A DNA stretch of 64,000 nucleotides from Zootoca vivipara (lineage: Eukaryota). The notes beneath the pieces are model-generated. The model worked only from the letters and a program-made list of their open reading frames with translations. It was not told the origin of the DNA and did no database searches. The stretch lies in the NCBI RefSeq assembly GCF_963506605.1, contig NC_083290.1:5642001-5706000 (forward strand), in the 5' to 3' direction. Numbering within the stretch: position 1 is the first letter of the stretch; each line of letters opens with the position of its first letter. Positions 1 to 64,000 of this stretch are shown here, piece by piece. A program made the translations under genes and the position numbers.

Positions 1-267
1 TACACACACACATATTTTGCATTAGTTCTTGGCTAAAGGGTAAGAAAGCTTTTGGGGGCCCTGGACACATTTTGATTTCTGAATACCACCCCCTCTGGTC
101 TCCTCTCTCCCCAGGATTAGCCACCAGCCCCACACCAGAGAGTGAAGAAGAGAAGAGAGAGAGAGCATACACTTCACTTTCCCAATGGAGGCATGCAATT
201 AATGGAGGTTGATGCTATCAGTAGCTCCTAGTTATAATGACTATATGCTACTGCATATATAATGCTA

Positions 268-510
268 CAGTGGTACCTCTACTTACAAATAACTCTACTT
301 ACAAATTTTTCTACTTACGAATGGAGCTCCGTCCGCCATCTTGGATGCGGTTTAGATAGGATTTTTTTCTACTTACGATTTTTAGATAGGGTTGCTTCGA
401 CTTACGGATTTTTTCTCCCAATGCATTCCTATGGGATTCGACTTACAGATTTTTTCGACTTACAAATGTGTGTTCAGAATGCATTAGATTCGTAAGTAGA
501 GGTACCACTG
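268..510. mobile_element. Tc1/mariner (Tigger-like) MITE
   Basis: Terminal inverted repeats (TIRs) CAGTGGTACCTCTACTTAC / GTAAGTAGAGGTACCACTG, TA TSD and internal acttacga repeats. Confidence 0.9.
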
Positions 511-3500
511 TATATGCTATTGCCCTCACATGCTGTTTGGGGGCTTCCCAGAGGCATCTGGGAGCATAGGATGCTGGACCAAATGGGTCTTTGATCTGAT
601 CCAGAAGGATCTTCTTATGTAGCATGACAGCACAGGAGAACATCTACCTGAACCCTCAAGCACCTTCCATTCAACTTCAGTTGCAATCGTCTTACAAAGC
701 TTGTGAATCTTAGATTATCTGTCAAAGCAAACCACGGGAATGTGCAGGGTTGGGAGGGAAAAAATGTGTACATATACATTTATTTTTCCCCTCCTGGGGC
801 CCCCTGAAACAAAATTTAAGCATAGCCAGTTCCTCTGGACTGAAAAGTCCAGATTGTGCGATTCTTATCAGATATGTGATTTACTGGCAACGTGCAGCAG
901 GGGGGGGGGGGTTGAGAGGGAGAAGTGGGGGAGGTTTCTCCAGTTGCGACAATGTTTAAAGTCTGGAGGGGCATGTCATGCGCCACCCATACGGCTCACC
1001 ACCACCACTCCAGATCACAGCGCCGAGCCAGGGGGTGCCCACTGCCAACGTTGTAAATGCTGCCATTAAAATGTTTGTTTTAATTCTGACCTCAGAGTCA
1101 CAGCTAATAAACAAGAAAGGCAGTGGGAAATTGAAAAACAAACTCAATGCAGCTGTCGGACTGGCTGGTTCACAACAGCATTTTAACGGCGTCCTTTAAT
1201 TTCAGCTTCTATGAATAGATCCCATACACAGCACGTTGCATACTGAGCAGCCAAGGAAGCCTTGTGTGTGTGTGTGTGTGTCCCCCAAACTCACTGGTAT
1301 GCTGTATGTGTCCCGTTTACAGCATTTAAAATAAATAGATAGATAGATAGATCCCTCAATCTCGTCCTCTTGTTTCCAGAAGGGCTGAACTAGCTCATGT
1401 TTGAGGAAGCCTTTAGCAAAGTGTCCTATAGCCGACCTGAACTGATTTACCTAACTATGCAGCCCTGAGAGTCTTTGTGTGGGAACCACTATGTAGCCCT
1501 GCATAGGGAAGTTTGTGACATGTGATGTTCTACTGTGGGAAGCCGCCCAGAGTGGCTGGGGCAACCCAGTCAGGTGGGCAGCAGATAAATAATTGTTATT
1601 GTTAATATTGTTATTATTATGACTATTTTAACTTTGCACAGTGCCCTAGACATGGCGTCACCCCCAGGGCATTGTGGGGAGTTAAAAATGACAATTCCTG
1701 GGCCCAGCCACCTTTTCAAAGATGACCCCAGAGCAGGCATCAGTAGTGAGCACTAACTGTACTCTCCAACATTTCACAGAGCAAAGTAAGGACAAGGAAT
1801 AGGCATAGCCATTCTCATAGCAAATATAACAACATAAGGTGGGGAGGCTGTTGGTAATATATATATATGCATGATAATATATATATATATATATCACGCT
1901 ATACGAAGAGGAGCCTTTTAAGCATACCCCATAATACTTAGGGCATTGGAGGGTGTTCTATGCACTGCTCAGCAGTCCTCACAACAAACCTTTAAAGTAG
2001 GCCAGTGCTAATTATCCCCAGATTGTACTTAAGGGGACAGCAGTTTACCTAAAGCCACTTAGTCTAGAGAAGAGGTTAGACTTGGCAGCTCATGCCCCCC
2101 CCCACGCCCTTCCTTTCCACTCCATCTCTCTGCATTATCAGGCATGAAAAGTTCTCCTTATATCGATGTTTTATGGACTTCTCCAAAATTCACTAGAATA
2201 CCTTTTTAACAAGTAGCGCCGCTGCTTTTAAGAGCCCTATTATACAGCCTATGAAAATAGCTTTGCAGGGCCTGTATAATTGCTAACAGTTAAGTGCTAA
2301 TGGCATTATATAAACAGGCTTCGAAGCGGTCTGTTCATAAATGCTACTCAGGGCAATATAAACCCTACATAAGCCAAGGAATCGGGACAGCAAAGACTTT
2401 TTTTTAAAAAACAGGTCATGAAGAAAACAACATGGAGGGGGTGATAATCTCTATTGCATGCGTTTCATGAGTCAGGGCCGTATCACATGCTACGATTTCC
2501 TGCATAGAAACAAACTTTGAAATGCCGCAATACACAGCAGTGATGAAACCTATGACATTTCCTCTGGGAAGCCAGTTCCCCATTCTCTGTCCAATGACCC
2601 CAACTCCCTGGAAGCAGCAGTAAGCTTTGGCCCCTCCGGATGCTGCTGAACTCCAACTCTCATCAGCATGGCCAATGGCCAAGGATGATGGCAGCTGAGG
2701 GCCAGAGGCTCCCCACATACGGCTAAGCTCTCTCTCTGTGCAACGCTGAGAGTCAGTGTGATACAGGGGTGTAGCGTGGTGGTGGGGGGTACCAGGGAGG
2801 CCACGGCCCTGGGCACACAATTTCTGAGGAGGTGCGAACCAGGTGCCCCAATGTGGCCTAGTCCAGTGCTCCTCTCCGGCCTCCAAGGGCCATGTTGGCT
2901 GGCTGTGGCCCCAGTTTGCTTCAGTGGGAGTGGGGTCACTCCAGTGGCATCAGTGGCGAGAGCTGGGCTGGGCTGGAGGCCTGGCACATGTGCCCGCCTG
3001 GGCTGGGCACAGGCAACCGATGCTACGTCACTGCTGCAACATCAGTAGCCAAGACAGCCGTCGCCATCCTGTGCTCTTCGGTTGGAATATTCCAAGTGCA
3101 ACGTGGCAGTCTGTGCTGTAGGTGTCAAATATTATTCACCATTTGGGGGACATCTAGCTGCCGGTGCTACTCCATGGCATATGTACAGCATTAGAATGAT
3201 CAAGGTTGCTTGATATATGTAATCTCAATAAAACTTGAAAACAACTGCCTGGTAGGCCAACTGCATTGTCCCCGTAGAGGCAGCAAGACAGGGCCACAAG
3301 ATGTTCCCCACCCTTGGATTAGGTGATGAGCTCTAGCCTTTGCAGCAGGTCCTAAATGATGCCACCTTAGGAAAGCCCTTCACTTACTCAGGAACTTGTG
3401 GAACTGTAGGAAAATTCCAAAACAGCAGACCACATAAAACCAATGTCCTATTAAACTGTTTGTGGTGGAAACAGACAGGACAGACACAATTACTTCAATA

Positions 3501-6084
3501 ACCTTTGCCGTTATTAGCTCAGCAGCTTGCTCAATTCCAACCTAAATTACAAGATGTCTTTTAATAATGTACGCTCAATAATACAGGAGTCACTTGCCCG
3601 GAGACCGGAGGCTAGACAAATCGCCCGTTTAGTCTAGCCTGGCCTAAGATGGAGCAATTGATTCTACTGGATAACAATTTAATCCTTTCCCCTCCTTCTC
3701 TTGTTATCAAGATTACACACACTTAGAATTCCTGGCACAGCGTCATGTACAACATTAAGAGCTTGGAGGCCAATTCATAAACATCTTAATCAACCAGCCT
3801 CCTATGGTGTAGGTTCCTCCCGTCTGTGACGACCTCCCAAACTGTAGTCCGAGGCGCCTTTGGTCGAGGAGAACTTGTGGATTTACATTTACAGGTCAGA
3901 TGTGTTTTTATCAGGGTCACTGTAAGCATCCGTGATGTTTGTAAACTGTTTGGACCTCTTTAAATAAGGGAGATGATTCAAGTCTTAATTCCGCCTAATG
4001 AAACTTTTAATAGGGAAAAAAATCCTGTGGTGTTTGGCTGTGGATCTCACATACCAGGGAGCAAACGCACCTTTAGACTCACTGGGTGGCCTCTGGCAAA
4101 GTAAAAGTCAGCGGGCGGCAGGATCTGGACCAGCATGGGTTGGAATTGCTGCTGCATTTGAATTGCTGCTGAAACTCCCCGGATGACCTTGGACCAGGAG
4201 CTCTTTCAGCCTTGCTTACCTCGCAGGGTCATTCTAAGGACACCGGCATTATTGCTCTAATGTATTTGTAAATTGCAAGGATGGAAGACCTGCAGCTCTC
4301 CGAATTATGTTCTCCAGATGTTGCTGGACTCCCAATTCCCATCAGCCCTAGCCAGCACAGCCAATGGTCAGGAATAGTGGGAGTTGGAGTCCAACAGCAT
4401 CTGGATGGCCAAGTGTAATTTTTTTTAAGTGGTGAATTATTTTGTAGTGATTACTTTTTTGTAAACCAACTAGTATTCTAGAATTGGAGTGGAAGGGCGG
4501 GCCCAAAATCACCCCAATGAATTAATTAAATGGGGTCTACCTGTGTGTGATGTGAGCTCTTGCAGGAAAGGGTAGAGAAAAATCAATTGTTGATCATCTG
4601 TTTTCTAAAAGTTTTGCAACACAGCAAAAACAATGCTGGAGGCAGAAGTTATGAGTTACCAGTCTCTGCAGCCACACCAGGCGCTGCGATTCTCCAGTGG
4701 TTTGACTTCACCCCTGAAGGTGCGCTCCATTGTCTCTTGAGACAGATGGGTGCCAACAACAATGTTTTAGATTGCAAGCCTGAGGGCAGGGAAGGTCTCA
4801 TCACTGATATATGTAAGGGGAGCCCTTTTCAACTGAAGAGCAGGATAAAAATGCTTTGAATGAATGAATGAAAGTGTTGACAAACAAACATGCTAACAAA
4901 TGGGAGGGTGTTGATTTTTAACTTCGTTTGCAAAGTCGGTTTACACCTCCTTCACAAGTCTACATCCCAGTTCGAAAACTGTGGCAGTCAGAGGCAGGTG
5001 CTGGAAATGGGGCACAGGAGTGCAGAAGCCCTACACAGAAATACATGGCAAGATCTACAAATGCTATGATTAAAACACAGCTTCCCCTTTCCCCATCACT
5101 ATCTCCTGTCACAAGCAGTAAGAGCAACAGAACTCTGAGCCACACACAGTTATTAAGGAGTTGTGACATAACAGATGGGCTGTCAAGCGTAAGTCCAACT
5201 AGCCACTGTAAGCAGGGGAAAGAGAGGACATCCATTCCGTTTTTGTTCTCTGAAATGTGATTTCATCCCAAACCTCTTCAAGGCATTTTAATTCACTTTA
5301 AAACTCATTAATTTAGGCAAGCGGAAGCTCTTGATCTTCCACGGACCCTGTTTCACTGACCGCCATGCAGTCAATCAAAAAGTTATTACTCTTGTCGTAG
5401 GAAGGATAATAAACAAGTTATGCTGTCGGCTGGACGAGATTACACGGACAGGATGCATTCTACCTGCCCACAAGCCTTATTCAGCTGAAAGTAGGAAGGA
5501 GAGGGGCAAAGGTGCTTTCTTTGAGGCTTTAAATATCATTTTCAGATCACTTCTCTCCCCACCCATCACCGGGGAGGGGGGGCACTAAGACTCAGAAAGA
5601 AGTTCAAGTTACATCTCCAGGTTAAGCATTAAGTGCAAAAGGATAAGTGGTGTCAAATCTATGAGAATATTTGCACAAACCTCAAGAAATAAAAATTTAA
5701 AAAATCTCTGTGCATGTGAAGTCTGTTCCAACTGGAAATATAACGGATGAGGAAACCTTTTATTAACCTAACTTTTCAGATACATTAATGCCCATTTCCT
5801 ACAGATATTGGATGTAATTTCTTGACCCAGTGCAGATATAATGCTTCCAATATCTCAGCATGGTAAGAAGATGGACAGCGGGCTACAAAGTCGTGTCTTC
5901 CTTCTCCAGTGGCAGATACGGGGAACCTGTGGCACTCCATATGCTGTAGGATTCCAGCTTCTATCAATCCCAGCCAATCAGGGCCCATGGGAGCTGGAGT
6001 CAGTAACAGCTGGAGGGCTGCTGGTTCCCCCATCCCTTACCCATGAACATAGGGAGCTGCCATATGCAATGGGTTCATCTAGCT

Positions 6085-6220
6085 CAGGCCTAGGCAAACT
6101 TGGCCCTCCAGATGTTTTGGGACTACAACTCCCATCATCCCTAGCTAACAGGACCAGTGGTCAGGGATGATGGGAATTGTAGTCTCAAAACATCTGGAGG
6201 GACGAGTTTGCCCATGCCTG
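6085..6220. mobile_element. hAT MITE (136-bp hairpin family) inserted in a tRNA-derived SINE
   Basis: CAGGC...GCCTG termini, long inverted arms and 8-bp TSD ATCTAGCT. Confidence 0.9.
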
Positions 6221-6547
6221 ATCTAGCTCAATGTTGCCCTCGCTGACTGGCAGTTTTAGACAGGGGCTATTCCCAGCCCTGCCTGGAGGTTCCAGCAACT
6301 GAGCCTAGGGCCTTCAGCATGCAAAGCAGGAGCTGTATGCCTGAGCTGCATCCCTCCTCAAGGATTATGTCTGCAACCCCACGCCATGCCCATGTATTTG
6401 GCTACTGAAAAATGGAAATAGCACCCGACTTTCTTGGACTGGGATTTCCAGCAAGACTGCATCGAGAACCACAATAACAGAAGGCTACACCCTCACCCCC
6501 GTGTCTGTAGCAAGCAGAATACGATGAGACGAAGAGCAAACAAGTCA

Positions 6548-6721
<174 letters not shown>

Positions 6722-6734
6722 TTATGGCAAAGTT

Positions 6735-6769
<35 letters not shown>

Positions 6770-7810
6770 GCATTTATTTGCATTTCTGATATATTTCAAT
6801 ACAGGCAAGGTATAAACAAAAATAATATGAGAAGAAAAGAATCTCTGAAATAAAACAATAGAAATTTAGAAATAACAGAAAAACAGGACACATTCCTTGT
6901 CTGACTTCCCATCCTCTCCTTCCATGGTTCCTTTTCTCTCCTCCTTTGCTCGTGTTTTCTTGGTTCACTCTGTCTATCGCAACTCCTTATTTTAACTCTA
7001 GTTAAGAGAATCTTACCATTCTGCTAGGTTGATCATCTGCTTATAATACCTTTTCTTACACTCAATAAAAAATATCCAGTCCTCCTTATATCTTTTATAA
7101 TTTTGATTTCTTATTCTAATGGTCATCCCCTCTAACTCTGCATATTCTAAGATTTGATATGCCATTCTTCTTTTGTTGGTACTTTATCTGTTTTCCATTT
7201 TTGCGCTAACAACACACAGGCGGCTGTTGTTGCATAGAGGAACAAATTTCTCTTTTTTGGTAACTTCTGTTGTTATTAAACCCAACAAAAATGCTTCTGG
7301 ATTTTTAGGAAATGATTTTTAAGACATTTTAAAAAGTTCATTATAGATCATTTCCCAATAGTTTTTAAACCACCACATGTAAAAGGATCCCTCTGCCGTC
7401 TTACATTTCCAACAGTTACCCTTTGTTGATTTTGACAGTTTTGCTAGTTTGTTTGGCATCAAATACCACCTGTGCATCATCTTCATGAGTTTCCCCCTTA
7501 GTGCGTAGCATGCCTTAAACATTAAATTTAATTTCCACGGTTGTTCCCATAATGCAAAATCAATGTTTTGTCCCATGTCTCTGGCCCAACTTATCGATGA
7601 TTTCACCATTTTGTCCTTTGTGTCCCACTCAAGTAATAAATTATACATTTTAGATAATATTTTAACCCTGGAGCTTAATACAGTACCAGTAACTCTCTTT
7701 CAAGCTGCGAGCTTTGTTCTGCAAATTCACATTTTTTTATCTAACTTAAATGATGCATTCAACTGATGGTAACTTAACAAATCTGCTACCTGATCCTTTA
7801 TCTCTCCATA

Positions 7811-8168
7811 GGTAAAGGTAAAGGTAAAGGGACCCCTGACCATTAGGTCCAGTCGTGACCGACTCTGGGGTTGCACGCTCATCTCGCATTACTGGCCGAG
7901 GGAGCCGGCGTATAGCTTCCAGGTCATGTGGCCAGCATGACAAAGCCGCTTCTGGCAAACCAGAGCAGCACATGGAAACACCGTTTACCTTCCCGCTGTA
8001 GCGGTTCCTATTTATCTACTTGCATTTTGACATGCTTTCGAACTGCTAGGTTGGCAGGAGCTGGGACCAAGCAACGGGAGCTCACCCCGTCACAGGGATT
8101 CGAACTGCCGACCTTCTGATCAGCAAGCCCTAGGCTCAGTGGTTTAACCACAGCGCCACCTGGGTCCC
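7811..8168 (-). mobile_element. Sauria SINE, full length, inserted in an L1 fragment
   Basis: 5' head GGGACCCAGGTGGCGCTGTGGTT, B-box GGTTCGAATCC-like motif, (ACCTTT)n tail and 12-bp TSD TATCTCTCCATA. Confidence 0.92.
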
Positions 8169-8352
8169 TATCTCTCCATACTCTCCATACTCTTTCAATT
8201 TATATTCCTCCCCAGTGACTGTTAGCAGGTATCTATATGAACTCCAATTTGTCTGTGTATAAATTTATTTCCTTGCAAGGGCTTCTGTTGGTGACAACCA
8301 CATAAGCGTTTTCCTTTCTAACAAGTGTTTGTATTTTCCCCATACCCTATAC

Positions 8353-8489
8353 CAGGCACCCCCAAACTTCAGCCCTCCCAATTGTTTTGGACTACAATTT
8401 CCATCTTCCCCGACCGCTGGTCCTGTTAGCTAGGGATCATGGGAGTTGTAGGCCAAAACATCTGGAGGGCCGCAGTTTGGGGATGCCTG
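8353..8489. mobile_element. hAT MITE (hairpin family) inside the L1 fragment
   Basis: CAGGCACCCCCAAACT...AGTTTGGGGATGCCTG. The TSD is imperfect. Confidence 0.85.
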
Positions 8490-9273
8490 CCCAAACAGTT
8501 TTTTCCCTAATTATGTGGTTTGAGAAACTCTTATATATCTTGCCCTTCTTGTACCACAAGACAAAGTTACCTGTTTTTATACTGTCATGTTCAGAAGAAA
8601 CTCTACACAGAAAGTAAAGACAGAAAAAAATGGCATGTTCTACATCAGGAGCAGGGAACTTGAAGCCCTGTAAACATTACTGGGTTACAAGTCCAATCTT
8701 CTTTGGCTACTGGCCATCTTGGCTAGCTGGGGCTGATGGGAGATGGAGTATAGCAACATCTAGCGGGCTGCAGGCTTTGACCTTTCTAGCAAAAGGAATC
8801 ACTTTCAACCAACCCAAACATTTTCCACTGAAGGCTGAACCACAGCACCAGTTTCCTCCACCCTTTCTCCCAGGCATGTAGGTATGAAACCAATAACGCT
8901 GGAGAGAAGTGGGGGAAACACACAACAGGGGCACATTGTGTGTCCACATGACTCCACGTTACAGGGAGAGAAGCTAGGAGTCAATATGGTGTTGCTACTG
9001 CTGGATAGTGACAGCCCTGCACTGCCTGTTCCTGCTCAAGGATAGCATCTCCAAGCCCACCCAAGCCTTGGCACCACTGTGCCCAGCCATTTCCCTCTTC
9101 CAAACGCTTGTACAGCACTACAAACATGAACATGCAATATGCAACCTGCCTGTGCCAACCCTAAGGAAGAATAAGTAGCACAGAAACATTTTCTAAGGCA
9201 AATGTTTCAGAATAAAAGCTCATCCATGGCCATTTGGGGGATAAACTCAACCAGAGATGGCATACCTGGTTAC

Positions 9274-9786
9274 TGTTGTGTACTGCAATGCAGCCAGGTA
9301 AGAGACACCTGTGGCGCAAAACAGGGCAAGGTGCCTCAGGCAATACACAAAACACAAGAAAGGTTCAGGCTGGATGCAAAGTCCAGGTTGTGTCCCAGGA
9401 AACAGAGCTCTGAAGTTGATCAAAAAAGGAGAAAGCTAAACCTGAGGCCTTCTGTAGGAGTAAGAGCAGGTGCAGACTGATTGTTAGCCCCACCTATGCT
9501 GCAAGATGCTATTCTACTTAAAGAAGCCCAGCCCTCTCTGCTGATCTCCTGCTGTGACAGAGCAGAAGAGCCTTGGTCTTACTGTACTGGTACTTCTGCA
9601 GTGGAGCCTCCGAGTCAGAGCCAGGCAATGTCACATTCTCAATCTAGGATCCGTGCTGGCCCTGCAGGTTCATCTGACAGCAGCACATCTGGGACTCGCC
9701 CTGCATGCCCTTGGCTCTTCTGCTTCAGAGTCCTCGCCCTCATCCCCTGACGATGAGGAATCATACCCCCGGGTCGTGATTCTACC
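9274..9786 (-). mobile_element. Possible older solo LTR of a different family
   Basis: Minus strand ends in ...gcagtacacaaca, with a possible TSD GTTAC/GTGAC. GC-rich, opening with a Ser/acidic reading frame. The 5' terminus is GGT rather than TGT. Confidence 0.35.
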
Positions 9787-10867
9787 GTGACCTCTGAGTG
9801 CAGAATGGCGTTTGCATTTGGGATGCTGCACAAAAGGAGGAAAGTAAGTAGTAAGGCTGGCCCAAGCCATTTGCTCCCTGATACAAAAGAACAAAATGGC
9901 ACCCTCTCCGCGCTTTCCTGCACAGGGACTAGTGAGACTGGCAGCTGAATTTTACTTCCAACACTGGTGACATGCCGCTGCAGCTGGGGCAGCAGACTAG
10001 TTTAGGGATCTTAGGACAGACTATGTGGCTCCATCCACCAACAGAAATGGCTGGAGGAAATGGCTGCCCCTCAGCAACTGCCACCTGAGGCCATTGTCTT
10101 ATTCTGCCTAATAGTAGAGCCGGCCCAGGTAGACAGACAGACAGATGTTTCAAGGTATAGCAGCAACTTGATCACAACAAACCAATAGGGGCCAGTTTAG
10201 AGCTTGGCAACCCTACAACCCCTATTCCATCCCTTTTCTGTTTTCTGCTGAAGGATGCATTCCCCCCCTCCGAAAACCCATGACCCCTTCTCTATGAAAA
10301 ATGCCATTCAATTGATATTATTTATTAGAACATCCCTGTTATGCTCTGGACATGAACCTATTTGAGAGTGCATCAAGAGAGAAAACGTCAGGACACCAGG
10401 GGTTTCACCAAATGACCCTTGTGGTCTCTTCCAGCTCTAAGGTTCTATGGCATCTTCAAGCTTCCATGAACTGTTGGCATAATTGTATCTTTTTGTTTGA
10501 GTCCAACATTAACAGACAGGACAATATTTGGGGCCTGGATTGAATTAGAGAGGAGAATTCCTTTATTTAATAGACAGCAGCGGGGGCTTTTTAAAGGGGG
10601 GAAAATACATATTCTGTCATCAGTGGCACAGATTTGCTGGGAAGAGTTTAGTCATGAGCAGATGGGATGAGTTCCCTCCTATGTTTTCACAGGAGAGATA
10701 TTAGACACCTTGGCTTTGAAGTCCAGACACGTTCCTGACTTTTCATCAGATTTTTGCAACTGTCCATAATGGTCAGTCACAGACTTGCTTGGGAAGAGGA
10801 AAGGCCATTAAACAGGGTCATCAAACCCCAAAAAAGGAGACGCAGTGGGCACGGCGATATCAGAGAA

Positions 10868-11230
10868 ACATCCAGTGAAGCTAAATGCTCAAAGATTCAG
10901 GAAATATGAAAGAAAGCATACCTTCACACAGCACACAGTTCAGCTATGGAACATGCCCCTGTAGGAGGCAGTGACTCCCACCAACTCGGATGGGTTTAAA
11001 AGATGATTGGAGAAATTCATGGGGGGGGGGGATAAGGCTATCAATGGCTTCTAGCCATGATGGCTGAGCTCTCCTTCCATAGTCAGAGGCAGCATTGCTT
11101 CTGAATACCAGCTGCTAGAAACTGTAGGAGAGGAGAGTTGCTCTTCTGCTCAAATCCTGCTTGTAGGTTTCTCATAGGCATCTGGTTGGCCACTTTGAGA
11201 ACAGGATGCTGGAATAGATGGGCCATTGGC
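10868..11230 (+). mobile_element. CR1 LINE 3' fragment; representative of about 10 copies (e.g. 176-620, 15525-15752, 19300-19485, 23335-23580, 24690-24840, 27715-27965, 51920-52350, 60755-61027)
   Basis: Recurrent block ggcatctggttggccactgtgagaacaggatgctggactagatgggcc...gatccagc...cttatgttctt, with the end of ORF2 (agattcagg...ttcacacagc) upstream. Confidence 0.75.
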
Positions 11231-14200
11231 TATTGGTTAACATGGCCAAGCCAAGTTCAAATTCAAAGTAACTGTGTAGCAGTAGATAATCCGTATCTAG
11301 GTCGCTGGCCTGATCAGACCCAATGCACTTGGACAGGACAGTCCTCAAACAGAGACCTTCAAATGTTATTCGTATTGCATGGACACACAAGCCAGGGATG
11401 AGGGACCTTTGGCCCTCCAGATATTGCTGAAGTTACCACTCCCATCAGCCCTAGGAAGCATGGACAATGGTTAGGGATGATGGGAGCTGTAGTTTGGCAA
11501 CATCTAGACGACCAAGGGTTCTCCACACCTGTTCTAGGCCTCACTGTACATTATTTGAACAAATACAATTCTAAGAACAAAGTGGCTTCTAGAAGCTCCA
11601 AAAAAGCCCCATAACCATTTCAGGTTCTGTACAGTTGCCTCAAGCTCAGATACCAGGCTGTAAAACAACACACATACTCCAAATCCAGAACTCTCTCTCT
11701 TAACAAGCCAGCCTTGTAGACGTCAGAAAAGGCAAGTAAATAAGATGATCTTCTGCGGTACAGAGAAGCCGCACTTGGGCTTCTGGAGAGATCAAGCCCT
11801 TAACATCCTTCCTTCCCCCACGGCAGCACCATCTTCTTCCGACCCCAAAGCCTTGGCCTGTCGCCGCCATCCCTGAAAGCGCATTAGAAAAACTCTTTCA
11901 GAGGCTAGGTTCATAAATCTGACCATTATCCTGCATAACGCACAGGAACGCAATATTTCCTCAGCTACATCTCCTCCGATCAAGAAAGGAGATGCAAGTA
12001 GGCACTCAAGAAATCAACATTAAGTCTCCCTTCTGTCAAGACCCCGAAAATCACCACTCGTCTTGTCAGCTGCTCGACCTCACTTCCCCAAAGAGAGCTG
12101 ACGATTTTCAAAAGGGAACAGATTCGACCTCGAGGGCTTAAGTGAATACTGACTGGATTAAAGTTCAACAGAGAGATTGACATTGCTAGACAGTGGAGGA
12201 CACAAGTGGAACGTCCCTTTAAAACAGGAGGACAAATAAAAGACTAACGTGACCTTCAGGTGTCCTGAGAAAAACCCCAAAGTAGTGAACTTGCTTGCAG
12301 TAAAGGAGACAGATTTAGAACTGTGGTACACACACACACACACACACTGCAAGGCATCCTGGTTTTATTCTGTGTGATTTTTGGCCTGCCTTGTGCCACA
12401 ATTAATTTACCTCACATTTTCTACCTCTTGACCATTCCCATGTATATATTTGTTTAAGAATTTCTGTGCCACCTTTCAAAACATGAAAGAGTTTTCTCAA
12501 GGGGTCTTACATTAAATAAATATGAACAAGTAATTAATATACCAAGAGGTAAAAGATCAGCAAAAATCACCTTGGATCTGCAAACCAATATATACAATCA
12601 AAAATATAATAAAAAATGCAAATATATATGAGCAGTATTCTTTTAATATCCTGACCACCTCTTCACACAAAGACAGATTGAAAAAGGAAAGACCAAGGCT
12701 CACTTAAAAAAAATATGAAGAAGTCAAACATGCCTTTTGAGGGAGGGCGTTCCCAGAGATATGAAGCCAACACTAAAAAGGCCCTATTCTTTAGGCAGGG
12801 TCATCTGGCTCAGCTCCTAACTCTGAACAAGATGTTTCTAGTGCCCACAGACTATGAGATTGTTTCCTGGCTTGTTCTATATCTCCCCGATTGCCTATTG
12901 AATGCTCACAATTGACTGGGATTTTCTGATAGACTGGGCCCTAGGTCACATGACTGAGATAAAAACAGTTTGGAATAGGTGAAAGTCTCTCCTTGCCTCA
13001 TCTGCCATGCATCAGGAACACTCCTTTTTGGAGATCTGTACTGGGGTATCTCAAGCTTAGCGGGGATCAGGGACTGGTGTAACCCTGGCTCAGGGTATGA
13101 AAAAACAAGACCCACCAGATCCAAACTCTCTCACCCTGGGTTTGGATTGTGCCGCAAGTGCCTCCCACTGCCCCCCAGACACCCGGCTCCACTTCATCAG
13201 CCTCTGTAGATTCTGCAATCCTGAAGTCTACCCACGTTTGTTTACGGCATGGAACATATTTAATTGGGCATTGAAGTAAAGTAGATGCCTTTCTCCTTCA
13301 TTTCTGACCTGCCTGAGTGCATTGGATTGCAATGCCTCATTTGATCTGTGTTTGATCTTTTCTTACTGTATGCTGGAGCGGGTTGTGTTGTGTGTCTCCC
13401 CCCCCCCCCCCCAAATGCTTAAATAAAGAACAACAGAAGGCAGACTAAACAATTTAGGAACCTAACCCAGGAATTCAAATATCGCATGAACCCTTGTAAC
13501 CACAGCAGCATGTTCAACCGTATTCATCCATCCAGACGGGTCGGCGTTTGAAATTTCCTCCTGCTGAGTTGTAGCCCTTACAGGTTTGCTATGTTTCGAG
13601 TTCCCATTTACGTGGTTGGTATTGTGTTGCACACATACTCCTGAAGAGGGAAATGTGTATGTGGATCAACTGAACGAAGCTGAAATAATAGACAAGACAG
13701 AGAGCCATTTCCCTAGCTTTAATGGTGCCCTGTAAACCAATCTTTAAATACATCTCTAGCCTGGTAGCCAGAGGCGACAAGAAATTTCACGCAGGTGAAT
13801 AAGAAGGCTGGGGGAGAAAGGGAGAGAGGACTCCTTAAAAGAAGGCCTGGACTGAAAAACTGCCTTCCGTACAGACCCTCTTGGGTGCTGAGATCGGCAG
13901 AGGGGGCCCTCTTGCTGGTTCCTCTGCCCTCAGAAGGTCAGGGCCTTCTCTGTGGCAGCCCCTAAGCTGTGGAGCTCCCACTTTCATTGTACAGCTTCCG
14001 GAGAAGGTAAAAGATGTACCACTTTACCCTGGATTTTTGACACTTGAGCTGTATATATTTTTTGGACCCATCTCATTTTTATGATTGTAAATTGTTTTGA
14101 ATTGCTTTTAATGTTGTGCTTTAATTTCGCAACCCATCCAGGGACCTTAGGTTGAAGGGTGGGCAATAGATAGATACTGCAGATAAAAAGTAAGTATTTA

Positions 14201-15266
14201 TCCTTCTGCTTTTTTTGCAGCACCAAATTGTTTTTTTTTTATAATTGTGAAGCCCTCATCTGTCCAATCTGACAGAGCCAATATAATGTCAGCTTCAATT
14301 TTTTTAAGATGTTCAGCAGCAATAATGGGTGGAGAAAAAAGAACTCTGAAAGAAAAACAATGAGCACCTCAAAACATTTATAGCTAAGGTCAAACATCAG
14401 TAGGGAGAAGGAGGGGGAAGCTAAATGTGATAAATCTGCAACGTTAACAGCTGCTTCCCTTTTAATAGAATCCAGCGTAAACTCAGAGCAGCCTTGGGCT
14501 TGGCTCGAGCCATTAATCTGCGACAAAAATGTCTTCTTGAGAAAAAGCAGAGCCCCTTTAATAAAAGTTAAGGCAGACAGTATTGGGTTCAGAGGGAATC
14601 CTGTTGCTTTTTTTATATATAAAGAGAATTATTCAATAATAAGTGCAGATAGAAAGCACACACAGAGAAAAAAATATGCAGGGGAAGTCAACACTGAGGG
14701 TAGCAGACTGTGTTATCTGCGAAAAGAGAGTTTTGCTGTAAATAAACAGTGGCGACAACATGGGCCAATGAAAGTCTACATGGTAGGTTTAACTTTTATT
14801 GTTGGGAGGTCATTTATTTGTTAAGTTCTTGGCCTGGGGCCCATGGATGGCTTTTCTCATAGAGTCTTGATACTTGATAAGCATCTTTCATTGGCCATGT
14901 TTTTTTTCTTTTTTAAAAATCAATCCTTAAATTGAATGAAAATTAACGTTGCATGTTGCTGCTATTGGCCATTCCTCTCTTCCCTCACCAAACTTTATTG
15001 TCTTCTATATCACAATACACTAATAAAGGGGTTTGTGGGGCGGTGGGGGGGGGGAGTTGCACAGAAAAGTGCCAAGACCCTGAATCCAGAAAAGCCCAGT
15101 TATGCGTATGGCTTTTTCTACAGCATATTCTTTGCATACAGTTAGAAGCTCTGCTTTCACGCGAAAAGCAAAACTTGGCAGGATTTGAAATAAAGAGGAA
15201 CCTTCAATGTTTGCTTCTCTGCTTATTAAATCTATACACCACCCTTTCTCCACAAAGGGTGCCCAA

Positions 15267-15356
15267 CATAGCTGCCAAGTTTTCCCTTTTCTCGTGAGGA
15301 AGCCTATTCAGCATAAGGGAATTTCCCTTAAAAAAAGGGAGAACTTGGCAGCTATG
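15267..15356. mobile_element. 90-bp hAT MITE
   Basis: TIRs CATAGCTGCCAAGTT / AACTTGGCAGCTATG and perfect 8-bp TSD GTGCCCAA. Confidence 0.9.
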
Positions 15357-16889
15357 GTGCCCAAGGCAGTTAGTAACATTAAATGTGATAGGGCTTACAA
15401 CAGGGCCATACTCAAAACAATAATTAAAACGATTCTTTAAATCTACAGTGCCCCGAATGTTCCTAGCCCCTTCCAGGTGCCTGGACAAATAAATATGTAT
15501 TTGAATTTTGCCTGGAGGCTAAGTTTACCAGTGGCTATGAGACATCATGGCGATGGTTTACCTCCACTGTTAGAGGCAATATGTCTATGAAAGCCTGTTG
15601 TTGGGAATCTCAGGGGGAGAGGGTTGCTGTTACACTCAGGTCCTGGTTGTGGGCTTCCCATTGGGGCACCTGGCTGGCCACTGTGAGAACAGGATGCTGT
15701 ACTAAATGGACCACAGGCCTGATCCAACAGGGCTCTTACTGCATTCTTAACATGGGCAGGGAAGGGGACTGGCAGATCTCCCCACAGGAGGGAGCTTGCC
15801 CCCCAAAAGGACATCTGGGACTAGGCAACAGTTGTCTAACACACTTCTGGAAGGGGGGGGCTGGATTTTTAAAGTCACTTTAAAGCACCACGCAGGGCTC
15901 TTTGCAGGGAGTTTGTGACTTCAAAGCACCCAAACACAGAACACATCACTGTGACATCAGGTGATTGACAGCTGGGCAGCCACAGAGGCCAGAATCTGAA
16001 AGGGATCTAGTTTGTGGAGCCAAAAAGAGTATCCCAGCCTTAGTCTTTGCAGATTGACAGCAATGCAGATTGTCTGTTTTAGCTATTGGTGTGTGGGGTG
16101 TGTGTGTGAGAGAGAGTTTTGTCAGTATGCTAGTTGAAGTGTCTGCTGCTGGCTGAATTGTCTCCATTTTATGCCAAGTTGGATTTGATAGCTGGATTTT
16201 AAATCAATGAACTATTGCCGGTTCAGCTTTATTGTTTTACTATTGAATCATTGGTATGCTATGTTCTTACATTTTATTCCGCTTGCTGTGGGCATGTCAC
16301 CTAGAGGATTTTCTTTTTATTAGGCAGCTCAAAATCGGAAATGAATACATACATAAAAAGAGCTCAAGGTTCAAACTAAGAATCTCAAAGCCCAATGACC
16401 CGGCCTAGTGAGTCACTTGTGCGGGCTCAGAATTCGCTGCCGCCTTCAAGCACACAGGAAGCTGCCTTATACCAAGTGCTACCTTACACCAAGCTTCTAG
16501 CCCTCATGGCGGCACAGAGATAGATTCCCAAAAAGTGTGGGCAATGCCTTTTGAAACAAAAGCCAGAGGGCTAACAGAGTAAGAATGCCAGTGTTGGTTA
16601 TGGGGTCTTTCATAAGAAGCTAGAAAGCTGTCTTATGCTGAATCAGACCATTGACCTATCTAGCTCAATACTGTCTACACAGACTGGCAGCAGCTCTGCA
16701 AGGTTTCAGGCAGGGGTCTTTCCCAGTCCTACCTATGCACACCAGGGTTTGAATAAGGGCCCTGTTGGAAGTTTGAGAGCAACTCAGCTTGTAAAAGAGG
16801 GGTTTGTGTGGAGTTAAGACAAATATGGAACCTCCTGATTCCCAGACTATCCCTGTACCTTTAGCTGACTTCTCTATCTCTTTGTTGTT

Positions 16890-16890
16890 G

Positions 16891-16941
<51 letters not shown>

Positions 16942-17085
16942 TATACCCCGCCCATCTGGCTGGGTTTCCCCAGCCATTCTGGGCGGCTTCCAACAGAAAA
17001 ATGAAATAAAATAATCTATTAAACATTAAAAGCCTCCCTAAACAGGGCTGCCTTCAGATGTCTTCTAAAAATCTGGTAGCTGTTT
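16890..17085 (-). mobile_element. L2-clade LINE 3' end with (ATT)n tail
   Basis: Reverse-complement match to 44200-44380. Confidence 0.8.
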
Positions 17086-17293
17086 AGAATAATACATCTA
17101 AGTTTGCATCCTGTTTATAACTTCCTGCTCCTCACACCTATCTCTCGGACCACAAGGGAAAAGTTCATCTTTGAACTACCCTCCAAGAGAACTAAGGAGC
17201 AACCATGGCTGCATTGTTCTTCTCTAGACTAGTTAGACTAAAATGAGGAACTTTTTCTACCGGTCATGTATTTCGTACAGTACACTGCTTCAT

Positions 17294-17294
17294 T

Positions 17295-17377
<83 letters not shown>
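17294..17377. repeat. Compound (GT)n(GA)n microsatellite; mirror (CA)n(GA)n at 61571-61638
   Basis: Read directly from the sequence. Confidence 0.95.
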
Positions 17378-17379
<2 letters not shown>

Positions 17380-17999
17380 CGTCCCACAGGTAAAGTCTAC
17401 TCCCTAACCAAAATTCACAAGACAGCATTCTTAACTCTTCCAAAGTTATCCCAATAGCCCCTTTTGTATTCACTGAGACACAACCCTTCCACATTGGACC
17501 CTGTGATTGGCAGGCCCCGTGATTCACACAACATGGTAAGCGAAAGGGACTGTGCAAATCTGAAGACTCCTGGAGAGAAGCTCGCAGCTGCTTTGCCGCT
17601 CCTTGGTTTTTCTGCTCCCATGCTGTGCAGCGCATTGTCCAAGCCCAGGCTCGAGGTTAAGCTCTTTCTCCTTGCTAACCACAAGCTGTAGCCGAGGTTT
17701 GCTCTTTGTGGAGTAGAAAAGCAGTCGCAAGCTCTTCAACAGGAGTCCACGTGCTCCACATCAACCATAGATTGGCTCACCATGGCATGTGAACAAGGTT
17801 CATTACACAGCTTCTGAACTGGCCACATAAATGCCAAGACCTTGACCTTCTGGTCAACAGGACAGCAGCATCCACTCACTGCACATCAATTTCTGCGCTC
17901 TCAGCGCATCCCTCTGCCTTGAATTTCAGCCAGTGACGGGTGGCAGAGGGGATGGCTTGAAGAATACACCCTCCAGGCCTCGGTTTGAGTACCTAGCCT

Positions 18000-18105
18000 T
18001 AGCCGTGTTGGTCTGCCATAGTCGAAACAAGATAAAAAAAAGTTCCTTCCAGTAGCACCTTAGAGACCAACTAAGTTTGTCATTGGTATGAGCTTTCGTG
18101 TGCAT
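18000..18105 (-). mobile_element. Second Penelope-like fragment, truncated inside hammerhead stem II
   Basis: Homologous to 23700-23802 and ends at ...ctttcgtgtgcat. Confidence 0.75.
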
Positions 18106-20659
18106 AGGTCTATGCAAGCTTTGACTTACTGGATTAAGGCAGACTTACCCAACTTGGTGCTCTCCAGAAGTTTTCAACTATTAGCTCCCATCAGCCCTGA
18201 AGACCCTGATGGCTGGGACTTATGGGAGTTGTAGTCCAAAACATGTGGAGAGCACTAAGTTGGGGGAGGCTGAGTTAGGGCAGCTATTGCAATAAAAAAT
18301 ATTGCTCCTTTTGCATTCTCCATCAGCTATACAAGACATTCAGCAGGTTTAAAGTGAGGCCCAAAACTGCAAGGCTTTTGAGAAAGGTCATTATTTCAGA
18401 CCAACTCTGGGTGGTCCCACCCAATGAATTAATTAAGTCAAAAATCAAAAGGTCAAAAGAAAACATCAGTCCAGCCACTAAAAGTTTATGCGTTTAATTT
18501 CAATTAGGGGAAGGGGGGCAGAAAAAGAGGAAATCTGTATATCTTTGTTTTCACTTATTTCAACTAATTGATGGCTCCAAAGAAACGACCATTACATCTA
18601 ACTGAAAAGTTTGCTAACACTTCATTAAAAGGAAGTTTAAACAACCTCACAAACCTTGTTAATGTATTTGGGTTGACCACAAAGTTGTTTGGGCTTCTCG
18701 GTAATTATTTTTATTCAGCTTTCAAATATAAACACAACAGCCAAGTCCAATAACCTGGTGCTACAGTTCTGTTTCAAAAACTACCACTGTTGGGGGTTGA
18801 CTACGTAAACTGCTACCACAAGCAATTTTTCACAAAAAGGTGTCTGTGCTGAGAAAAGTTCACTAAAATATTTTCCGTCCAACAGGTTCCAGAGCCTGAA
18901 GAGCAAAAGCAAACCTTTATTCTCCCATATACTGTATGGTCTCTAAGTAAGCTTTTCAGGGTACACAAGTCACAAGACCTGGGTTCAAATCTCAGATATG
19001 CAGGGACATTTTCCAAGTAACCTAAATCTCTCTGAACTTGCTCTTCCAGAATTGTGAGGACAAGAGGGAATAGTCCATGACTGTGTGTACCACGCCGCAC
19101 ATTTAAAGCACATGACTTCCCCAAATAATCACGGGAACTGCGGTTTGTTATGTGTGCTGGGAATTGAAGCTCTGTGGGCAAGTAAACTGTGGTTCCCAGG
19201 ATTCTTTGGGGAAAGCTGTGTGCTGTAGAATGTTGGTGTGCATGCTGCCACTCTCCGGGTAACCAGAGGTGAGAAGGAATTGCATGCAGATTCCCTCTAG
19301 GTACTGGAGGCAGTAACCCTCTGAATGCCAGTTGCTGAGAATCACAAGTGGGCAACGGGCTGTTGCACTCAAGCCCTGCTTATGGGCTTTCCATTGCGGC
19401 ATCTGGCTGGCCATTGTGAGAACAGGATGCTAGACTAGATGGGCCTTTGGCCTGATCCAGCAATCAGGCTCCTTTTAGGTTCTTATGGGCTCTATTATTG
19501 GCCCGTCATAAGCCTCTGGCCACACGGGGGACATGATAACAGGCTGGTGTGAGACCTGAGGGACCGAGACAGCAGAACTGCAGGCAGAATACCTTTTCCT
19601 TTTATGAAGTTCATGCTGCAAAACACTGAGGCCCACCCTCACCACTGGAAAAGTACTAAATTGTTAATTCCAGCAGTGTTTCAAGATCCCCAGGCTCAAA
19701 AGAACAAGGGCTGGCATGTTATTCCTGGCTGGGAATAGTCCAAGTGCAGAGTCTGTAGTTATTCTGTGATACTTCAGAGGCGTCAGACAAAAAAACCTCC
19801 AAAACCCCGGAACCCTCAACTTAGCAATAATGCCTTACTTATATTTCACCATGTACCTGAATAACTCAAGCGCTTTTCTTTTTACACCTATACACAACAC
19901 TCACACACTACAAAACCCCGAAAGTTTTTCATCAAATCCATTAAGCAGGCTGGCTCACGATTGCTATAAAGATCAGAGGCCAAGTTCATTACAGACAAAA
20001 ATCCTCTAAATCATATATAAGGCAACTCAAAAACCTAAGATAAATCATTTTATTACTAAAGCTATTGCTGGAGGAGTCTGGGAGCAGACACTGAACGTCA
20101 GAAATAATGACTGCATTAAAAAAGGCTTCATGAGAAATTTATGAAGTAGAATTTCTTTCTGCCTTCTCTGCTCCCCCCACCCCACCCCTGGCCCATTCTC
20201 CTGGCACTGTAGGAAAAGCCAAGAAAATATTTTCCAGGAAAGCATAATAAACTCTGAATGGATCAACAACCTTATACTGAGATAATTGAACCTTATAAAA
20301 ACTTAAAATGAAATATTTGGGGTTTCCCCCACCACCTTTTGGGATTCGTGTTATTTTGCATTTAAGTAGGTCCTTGGAGGTCAAACGAAGAAAGTATTTC
20401 TTTGAACCGGTTTCTCAAGGAACAGGCTCCAAGCAACATGTTTGAAGCTGGAAAAACAATTGTTATTTTATAAAAATTAGGAGGTGGGGGAAAGAGAAGG
20501 ACTATCGGCATAGTGAGTCGCACACAATATGGTTTAAACTGAAGTGCAGGAGACCCAGATTTGTTCTGCACACCAGTGTGGTTAAGTAGAGTAGCACTCC
20601 CCCTAAACCGTTCCTTTTCATTGTTGCTTGATCACAATTGCCATCATCCTTGGCCATGA

Positions 20660-20920
20660 GGCTGATGGAAGTCCAGAAGGATGTTATGGTCGATGGTGTC
20701 AAAAGCAGCTGAGAGATCCAGCAGAACTAGGAAACAGCTCTCACCTTTGTCCCTAGCCCGCCGGAGATCATCGACTAGTGCGACCAAGGCAGTTTCAGTC
20801 CCATGATGAGGCGTGAATCCCAACTGGAAGGGAACCAAGTGGTCCGCTTCTTCCAGGCATGCCTGGAGTTGTTCAGCAACCACTCGCTCAAACACCTTGC
20901 CCAAGAATGGAAGATTTGAG
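20660..20920 (-). mobile_element. L2/CR1-group reverse transcriptase fragment
   Basis: ORF 20644..20904 encodes GKVFERVVAEQL...FQLGFTPHHGTETALVALVDD...LLDLSAAFDTIDH, conserved non-LTR RT motifs. Confidence 0.88.
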
Positions 20921-22602
20921 ACTGGACAAATGGTGGGTGGGGAGGAGAGGGGTGTTCTCAGACAATTATATTTGGCAAATTATCTGAACACAAGAAGATC
21001 AGGTCAGCTGCCCATCTGCTCCATTCAGCACTGAGTGGTTCCAACATCAATGGACTTTCTCTATAGATACTTGCTAGAAAAAAGCTAAATGCGGCCAGTC
21101 AAGATGCCCGTGAGAAGTCAGCAAGCAGGGCCTGAGTGCAACAGTTTCCAGCAACTGGTATTCAGAGGCCTACTAGTCTCGAACGATGGAGGGAGACCAT
21201 AGCCATTGTGGCTAGAAGCCATTGATGGAAGCACTGCCAGCACAGTGCTGTTTACCTACTATCAATTGGAAAATGTTGGAGGTTAGTGCAAACATTCAGG
21301 ATCACTGGTAAGTTACTCCTTATGACCCTTCTTACTCAGTCTTGGAACAGTTAAAGCCTGCCAATGAGGCCCTCTAAGAAGCAACACAATCTCAATCGCT
21401 ATCTCTCTCTTTCTTTCTTAGCAGTTGCTTTGGGCCCTCGGGTGGTCCCACTCCATTACGGATTCATCATTGCAATCAGGCTGTACCCACATCACACAAG
21501 TGGTCACCCCCAATCAACATCAGTGTCGGGCAATTACAAGAAAGATGCGGAGCGACACTTCACACTTGGCACTGTCAAAAATGTCACTTAGCTGAGTCCT
21601 CTTCAGCTGCATGCGAGCTGGCTTTCATTCATTCCCAATTAGCAGTTCCCGTTCAATAAATCCATTCCACCCACAAATATTCTTAGCCCCCGTGGGGGTG
21701 GGGGTGAGGTAGGATGGAAAACGGGGGAGGGGAGACTCAAAACAAAACAGGGCTATATTTTGCATCAGTTGGTACAAAAATCACCAAATAAGCTGAGGGT
21801 TTAGGGTGGAACTAGACACAACGGTAAACACCGGGTTGCCACATCAAACAGCCATCTCGTGTCGAGTCTTCCACTGTTCCTCCATCATGACTTGCCACTG
21901 TTATGGCTTTGTCCTGCTGGCAGCAGTCAACAATGTGGTGAGAAGGAACCAGCACAACTTGATGACATCACAACCATCATAACTAAGGTGCACCTATCTA
22001 AGCATTCCAGGGAACTCGACTTGCAGCTGCTGTTTTCCAGTGACAGCCCCATATTGCTGGTGATGAGGATTGATTTATTACATTTATATCCTTCCTACAA
22101 AGAAGCCCAGGGCACCAAACGCACAAACAATAAAATCTAAAAACCATTCCAACACAGAGGTAGGCTGGGAAAGCTCTCTACTTAAAAGGCACATTGTTGG
22201 AAGGGGAAGGTGTCCAAGGAGGTGCCAGAAAGACAGGAGAGAGCTCTGAAGAATACACACATGCTAGAGGCCTGCTACAAATATAGTGCAGAAAGGACCT
22301 CATGGTAAGATGGTACAGGGCAGGAGGCCATCACCTACAGAATCCAGTGATCAGCTGGAGCACATAGCAACCACTTCATCTTTTCGGTCTTCTATGTGCA
22401 GCGGTTTTCAAGCTGTGCCCTGGGAAAGCCTGGAAGGTGAAACAGAGGGGAGATGCTCCCAGAGGCTCCTCAGCCTGCCCTTTAGCCATACCTTTGCTTT
22501 AGGTGGCAAATTGGGAAGGGCAGTGAACCTCTGCACTGAAAAAGGCACCAGACTAGCTACCCATGTGCTAAAGATGAAAAGTTCCAACAGATTTTAGACT
22601 CA

Positions 22603-22812
<210 letters not shown>

Positions 22813-23016
22813 CTATTTAAAATGAAATAAAAAGAACAGTTAATGCAAAACTCATTTTAACCGCAGCACTTGTTTTGCCCCTTGTAAGCAAGTTGCACAG
22901 GAACAGCTACCTGAGAATGAAGCTGAAACCCTTTACACACTGCATTTCCTTTAAAAAGCTGCACCAAAGAAGGAATAATAACGATAGAAAATTTATATAT
23001 ATTCACAGAACCATTT

Positions 23017-23072
23017 ATACATACATACATACATACATACATACATACATACATACATACATACATACATAC
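23017..23072. repeat. (TACA)n microsatellite
   Basis: Read directly from the sequence. Confidence 0.95.
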
Positions 23073-23689
23073 ACACGCCATCTTTTCCCCTGACGGGACA
23101 GAACCTAGCTACTGCAGTTCCTCCCTGGCTGGGCTGCTGCAACACACTCTTACACAGGGTTTCCTTTGAAGATAGCCTGTATAATTTTACTGCGATTTTA
23201 TTACCAAGACTGAAGAGCAGATTATAAATAAGCAGCAGCGTCAACGCAATTGAAAAGCCAGTCTGGAAGCTGTAGCTTTTGCAAAATGCATACACTGAAT
23301 TCAATAGGACTTAACTTCTGAGTCGGAGCGCCATTGTAAAATGATGTGGAATTTGCTCCCACAAGATGTTGTGATGACAATGGCTATGTTCTCTGTCTAC
23401 TGTCACAGGTGGGGTAGGCCTCTGAACACCAAATCACAAGTGGGGAGGTCTGCTGCTGCACTCATGTTCTGCATTTGGGCTCCCCCCCCCCCGGCATCTG
23501 GTTGGCCACTGCTGAGAACAGGACACTGGACTAGATGGGCCTTTAGCCTGATCCAGAAGGGCTCTTCTGATGTCCTTCTATCTCAGCATATCACATCTGT
23601 TTGATTGGTGTACTGCTAAGTTCCTGCTACCAAGAGCCTTTGGCCTGATCCCGCAGCCTCCTCTTATAGTCTTCTTATGTTAGGTTCTT

Positions 23690-23817
23690 GTTACAGGTAG
23701 GTAGCCGTGTTGGTCTGGATCGAAGTAAAATAAAAAAAATTCCTTCAGTAGCACCTTAAAGACCAACTAAGTTTTTATTTTGGTATGAGCTTTCGTGTGC
23801 ATGCACACTTCTTCAGA
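23690..23817 (-). mobile_element. Penelope-like element pseudo-LTR fragment
   Basis: gtagccgtgttggtctg...gtagcaccttaaagaccaactaag...gagctttcgtgtgcatgcacacttcttcag, flanked by the 14-bp direct repeat TATGTTAGGTTCTT. Confidence 0.8.
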
Positions 23818-23819
23818 TA
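23781..23819 (-). ncRNA. Minimal type I hammerhead ribozyme motif (Penelope-associated)
   Basis: Minus strand reads uau-CUGAAGA-a-GUGUGC-au-GCACAC-GAAA-gc-UC-auacca: both conserved core boxes, a palindromic stem II and a minimal stem III. Confidence 0.7.
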
Positions 23820-25040
23820 TGTTAGGTTCTTATAAGCTAAAGGGCCTCTGGGAGATGCAGAAATGAGACCAGAGAAAAGGAAAAACTCATATGCGAAATG
23901 ACAAAATGAAGCTCCTCATTCAAATTCCAAATGGTTGTGGTGTGCAGGGAGGGGGGGGAGTGCTGAGGGGGGGGAATCAGTTCAGATGACGGACTGGAGG
24001 ACAAGCCACAAATCAATTGCAACTGCTTTGTTTAGTGCTAAAAACTCAAACTGCAGTGATTAGAAAACACATTAGTGTTCATCAATTAGTAGCCGAGCAT
24101 TTGGCTTGAATTATTCATGGGGAAATGACTTACACACAAGACTCTGTTAGTGTGTTGTCAGGAAAACCTCTGAAGGGGCCAACAGAACCAGGCGCCACTG
24201 TGTATCGACGGCACCGATCCAGCCAGGAAGCCCGATTAACCTCTGAGATGCCTCAGTTGATGTACTTACCCTATTAATGCTAATGGAGGTGCTACCACTT
24301 TTTTAAAAAGAAGAAGAAGAAAAAGTCGGAGCCAGCCAGGCTTCATCAAGGGAAAAGTCTTTAGGTTTTTAAAGTCTTTTAGCAATAGACATATCCTGTC
24401 ATTTGTGTGTCTTGGTGTCTTATCCCTCACCCCCACCTCCAACCTTTTAAAGCTCCCCCAACAAATGGGAAGGAATAAAATCCTTAAACAACTGGCATGC
24501 CAACAATTTCTTGGAAAACACACACATACACTCCAAGCAACCAGATGCAATATGCACTGCCTCAGTAGGCCTATTGACGTGATCAGCTGTCTAAGGGTAC
24601 CGTAGCAACCCTAGAAATCCCCGCAGCCTCTGGTGTCATGGTGTTAGAACCAGGCTGCTTTTGTACAAGGCCTGGACTGAGAATTCACACAAGCTGCTGG
24701 GAATCGCAGGTGGGGAGAGCGATGCTGCTTTCAAGTGCTACATGTAGGCTTCTCGTGGGGGCATCTGGTGGCCACTGTGAGAACAGGATGCTGGACTAGG
24801 TAGAACTTTTGCCTGATCCATCAGTCAGGACCTTCTTGCTGAGGCTTCACACTATCACTCAGCGGCCCATCGTTGCCTAAGACACGAGTACCATCTCTGG
24901 CGGGAAGGGTATTTTCACAACACCCAGTCCCATAATAAGCTGAACCAATAGGATAAAGGGGGCTCTATTACCTCAAACAGAGCAGGGGAACCTGTGGCCC
25001 TCCAGAAGTTGGAGTTCTCATTAGCCCCACTCAGCATGGC

Positions 25041-25468
25041 TGTCAGGGGACCTTCCTACAGGGAACCTCCCCCCATCCTGCTGACCAACACTTCGCCCAG
25101 TGAGTGCAGCAGCAGTAGGTCAGGTGGGACGAATTAGGAAGTTAGCAGGATGGAGGAGGCAAGACTCAGTGATGTGGGAGAGCCCTTCAGCCGCCTTGAC
25201 CAAGAGGTGGAGGGGAACAGGCAGCCCTTTCCGGCGCCCAAATTAAGGCACGCCACTAAACGTAAGGTCGGGAGGAGGCGTTTCGGGGTGCCCAAGCTCT
25301 TATGCTGGTCACGCAACAGGAAACGCCCACTCCCAGATTCTGCGAGTGACTAGGAGGTCATGTTTTCTGCTATCTCTGCACTGTAAATATTATGCACAAT
25401 AAAACCGTTAAAGACAAGCACAGACTTGGGCATCTTTCCTCGAGAGTAGCCGCAACAACACCATTACA
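25041..25468 (+). mobile_element. Solo LTR (Gypsy/ERV-like), copy A, inserted inside an old hAT MITE
   Basis: TG...CA termini, exact 5-bp TSD ATGGC and AATAAA at 25398-25403. Homologous to 34876-35343. Confidence 0.85.
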
Positions 25469-27552
25469 ATGGCCAATGGTCAGGGATGATGGGAGATGCA
25501 GTCTGGAAACATCTGGAGAACAAGAGCTCCCACCCACACCTAGTCTGCCCATTCGCCTCTAGTGCCCAATTATTTCCTCAGTTCCCTCTAAGATAAGTAC
25601 ATTCATTGGACTGAGTGAGAAGAACCAGTTTATTGGCTCCACCCTTTAAGCTCCCAGATTTAACCATTTAATTCGGGCGTGGGAAACCTGTAGCTCTCCA
25701 GGTGTTGCTGGACTCCAACTCCTATCAGCTTGAGTTGGAACAGCCAGTGTTCGGAGATGATGGAATATGTAGTTCAACACGATCTGGAGGGCCACAGATT
25801 CCCCAGCCCTGATCTCTGATAAAAGGGGCCTAAAAAGGAACACTTGAATTCTTCAAGGTTCTTCTAGGGAAGGGGGGGGGAGATCCCTTTCCTACACACA
25901 CATACACTACCATTTTCGACAAGACATTAATCACTACCGTTTTATAATCCACAAGCGATTAAACAAACGTCTGTAATTACGAGCAGATGCAATACTCCAG
26001 GCACAGGAAAGGAACTGCATTATAAACGCACAGTAAATTTTACATAGAGAGAGAGAGATATGATATAATCAAAGAGCAGGTTAGAGAGAGAGAGCTTCAT
26101 TTAATTTATTTATGCAGACGTAAGATGCCTTGTTACTGGAGGCATACAAGCACATTGCAGGGCGTACAAGAACATTACAACTCAATCCTTTCCCCACACC
26201 CAAGTATCAAATGCATTCAGTACAACCATAGACTGGAATTAAAAGGAAGCTTTTTTGGCCAAGAACAGCAGCTTTGTGTCGTCTTTTCTTATCTTCCTCC
26301 AGTAACATCTAGTAACTTAAAGCATGTGACACAGCACCATAATGCAAAGAGATTGGCCATCATGCTTCACAAGGTGTTGTTTGCAGAGGGCAAGGAAACA
26401 TGGAACGACGTGGTGACATCGGATCATATGCTTTGTTTCGATAGGCATTACTAGAGGAAGCAACAAAAGGCTACCCCTTGCGGTGGTGGCGCCCTGGTCA
26501 GGAGCTGCTGTCTGTTCCCACATCTGGCAAACAGGGTCACTGTGGCTTCTCAAGGGAGACTCAAGAACTAGCAACAACGCCACGATCTGGGAAGCAAGGT
26601 CGCTACAGCTCAGGAATGTGTCAAGCACAGTTGAACGCTCCCCTATACACACAGGGGAGAAAGGTGATTCAATGTGAGTTTAAAGGAGAACCTACAAAAT
26701 TTGCACCTTCCGAAACATTATGCAAGCAGAAAAAAGGCATCCTTCAAAACCTGCTCTACTCCAAATTCTGCAATGCAGTTCTTCTGCAAAGTCATATGCA
26801 CAAAAAAACGCATATCACAGGAAGATAACATACAAAATGCATTATATTAGTGGAAATTGCTTTGCAGAAATATTAATATTGGGCAAATTTGCATACAAAA
26901 TGTGTGTATTAGGAGAAATTTGCATGAAAAAGCTGATGGATTTTCATGAGAATTTTTTATAAAAAAAAATCACAAACCGATGTGGAATGTGGAGAAGTGA
27001 AGAATGGAAAAATGAGAAATGGAGAGAAGTTGATTGTGTATAAGTGGGGGGGGTGCCTGTATTGTGGCTGCTCTGCTATTATTATCTTTCAAACTAACTG
27101 TTTTCTGTGAGCTACTTTAAGCACAAGGTATTTGTGGAAAACTGAGTATATAAATGAACTATGATTAATCGATTAAATATATGACCCCTGAGTAGCTTGA
27201 GTCCAGGATTAGACCATGGGTTAGTCAGTGAGCCCATGCGCAATGCTCCTAGTTGTCCCTCGTTCCAAAGAAGCCTGACAGGACTCCACTAGAAGTCAGG
27301 CATTTCATGTGACTGATCTCATGCTGTGGAGCACTCTTCATCAGCGATTCTGCAGGCATCCTTGCTGTTAACCTTCAGACGTATCCTAAGGACTTTTCTA
27401 TGCCCACAGGCCTCTTCAGTTTTCTTTTTTAGATGAGCCACTCATTCCTGTAGTTATCTGGTAGTGCTCTGCAATATCTTACATTGCCAACTGCCTTGAC
27501 ATTGAATGTGAGTGGACAGTATGTAAATACTTCAGTAAATGAATAAATAAAC

Positions 27553-27690
27553 CAGGGTTCCCCAAACTTGGGTCTCAAGCTGTTTTTGGACAACAACTCC
27601 CATCATCCCTCACTAGAGAGAGACCAGTGGTCAGGGATGATGGGAATTGTAGTCCCAAAACAGCTGAATACCCAACTTGCAGAAATCCTG
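27553..27690. mobile_element. hAT MITE (hairpin family)
   Basis: CAGGG...CCTG termini and 8-bp TSD AAATAAAC. Confidence 0.85.
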
Positions 27691-28839
27691 AAATAAACAA
27701 ATAAATGAGGCAATAGGTTCAAAAGGGGATAACCCAAACTCACAGAGAACAAGGCTATCCATGACTACTAGTCCTACTGGCTATGTTCCACTTCCAGCAC
27801 TGGAGGCGGAATGCCTCTGAAAACCAGTTGCTCAGAATTGCAAGTGGGGAGAGTTGCTGTTGCTGGCTTCAGGCTCTCCATAGGCATCAGGTTGGCCACT
27901 GTGAGAACAGGATGCTGTGTTAGATGGGCCAGTGTCTTGACCCAGCATGCACTTCTTTTGTTCACACATGCACACAGTGAGCCTTTCAGTGGGGTTGCAT
28001 CAGAGGGCAGAAGTGCTAAGTTTTGATCCAGACAAAATGGGTACAAGTAGGGAGCCCACTTTGGTCCCGCTTGTGGGCTTCACACAGGAATCATTTGGTC
28101 ACTATGAGAACAGGTTGGTGGATTAGATGGGCCGTTGGATCGATCCAGAACGGCTTTTCTATGTTCCTATGTGGCCAGCAGGTTGGCAAAAGCTAACTTG
28201 CATTGGACGTCACCCATGTATTGTAATATGAATTGTAATACAGTATTTTAACGCACTGTGGTATTTTGAACTTGTTGCAGGAGTGGTGCATAGGCTCTAG
28301 GAGGGATGGCTGATTCCCCCCCCCCCTTTGATAATCTTTAACCTTTCCCATGCCATATCAGCTGTCCTCCTGATCCATTAGTGCTAATGGCCAGGCTCTC
28401 ACATAAGCTGTTAGTATTCATTAAGGAGTTATCAAGTAACGAGAGAAAGCAGATGCCCGGGTGTTTTTGTTGGGGGGGGGGGTTGTTTGAGGGTGGAGAG
28501 TGTCAAATCATTTCTGCCAGCTTGGGATTTAAAAGACACAAAGAGAGAAGTGACTACAGATGTTATTGAGTGACACGGAAACCTGGGTGTGTAGATTTGC
28601 TGTTTGACATTCAGAAGAACATCCTTCTTTTAGCCTGTCACGTCGTCAACGGAAATAAATGTAAAAGGACTTCTGTTAAAAATGCTGATAACACCACTGT
28701 CTGTATTTAAAAAAAAAATAATGTCTGGTTTCCCATTAATGTGATGCCATGTTGTGGCATTATGGCATGAAAGCTGGCTTTGAGAAGTTCCTAGTTTCAA
28801 ACTCCCCTCCACCATGAGCCACCAGAACTGGCAGTTGGG

Positions 28840-29271
28840 GTGGCTGAACCTGTAGATTTCATTTTTTCATTCTTTTCAAATATTATGTTCAGTTCTCCAT
28901 ACTTCCAAATCAGTTTGCATTTTTTTAAAAATCAACAGTGTGCATGAAAATTCATCAACACCTTTGTGCAAATTTCTCTTAAGAGCACTTTTGCAGGCAA
29001 TTTTTCCTAATGTACACATTTCTGCAAAGCAATTTCCCCATATGTAATGCATTTTGGTATGCTGATTTCACTAATGTATGCATTTTTATATCACCCCAGT
29101 ATTTGTATTTTTGGACACATTGTTTCGCTGTGGGATGGCATTGCAAAATTCACAGAAGTGCCAATTTCAAAAGATGGCTGCGGTTCGTTTCATGTATGGT
29201 TTCGGTAAGTGCTAATTAGGTGAACTTTGCCTTTAAATGCGAACTGAATTGAATTTCTCCTCCATCCCTAG
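28840..29271. mobile_element. Old AT-rich interspersed repeat, probably a non-autonomous DNA transposon; related copies at 26655-27030 and 43082-43385
   Basis: Shared blocks catgaaaattcatca, aatttctc.taatacac and gaatttctcctccatcccta across three locations. Confidence 0.55.
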
Positions 29272-30890
29272 TCAGAAGTAGTGAGGAATCTCTTGAACTG
29301 CTCCTGGCTTTCCCCAGAAACTGGGACAAAATGAGAATATGCTTTCACAATACCTATTCTGCTGGAACTCAGGGAAGAGTAAAGGTTAACAGCCTCTGCA
29401 AGCACTTTGAGGGTTCTGAGTGCCTCCCAGCCTAGAAGCTGAATCCTCTCCTCCCCTGAATCCTCTTGTCATAGGGCATGGAGGAAAGGAAGGGGAATGG
29501 GAAAATAAAGCTTGGCTACCAAAAGGGGCGGGCGGGTTGTACACAGTGGTAGAGCATCTGTTCTGCAGAAGACCCCAGGTTCAATCATCAGCATCTGCAG
29601 GTAGGACTCAGAATAAGGCAGCTTCCTATGGTCCTAATACCCAGCTGATCCATCTGTTCCTGCATCGCTGGATGACAGCTGAGGCACCCTTATTTAAACA
29701 TGCAGGTGGCAATCTAAAAATGAATAGTTTTGTTGTCATTTTAAAGAATAGCCAAGTATACATGACAGTGCTGATAAAATTAAGAAAGGAAAACAAAGAT
29801 ACTGCTTTTCCTTCCCAGTAATAGTGAAGAACTTGACAGACTACACAACTTCAACACAATATATCCACCCACAACTCATAGGAAGGGAGATCCACATTTG
29901 CCCTGAGCAATACAAAACCTGTGATTTTTTTCTCCCCATTTATCCGTGGCTCCATTGGCATTGGCAGTCATCATTATGGGACACACATTTCTTTTCCTTT
30001 TTAAGGTTTTATTTGTTTTTCCTAAGGAAATTGCATGACCTCTGCCTCCCTTTGTGGGTTTCTCTGGAGTTGTTGTTTTGTTGAGGTCAACCAGGCCTCT
30101 CCAATTGAAAACTCCCTTTCTGATCCCTCTTCTTCAAAACCACCATGTTTTCTCTCGCAAAGTGAGAAGCTGGCAAGTTATAATCAGTAGAGCCTGCGAG
30201 AGCCAATCATTTGCTGACCAACACTGCAATTTTGTATTTGTTGTTAGTGAAAACAGAATGCACATAGGAATGCACATATTTCACAGCACTAGGGTGCAGC
30301 AATCGGTGTAGACAGATTTCGTATTCTTTTAACCAAGTTGCTGGTGCTTATGGCAGTAAAAACTCTTATATTCTGTCAACATTTACACTTATTTATTTAT
30401 ACTTGTTCATTACTATATCCCACCCTTCCTCCAAGGAGCTCAGAGTGGCTTACATGACTCCCTCTCCCTATTTCATCCCCACAAGAACCCCGTGTGATAA
30501 CAGGCTGAGAGCTGCTTTACCAGTGAACTTCATGCGTGAGCAGGTTGGCAGGTAGGGGATGACCTCGTGTTATCCCCCAAACAAGCCTTTTAGTTATTAT
30601 CAGAGTTCAAGGACACACTCCAGCAAGGCAAAAACACTCAAGGAGGGTATGAAGAAGGATCAGTGAGGGCTATGTCCTGGAGAGACTTCCAAGGGCCAGA
30701 CAGAAAGGTCCTGTGGGCGACTTTTGGCCTCTGGGCCTGATGCTCCTCCCTCCTGGGCTACAGCAAGTTTCAGTAGTTTTAAAAGAAGTTTCAGAATCGG
30801 TTTTCAGGGCAGGATGGGCTGTTGCTCTTGTATATTTGTTTTTATCCTATGCACCATTCTGAAAACCTGATCTGCGCTAAAAAGAATTTA

Positions 30891-31160
<270 letters not shown>

Positions 31161-32457
31161 TCATACAGATTGCACAAAAACAAAACAGCCCCCAAACCTC
31201 AATAAACTGCTAACATTTTTCTCCTCTCTCTCCCTTTTAAAATAATCTTTCGGGTGCCACCCAAACTGTCATGTACTCTGCCTTTTATATAAGTGTGTAT
31301 TGTGTGTGTACACACACACAAATAACTTTAGAATGGGGAAATTGGTGAGAGGGAGAAGATATAAAGCTGGCAGCCCTCCCACAACATAAATCTGAGTGGC
31401 TATCAAGTAAGACTCAGATCCATGACAACTTGAAGCCGTTGGCATGCCAAGGACCGAAGGGTGCCGCGTATTCTGAAATATATAGATATTTTTAAGGTTT
31501 AGAAAGGGTAAGCTTGTGAAAAAGCGTCATGGCTCACTAATATATTTAGACACAGAGCCATCTTTAGCATATGCACCACTGGGGTGCAAAGATCTGCCCA
31601 GTGCCCCTGAGCTTTTTGGGGGAGGGGAAAGCCAAAGCTGTTGACCTTTTTTTAGGGGGAGCCGAACTCAAAGTTTTGGGGGGGGAGTTGCTCACCTGTA
31701 ACAAGGAGGCAGCAAAGAAACCTGCTTTTGTTTCCTGACTCATTGGGAATATTTGATGCTATGGAGTAACAGAGCGACAGAGGAGGGGGTGGGGACTTTC
31801 GCTCCATTGCTTTTCGCTGCCGCCGATCAAGAAGGACAGGTATACTACAGTACGTATACATTTGGCGCCCACCAGAGTTCAGTGCCCGGGTGTACCGCAC
31901 CCCCTGCACCCCGGGTAAAGAAAGCCCTGTTTAGACATATAGCTAAAAAGATATTTTAATTTAACAGGGGATTGGGCAGGAGCAGCAAGTTGGGTTGAAC
32001 CACTGACTCATTTGCACTGAGCTCGCGCAGGTCCTTACACAGCCAAAATGGCTCCGTCCACATACAATAGGAAAGTACCAGCAGGAATCCCAAGGAAATA
32101 TTGGCAGAAGAGGGAAGAAATCCTTCTAAAACAGCCCAATGAGGACTGAGAGTGCACAGCAGCCATGGAGTCATGGCTGATTGTTGGAGGAGGGCTAGAA
32201 TGGAAAATGGGAGGAGAGAATGGAATGAAGCAGCTGGAAACCTGAACAGGAGCACCCTGCCACGCTGCAGCATTTTGTTGCAGATCCCATTTTTATCTCC
32301 TGTTTGTATAACCTAATTATAAAGAGCTTCCTTACAACCATGAACAGACATGCCTCTATAATTATTTGTCACTAGCAAAATGCCTGTTATTTTATGACAG
32401 GCCAGGGACGGGTGGGTTTGTCCGTGTGCATTCTCCTCGCATTTATTCCGTGAAGGC

Positions 32458-32698
32458 TAGGGTTGCCACATTTCAAAAAGTGAAAAGTGAGCTTTTTAAA
32501 ACTTTACCCAAAGTAGTTGAGCTTCAAAATTGCAAAAAAAAAAAAGACATTTTCCAACTTTTTCTAAGGAAAATTGGCAAAAACGACACTGCCGACATGG
32601 GTTGCCATACATCCGGATTTTCCCAGACATTTTGCAGATTTCCGCCCGGACACTGCTTCCTGCTGCATGTCCGGAAATTCTGGATGTATGGCAACCTA
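32458..32698. mobile_element. hAT (Blackjack-like) non-autonomous element with an internal duplicated terminus
   Basis: TAGGGTTGCCA...TGGCAACCTA termini. A second GGGTTGCCATACATCCGGA at ~32599 pairs with the right end. Confidence 0.65.
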
Positions 32699-32951
32699 AG
32701 AAGGCATTTGGCACCATATCTAACTGAAACAAAAGCACACGCGTCTTCATCCTGTTACCTTTCCCTCTCTCTCCCCAATGTCCTCATCTTTCCATCGCTT
32801 GACTTCCTCGCCGTGGAAATGTTGACTGTAAGCTCCTTAGGTCACAAAGCACCACGCACGCTGAGAGCGTAATAAATCATAATCATGATAGCAAGGGGAC
32901 CACCGGGAGGCTTAACATCCTTGCCAACGTTCCTGCAACTACAGAACTTTA

Positions 32952-33116
<165 letters not shown>

Positions 33117-33527
33117 TTATGAACAACAAAATACAGGGGAAACCAGAAGTTGCATGGATGTTCATCTCAGTTTCTTTTTTTCCCACTGGAAAACTTGAGC
33201 TTAAACGAAGGTATGGCCACAAAGTTTCCCATTATAAAGGATGCTGCATTAGTTCAAGAATGAGGAACCTGTGCCTGCACCCTAACTATTGCTGGACTCC
33301 AGCTCCCATCAGCCCCAGCTAGTGCTTCTGTTTCTGGCCCTGCCCAATCCTGGCATGCAGCCCCCAGAAGGTTACCCAGAAGGGAATGCGGCCTTCAGGC
33401 AGAAAAAAAAAGTTACTGTAGTTAAACATGGCAGTCACTGGACTCCAGGATTTGGTATAATTCATGCAACTTGATCAACACAAATTATGTTATTCTGTCC
33501 CATGAACGGAATGGCGCAAGATGATGG

Positions 33528-33640
33528 GCTACATCCAACTAAGCTTTACTCAGAGGAGACCCAGCTGAAATTAATTTGCCTAAGTTAGTCATGTCCATTA
33601 CTTTCAATGGGTCTACTCTGAGTATGACTAATATTGGACA
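33528..33640. repeat. Palindromic MITE-like repeat; related copies at 35400-35470 and 52550-53010
   Basis: ttactcagag.agaccc..tgaaattaat ... attactttcaatgggtctactctgagta inverted arms. Confidence 0.6.
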
Positions 33641-34875
33641 CAGCTGTCTCTTTTTCCATGTACGACCCCCTGCCCAGTATTTAAGCTTTCCTAACTTCAA
33701 GGCTTGTCAAGGCATTGGGGTCGGTTCTTCTCAAGACCCTCTGAGCAACTTTCCATCAGGCTTCCCAGTAGGCTATCATGGATGTTTTTTTAAAAAAATG
33801 GTGGGTCATTTAGCCTTCTTTACTTGCTCAGAGGAATAGCAGTCCTCATCATAAAGCCTTTCAGATTTGTACATTTGGGGAGGTGGGGGGGGAGCATTGA
33901 TTTGCTTCAAGGAGGTCTGAAGCCACAGACTGTCTCCAGTTTGGACTGTCCTATATATCATTACATTGGCCCCACATAAGCTTAAAGGGACATTTGACCC
34001 ATCCTCTCAATAGGCAAGGTAAGCTGATACACTGTTAAAGTGACTTATACCCCCTTTACCCCAAACAGAACAAGGGGAAGAGGGGAGAGAGACTTTTATA
34101 CAATTCCCTTCTTGCCATATCCATTTTATATGGCTTTTAAAATATACGCCAATGACATCTATCATTCTCTTCATCTTGTCCCACTTAGATTGGTTTTGGG
34201 TTTCTTGAAAAAGCCTTTTCAGTAGACGGTTCTCTTCCATCCCTTCTAATGAACATGTCCGTGGGTTGGTTTCTTTTTTTCAAAAGAAATAAAAATAATT
34301 GTCTGCCTCTTCCCAGCCCAGTGGATACTCAACACTGCTTGATCTCCCAACCATGGTCAAGAGAGCAAGAGCACCTCCTCTCCTATCATAAAGGAATCAC
34401 CTTTTGTAGCAAACCATGGTTAGCATTATGTCTACATCTGGGGGATGAGGGGAGTGGGTTGGAAACCATAGTTAGCTCCAGATCACAGTTTCCAAACCCA
34501 TTTCTTGTTGTGTAATAGCTGTGTAAGTAACCATTGCTAGGTTTTTTTAATAATTAAAAAATGCTGGTGCAGACCCAACAGTAGCCATTGTTGAGTCTGA
34601 AAACGGAAGGGGGAATTCATGACTGAGATTGTGTAGCTGCATAGCCCAGTCCTAACCCTGAAGAGTTCAGACAATTGGTTGAGCCAGAGCATTTAGGCAT
34701 TTCAGAGCTCATTTCCAGGAGTGGCCAACATGGCGCCCTTCAAATGTTGTTGGACTCCATCAGCCCTAGCCATCATAGCCAATAATCAGCAAGAAATAAT
34801 CAGTAGAACTGCAATAACACCTAGAGAGTAGTACATTGCCTACCTCTGTGTTAATCCAAGAAGAATTTGGGTATG

Positions 34876-35343
34876 TGTCAGGGGATTGTTGCGGCTACTC
34901 TCAGGTAAAGACGCTCCAGTCCGCTCTGTCTTTCAGAGTTTTATTGTGAATATTATTTACAGTGCAGAGATATCAGAAAACATGACTGCCTAGTCCGATT
35001 CAGAACCCGGCAATGGCTGCTTACGGCTCTTCGGCCAGCATAAAAGTCTGGGCACCCCAAGGTGCCTCCCCCTAGCCCTGCTTGTGGGCGCGCGCCTCAA
35101 TTCGGGCGCCAGAAGGGGCTGCGTTCCTTCTCCCGTCCTTTGGTTGGAGCGTTGCAGAGGCTCCGGCACCTCGCTGCGCTGTCCTTCCCCCTCTGGCCAG
35201 CTGGCTCTGACATGTCTGAGAGCCCTCTCTCCACCCCGCTCCATTCCTCATTCCCTCCTCCTGACCCGCTGCTAGTGCTGTCACTGGGCGAAGTGCTGGT
35301 CAAGATGACTGGAGGAGGGTCCCTGTAAGGAGTCCCCCTGACA
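34876..35343 (-). mobile_element. Solo LTR (Gypsy/ERV-like), copy B of the same family
   Basis: TGTCAGGGG inverted termini at both ends, TSD GTATG/GTCTG and minus-strand AATAAA at 34940-34945. Colinear with copy A. Confidence 0.85.
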
Positions 35344-38031
35344 GTCTGAGAGAGCTAACTTCAACATCTGAGAATTGGGTGTTTGAAGGCATGGATTTAA
35401 GGAACATGACTAGCTTGGGTCCATTAATTTCAATAGGTCTACTCTGAGTAACACTTGGTTGAACACAACCTGTGGATAACGTATCACTATAGGGTTATTA
35501 GTCATGAAATTGCAAGGAACGCGTGTGTGCAGAGGCAGCCTACACCAAATGCTGGAGGCACAAGCAATAGCAGAAGGTACCACCACCACACCTGACTTGA
35601 AAGCTCCCAGAGGCATCTGGCTGGTTGCTGCTGAAGACAGAATGCTGGACTAGTTTGCTGAACTATCTCCTAGCCACAATGGCCAGGTTCTGCCTCCACG
35701 AGAGTATGTATGTCTCTGAATACTTGGTTCTGCCCCCAACATAATGCCTGCCCTCCTAAAATAAATCCTGGCTACGCCCATGCACCAGGGCTATTCTGAT
35801 GTTATACTCATGCTCTTAGGATCATGCCTTGTGCCGAGCTCAGGTGCACTGGACTATTCAGTCCAGCATTCCGTGGTCTCAGTGAGAAGTCATTCCTAAT
35901 GGTGCTAATTTGAGATCCTTTTCACTGGATGCTGAAAACGAGACCTGTGCCCAACCACCAGGCTGCAGGAGCTCAGTAGACTGAGCATGGGTGAACGCAA
36001 GCAGCTTCTATGAACTGTCTGGCTGCAAAGCATGTGCTCTGCCACTGAGCTGCGGCCCCTTAAGATGTCTGGTGTGCCCACATAACTGATGAACTCCACC
36101 AAACTACTACAGTTAATCTAATCACATGAACATTAAGAAGAAAGAGAGAAAGAAAGAAAGAACTATGCACACAGAAGCACATCAACATGTTCAAGATCAA
36201 AGGTCTTTATTCTCTCCCCATAAGACGCCACCACCCTGCATCAGCCAGATAATCAAACCAAAATGGGAACAGATCAAGACAAACAGAGGTGTAGAACGGG
36301 AACAGGGTAAATAAAGGATAGGAGGGGACGCTTTTGTTGCATGACACTGTTTATTCCCAGGAGACAGAAAAAAACAAATTGCCGAATCCTTTCAACTAAT
36401 ATTTTGTTTGTTCCTCCAAAAAGAAAGGGATAAATTAAACTTGTTTATAAAGACTATGAAGTAATATAGCTTGCAAATGTGTTTACAGAATCCCCTTGGA
36501 GATGAAAAGCTGTATAGAAATGCCACCACTCTCCCAGAGCCGTCGCATCTTCCATTGTTCTGAAGACTTCCTCTTGTTTAGATCTGCCCTTGACCTCCTC
36601 CCCAACCTGGCCTCCAACCTGGACCCTGCCAAGAGGAGACCCTTAATTCCTGGTGCAGTTTTGGCAAGGGCATTATGAGAACCAGACGAAGCCAAAGTCT
36701 AAGAGACTTCATCCAAACATTCTCCTGAACACCCAGTCACCCTCATCTAGCCCCAAGATTATCTACTTGGCTCATCAGGGTCTCAGGCAGACAGAAGTCT
36801 TTCTCAGCCCTGCCAACTGGGATCCTTGGGGCTGGAGACACCGGGACTATTGGCCAGGGACTTTCTTGTGCCCTAGACCACCACTACCCCAGTAGCATGT
36901 CTTCTTCCTTTTCAGCCTCTTATAACTCCTCTTCTCCCTAAGCAGGGGCAGGGAACCCTTTTTCAGCCAGAGGGCCACTTCCCCTTGTGGTTAAGTTCCC
37001 TGGGGCCGCATGCCAGTGGTGGGCAGGGCCAGAGGTGGGCTAGGCAATGGCTGCAACTCTTACTGTAGCAAGCTACTGTGCAGCAAGGCCGGGATGGCTA
37101 TGGCCTAGGAGGGCGATGGTGTAGGGGGAGTCTTGGGGTACAGACAGAGAGGTCCGGAACACTACAATCAGCTCCCAAGTCTGAGAGTCCTCACCAGGGG
37201 TGCCAACTTTAGTAAAATATTGGCAGAGCCCAGGTGAGCCCTGCCCTGCACAATTACATGATGTGGCGCGTGCGCGCGCACATGCACACACACCATTTGA
37301 ATGGGAATTCCTCTCAACTTTGGGGGGCTGGCCCCCTCAAATATTTTATTGGAGAGCCAAAGCAACCTCGGCCCCTAGGGGTCGGCTCCTACGGTCCTCA
37401 CCACTTACCTAAGAGGCTAGACACATCATAAGAGAAGCAGAGCAGAGAGAGATCTGTTTGAGAATCCCCTTCAGGGGAGCCCTGAAGTCTGCAACAGTAC
37501 TTAAGAAAATAAAAATAAAGTCTAAGGCGGCAAACAACAGCAAAATGGCTCAAAGAGGACTGAACACATGCAACAGCTTGGAACTCTCAGGAAGGAGAGG
37601 ACCAGGATGGGGTAACCAGGAGAAGGGTATCACTGAAAGCAACCCTGAACAGGAAGACTCCTGCTATGGTGTAAGGATGCACTGCAACTTTTTGTTACAG
37701 GTCCACTGGTCAGACACCATACATTTAAGGCATATTTACACCTACCTCCCAAAGAATCCTGGGAGTTTACCTACAGAGCTACGCTTCCAAACACCCTTAA
37801 CAAACGACAGTTCCCATGTTTCCTTGAGGTGTATGGGGTGGGAGTGGGAGAGAATGCGCTTTAAACGTATGTTACGGATGCAACCAAATGGTTATTCCTG
37901 AGTTGCAGGGGGTTGGACTAAATGACCCTTAGGATCCCTTTCAACTCGTACAATTCTAGGATCATGCTGGAGTCAGGCCTAGTCTTGCTGTGCTTCAGGC
38001 AGGAGCTCTGGCCAAAGGCAAACCCTGAGAT

Positions 38032-38081
<50 letters not shown>

Positions 38082-38608
38082 TGCACTACCCTGGAGACAG
38101 CCAATTCTTACTCTCATGCTTTCAAGAAGCAAACCTTTCCAGGTGCAGGAGCACCTCCAACCTTAATTCAGGGGGGAAGTGTATTGTGTGTCTTTTTTTT
38201 TCTTTGCCAAAGAGTGTTTCCATGTCTAGAAAACCGTGTTAGAAGCAGACAGGGCGCGCTCAGCATGTAGACATCCTCCAACTGCCTGGCTGCCTGTGAC
38301 AAAGCCTTTCAAAACTCAAAACGAACAGGGCAAGTGGAGTTTAAAGTGGTTTCCTAATCAAAGACAGCTGCATCGGGAAGCTGCAACAACATGCACCCCT
38401 GCAAGACGGGCCAAACTTTAAAAGGCAAACTATTCTGTCTCTGGTAAGGTTTTTCATTCCGAGCAGGCCAGCCAGCAGAAGCGCTCTGTCTTCCTTTCAG
38501 GGAGGCATCCAAAAAAACAGTGTTCACATGCAACTGCTCAGCTACTGAAGGATGCTGGCTACATAAAAGAGCATGCTGTACCTGAGCCTTGGGGGTTTAC
38601 AGAGAAGG

Positions 38609-38797
38609 GTTGTAGCTCAGTGGCAGAGCATCTGCTTTCCTCGTACAAGGTCTCAGGTTCAACCCCCAGCATCTCCACGGAGGGCTGGGAGGGCTCTCCC
38701 TCTGAAACCCTGGAGAGTTGCTGCCAATCCATGCAGAGAACACTGAGCTCGATGGACCATGGGGGCGACTCTTTATAAGGCAGCTTCTAACGTTCTT
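38609..38797 (+). mobile_element. tRNA-Ala-like SINE with a CR1-type tail; representative (others near 38862, 39853, 41198, 29538 and 55051 on +, and 6045-6352, 16620-16750, 40170-40352 and 53268-53440 on -)
   Basis: A-box tagctcagtggcagagc, B-box ggttcaaccccc, shared body tgaaaccctggagag...ctgagctagatggacc and tail aggcagcttc. Confidence 0.8.
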
Positions 38798-40750
38798 AAG
38801 TCAGCCCTATATTTAAAGCCATGAGGACTAGATTCTTACTTTGTTTTTAGGGCACAGACAGTAGGCTCAGTGGTGGGGCATTTGCTTTGCATGCTTAAGT
38901 CCCAGGTTCAATCCCTGGTCTCTTCAGGTAGAGCTAGGAATGCCCCCTGGGAGACCTGCTGCCAGTCAGAGGAGGCAATACTGAGCTACTTAGGCATTAG
39001 ACAGCTCCTTATGATTCTATGATGGCAATAGGCAGAATTCAAGGTAAGGCGCTGAATTCAAAACAGTGGTTCTCAGTGTGAGCAGCATGAATTCTTGAGA
39101 CATCTTTGGCGTAGGACATTTGGGGGGGGGCTCACAGCGGGGTCTTGCTAGTGCCCCCACACAAAAGTCTGGCACCAGTCTTGCATTAATAAACCATGGA
39201 ACAGCACAATCTTGACATATCAAGAGCAGAATTATCATGGGTTGTTTTTTTTAAATAGAGAATTTAGTCCGTGTGCTTACTGTGTTCTATAAGAAAAGAG
39301 CCTCTTTTGGGACTCAGATGTATCGCGTCAATAGAAACTTGGTGCCAGATAATGGCTTTAGCCATCGTCTTCCTCCCCGGAGACTAAGAGCACATCATCA
39401 ACCTGAGGTTGACAAGCGTCGGGGGGAAAGTGGGGCCGGCACTGGCTGCTGGACACAGAGCCACTGCTGCTGTATCACCACGTCCAAATCGCCTGGTCTC
39501 TTCCAAGGGGAGAAGAGCCCCCCTCACCCCCCCTCCAGCATCTTCTAGGATGAGTAGTTGGCAGAAGCGCCGGCGCTGTCATAGCAGGAAACTGATGCAC
39601 CAAACAGCCGCTTATTTACTTTTGATAAATGTGTCCCTGTGCCTCTTCCCCACTTCCTCCAGCCATCCCAATCACCGCGGGGGAAATGGGATGTTTTTCA
39701 GAGGACCATTAAGCGCCAGAGGAAGAATAGGCAAAGAGCACCATAAATTAACAACAGGCAGTCAGAGAGGGTTAAGGCAATTGACTTTTTTGCCTTAAAG
39801 CCATGGGATCAAATCTCATCAGGTGGCCACCCCATCTAGTAAGACACCCCCTTAAGGGCAGAACATATGCTTTGCATGCAGAAGGTCCAACATTCAATAT
39901 CTAGCATCTTCTGGTAGGGCTGGGAATGCAGCCTGCTTGAAACCCCAGAGTCCTGTGTTAGGTGGACCAATGGTCTAACTCTGTGTTCCTCTTTTATTTT
40001 ATCATTTACTCAGCTGCCTATGTCCCTCTTTTAATTAATCATTCATTCAGAACCACGAGGACTTGAAGTTTTTGAGAAGAAAGGCCAGAGCTCAGAGGCA
40101 GACGGAATACTTTGCATGGAAAATGTTCAGTTCCTGACTTCTCCAGGCAGGAACATCTCCAGCAAAGGAATGTACAAAGCTGCCTTATACCAAGTCAGAC
40201 CACTCGTCCATCTAGCTCAGTGTTGTCTACACTGACTGGCAGCAGCTCTCCAGGGTTTCAGACAAGAAATCTCTCTGCCACCTCCACTGGAAGATGGCAA
40301 GGATTGAACCAGGGGCTTTCTGCACACAAAGCAGCTGCTATAGCACTGAGTTAGTGTTGCTTGATGTGGTACCACAGCCTTGTCAATGTTTGGATGTGTG
40401 CCAAGATTGCAGCTCAGCATCTCCTACAGATAGAGCCCCTTCTATTCTCCACCCCACCCCAATGGTGGAAATCCATAGCTAAAGCAAGTGGGAGACTTCA
40501 GAAATCCACTCTTCGGGTCAAACAACAGCAATTCTTGGTGACTGAACCACATTGCCACCACATCAAACTGTCAGCATCTATCGGCCCCCTTGAACACAGA
40601 CTACAAAAATCAAATGAGCTCTCATGGGGTTTTGTTTTTTGTTTTGCTTTTTGGTGTTTTTTTTTAAAGGTTTAAGAATTCCTGACTCAACTACAACAAA
40701 GAAAGTTTTTAGGGGGGTGGGGAACCTCCAGCTCAGACCATAAGCATATA

Positions 40751-40991
40751 CAAGTGGTACCTCTACTTACGAATAACTCTACTTACGAATGTTTCTACTT
40801 ACGAACGGAGCTCCGTCTGCCATCTTGGATACGGTTTAGATAGGATTTTTTCTACTTACAAATTTTTAGATAGGGTTGCGACTTACGAATTTTTTCTCCC
40901 AATGCATTCCTATGGGATTCGACTTACAAATGTTTTTGACTTACGAATGTGTGTTCGGAACGCATTAAATTCGTAAGTAGAGGTACCACTG
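40751..40991. mobile_element. Tc1/mariner (Tigger-like) MITE, second copy of 268-510
   Basis: Same TIRs and internal sequence; TA flanks. Confidence 0.9.
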
Positions 40992-41442
40992 TATGTCATT
41001 TTTTAAAAGTTTTTAAAACCTGGAAGTTTAATGCTAAAATCTGAAAATTTTGAAGGAGAGTTGGTCACAAACTGGTTATAATTTGAGGCACCCATATCCA
41101 AGTTTGGTACAGTTACCCCCACCCACCCACCCACCCAAGAGTTTTCCTTTCTAAAGGTTCAGGAAGTTCTACTTGCGCACACGCACGCACACAGAAGGTC
41201 TGTAGCTCATTGGTAGAGCATCTGCCTTGCATGCAGATGGTCCTAGGTTCCATCCCCGGCATCTCCAGGTAGGGCTGCGAGGGAGACCCCCTGCTTGAAA
41301 CCCTGGAGAGCCGCTACCAGTCGGTGTAGACAACACTGAGCTAGATTATGGGTGAGAGTGCATACACTGGCATCTACTGTTGAAAATAACATTTTATAAA
41401 AGGAATTACATTAGGCAAATCTGCAAACAGAAAATTGGTATA

Positions 41443-41665
41443 CAGTCGTACCTTGGAAGTTGAACGGAATCCATTCCGGAAGTCCGTTCGACTTCCAAAA
41501 CATTCGGAAACCAAAGTGCGGCCAATTGGAAGCTGCGGAACCCCCCCGTCGGATGTCCGGGTTCCAAAAGAATGTTCAAAAACCGGAACACTCACTTCTG
41601 GGTTTCAATCGTTCGGGAGCCGAAATGTACGAGTACCCAGACGTTTGACAACCAAGGTACAACTG
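41443..41665. mobile_element. Tc1/mariner MITE, different family
   Basis: TIRs CAGTCGTACCTTGG / CCAAGGTACAACTG with a TA TSD. Confidence 0.85.
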
Positions 41666-41721
41666 TATTTGGAGAAGTGAGTAGTTAGAATGCTGGTGGA
41701 TTTTCCTAAGAAAACAATAAA

Positions 41722-41850
41722 TCATAGTTGGAAGGGGCCACGAGGCTCGCCTAGTCCAACCCCCTGCAATTCAGGAATCTTTCGCCCAACATGGGGCTCA
41801 AATCCATGGTCCTGAGGTTAAGAGCCTCATGCTCTTTGCCGACTGAACTA
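41722..41850 (-). mobile_element. tRNA-Lys-derived SINE with a CR1 3' tail
   Basis: Minus strand has the head tagttcagtcggcaaagagcatgaggctcttaacctcagg...ccccatgttgggcg, then gggggttggactag...cccttccaactatg. Tail-only copies lie near 37905, 56945, 57485 and 63115. Confidence 0.75.
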
Positions 41851-43774
41851 TAATGCAACCTGATGCCAAAAATATGGCAAGCTGAAGTTAAGATTGGGGG
41901 AATGGGGGGGGGAGAGAACCTGAAAGAAACCAAAATTGACAGATCAACACATCCACACCCTCTTGTTTGCAATCCCTGCAACTGGAATTCGGCAACGCAC
42001 TGCCTCCGAAACTGGATGTGAAATACAGCCATCCTGTTGCCAGGGGGCAGGGGTGTGAGTTAGTAAATGGGTGGGTGGGCCCCATGCCTAAAGGCTAGAT
42101 AGATGGCCTTTCAAACTCTACGCTGTTCAGAAGTTTTTAGAGATCTGATTATGTACAACTTACTTTGGGGCAGCGGCGGGGGGTGGGGGGGGGAGAAGAC
42201 TAAGAAAGTACGGCAATAAAATCAGGAAGGGATTTTATTTCCCCGCAAAATCCGAGGGGGCAGGAAAGGAAGTACCCCATACAGATCTGATTTCACACTT
42301 TAATTCAGAAAAGGTTATTAGCAGCCATGGAAGAACCATGTAATGCCTTGAAATCAAGGCTAGTTTCCCTGCTGCGTTGGCTTCAGCAAAGGGGAAAGCG
42401 GATCCCTCGGTTATCTCAAGGCCATGATGTGGGGAGAAACTGACACCTATTGGTAGCTTTCAGATTACTCCACGAACTCTGTCCCCCCCCCCCCCTTTGA
42501 AGAAAGGGAAGCTGCTTTAAGCTTTAAACACACACACTAAGAGCAAAACGATGTAATGCAAAGACTAAGTAAATTCAAGGCATTTCCACCCCCTCTCCTG
42601 CCATTAAATTCTAAGCTTATTTAGCTATATCTTTCCTTTTAAGGACAACCAAACCTACTTCTAAAGTAAGCTTGGGTTCCAGCATGCAGGGAGGGGACCA
42701 CGCTAGGCAAACAAATATACATTAAGGCTAGCCTAGTTCATCCTCTTCAAAAAGTCAGAAAAGTTTGCATTTAACATCTGGGGCAAAAGACAGATTTCTG
42801 CTTACACAAACTGAAGTTGGGGCTTCTGTCAGGGTGGACCTCAGTTCCTCTCTTTCTTCAGATGCCCTGTTGTCTCCCCATAGAACGAGACAGGGACATG
42901 CAAACGTGGACACTAATTCATGCACTGATTTATTTGTTTAAAAACATGTAGCCTACTGTTCCAGTGGAGACTCAAAGCATAAATAAAAGAAGCAGTGCAC
43001 CCTCCTCAAACTTGGTACACAGTCGTTCTTTTCCGCATTAAGAACTGGAGGTACGATTCAGTCTAGTTGATACAGAACCAGCTAGGGACAGGCAAATCTG
43101 TCAATTCCAATTTATCCTTTTTCCAATCATCAGTTCTGCACATGTCAACATGAGCTGGGTTTTTTTTTAAAGTCCTCATGAAAACCCATCAACATTTCCC
43201 CTAATACACGCATCTCTACTCACACCTTTCCCTGGTATATTTATTTTTGAACTCATTACTTGGCGTGAGAACAGCACAAGAAAATTCAGAGAAGCGTGGA
43301 CTTCGAAGTATGGTTGTCGCTTTGGTTTGTGGATTGCTTCATAAACTGTGAATGCCAGCTGAATCTAATTTCTCCCCCATCACTGGAACCAACTCATGTG
43401 AACGCCATAGGTGACACAGAATTCCAGGCAGGCAAGTGAGCAGGGCTGATTTCTGTCTCCCCAACCAGTCTGCTTGATTTCTGTGCTGTCTAGAAAGGGA
43501 GCATAAAAATGCAGCAAGCTGGGTAAGGGTGAACAGAGCTAGGGCCAAGCCCAAGACATTTTGGCACCTGAGGTGAACCCACAAAATGTTGCCTCTCACC
43601 GGCAAGTAAAGAAGCGGGGAGTGAAGTTCTACACTGGGAACATAGGCATGGAATCAAGTCAACCTTACCCCAACGGTTGAAGGTGGTTGCAGAACGCAGG
43701 AGACCCCAAAGTGCAGCCCTTGCCATTTTCCCCTTAAAGGTTGGAGGAGGCCAGCAGTGCCTCCTATTTGTCTA

Positions 43775-44330
43775 GAGGCAGCATTCTCGGTAGTGGCGCC
43801 CGCCCTGTGGAACGGCCTCCCATCAGAAAAACAACTACCAGACTTTTAAGTAATAGATTAAGAGTTTAATTGTTTAGAATCACTAGATATGGTATTATGA
43901 TAATATTTAAGCAAATCTAGAAGTATGTAAGATTACGAATTTACTAAGCTAGATATGTAAAGAAGCGTAGCGGGAGGAGGGAGAGGAAGTCAACAGATTA
44001 GATTAGTAATAAGGATATCAAATATGAATTTTTGTTTTTGTAAAATTTTCTTCTTTTTGTGTGTTTTTGTATTCTTACTTCTTTTTGTTGTATGTCATTT
44101 TTGTTTCTTCTTTTTATATTTCTCTTTTTATATATATAAAAAAACCTTAATAAATACGTTAAAAAAAAGAAAAAGAAAAAGAAAAACAACTACCAGACTT
44201 TTAGAAGACATCTGAAGGCAGCCCTGTTTAGGGAGGCTTTTAATGTTTAATAGATACTGTATTTTATTTTTCTGTTGGAAGCCGCCCAGAGTGGCTGGGG
44301 AAACCCAGCCAGATGGGTGGGGTATAAATA

Positions 44331-44380
<50 letters not shown>
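43775..44380 (+). mobile_element. L2-clade LINE 3' end with (TTA)n tail; host of the nested L1 fragment
   Basis: ctgaaggcagccctgtttagggagg...ggaagccgcccagagtggctgggg...(tta)n. Same family as 16890-17085 and 1538-1620. Confidence 0.8.
43849..44179 (+). mobile_element. L1-type 3' UTR fragment with poly(A) tail, nested in an L2 3' end
   Basis: AATAAA followed by an A-rich tail, flanked by the direct repeat AGAAAAACAACTACCAGACTTTTA (43825-43848 and 44180-44203). Confidence 0.75.
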
Positions 44381-44381
<1 letters not shown>

Positions 44382-45143
44382 GCGGGAGCTGCCAAGGAGG
44401 AAGCAGATTTGGCCTCTAAGGAGAGTGCTGCAGCAGACAATGCATTCCTTGGATACTCGAATCTGCTGCTCCTGTGGATTCTGCCACCCAAAGCAGTCAC
44501 CTCACCTTGCCTCGTGGGTGGGCTGACCCTGGACACAGCAATCCCTCCGTCCTTCTGACAGCCCCCTTGGCAGAATACAAATTATTTTACCAGTCTGCTT
44601 AGAGACTAATTGATTGCATTTCTATGCTGGCTGCAGAAGAGGGGGCCTTATCCTATTCCACGGTCAGCCCAGAGTTCTAGGCCACTAACCCCTTAGCAGG
44701 CTAGTAAAGAATCTACAAGCTTAGAACATGTGTAGGCTTGTTTACAAGGCTATTACAGTCTGCACTAAAACAAATATTGGGGGGGGGGGTTTCCAACCAT
44801 CAGTTGTGGTGTTGGCAGCATCAAAGAATCCCAATGTGTCTTTGCTTTCTGCTTCAGGATGACGTCACTGCAGCTGGGGGTAGAGGTGGTGGGGAAATCA
44901 GCACTGCAGATTCCTGCTCTGATGGATTTAGAAGCAACAAGGGATGCTGCAGCCCCTCTGATGACACAATAGTTCTCAACCACCTGACACCTGTGCAGTG
45001 GAGTCCACCACAGTTTCATCTAATTCCCCATGCTCTTTAACATCCACTGGGTGAGGTCATCCAGGGATTTGGAGCATGCTGTCATCAATTTGTGGATGAC
45101 AACCAGCTCTATTTCTCCTTGTCAGCAGAATCGGGGAAGGCCG

Positions 45144-45203
<60 letters not shown>
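45144..45203. repeat. (TGC)20 microsatellite (CTG/CAG class)
   Basis: Pure trinucleotide run. Confidence 0.98.
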
Positions 45204-45208
<5 letters not shown>

Positions 45209-45369
45209 TGCAGGCAGTAATGGGCTGGATGAGAGTCAACCCACTGAGATGGAATGCTGAGGAGGTGCAGTTCACATGCCCAGGATGCAGAAAGATGATC
45301 TGCTCCTAACAGGGATGCCCTCCCCTTAAAGGAGCAGGTTTGTATTTGGGGGGGGGGAAACTACTAGAT

Positions 45370-45505
45370 AAGGCACAGGCAAACTCGGCCCTCCAGATGT
45401 TTTGGGACTACAACTCCCACCATCCCTGACCAGTGGTCCTGTTAGCTAGGGATGACGGGAGTTGTAGTCCCAAAACATCTGGAGGGCTGAGGTTGCCTAT
45501 GCCTG
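45370..45505. mobile_element. hAT MITE (hairpin family)
   Basis: 8-bp TSD TACTAGAT and inverted arms. Confidence 0.9.
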
Positions 45506-45519
45506 TACTAGATCTAGTA

Positions 45520-45761
45520 CAGGGGTACCCAAACTAAGGCCCGGGGGCCAGATGCAGCCCAATCGCCTTCTCAATCCGGCCCGCGGAAGGTCAGCATGTT
45601 TTTACATGAGTAGAATGTGTCCTTTTATTTAAAATGCATCTCTAAGTTATTTGTGGGGCATAGGAATTTGTTCACATTTTTTTTCAAAATATAGTCCAGC
45701 CCCCCACAAGGTCTGAGGGACAGTGGACCGGCCCCCTGCTGAAAAGGTTTGCTGACCCCTG
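45520..45761. mobile_element. hAT-Charlie-like MITE, 242 bp
   Basis: CAGGGGTACCCAAACT...GTTTGCTGACCCCTG with 8-bp TSD ATCTAGTA. Confidence 0.9.
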
Positions 45762-47246
45762 ATCTAGTACACGTGGCATCTGTGATATGAAGTACATTTT
45801 TCTCCAGCTATGGCTAGTTTGCCAGTTATAGCCATTCCTGGACCGAGATGGTCCACAACTTTGCACCTAAGTACTCAAAGACGTGCCTCTCCCTATATCA
45901 ATCTGGCTGATCCCTAAGATCTGCAAAAGAGACCCTTCTAGGGGTCCTGCCAGCACTTCTGGGGTGCATCGGGCATTAACTGAGGGCCTTTTCTGTGGTG
46001 GCACACCAGGGTATAGAATTCCCTCCCATTAGAAATTAGTCATATTTCTATATTGTATGTCTTTCTCCACCAATTGAAAACATATTTTTTCACCAAGCCA
46101 CTAGAAGGTAGTTGATGAATGCTGGTCAAATATAACTGCTGTCTGCTGTTGCTTGGTATGGATTTTAGTACTGGTCTTCATTTGCTATATAGCCCATGCA
46201 GGGGAACCTTTTGCCCTCCAGATGCTGCTGAACTACAACTCCCATCAGCACCAGCAAGCATGGTCAATGGCCAGGAATGACAGAAGTTGTATTTGGCAAC
46301 ATCTGGTGGGCCAAAGGTTCTCCACAACTGTTATATCGTGTTTTATAATTTTAATTTTAATAATACGTTTTATGTGTATAAACTTATATATGGTGAAGAG
46401 TGGAACAGAAATTTATTGAACTAATAAATAAAAATTTAAAAAATAGTGTGCCCTGGCATAACCTTTGTGCCTTACAGTAGACAATGTCTTTAAAAACAAG
46501 AATAGACCAATAATGCCAAGTCAGTATAAAACAGGAAACAATCTGAAATAGCAACTCCCAACCATCTACAACCCAGGCAACTTATTAGAAGTGTCAACTA
46601 AGTAATGCTGGTGTATTTCTGATTAGAGTGGTTCAAAGGGTCCTCGCTGTAAGTTCCTGCCGTCGGGGGTAACCAAGCTTACCTGTGAAAAGGTGTCATT
46701 TCTGCATCATCAAACACAGCGATTACATGGAAGTAAACATTCTCTAAACATCCATGTTTTACAAAAGGTATCTCTAGCCCAATATGAGTTTGCTTGAGGG
46801 ATATCATATGTGGTCTGAAATACTAGGGGAGCGATTGTGCACTTCCTTAGTGGCATCCCTTTTGCACACGTCCCATTGAATAAGCAACTATTATCCCATT
46901 AGAAAACCATTTTAAACCAGAAGGAATCTGGGAGCAACACTTTAAACACACGTTTTAATTCCTACAGCAGTAGGATGAGGATTGTCAACAGGTTGGGAGC
47001 CAGAAAAAGCAAACGGGAACAATCCAATGGGGATGGATGGGCACTGTGTAAGAGCACATCTCTCTCGCAAAACTCTCCTACCAGGAATGATGGACCTGAG
47101 GCTGATGGGAATTTGAGTCCAGAATCATTTGGGGGAGGTCACCTCCATTTTATACCTTTCAAAGGAGCTTGTGCAGGACAAATCCCCATGACATGCCCCT
47201 TGGTTTTAAAAGTACTGGGTCCCCAACAGATCAACAATAGCACCTA

Positions 47247-47489
<243 letters not shown>

Positions 47490-47502
47490 TCATTTCCATA
47501 GG

Positions 47503-47555
<53 letters not shown>
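47503..47555. repeat. (AAT)n microsatellite; additional (GT/CA)n runs at 6737-6767, 38036-38079, 48283-48331 and 59430-59479
   Basis: Read directly from the sequence. Confidence 0.95.
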
Positions 47556-47556
<1 letters not shown>

Positions 47557-47557
47557 A

Positions 47558-47922
47558 CAGGTCCCGCTTTACAAATGCTCACTATGCAAAAATTCACTTA
47601 TCTGAACACAAAGAATCATTACCCAAACCTCAATATATACACACCACAGATTCAAATATCTGAACAGAAAGCACCTTTTACTTCCTTGTTTGCCTTTTGC
47701 TGATTGGTTGAGGGAGGAAGATGGAGTGATTGGACAAATCAGAGAGCATTTTCTCTGGGTTTTCCCATCTCCCCTCACCCCATGTTGGCATCAAAATTCC
47801 ATGGCTGGAAACAATTAGAAAATTTCACATAGGAATCAATGGAAATCATTGACTTATTACATGAATACTCGCCTAACGAGCTATTTCCAGGGAAATGCAC
47901 TGTGTTTGTAAAGCGGGATCTG
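47558..47922. mobile_element. Older Tigger-like MITE
   Basis: TIRs CAGGTCCCGCTTTACAAA / TTTGTAAAGCGGGATCTG. Flanks are decayed. Confidence 0.65.
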
Positions 47923-48281
47923 TGTGTCATTATAATTATTATAATCATGATCATTGGAAGTTGTCTGTTCTCTTTGCATCTGGACCCCTCTTAAGACGCC
48001 ATCACCAAATTTTGTACGGTGGTTCCTGAGATCAAGGAGCAAGTTTTTTCCCTATATTTGGACATAAAGGTGGGCGCCATTTTGCTTCAAGATGGCAGAC
48101 TGAACCTTTCAAAACTGCACTGACTTGAAGCAATGACTTCAAAACTACCTTGATTTTTTTGTTTGTTTGTTTCTTAGAGTTCCTGAGCAATGCTGGGTAT
48201 GAGGCTGCTAACATATTTTAGGGAGCAGGCACTGCAGGCACAGAAGCTGAATTCTGTGGCCAATACCAGATTGAGTTATTT

Positions 48282-48335
<54 letters not shown>

Positions 48336-49254
48336 CTCAAGCAGCAATCCTGGGTGTGAGAATGCAGGAATTGCAAATGTAATGTGTGCCCCCATTTCCA
48401 CCTGTGAGATGCCAGAGAGAACACAAGAAGGTTTGTACCTCTTTAATAAAACCAATGTTATGCCTCCTGCAACTTACATTTATTTTTTTAAAAGCATCCT
48501 TTCTCCCCGGTGACTCAAAATGAAAATCCATCACAACCACACGACATATTAATCTAAAAAGTGTTTCATCCTCAAAAATAATCACATTGCTGGTTTTTAT
48601 TGCAAATCTGCCGGGCGTAACAGCCGTGCCTTATTTGCGGAAAGTGTTTTGTGTGTCCCCCGTTCCCCTCCCCACACCCTCCATACAATGGAATTAAGAG
48701 GAGGGGGGGTGGGATAGGGTTTTATGTAATGAATCACTTAAAATGATTATCAGGGCATGAAGCACAAGGACGACGACAACAAAACAAAAATTTCAAGGGG
48801 ACAGCAGCTGGGAAGCCATTTTAGACCTCTGCAGTAGACACCACACGTGGAAACAGCTGCAGCTGGTGCAAAATCCTGCAGTGAGGCTATTGGCTGTAGC
48901 AGCACATAACTCAGGTGATTAAAAGCTTGCACTGGCTGCCCATATGTTATTGGGCCAAGTTTAAGGATCTTGTATTGATTTACAAGGCCCTTAACAACTT
49001 GGGTCCAGGATACCTTAAGGACTGCCTGATCCCTTATAACCCTGCCAGATCACTGGGATCTTTGGGGGAGTCTTTGTTGGCCTGCCTCCTCTCCCCCCCC
49101 CCAATGGCTCAGATGTGCAGCTCATAACTACTCAAAAGCCTGCATTTGGTCCAAGCTGCTCCCATGGAAGGCAATGATGGACAACAACATGAAATATAAA
49201 TGGCAAAAGTGGGTTGGGGGCTGGATGGAGCCCAAAAGTATCCAAAAGGGCTTA

Positions 49255-49407
<153 letters not shown>

Positions 49408-49983
49408 TCAGCTTGCAAATTCAAGGAGTTATGATTAGGATACAAAGCCTACAAAAGCTTCTGAGCAGTTTATCTGAAGGATCGCTTGGCCCATGTGTGG
49501 CTGCTCAGCAGCTTCAATCTGCAGAAGTAGCACTTTGACAAGCACCGTATTACTGTTGTTTCCACATTTGCGAGAAATGGATCGTTTAAGTAAGGCAGCG
49601 CCTATGCTCTAGAACTCCCTGCCAACTGATATAGGGTAGGCCCCTTCTCTATATCATTTCTGAAACTTGCTAAAACATTTTTGCTTAGACAAGGCTACCC
49701 AAACATGTCATTTTATTATGTACATTTGTTTTGGTTTTTTAACTGTTGGTCTTATCTACATTTTGATAATTTTATTATGCTTACTGTTTCAAAGTCTGCT
49801 TTTACTGTTATTCTTAAATGAGCATTTCATGCTGTTTTATGTAAACCACTTACAAGATTTATTTATTGATTAAGCTGGGAAAATAAAATAAACAAACAAA
49901 ATGCATTTGAATATATAACAGTCAGAATGATGATTCCCCAGCAGAGCAGAAAAATGACTGAATGTAGCAATCTGCAGAATAAT

Positions 49984-50061
49984 GAAGAAGAAGAAGAAGA
50001 AGAAGAAGAAGAAGAAGAAGAAGAAGAAGAAGAAGAAGAAGAAGAAGAAGAAGAAGAAGAA
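49984..50061. repeat. (GAA)26 microsatellite
   Basis: Pure trinucleotide run read directly from the sequence. Confidence 0.98.
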
Positions 50062-50487
50062 GAGAGCACATATAGTGGCTCAGATGCCGGATTTGGGGGA
50101 TGGGGGAGAGATCAGATTTGCAGCCCAACAGCAGTTCAGTGCTTCCACATAGCTTCCTGCAGCTCCCCATACTAACAAAGCTTGCATCAATTGCATTTTT
50201 TAAAGAAAGGATTCAAAATGCAGACTAAATTAAGCAAAGTAAGAGAAACTATAACTATTCAAGCTGCACAGTTTTATGCGTTTTGAAAAATATGGTATTA
50301 TCATTATGAAGTTTACAAACCAACATGACACCAAGACATGGCTTCTGGAGATTTGGGTTGAAACTGCACATTATGAACTTTGGGGCCCGCATCAGAGTGG
50401 GGGCTTAGGGGCAGAGATCAAGGGCCCTGCAGTGCTTGGCAGCGTGAGCAGGAGTGGGCCCACATGAAAGAGGTGCAGTTGATCATA

Positions 50488-50842
50488 AAGGTAAAGGTAA
50501 AGGGACCCCTGACCATTAGGTCCAGTCGTGACCGACTCTGGGGTTGCACGCTCATCTCGCATTATTGGCCAAGGGAGCCAGCGTATAGCTTCCAGGTCAT
50601 GTGGCCAGCATGACAAAGCCGCTTCTGGCAAACCAGAGCAGCACATGGAAACGCCGTTTACCTTCCCGCTGTAGCGGTGCCTATTTATCTACTTGCATTT
50701 TGACGTGCTTTCGAACTGCTAGGTTGGCAGGAGCTGGGACCAAGCAACGGGAGCTCACCCCGTCACAGGGATTCGAACCGCCGACCTTCTGATCAGCGAG
50801 CCCTAGGCTCAGTGGTTTAGCCCACAGCGCCACCTGGGTCCC
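50488..50842 (-). mobile_element. Sauria SINE, full length
   Basis: Nearly identical to 7811-8168. TSD GCAGTTGATCATA/GCAGATGATCATA. Confidence 0.92.
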
Positions 50843-52090
50843 GCAGATGATCATATTTTGAAGCAAATACACATTACCAGTCAATGAATGCACCTAGCCA
50901 GTAAAAGGGCTCTTATTACAGAAGACCATTCAGTCCAGGGTCTAAAGCTACCTAACCGCACCACTGGCTATGATGGTCACAAGGCAGCCCTGACATCAGT
51001 GGCCCAGTGCGTCTTCCCCCTCTCCTATCAGGTAAGCTAAAAATGCACAGTCATCCTGTCTGCGTGAACGTCCCCGCCCATGCCAACAAAAGCAGCCAAT
51101 GAAGCGGAAGGGGAAAACTTACAACGGGATGACATCATCTGCTTTAAAGTTACTGGGGAAGGGATAAGAGGAGACCTGGGAGAGGAGAGAACTACTAATT
51201 TTGGCAGCATTTTTCTCCCCCCCCCACCTCCCACCTCCAATCCAAGCGATCTCTGTAATGTCTAGCTTTCAGCCCCCGTGTTTTGACACATGGACAACTC
51301 AGGAGGATACTGGGTGGCCAAGAACCTTGAGATTTCACTGCGAAACACACACGTCGCTGGAATGGGTCTTATGGACAAGCAGCTGAACCGCACAGCTGCC
51401 GATGTCAACCCCAGTACAAAGAGCCCATGGTTGTTTCAACAGGCTCCTTGTTTGTTTTAACGACAACAACAACAAAAAATCCATATGCGGCACGTGCCTC
51501 TTTTATCATTTTAATATAAATAAGGCTCTCCAGCTGTTCATTCAAAAGAGAAGCAGCCGCCGCCAGCTTTCTTTCAACAGAAAAGGGGTAGGCAAGAGGA
51601 GAAAGGGAGAGCGGCAGGCGCCATCTTGCAGGCCAAGAAGCGGCTTTGATCTGGCAGTTTCGCTCCCGCGACACCTTTTCCTTCCTCTCCCCCTTCTCCT
51701 CCCCGCCTCCTCAAGAGAGTGCACTGAAAGGTTGGTTGTTTCTAGGAAGCTGCCCAAAAGGGTCGGCTGCGTAACACACACAAACAGGAGAACACAGATT
51801 TTTAAACAGAGGGAGGAAATAGTAAGAAAAAGGGAGTTTGCTACTGCTTGCGGGTGCACCCAAAAGGGGTATGAGGCTGATTGCATGGGTGGTAATACTT
51901 CGACCTCCCTCCCACAAGAGACAGTGATGGCCATCCCTATGGCTGGCTTTGAAAGAGGATTGGAGAAATTCATGGAGGAGGAGAGGGTTGCTAGTAACCA
52001 TGATGGCTGTGCTCTGCCTCCAAGCTTGGAGGCAGTAACGCTTCTGAACAACAACTGCTGGGAACCACAAGAGGGATGAATGCTCTTGAG

Positions 52091-52226
52091 CAGGCATCCC
52101 CAAACTGCGGCCCTCCAGATGTTTTGGCCTACAACTCCCATGATCCCTAACTAACAGGACCAATGGTCGGGGAAGATGGGAATTGTTGTCCAAAACATCT
52201 GGAGGGTTGAAGTTTGGGGATGCCTG
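52091..52226. mobile_element. hAT MITE (hairpin family) inserted in a CR1 3' UTR
   Basis: Perfect TIR CAGGCATCCCCAAACT and TSD CTCTTGAG. Confidence 0.92.
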
Positions 52227-52578
52227 CTCTTGAGGCTGGGTCCTGCTTCCTGGTTTCCCACAGACATCTGGTTGGCTGTTATGGGAACAGGGGGCTGGAC
52301 TACAGTAGATGGTCCATTGACCTGATTCAGCAGGCTCTTCTTATGTTCTTCTGTTAACCTGCAGCCGGAGTATGTATGGGGGCCCATACATTAAAGTCAT
52401 TAAACAAACAAAATCCCATACATATATTAAAGTCACCAAAAAACAAACAATTCCCTGCACAATTGCAAACATCTTTTGGAGAAGAGCTGAAAGGCTAGTA
52501 GGTATCCCTGTGATAGATATGTTTTCCATGTGTGTATAGGAACAAAGGATTGTAACAAACACAGTTTTACTCAGAGTA

Positions 52579-52933
52579 AGGTAAAGGTAAAGGGACCCCT
52601 GACCATTAGGTCCAGTCGTGACCGACTCTGGGGTTGCAGCACTCATCTCGTGTTATTGGCCAAGGGAGCCGGCGTACAGCTTCCAGGTCATGTGGCCAGC
52701 AAGACAAAGCTGCTTCTGGTGAACCAGAGCAGCACACGGAAACGGCGTTTACCTTCCTGCTGTAGTGGTACCTATTTATCTACTTGCACTTTGCCGTGCT
52801 TTCAAACTGCTAGATTGGCAGGAGCTGGGACCGAGCAACGGGAGCTCACCCTGTTGCGGGGATTCGAACTGCCGACCTTCTGATCGGCAACCCCTAGGCT
52901 CTGTGGTTTAACCCACAGCACCACCCACATCCC
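52579..52933 (-). mobile_element. Sauria SINE, full length
   Basis: Same family. 12-bp TSD TTACTCAGAGTA. Interrupts an older palindromic repeat. Confidence 0.92.
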
Positions 52934-53869
52934 TTACTCAGAGTAGACCCCCTGAAATTAATGAAGACACGTTAGTCATGCCCATTTTCTTTCAACTGAA
53001 TACAACCCATAGGGAGCTGCCTTATACTAATCTTTTTAAATAAGCTAAGTGTCCAATCCATCACATCATCTTGTGGCTGTGAGTTCCACAAATAAATTAT
53101 GTGGAATTTGCCATCATAATGGACTGTGATTGCCACTAGCTTTAACTGCTGCCGGGGGGGTGGGGTGGGGGGTTAAGCTGGTTGAGGGCTAACAAAAATG
53201 GCTGTAGGTCAGGGGAAAACCATTCTGAAGAAACACTGTGATCCACTAACCACTCCTTCGAATTAAGGAACATAGCAAGCAGTCAGACCATTGATCCATA
53301 TAGCTTAGTACTGTCTACACTGACTCTACACTGAGTGGCAGTCTCTCTCTTTTTGTTTCAGATGGGAGTTTCTCCCAGCCCTACATGGAGATGTCAAGGA
53401 TTGGACCTGGAACCTTTTGCATGCAAAGCAGATGCTCAGCAACACAAGAATACCTTTCATAATATTTATCGGATTTGTCCAGAAAAACACACCAAGGTAT
53501 TTTTTTTAAAGTGACATTTCCCCAAAGTGTGTGCATATATCACTGAGACACAAAACAGCAGAACTCTTTTAAACCTACCACAAATTGCAGGAGGTATGGA
53601 AACACTTATTTTTCAAAATCAGAAAAAGGTGCTCCCAATCTTAAGACATGTGCTACTAAACCTAATCCTTTCACTTGGAGGAGGAAGCAATAGTAATTTG
53701 GAAAAGACATGGTAATTCTTTGCCCCAGATTGCCTAACAGCAGGTCTCAGGAATGAAATTTAAAATGCACCTTACCCTGAAGGGGATACAACCAAATGAA
53801 ATGCACTTACATTTCCCTGCTTCTTTCCAGGCAGAGCCCCCACTTCACAAAGAACACAAGACTGCCTCT

Positions 53870-54380
53870 GAAACTTCCCTAAACAGGGCTGCCTTCAGAT
53901 GTCTTCTAAATGTCAGGTAGTTGTTTATTTCCTTGACATCTGGTGGGAGGGCGTTCCACAGGGCGGGTGCCACTACCGAGAAGGCCCTCTGCCTGGTTCC
54001 CTGTAACTTGGCTTCTCACAGCGAGGGAACCGCCAGAAGCCCTCGGCGCTGGACCTCAGTGTCTGGGCAGAATGATGGAGGTGGGAGACGCTTCTTCAGG
54101 TATACTGGGCCAATGCCATTTAGGGCTTTAAAGGTCAGCACCAACACTTTGAATTGTGCTCGGAAACGTACTGGGAGCCAATGTAGGTCTTTCAGGACCG
54201 GTGTTATATGGTCTCAGCGGCCGCTCCCAGTCACCAGTCTAGCTGTCGCATTCTGGATTAGTTGTAGTTTCCGGGTCACCTTCAAAGGTAGCCCCATGTA
54301 GAGCGCATTGCAGTAGTCCATGTGGGAAATAAGTAGAGCATGCAGCACTCTGGTGAGACAGTGTGCGGGCAGGTAGGGTT
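53870..54380 (-). mobile_element. L2-clade LINE ORF2 3' fragment
   Basis: Minus strand encodes the L2-type C-terminus (LYMGLPLKVTRKLQLIQNATARLVTG...KVLVLTFKALNGIGPVYLK). Shares cttccctaaacagggctgccttcag with the other copies. Confidence 0.85.
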
Positions 54381-55771
54381 TTAATGTTTTAGGTTACAAC
54401 AGAAGAGAAAGAATCCTGATTTCAAAAAGGTAACATTCACAATAAAATATTATTTATATTATGAGCAAGTAAAAAATTGGCTCAAGCTTCCAAAAAGCAA
54501 ACCTTGCCATGGCTAAAAGAGTTGCCCTAAGTCAGTTAATTGCAACTCAGATCAGCTGGTAATTCAGATCAAGAGGTAAGTCCAGAGATTTACTTCACAT
54601 CACAAAGTAGATTGGCAATATAATAAACAATGTGATACACCCTCCACAGAGCCACAAGGACAGAGCCTCAACTCATAAGATTATTTTTTCTGGAAGACCG
54701 TATAAAACTGCAGTTTGCATAGCTGCAAACCATTTCAGCACACTTTCCCCAGCCCAATGCCCTCTGAGCGTTGTTGGACTACAACTCCCATCATCCTTTA
54801 CCATAGGCCATGCTGGTCATGGCTCTTAGAAGCTAGACTCCAACAATATCAAGAGGGCACCGTGTTGGCAAAGGCTGATCCAGACATTGCAGGCAGGAGG
54901 GATTTGACACAGGATTTCCACTGTCAGCACCATCCAAGTGTTCTTTGTCGTTGCACTTCTCTCTTCAGCTGAGGACAGAGTCCTGGGCTCTCCTTGAAGG
55001 GAAGACCAGATGAGAGTGGACCCAGCCAAAGAGTCTGAGCAGGCTCAGTGCTAGAGCATCTACTCTACATGCACAAGGTCACAGGTTCAATCCCTAGCAG
55101 GTTCAATCCCTAGGGGGTGCTAGGAGAGAACTCAGTCTGAAATCCTGGAGCGCCACTGGCTGACAGTGAAAACAATCCTGAGCCTGAAGGACCAATTGTC
55201 TGTCTCAATTGTAAGACAACTTCCTATGTTCCTACACTGAGTGAGGCCTGGCATTTGCTCTGGAGTACATACAGTCCAAATTAAGAAGAGGAGTTTTGGT
55301 TTTTTTAAAAGCTTGACATGTTGTGCAGGAAGACCAAACAACATCTTAATCATACAGCAAACCCGCTGCATATTTTATTCAATCAACTGTAATATTTGAA
55401 CCTGGCTGGTCTCCACCAGCCAGACAGCAAATCATATGGCTACGCAGCAATCTGGGTCTCTGACACAGCTGCCCATCTCTGCCCCCACCATAACGGCAGG
55501 AAAGCATGGATCCAAGATGTGCTTGGAAATGCTCAAGTTAGTAATAATACTAATAATGCAATAATAATTGGGCAGGAGATCAGCTAGTATAGGACTGGCA
55601 GGGCCTCAGCATCTGGCACTGAAGCCCACAGACCCCTTTTATTCTTCAAGGGTGATTTTTATAGTGTGAATGCGCCCTCTGAAAGTATCCTAGAAGTATT
55701 ACTGACAGACAGAAGGCCTAACTATTAGTAATCTAAAATGTAATGTGAGAGAAATTTAGATTTTCTCCACT

Positions 55772-55972
55772 AGGTAAAGGTAAAGGGGCCCCTGACCATC
55801 AGGTCCAGTCATGTCCGACTCTGGGGTTGGGGCGCTCATCTCGCTCTATCGGCCGAGGGAGCCAGCGTTTGTCCACAGACAGCTTCCGGGTCATGTGGGG
55901 ATTCGAACCGCCGACCTTCTGATCAGCAAGCCGTAGGCTCTGTGGTTTAACCCACAGCGCCACCTGGGTCCC
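55772..55972 (-). mobile_element. Sauria SINE with an internal deletion
   Basis: Head and tail are present, but the middle ~170 bp is missing at the junction tcatgtgg|ggattcgaacc. Confidence 0.88.
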
Positions 55973-56027
55973 TAGTCACTAATAATTCTTTCTCAGTATT
56001 GCCACCCGAGAGCCGTATGTCATTAGT

Positions 56028-56245
56028 ATTATCTTCTTCTTTGGCGATCACTCGTATCTGAGTAAGATTGTCTTCCATGAACACGGTTTTAACGATGGGT
56101 CTGTAAGTGACTGTGGAGGCCAATTCTGGATCCACACGTCCTTCCACAGTGGGGACATTGGTTTCCGGGTGGGAGTTGATCATGGTGTGGATTTGCCAAG
56201 CGCATCTTCCTCTTAGCATGTTTCTCCCTTGCGTCCTGAGATCGA
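56028..56245 (-). mobile_element. RTE-like LINE 3' end with a C-terminal C2H2 zinc finger
   Basis: A frame not listed in the ORF track reads RSQDAREKHAKRKMRLANPHHDQLPPGNQCPHCGRTCGSRIGLHSHLQTHR* (stop at 56089-56091), followed by a short 3' UTR and a GAA-rich tail. Confidence 0.8.
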
Positions 56246-59200
56246 ATGTAGCTCCTTCCCCTGACCACATACAGAGTGAAGAGTTTGGGTTTTTAAAAGA
56301 AAAAGAAAAAAAGAAATAGCATACATGGGAAGGGGGGGTGCTATATCAATAGTTAGTTCTATGTTGAAATTTCTCTAGGGCCTCTAGGTCATTGATCTTC
56401 AGTTTGGGACCCGCTAGCAGGTTGGGATGCATGATCAGGACTGCTGCCATACAAATATCTGGCCCTTTGTCATCTGAGAGATATGTCCACCCCCCAGCCT
56501 TCTTCTCATTGTAAATCATTCTAACTCATTCTACATTGTTGTAACCTACCCCATGACCTCAAGGTGAAGGATAGGTAAGAAATATGAATAATCATCACCA
56601 TCTTTTAAAAAAATGTTACAAATTGGTGCCCAGATGCAAGTTTGGGCTAAAGGTGGGCCCCAGGTCTGAAAATGTTGAAGATTGGACTTTAGATGTTGGC
56701 CATGACCTACCAAAACAAAACTGAGACTCACAAGCGAGCCAGATGCTTTTGGGTCAGATCGGGTCTGTATCCCCAGAGGTATACCGTACATAGTGGGGCA
56801 CTCCACTGTGGGTGTACTTTATGCTGCACAACTAAAGCGCTATCCCTAAGGGAGGTATCCAGAGTCTGCCAGCACCACAATGGAACCTTTCATTTACTGA
56901 ATGCACATACAACCCAAAAGTCCAGTGGAAACTCCAAACTCCGGCATTGCAGGGTGTTGGACTAGATGACTCTCAGGGTCCCTCCCAACTCTACAATTCT
57001 ATGATGGTACTCCAACATGCAAGAGAAGAAAAATACACAAACTCAAGAAGTTTGTGAGCCCTGGCTGGTGAGCTCTGCAGCAAGTTTGGTTATATATTCA
57101 AATAAGCACAAACCACAGTTCTGTTCGGCTAACACCCCACATCTTTCGTCCTTTGAGTGAAAAACAACCTCAGAAGATAGAAAAATTAGCAACATCAAAA
57201 GACATATATATCAAAGCCTTTCACAAGCCCCCAGCCTGCTTTTAATTTTAAAAGAAACAAACCAAGGTACAGCTAAACCAGACTTTTAACTTGCTCCATA
57301 TATAAAAGCAGTTGTGGGCTCAAACAATTAGTACTGCTTTTTTGTTATTTTCAGTGGAATCCATAGGCACAAGCTTATGATATTAAGAGATGACAGCTGA
57401 ATTTAGAGAAGGAAGAAGAAGCTTGAATCACAGCATCGTGGGAATGGAGGAGCGTGCTCTGAAGAAAGAGGGTCAAATGGGCACATAGAATCATAGATTC
57501 ATAGAGTTGGAAGGGACCCCCAAGGGTCATCTAGTCCAACCCCCTGCAATGCAGGAAACACCCAACCCAGGTTCTAAGAAAAACAAGTCATGGAGAACCA
57601 ATACTGCCCTCTAAGTAGGAGCTTTCCTGGTTTTCAAATAGAGTCACTACAAAGCAACAAAAGATAGTGCCTTCTTCCAAACTTTTGCTTGATAGCTTTG
57701 TAGCTCAACACAAGAGAGCGAAAAGGGAGGAGGGAATGATTGTAAAACAGATGCGGAGGGAGCAGAGCTGTCTGCAAATAGCAGCTGTATAAACCCAAGA
57801 GATGCTTCCATCAAAGGCAGCAGCAACAGAAGATGATGGTGGTGATGGGACAACAGCAGGAAAGAGCTTGATGGGGCCTTTGCAGAAATCACACTAGCGA
57901 AATGATAAGTAGGGATGAAAAGGCAACCTTTTCCGTTCTGCTCTGTATTTTTCCAGGCAGCACTGTTGCCTTTCCTACATTATTCAACTCGCTGTCCGCT
58001 GTGGCAAAATGTAATTAATTACGTAAATTACATTATTCCACCCTATTCATTTCAGTGCAAAGGAAACACAATGCGAATGGCGGGGAGGGCATATGCCCAT
58101 TATGCATCATTCGTGGACTGATAATAACGACAGCAAATGCCATTGATATTTTCTGGATTTAATTCCATTCTGAACATATGACAAATGCATTAAAATCAGC
58201 TATTTCTGTTCCCATTGTCGCTGGAATTTTCTGATATCCCTACAGCCAACAGGGAGCAATGCCTGATGGCTTCTGGTTAATATAAGTGCGATTCCTATGA
58301 ACCATGTTCTTACTAGTGAATGCCTAACCCAATTGCAACCTTCTAGCTTATTCAGTAATTCTTCAACAATTTATTTTTTTTGGGGGGGGAGGAATAACCA
58401 GTTAACATGGTTTTATTTTATTATATTGTGTATTTTTTATTGTCATGTATGCAGCTTGGAGCAATTGGTTTGAGGGAAGCAATTTGTAAGTAGAATAGCT
58501 TGACATTGCAACTCTCTCCACCCCACAATTATATTTCCGTGCTAGTTATTAGGTTCCAGACTGCTTCCTAATACATCATTCTCTCAGTTACTTACTCAAA
58601 TTTAAAATTATTTCAAAATACATGTTTTCTCTTCTAATCCATTCATGCAATTGATGTCTTTACTTCATTTATGAATCATTCTCATGAAATATCCCAAAGC
58701 AATATAACAATGAAAATATTGTAAAGGACCAATAAAACCGTGATATGAAGAAAAATGCAGGAACTGTTGTTGTTCACATCTTGGTGCGAAACTAGTTTTA
58801 TTTTGGAACAAAGAGTCAAACTTGTTAGTTTAATCCAGTTCAAATTTGACTGGAGTTTTATTTTGTTTTTTAACTTGGATTTTTATACCACCCTTCATCC
58901 AAAGATTGCTGGGTATCTTAAAATAATTAAAACAGCAAAATAATATCAAGCAGCAGCAGCTGCATTTTAAAGAGACCGTGGCTACAATCCTATGCCACCT
59001 GGCAGCAAGCCTCACTGAACTCAATAAGACTTACGGTACTTTTGAGTAGACATGTATAGGGATAGACTGTTAAAAAAAATTTAAAAATCACTACCACAGG
59101 CTAGAGAGAAGTTTAGGAGATATATATATTCTTGCACAACTCAACACCAAAGGATTTTTCAACTTTTAAGCCTCAGGTTTGGGAGTGGATGGGTGTTTCT

Positions 59201-59425
59201 GAATAAAGAGTTTGGTTCATATGGCAAATGTACCATAAATACAGTTCGTCCAGAGTCAGAACCATAAATCCAACACCATCCATAATATTGAAATTGCAGG
59301 GTAGGAAGCTTTGACATTTGGGACACATGTAATCCAAAGACATCCTGTACTTTAAATGTATGAAACATGACACGCCCAAAAACGGTTACAGAATACTTCC
59401 ATACCAGCTAGGAAGCTGAAATTTG

Positions 59426-59482
<57 letters not shown>

Positions 59483-60062
59483 CCAAGAGTTACTACAAGA
59501 GTCTAAGAAGCTGTTCCCCCCCCCCATGTAATAGTCAAAAACTGTGAAGGATAACGTTGACTTACAATAAGGGTCACTGATATGAAATGGCCAGTACAAG
59601 ACAATCCACATGTGAGAGTATTGGATGGTGGGAAGAGTGTTGCCCCATCACACATTTGAATCTGCTTTGGATTAAGGGAGCAGGTATTTCATTCTGCCAC
59701 TCTCAGCTGAGGATGAGCAGCTGCAGTGCAAGATGTCTGTGGAGAAGATGCAAGTGGAGCACAAGACGGGGAGAAGGGACACATGGATTGACTGTAGGGC
59801 CAAGCAGTGTGTAGGGAGGGGGGCTGCTTTCAGACAGATTCCAGGTGAAGACAGCACTTTGTTTTGCCCCTGCTCTTCCAAGGTATTTGGCGGCCCTTGG
59901 AAACATCTGAACAACTTATTTAACTAGTCACAATGACAACAGAGAGCCTCCAACTTCAGAGGCAGTATACAGTACTAGATGCTGGGGAGAAAAGAAGAAG
60001 GCTCTAGCTTTCATACTGTATTTCTGGGCTGCCCAGAAATGGGAAATGGGATGCATCTAATC

Positions 60063-60198
60063 CAGGCATCCCCAAACTTCGGCCTTCCAGATGTTTTGGA
60101 CTACAATTCCCATCATCCCTGACCACTGGTCTTCTTAGCTAGGGATCATGGGAGTTGTAGGCCAAAACATCTGGAGGGCCGCAGTTTGGGGATGCCTG
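60063..60198. mobile_element. hAT MITE (hairpin family)
   Basis: Perfect TIR CAGGCATCCCCAAACT and TSD ATCTAATC. Confidence 0.92.
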
Positions 60199-61570
60199 AT
60201 CTAATCTATCTGCAAGAAGCATTCAGAAAACTGGATCCATGCATTCAGAGCACAGTCTATATTTGCTACCGGTAGGACCGGGTTTTCCAGCCTCAGGTCC
60301 CCATGTTTTGTTGGGATACAACTTCCATCATTCCTGATCACTGTCTAAGATGGGTTGTAGTTCAACAACTCCTGGGGACCCAAGGTTGAAGAGCCATGTC
60401 ATTGTGAAATTAGATTAGCTTGAAATTGCAACTTGAAACTGGATTAGGTTAGAGTTAATATTTCTATGCTGTCTCCAGTAGAATCTCCAGGACTCTAACC
60501 AAGATCCCCCAAAATACAATCATGAAGATGAGTAACAGCTAATAGACAAAGTGTGTCCCCATTTTCATCAACAAACAAAAAATAATGATAACATGATAAC
60601 TATAACAGAACATATTTTCTTCTGTGAGATGCACTCCACAGAAGCAAACTCAACTGGTTCAACACCAGGTAAGCAAAGAGATGGACAGAAAGGGACAGAA
60701 GGCCTGATACAGGAGAGGGAAGAGATCAGTACTGTAGATTGATTTTGTAGTCATCCCAGAATAGAAAGAACCAACTTGGATGGCTCTAAAAGAGGCTTAG
60801 ACATATTTTTGGAGGTGAAGGATATCAATGGCTACAAGCCATTTTTGGAGCAATATGCCTCTGAAAACTAGTTGCTGGGAGCCACAGATGGGGAGAATGG
60901 CTGTTGTGCTCAGGTCCTGCTTACAAGCCTCCCATAGGGGCATCTTGTTTGACACTGTGAGAAAAGGGTGCTGGAAGAGGTGGGCCTTTGGCCTGATCCA
61001 CCTGCAGCGCTCTTCTTCGGCTCTTAAAAATAATTATCTGCCCTCTAGTAGATGGGATTACTCTAGGTTGGAGCGGGGCACCTTTGGCTATAAACACACA
61101 CTCATATGTACAACTGCTGCTTTCTGTGACCTGTGGCATCATCTCTCACCGCAGAAGCTGGCATTTTAACCAAGGCCTGCCTCACCTGAAAAAATTAGTG
61201 TGAGCCTCATTTTCCACTACAGTGAGACAAGTCACGTGTCACCAGACACTGCTGTAATAATCCCATCACATTTTTGCATTACTTAATATATTTGGATAAA
61301 TGAGTCCGTTTTAATATGGACTAAAGGATTCCACCCGACCAAAAAAGCCCTCCAAAAACCTTTATTGGTTTTATGAATTTCTATATCCCTCAGAAAGCTT
61401 CATCCTAAATCCATGATATCCCACTCACTCCAACCCCATTTCAAAGGCTGAATTTTGCATCCTGAGCCCTAAATTAGCTGAAAGGGTATTTGAAATTACA
61501 ACATTATACAGATGGTCCGTTGGGAGCAGGCAATGCTTAATCTAGCAAATAAAGGCTGAGTGCCCCCCTC

Positions 61571-61640
<70 letters not shown>

Positions 61641-64000
61641 AGCACAATTTTCATTATGCCAGACCTTTCAAGTGAAAAAGAAAATGAGGCGACATCAGGT
61701 CTCCCTTTCAATATCTTTGGCACCTGCAAAGGTTTTTGGGCAGGCATATTGCTTCGTTTCCAGCCCATACATGTGACATATCTTCCTGCTGAAATCCTGC
61801 AACATTGCATGTCACAAATGTTCAGGCTTACTTTGTCCTGCTTTTGTTGTGTTGTAGCATTAAGAGTGATCTTCCAAAGAGCAATAATGCAGAAACAGTG
61901 GGGAAGCATTTCATACAACTAACCAAGTGGAATAATGTGAGGCTGGTCCAATACGAATCTGCCAATAATGCACTATTATTGAGTCAGTAACATATTGCAG
62001 AACACAACCTCCCCACCACCACACAAAAAAGCACCAGTCTTGGGGGCCTCTAGGTTCTGGTTTCCCAGCATGAATGCAGAAGCAGCAGGCATGCACTTCA
62101 AGAGGGCCATTTAGCCGGCTGGGGGAATTGAGCTCACGTCTCCTGGGAATGATCAGTGTTGGGCTTGTGGCTGAGCATGGGACGGGACACCCAGATGAGT
62201 CCCACTACAAAGACCCCCTAAGGGGCAAAAAAGCAAAAATAAATAAAACCCCAGCACAATGTAACCTACAACCAGCCAATCAGATAAAGGATTACAATTC
62301 ACCCTGTAAACAAAAGCTCACTGCCATAACAGAAAAAGACTTTAAATCTAGACAGGATCAAAACAACAAGCCCCAAACAAACAAGACTGCATTCTGCACA
62401 TCAAGAGCAGCAACTGCACGCCACACAGTTTAACAGAAAGCTGTGGGGTTGCTTAAAAGTTTGCAGCCACTAAAAGCTGGCTCCAGCTCATCCCGAAAGA
62501 CTTCCAATGGCAGCCAAACTTTTACCCAGCAAACACAAGAGGCGAAACACAGCAATTCTGCAGCGCCACTTAAAAGACGTTAAGAGACCCAGCTGGCCCA
62601 GCTCTTGTATACGCTGCCAAGACCCGAGAACTATAAATCAGTTTTTAAAATGTTTCTTCTGCTGGACTTCAGCATATATTAAATACCATTATTTCTGGTC
62701 AGGAACATTTGAGAAATATATGCAGAAGACCAGGAAGGTTAATATAAATTCTTGCTGAGCGACAGCAATACAAAGATGTGTGTGTGTGTTTCAGCCAAGA
62801 TAAGAAAATGGCAGTTAAAAATACTAATATTTACTTTTAACTTTTAGCAAAAATAAGAAAAAAAATAAGTGTCTCAACACCTTAAATCAGAGGTGTTAAA
62901 ACTTTCCGCCTCTAGGGAATCTTTTCCACACTAACTTGCTTGCAGAGGAATCCTTGTGTATTTGTAGAAGTTTCTGGTGCATATTACAACTGGCTTTGTT
63001 TCCACATGGGGTTCTGACCAGGCATGTATCAAAGTCACGCGCCCTACATACCCATACTGCTATAAATTTCAAAGGAAGATGGGCAGTGGTGAGCTAGCTG
63101 TCTTTCAGAGCATCATAGAATTGTAGAGTTGGAAAGGACCCCGAGGGTCATGAAGTCCAACCCCTGTAATTCAGGAAGATTGTTCACCATGACTGATCTG
63201 CCCTTCAGAGGATCCCCAGCTAAGCTTCCAAGGAAATCTACAGTGTCCTGGAACCCCCTGTTTGAAAACTACTGCCTTAGAAGAGGAAAAGAGCTATTGC
63301 GAGAATTTGCTTTGTGGCAAGGAATGTGGACCTTCTGGGCCCGTCTATCTTGCCCCAGAACACTCCACAGGCTACACCCCTCGCTGGCTCTGATCCATAC
63401 CCCAGGTGTTTTTGCCTGGCTGGAATGCATTCTTGAATCTGGAAATGCCTATTGCTTGCCTAGATGGAAGATAGAGAGAGGGGCACATAAACAAGCCTAC
63501 TGTACAAAGCTGGAATTTACATTTGCTGCTCCACCCACTTTTGCTTCTGGCCCCACTCACCACCAGCATGTGGTCCTTGGAAGGCAGCTTAGAAGGGAAT
63601 GTGGCCCTTGAGTCTGTACCCTCTGATCTAGCCTACCCTACAGCTGTTTGTGAAGACAGCATGGTATGGACCAGGGTGAGAGGAGACAAGCATGTGTGGC
63701 TCCTAGCGTTCTGTGGAGAATAAATATCAATAAATAAATCCATCCATCCATTTCAGAAACTTTTATCAACCATTCCAATGCATTTAACAGTTGCCTTATC
63801 AAGCTGTCCCAACCTTTTTGGAAGAGAGCAGGAAAGGAAAGCGAAACATTCAAGGCAGCTTCAATGCAGAGAGGGATTTTTATTTTTACTCCCTTTTTTC
63901 CCCTTGCAAGGTGTTTTGTTGTTTCCTAACCTTGTGCAACAGATAGAAACTCAAGGAAGAAACAGCACCAATTAGAAAAGCAAGGAGGAAGGCGCACGCT

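Follow-up and report, generated by a model that had tools for sequence, protein, structure and literature searches.

A reading frame within solo LTRs of Zootoca vivipara, almost certainly the C-terminal end of a Tf1/sushi-type chromovirus Pol

The U3 region lies at the 3' end of element RNA and can overlap protein-coding sequence, as in HIV nef and MMTV sag, which are independent genes, each with its own start. Ty1 integrase has a C-terminal NLS; Ty1 is a Copia element, and this signal is not known to be LTR-encoded. HIV integrase uses LEDGF/HRP2 as its chromatin tether. In plant CRM group A and certain other beet chromoviruses, the Pol frame itself is described as extending into the 3' LTR and closing there on a terminal motif that is conserved (PMC3059260, PMC3605345). 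The features described for the Tf1/sushi group include self-priming, by a PBS that pairs with the LTR of the element itself (10.1101/2022.12.06.519325). Vertebrate sushi elements with a Pol tail of this kind are not described in the paper listings and abstract openings searched, and the accessible parts of PMC3601003, PMC8149907 and 10.1101/2021.07.27.453949 describe neither such a tail nor a TND-interacting motif (TIM).

The window analysed here is a 64,000-nucleotide stretch of Zootoca vivipara DNA. It holds two solo LTRs of a Tf1/sushi-type chromovirus, A and B, which lack an internal region and carry the frame that is our subject. Their features are as follows.

25041-25468, + strand: solo LTR A of a Tf1/sushi-type chromovirus, 428 nt, with TG..CA ends
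25036-25040 (left) and 25469-25473 (right), + strand: 5-bp target-site duplication ATGGC, flanking LTR A on both sides
25042-25353, + strand: dead copy of what are almost certainly the C-terminal 103 codons of Pol/integrase, with a Pro/Ser-rich start, one 18-codon unit and a basic end
25225-25335, + strand: end motif of A, comprising Pro-x-Pro-x-Leu-Arg, an Arg/Lys cluster, P-x-LLCW and a few basic residues (from alignment A6 and dN/dS)
25354-25468, + strand: non-coding end of LTR A, with a TGTAAATA box, AATAAA at 25398-25403 and AGTAGCC at 25445-25451
34876-35343, - strand: solo LTR B, 468 nt (family mode 481 nt), target site CAGAC/CATAC
34990-35342, - strand: dead, frameshifted copy of the same Pol tail in B, from a family with two 18-codon units
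24986-25520, no strand assigned: palindromic MITE-like host repeat with LTR A inserted mid-repeat, its arms flanking the LTR (from repeat comparison)

A sequence-only reading of the window had placed A and B at these coordinates, with the termini and translations we obtain, and had pronounced both local copies dead; all of this stands. The frame of A opens at LTR nucleotide 2, is broken by an in-frame TAG at 25135-25137 and ends at a final TAG at 25351-25353. That of B runs from LTR nucleotide 2 to a TAG at 34990-34992 (- strand) and is shifted mid-way by a deletion, B being shorter than the 481-nt mode of its family. Open copies of the B family have a tail of 121 codons with two 18-codon units, and A and B differ in length by exactly 18 codons. 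This 18-codon (54-nt) unit varies in copy number in the LTR-coded tail, with one in A and two in B (compared among LTRs A, B, L073, L077, L080 and L081). The AGTAGCC of A is probably a self-primer, which would place it near the transcript 5' end.

The palindromic repeat that surrounds A also hosts solo LTRs centrally at two other loci (L009 and L010). A preference for inserting into it was considered and set aside, as 3 of 54 sites (query included) against 4 of 432 controls are too few. Elsewhere in the window lie copies of a repeat of about 350 nt (7813-8169, 50486-50842, 52577-52933 and 55772-55972; two are 98% identical), SINE-like and presumably Sauria SINE.

First-look candidates for relatives in this genome number 2163 for A, the best 40 of these at 89-100%, and 2572 for B. 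For each family 40 candidates were scored and 30 loci fetched, and full-length LTR copies could be extracted from 28 of the 30 A loci and 26 of the 30 B loci. TG..CA ends are present in 27 of 28 A-like and 23 of 26 B-like copies, and at least four of five target-site bases match in 25/28 and 20/26, respectively. Because target sites match in most extracted copies, nearly all of them are solo LTRs. The frame is open from LTR nucleotide 2 to the shared stop in 12 of the 28 A-like and 6 of the 26 B-like copies. RNA reads cover most of the coding part of A at a depth of 0-10 (three runs, 85% likeness). Two loci are worth recording in their own right: a solo LTR of a third subfamily, with its frame fully open, lies 0.9 kb from an A-type copy (L017:2843-3262, oriented), and an array of tandem units of about 160 nt precedes an A-type 3' LTR (L076:5612-8314).

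The sequence-only reading had argued from A and B alone that the frame evolves as coding sequence, and the four multi-nucleotide synonymous swaps it quoted are all visible in the two copies. Among 28 A-like and 26 B-like real copies, fixed differences between the families number 22, 24 and 33 at codon positions 1, 2 and 3 (104 columns each; Fisher p = 0.045), and the non-coding LTR end has fewer than any codon position (13/111). When 11 open A copies (a twelfth, with a damaged 5' end, was dropped) are compared with 6 open B copies, net dN/dS is 0.48 (bootstrap 0.28-0.81). The remaining sense frames give 1.21 and 0.91; the antisense frame with common third positions gives 0.49, as expected. The pattern thus exceeds chance, as had been claimed, but its strength was overstated: weighting for transitions and CpG raises dN/dS to 0.63-0.77, and for this reason the A/B pair alone suggests only modest constraint and is not decisive. 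A signal of this kind could come from chance together with transition/CpG bias in non-coding LTR DNA: transition weighting removes part of it, and the codon-position test reaches only p = 0.045. It is the young relatives of A and B that decide the matter.

In the A and B families themselves, the passage from Pol into the LTR survives in fragments. A pattern combining the PPT with the LTR start gave 12 matches; the nine junctions fetched are decayed, with pieces of RT, integrase, SH3_Tf2-1 and chromodomain upstream. At junctions of the TGTCAG type, to which A and B belong, the chromodomain is open in frame into the LTR in 3 of 12, and in none of the 12 is the element open from chromodomain to final stop. 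L084 has 314 open codons ahead of its LTR. Pfam finds RT-to-chromodomain pieces in the A/B-related elements L074, L079 and L081, and the integrase pieces of the first two, which are B-like, are 69-74% identical to a young element. Continuity with Pol in families A and B is thus probable, judging from partial frames and from sister families.

The young sister clade was located by a protein search with one such upstream piece, and 20 elements were fetched, selected for long frames. Their LTR pairs are 98.8-100% identical (20/20). In all 20, a frame of 984-1400 aa that comprises RT, RNase H, integrase, SH3 and chromodomain crosses the PPT and continues inside the 3' LTR, in register with A and B. 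It reaches an L(L/W)CW end about 100 aa into the LTR in 15 elements; the remaining five have a frame shift within the tail. In one full young Pol (L120), Pfam recognizes protease, RVT_1, RNase H, H2C2, rve, SH3_Tf2-1 and Chromo, and no family in the LTR-coded part. Gag, which has a CCHC motif, overlaps pol in the -1 frame. Pol runs about 225 aa beyond the chromodomain, the last 100 or so within the LTR, and the coding part takes up 70-74% of the young LTRs, with the stop about 45-55 nt ahead of AATAAA. Across elements and database proteins the tail measures from about 100 to about 220 aa, the LTR boundary of the database proteins being placed from protein only. The hidden frame is almost certainly the last 100-120 or so codons of the pol gene of a lizard Tf1/sushi chromovirus, and not a separate gene. 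Of the two options in the sequence-only reading, a long C-terminal extension of integrase is thus borne out by full-length elements, and an accessory gene is not needed.

A separate accessory protein of the nef or sag kind, translated from a start of its own or from a spliced RNA, would also lie in U3, as those genes do, and RNA depth over the LTR does exceed that over much of pol in X16 and X17; solo LTRs explain that excess. The chance that such a protein is encoded is nonetheless very slim. The frame is uninterrupted with pol, no Met is conserved near the tail start (in eight young LTRs the first Met is absent or lies at codon 48 or 78), and no splice joints are listed over the young family in four RNA runs. 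Reads from many copies, mainly of one strand, span pol and tail of this family. Piles of read starts near AATAAA were considered as a poly(A) site and rejected, as their positions (7392 and 25397) disagree and may reflect internal priming.

The young clade has undergone a recent burst, with dozens of copies that retain open pol frames of 1379-1380 aa (L112-L131 and others). At L195, an LTR follows a pol end and precedes a gag-like start, as in tandem elements with one common LTR; the self-primer and PBS of this locus differ from those of other families at matching positions, and their pairing is kept.

The LTR-coded tail is under purifying selection, and the strong signal comes from the young sister subfamilies. 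Among 10 representatives of the 14 Pols longer than 1200 aa with an intact end, tail dN/dS is 0.24 (0.16-0.35), or 0.29-0.33 after transition/CpG correction, against 1.19 and 1.75 in the other frames. The corrected values, together with the continuity of the frame in 20 of 20 elements, rule out chance and base-composition bias as the source of the frame; we consider that explanation scarcely conceivable. Constraint is uneven: dN/dS is 0.14 in the end motif and 0.31 in the Ser-rich middle, with RT at 0.09 and the chromodomain at 0.08. The end motif is also conserved in older families. In an alignment of 12 copies from old and young families (A6), its P, P, R, P, C and W are invariant, although 19 of the 20 young elements give no blastn match to A or B. 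The motif therefore survives where the LTR DNA no longer aligns.

One alternative is a tail that is translated but has no specific job. Selection would then keep it open and soluble and nothing more, for instance to place the stop near the polyadenylation signal, or the frame would be a by-product of promoter elements in U3. The low-complexity, length-variable and relaxed middle (dN/dS 0.31; 0.5-0.77 between A and B), the stop about 45-55 nt ahead of AATAAA and the frameshifts in 5 of 20 young copies all fit this idea. We nevertheless think it improbable. The dN/dS of 0.14 in the end motif and the invariance of P, R, P, C and W between families too diverged for their LTR DNA to align speak against it, and synonymous sites are as free in the tail as in the upstream linker (dS 0.53 and 0.66), which argues against constraint at the DNA level. 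A control family in the same genome (L132-L142) manages without any such extension.

A working tail remains the preferred reading. Pfam has no match to the tail, the end motif or the repeats described below except a stray UvrD_C_2 in 1 of 37 sequences, and a PDB search with the end motif gave nothing significant (best E 0.48). Beyond the motif and the repeats, PDB returned chromodomains only. Searching 1.84 billion proteins with a profile gave 511 matches at E up to 0.001, mostly chromodomains. Four divergent proteins among them (P0001, P0006, P0009 and P0043) finish with a basic/LL(C/N)W motif, and the close relatives that are named come from Podarcis and Zootoca. A word-index protein search with the full-length Pol tail found no match, and one with the P0001 tail found P0156 only; a search of the lizard genome for a P0009-like family gave, besides matches to the chromodomain, a single longer one that is weak.

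The chromodomain is the only part to which AlphaFold gives a fold (mean pLDDT 49.7); if the tail has a function, it would act through short motifs. We slightly favor the view that the Arg/Lys-rich end coded by the LTR serves nuclear import or binds nucleosomes or DNA. A classical NLS is Lys-based, unlike the basic cluster of family B, which is almost all Arg, and any role for the end motif would be a guess from composition and position. Taken jointly, the identity of the frame as a Pol tail and a role of that tail in targeting or import seem likely to us.

Tail-bearing elements form one clade (support 100/99 and 100/100) in trees of SH3 plus chromodomain, in which 23 of 38 and 21 of 40 candidates were kept, the rest being lost to stops or pattern misses, and fish database proteins, not GyDB references, served as outgroup. 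In the chromodomain of this clade, the first and third cage aromatics are missing from 16 of 16 sequences displayed, so that it is not of group I, which has a methyl-lysine cage of three aromatics. The aromatics are kept in the three fish sequences displayed and in the control family L132; over a broader set, the other sushi-like family of this genome and four fish elements keep them. In plants, chromodomains with this pattern of loss are described as group II (PMC3605345). The control family L132-L142, with its canonical chromodomain, is open to a stop just after this domain in 5 of 11 copies, and the stop lies 14 codons ahead of the LTR in both copies with frame and PPT intact.

A degenerate chromodomain and a conserved motif at the Pol end, within the 3' LTR, are also what a centromere-targeting counterpart of the plant CR motif would present. 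An Arg nine residues ahead of the conserved Trp loosely resembles CENP-C-type nucleosome motifs, and this spacing would favor such a role. We hold this to be very unlikely: the young copies are spread over the full length of chromosomes (among the matches listed for C1, from 0.6 to 91 Mb in one search and as far as 135 Mb in another), the end motif matches nothing in PDB or Pfam, and the chromodomain is still present upstream, unlike in CRM group A.

A second element of the Pol extension, apart from the basic end, lies upstream of the LTR. Between chromodomain and PPT, in the same frame, are one to three repeats of the form hydrophobic-x-x-hydrophobic-Phe, an acidic Ser/Thr linker of 8-9 residues, and FxGF. 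They occur in L084, L089, L105, L120, L185 and others, and in P0001, P0015 and P0156, of which the last two are named as Podarcis proteins. Forty distinct repeats were listed, all with linkers of 8-9 residues, by a search pattern that itself demanded F, F, G and F; the helix often starts with Trp. Two repeats are present in 14 of 14 young Pols, at a dN/dS of 0.08 compared with 0.25 around them, and none of 20,000 shuffles gave two. AlphaFold places short helical turns, at low confidence, on both WxxxF segments. The D-W-x-x-(I/V) part also bears some resemblance to a LIR.

This layout is that of the TIM. As described, a TIM consists of a helix, an acidic linker and FxGF in a disordered region, the linker being 8-16 aa long and acidic with Ser/Thr (PMC9987994), and FxGF is essential for binding to LEDGF and HRP2 (PMC9987994, 10.1101/624023, PMC7835958). 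In the lizard genome, two host zf-4CXXC_R1 genes show the same pattern, with three motifs between them (for example LADIFNTPSDDEDFLGF) and one chance match in 90 kb. The pattern occurs twice in one gene and once in the other, at L213:9020 (+), L212:3092 (+) and L209 (-); we assume the two-motif gene to be CDCA7L-like and the one-motif gene CDCA7-like. With a profile of the element repeats, the CDCA7L-like and CDCA7-like motifs rank first and second of 4384 frames, at E values of only 0.16 and 0.66, and the third host motif falls outside the top 12. Among PDB matches to the profile at E up to 10 there is no TIM peptide, and the 20 kb upstream of the TND exon of IWS1 contain no TIM of that gene, but one intron-like chance match instead. 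The paper listings and abstract openings searched report no TIM in a retrotransposon. Docking of the FxGF repeats on the TND of LEDGF/HRP2 is a prediction that we hold to be slightly less likely than not.

These features can be assembled into a mechanism. Ribosomes making Gag-Pol, by way of the -1 gag/pol overlap, would read on into U3, which reverse transcription would copy to both element ends. Recombination between LTRs would then leave thousands of solo LTRs, each with a start-less, dead copy of the tail. In the living element, the disordered tail is likely to be the nuclear-import or chromatin-gripping end of integrase. The clade appears to have lost two of three cage aromatics and to have gained, behind the chromodomain, both the FxGF repeats and an LTR-coded basic end. 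More speculatively, and with somewhat more doubt than conviction, we suggest that it gave up a chromodomain that reads histones in exchange for a disordered integrase tail in two parts, in which multivalent TIM mimics would act on LEDGF/HRP2 and the LTR-encoded basic/LLCW end would serve nuclear entry or nucleosome contact, steering insertion to H3K36me3 gene bodies.

A Pol end in the LTR accounts for thousands of solo LTRs in this genome that look protein-coding, and LTR frames of this kind risk being mis-called as genes. If the FxGF repeats do bind LEDGF/HRP2, a vertebrate retrotransposon and the lentiviruses would have converged on one tether by different means: the element would use the same host tether as HIV integrase, gripped as host proteins grip it. 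Insertion-site choice of a vertebrate Gypsy element would then be testable with a 30-residue peptide and the young insertions in the genome.

Set beside known systems, the lizard element shares with Tf1/sushi chromoviruses (sushi-ichi and relatives) a CCHC gag, a -1 gag/pol overlap, the order PR-RT-RH-IN-SH3-chromodomain, TG..CA LTRs, a 5-bp target duplication and a PBS complementary to the 3' part of the LTR. A PBS of 7-8 nt, GGCTACT(T), pairs with LTR nt 393-402 in five of eight young elements; the match is imperfect in two, and in one the 3' LTR was read. In families A and B, neither of two pattern searches located a 5' LTR with PBS, and the AGTAGCC common to the LTRs suggests that they too may be self-primed. 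The element departs from the Tf1/sushi group in its chromodomain, where two cage aromatics (the first and third) are missing, and in the 225 or so residues of Pol beyond it.

The sequence-only reading had cited nef and sag as precedents. The lizard frame resembles them in being protein coding within U3 and differs in being the end of Pol. The closest precedent, missed there, is the CR motif of plant CRM in the 3' LTR; the FxGF repeats, upstream of the LTR, were out of its sight. As in CRM group A, the Pol frame extends into the 3' LTR, a likeness of layout; in CRM the CR motif takes the place of the chromodomain, tRNA-Met serves as primer and new copies insert at centromeres, whereas here the chromodomain is present upstream of the PPT, self-priming seems to be used and the copies lie scattered along contigs. 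The lizard element thus matches CRM in layout but is not a member, and the Pol-into-LTR layout of plant centromeric elements is found, with a different motif, in a vertebrate chromovirus lineage as well. A basic cluster at the far C-terminus recalls the NLS of Ty1 integrase, which is set apart by description as that of a Copia element. The FxGF repeats share with the TIM/IBM of JPO2/CDCA7L, IWS1 and MLL1, read by LEDGF and HRP2, a disordered layout of hydrophobic helix, acidic linker and FxGF; unlike in those host proteins, the lizard motif belongs to a retrotransposon integrase and occurs there in one to three copies. What appears new here is the loss of cage aromatics combined with one to three TIM-like FxGF repeats, which closely resemble a motif of the host CDCA7L-like protein.
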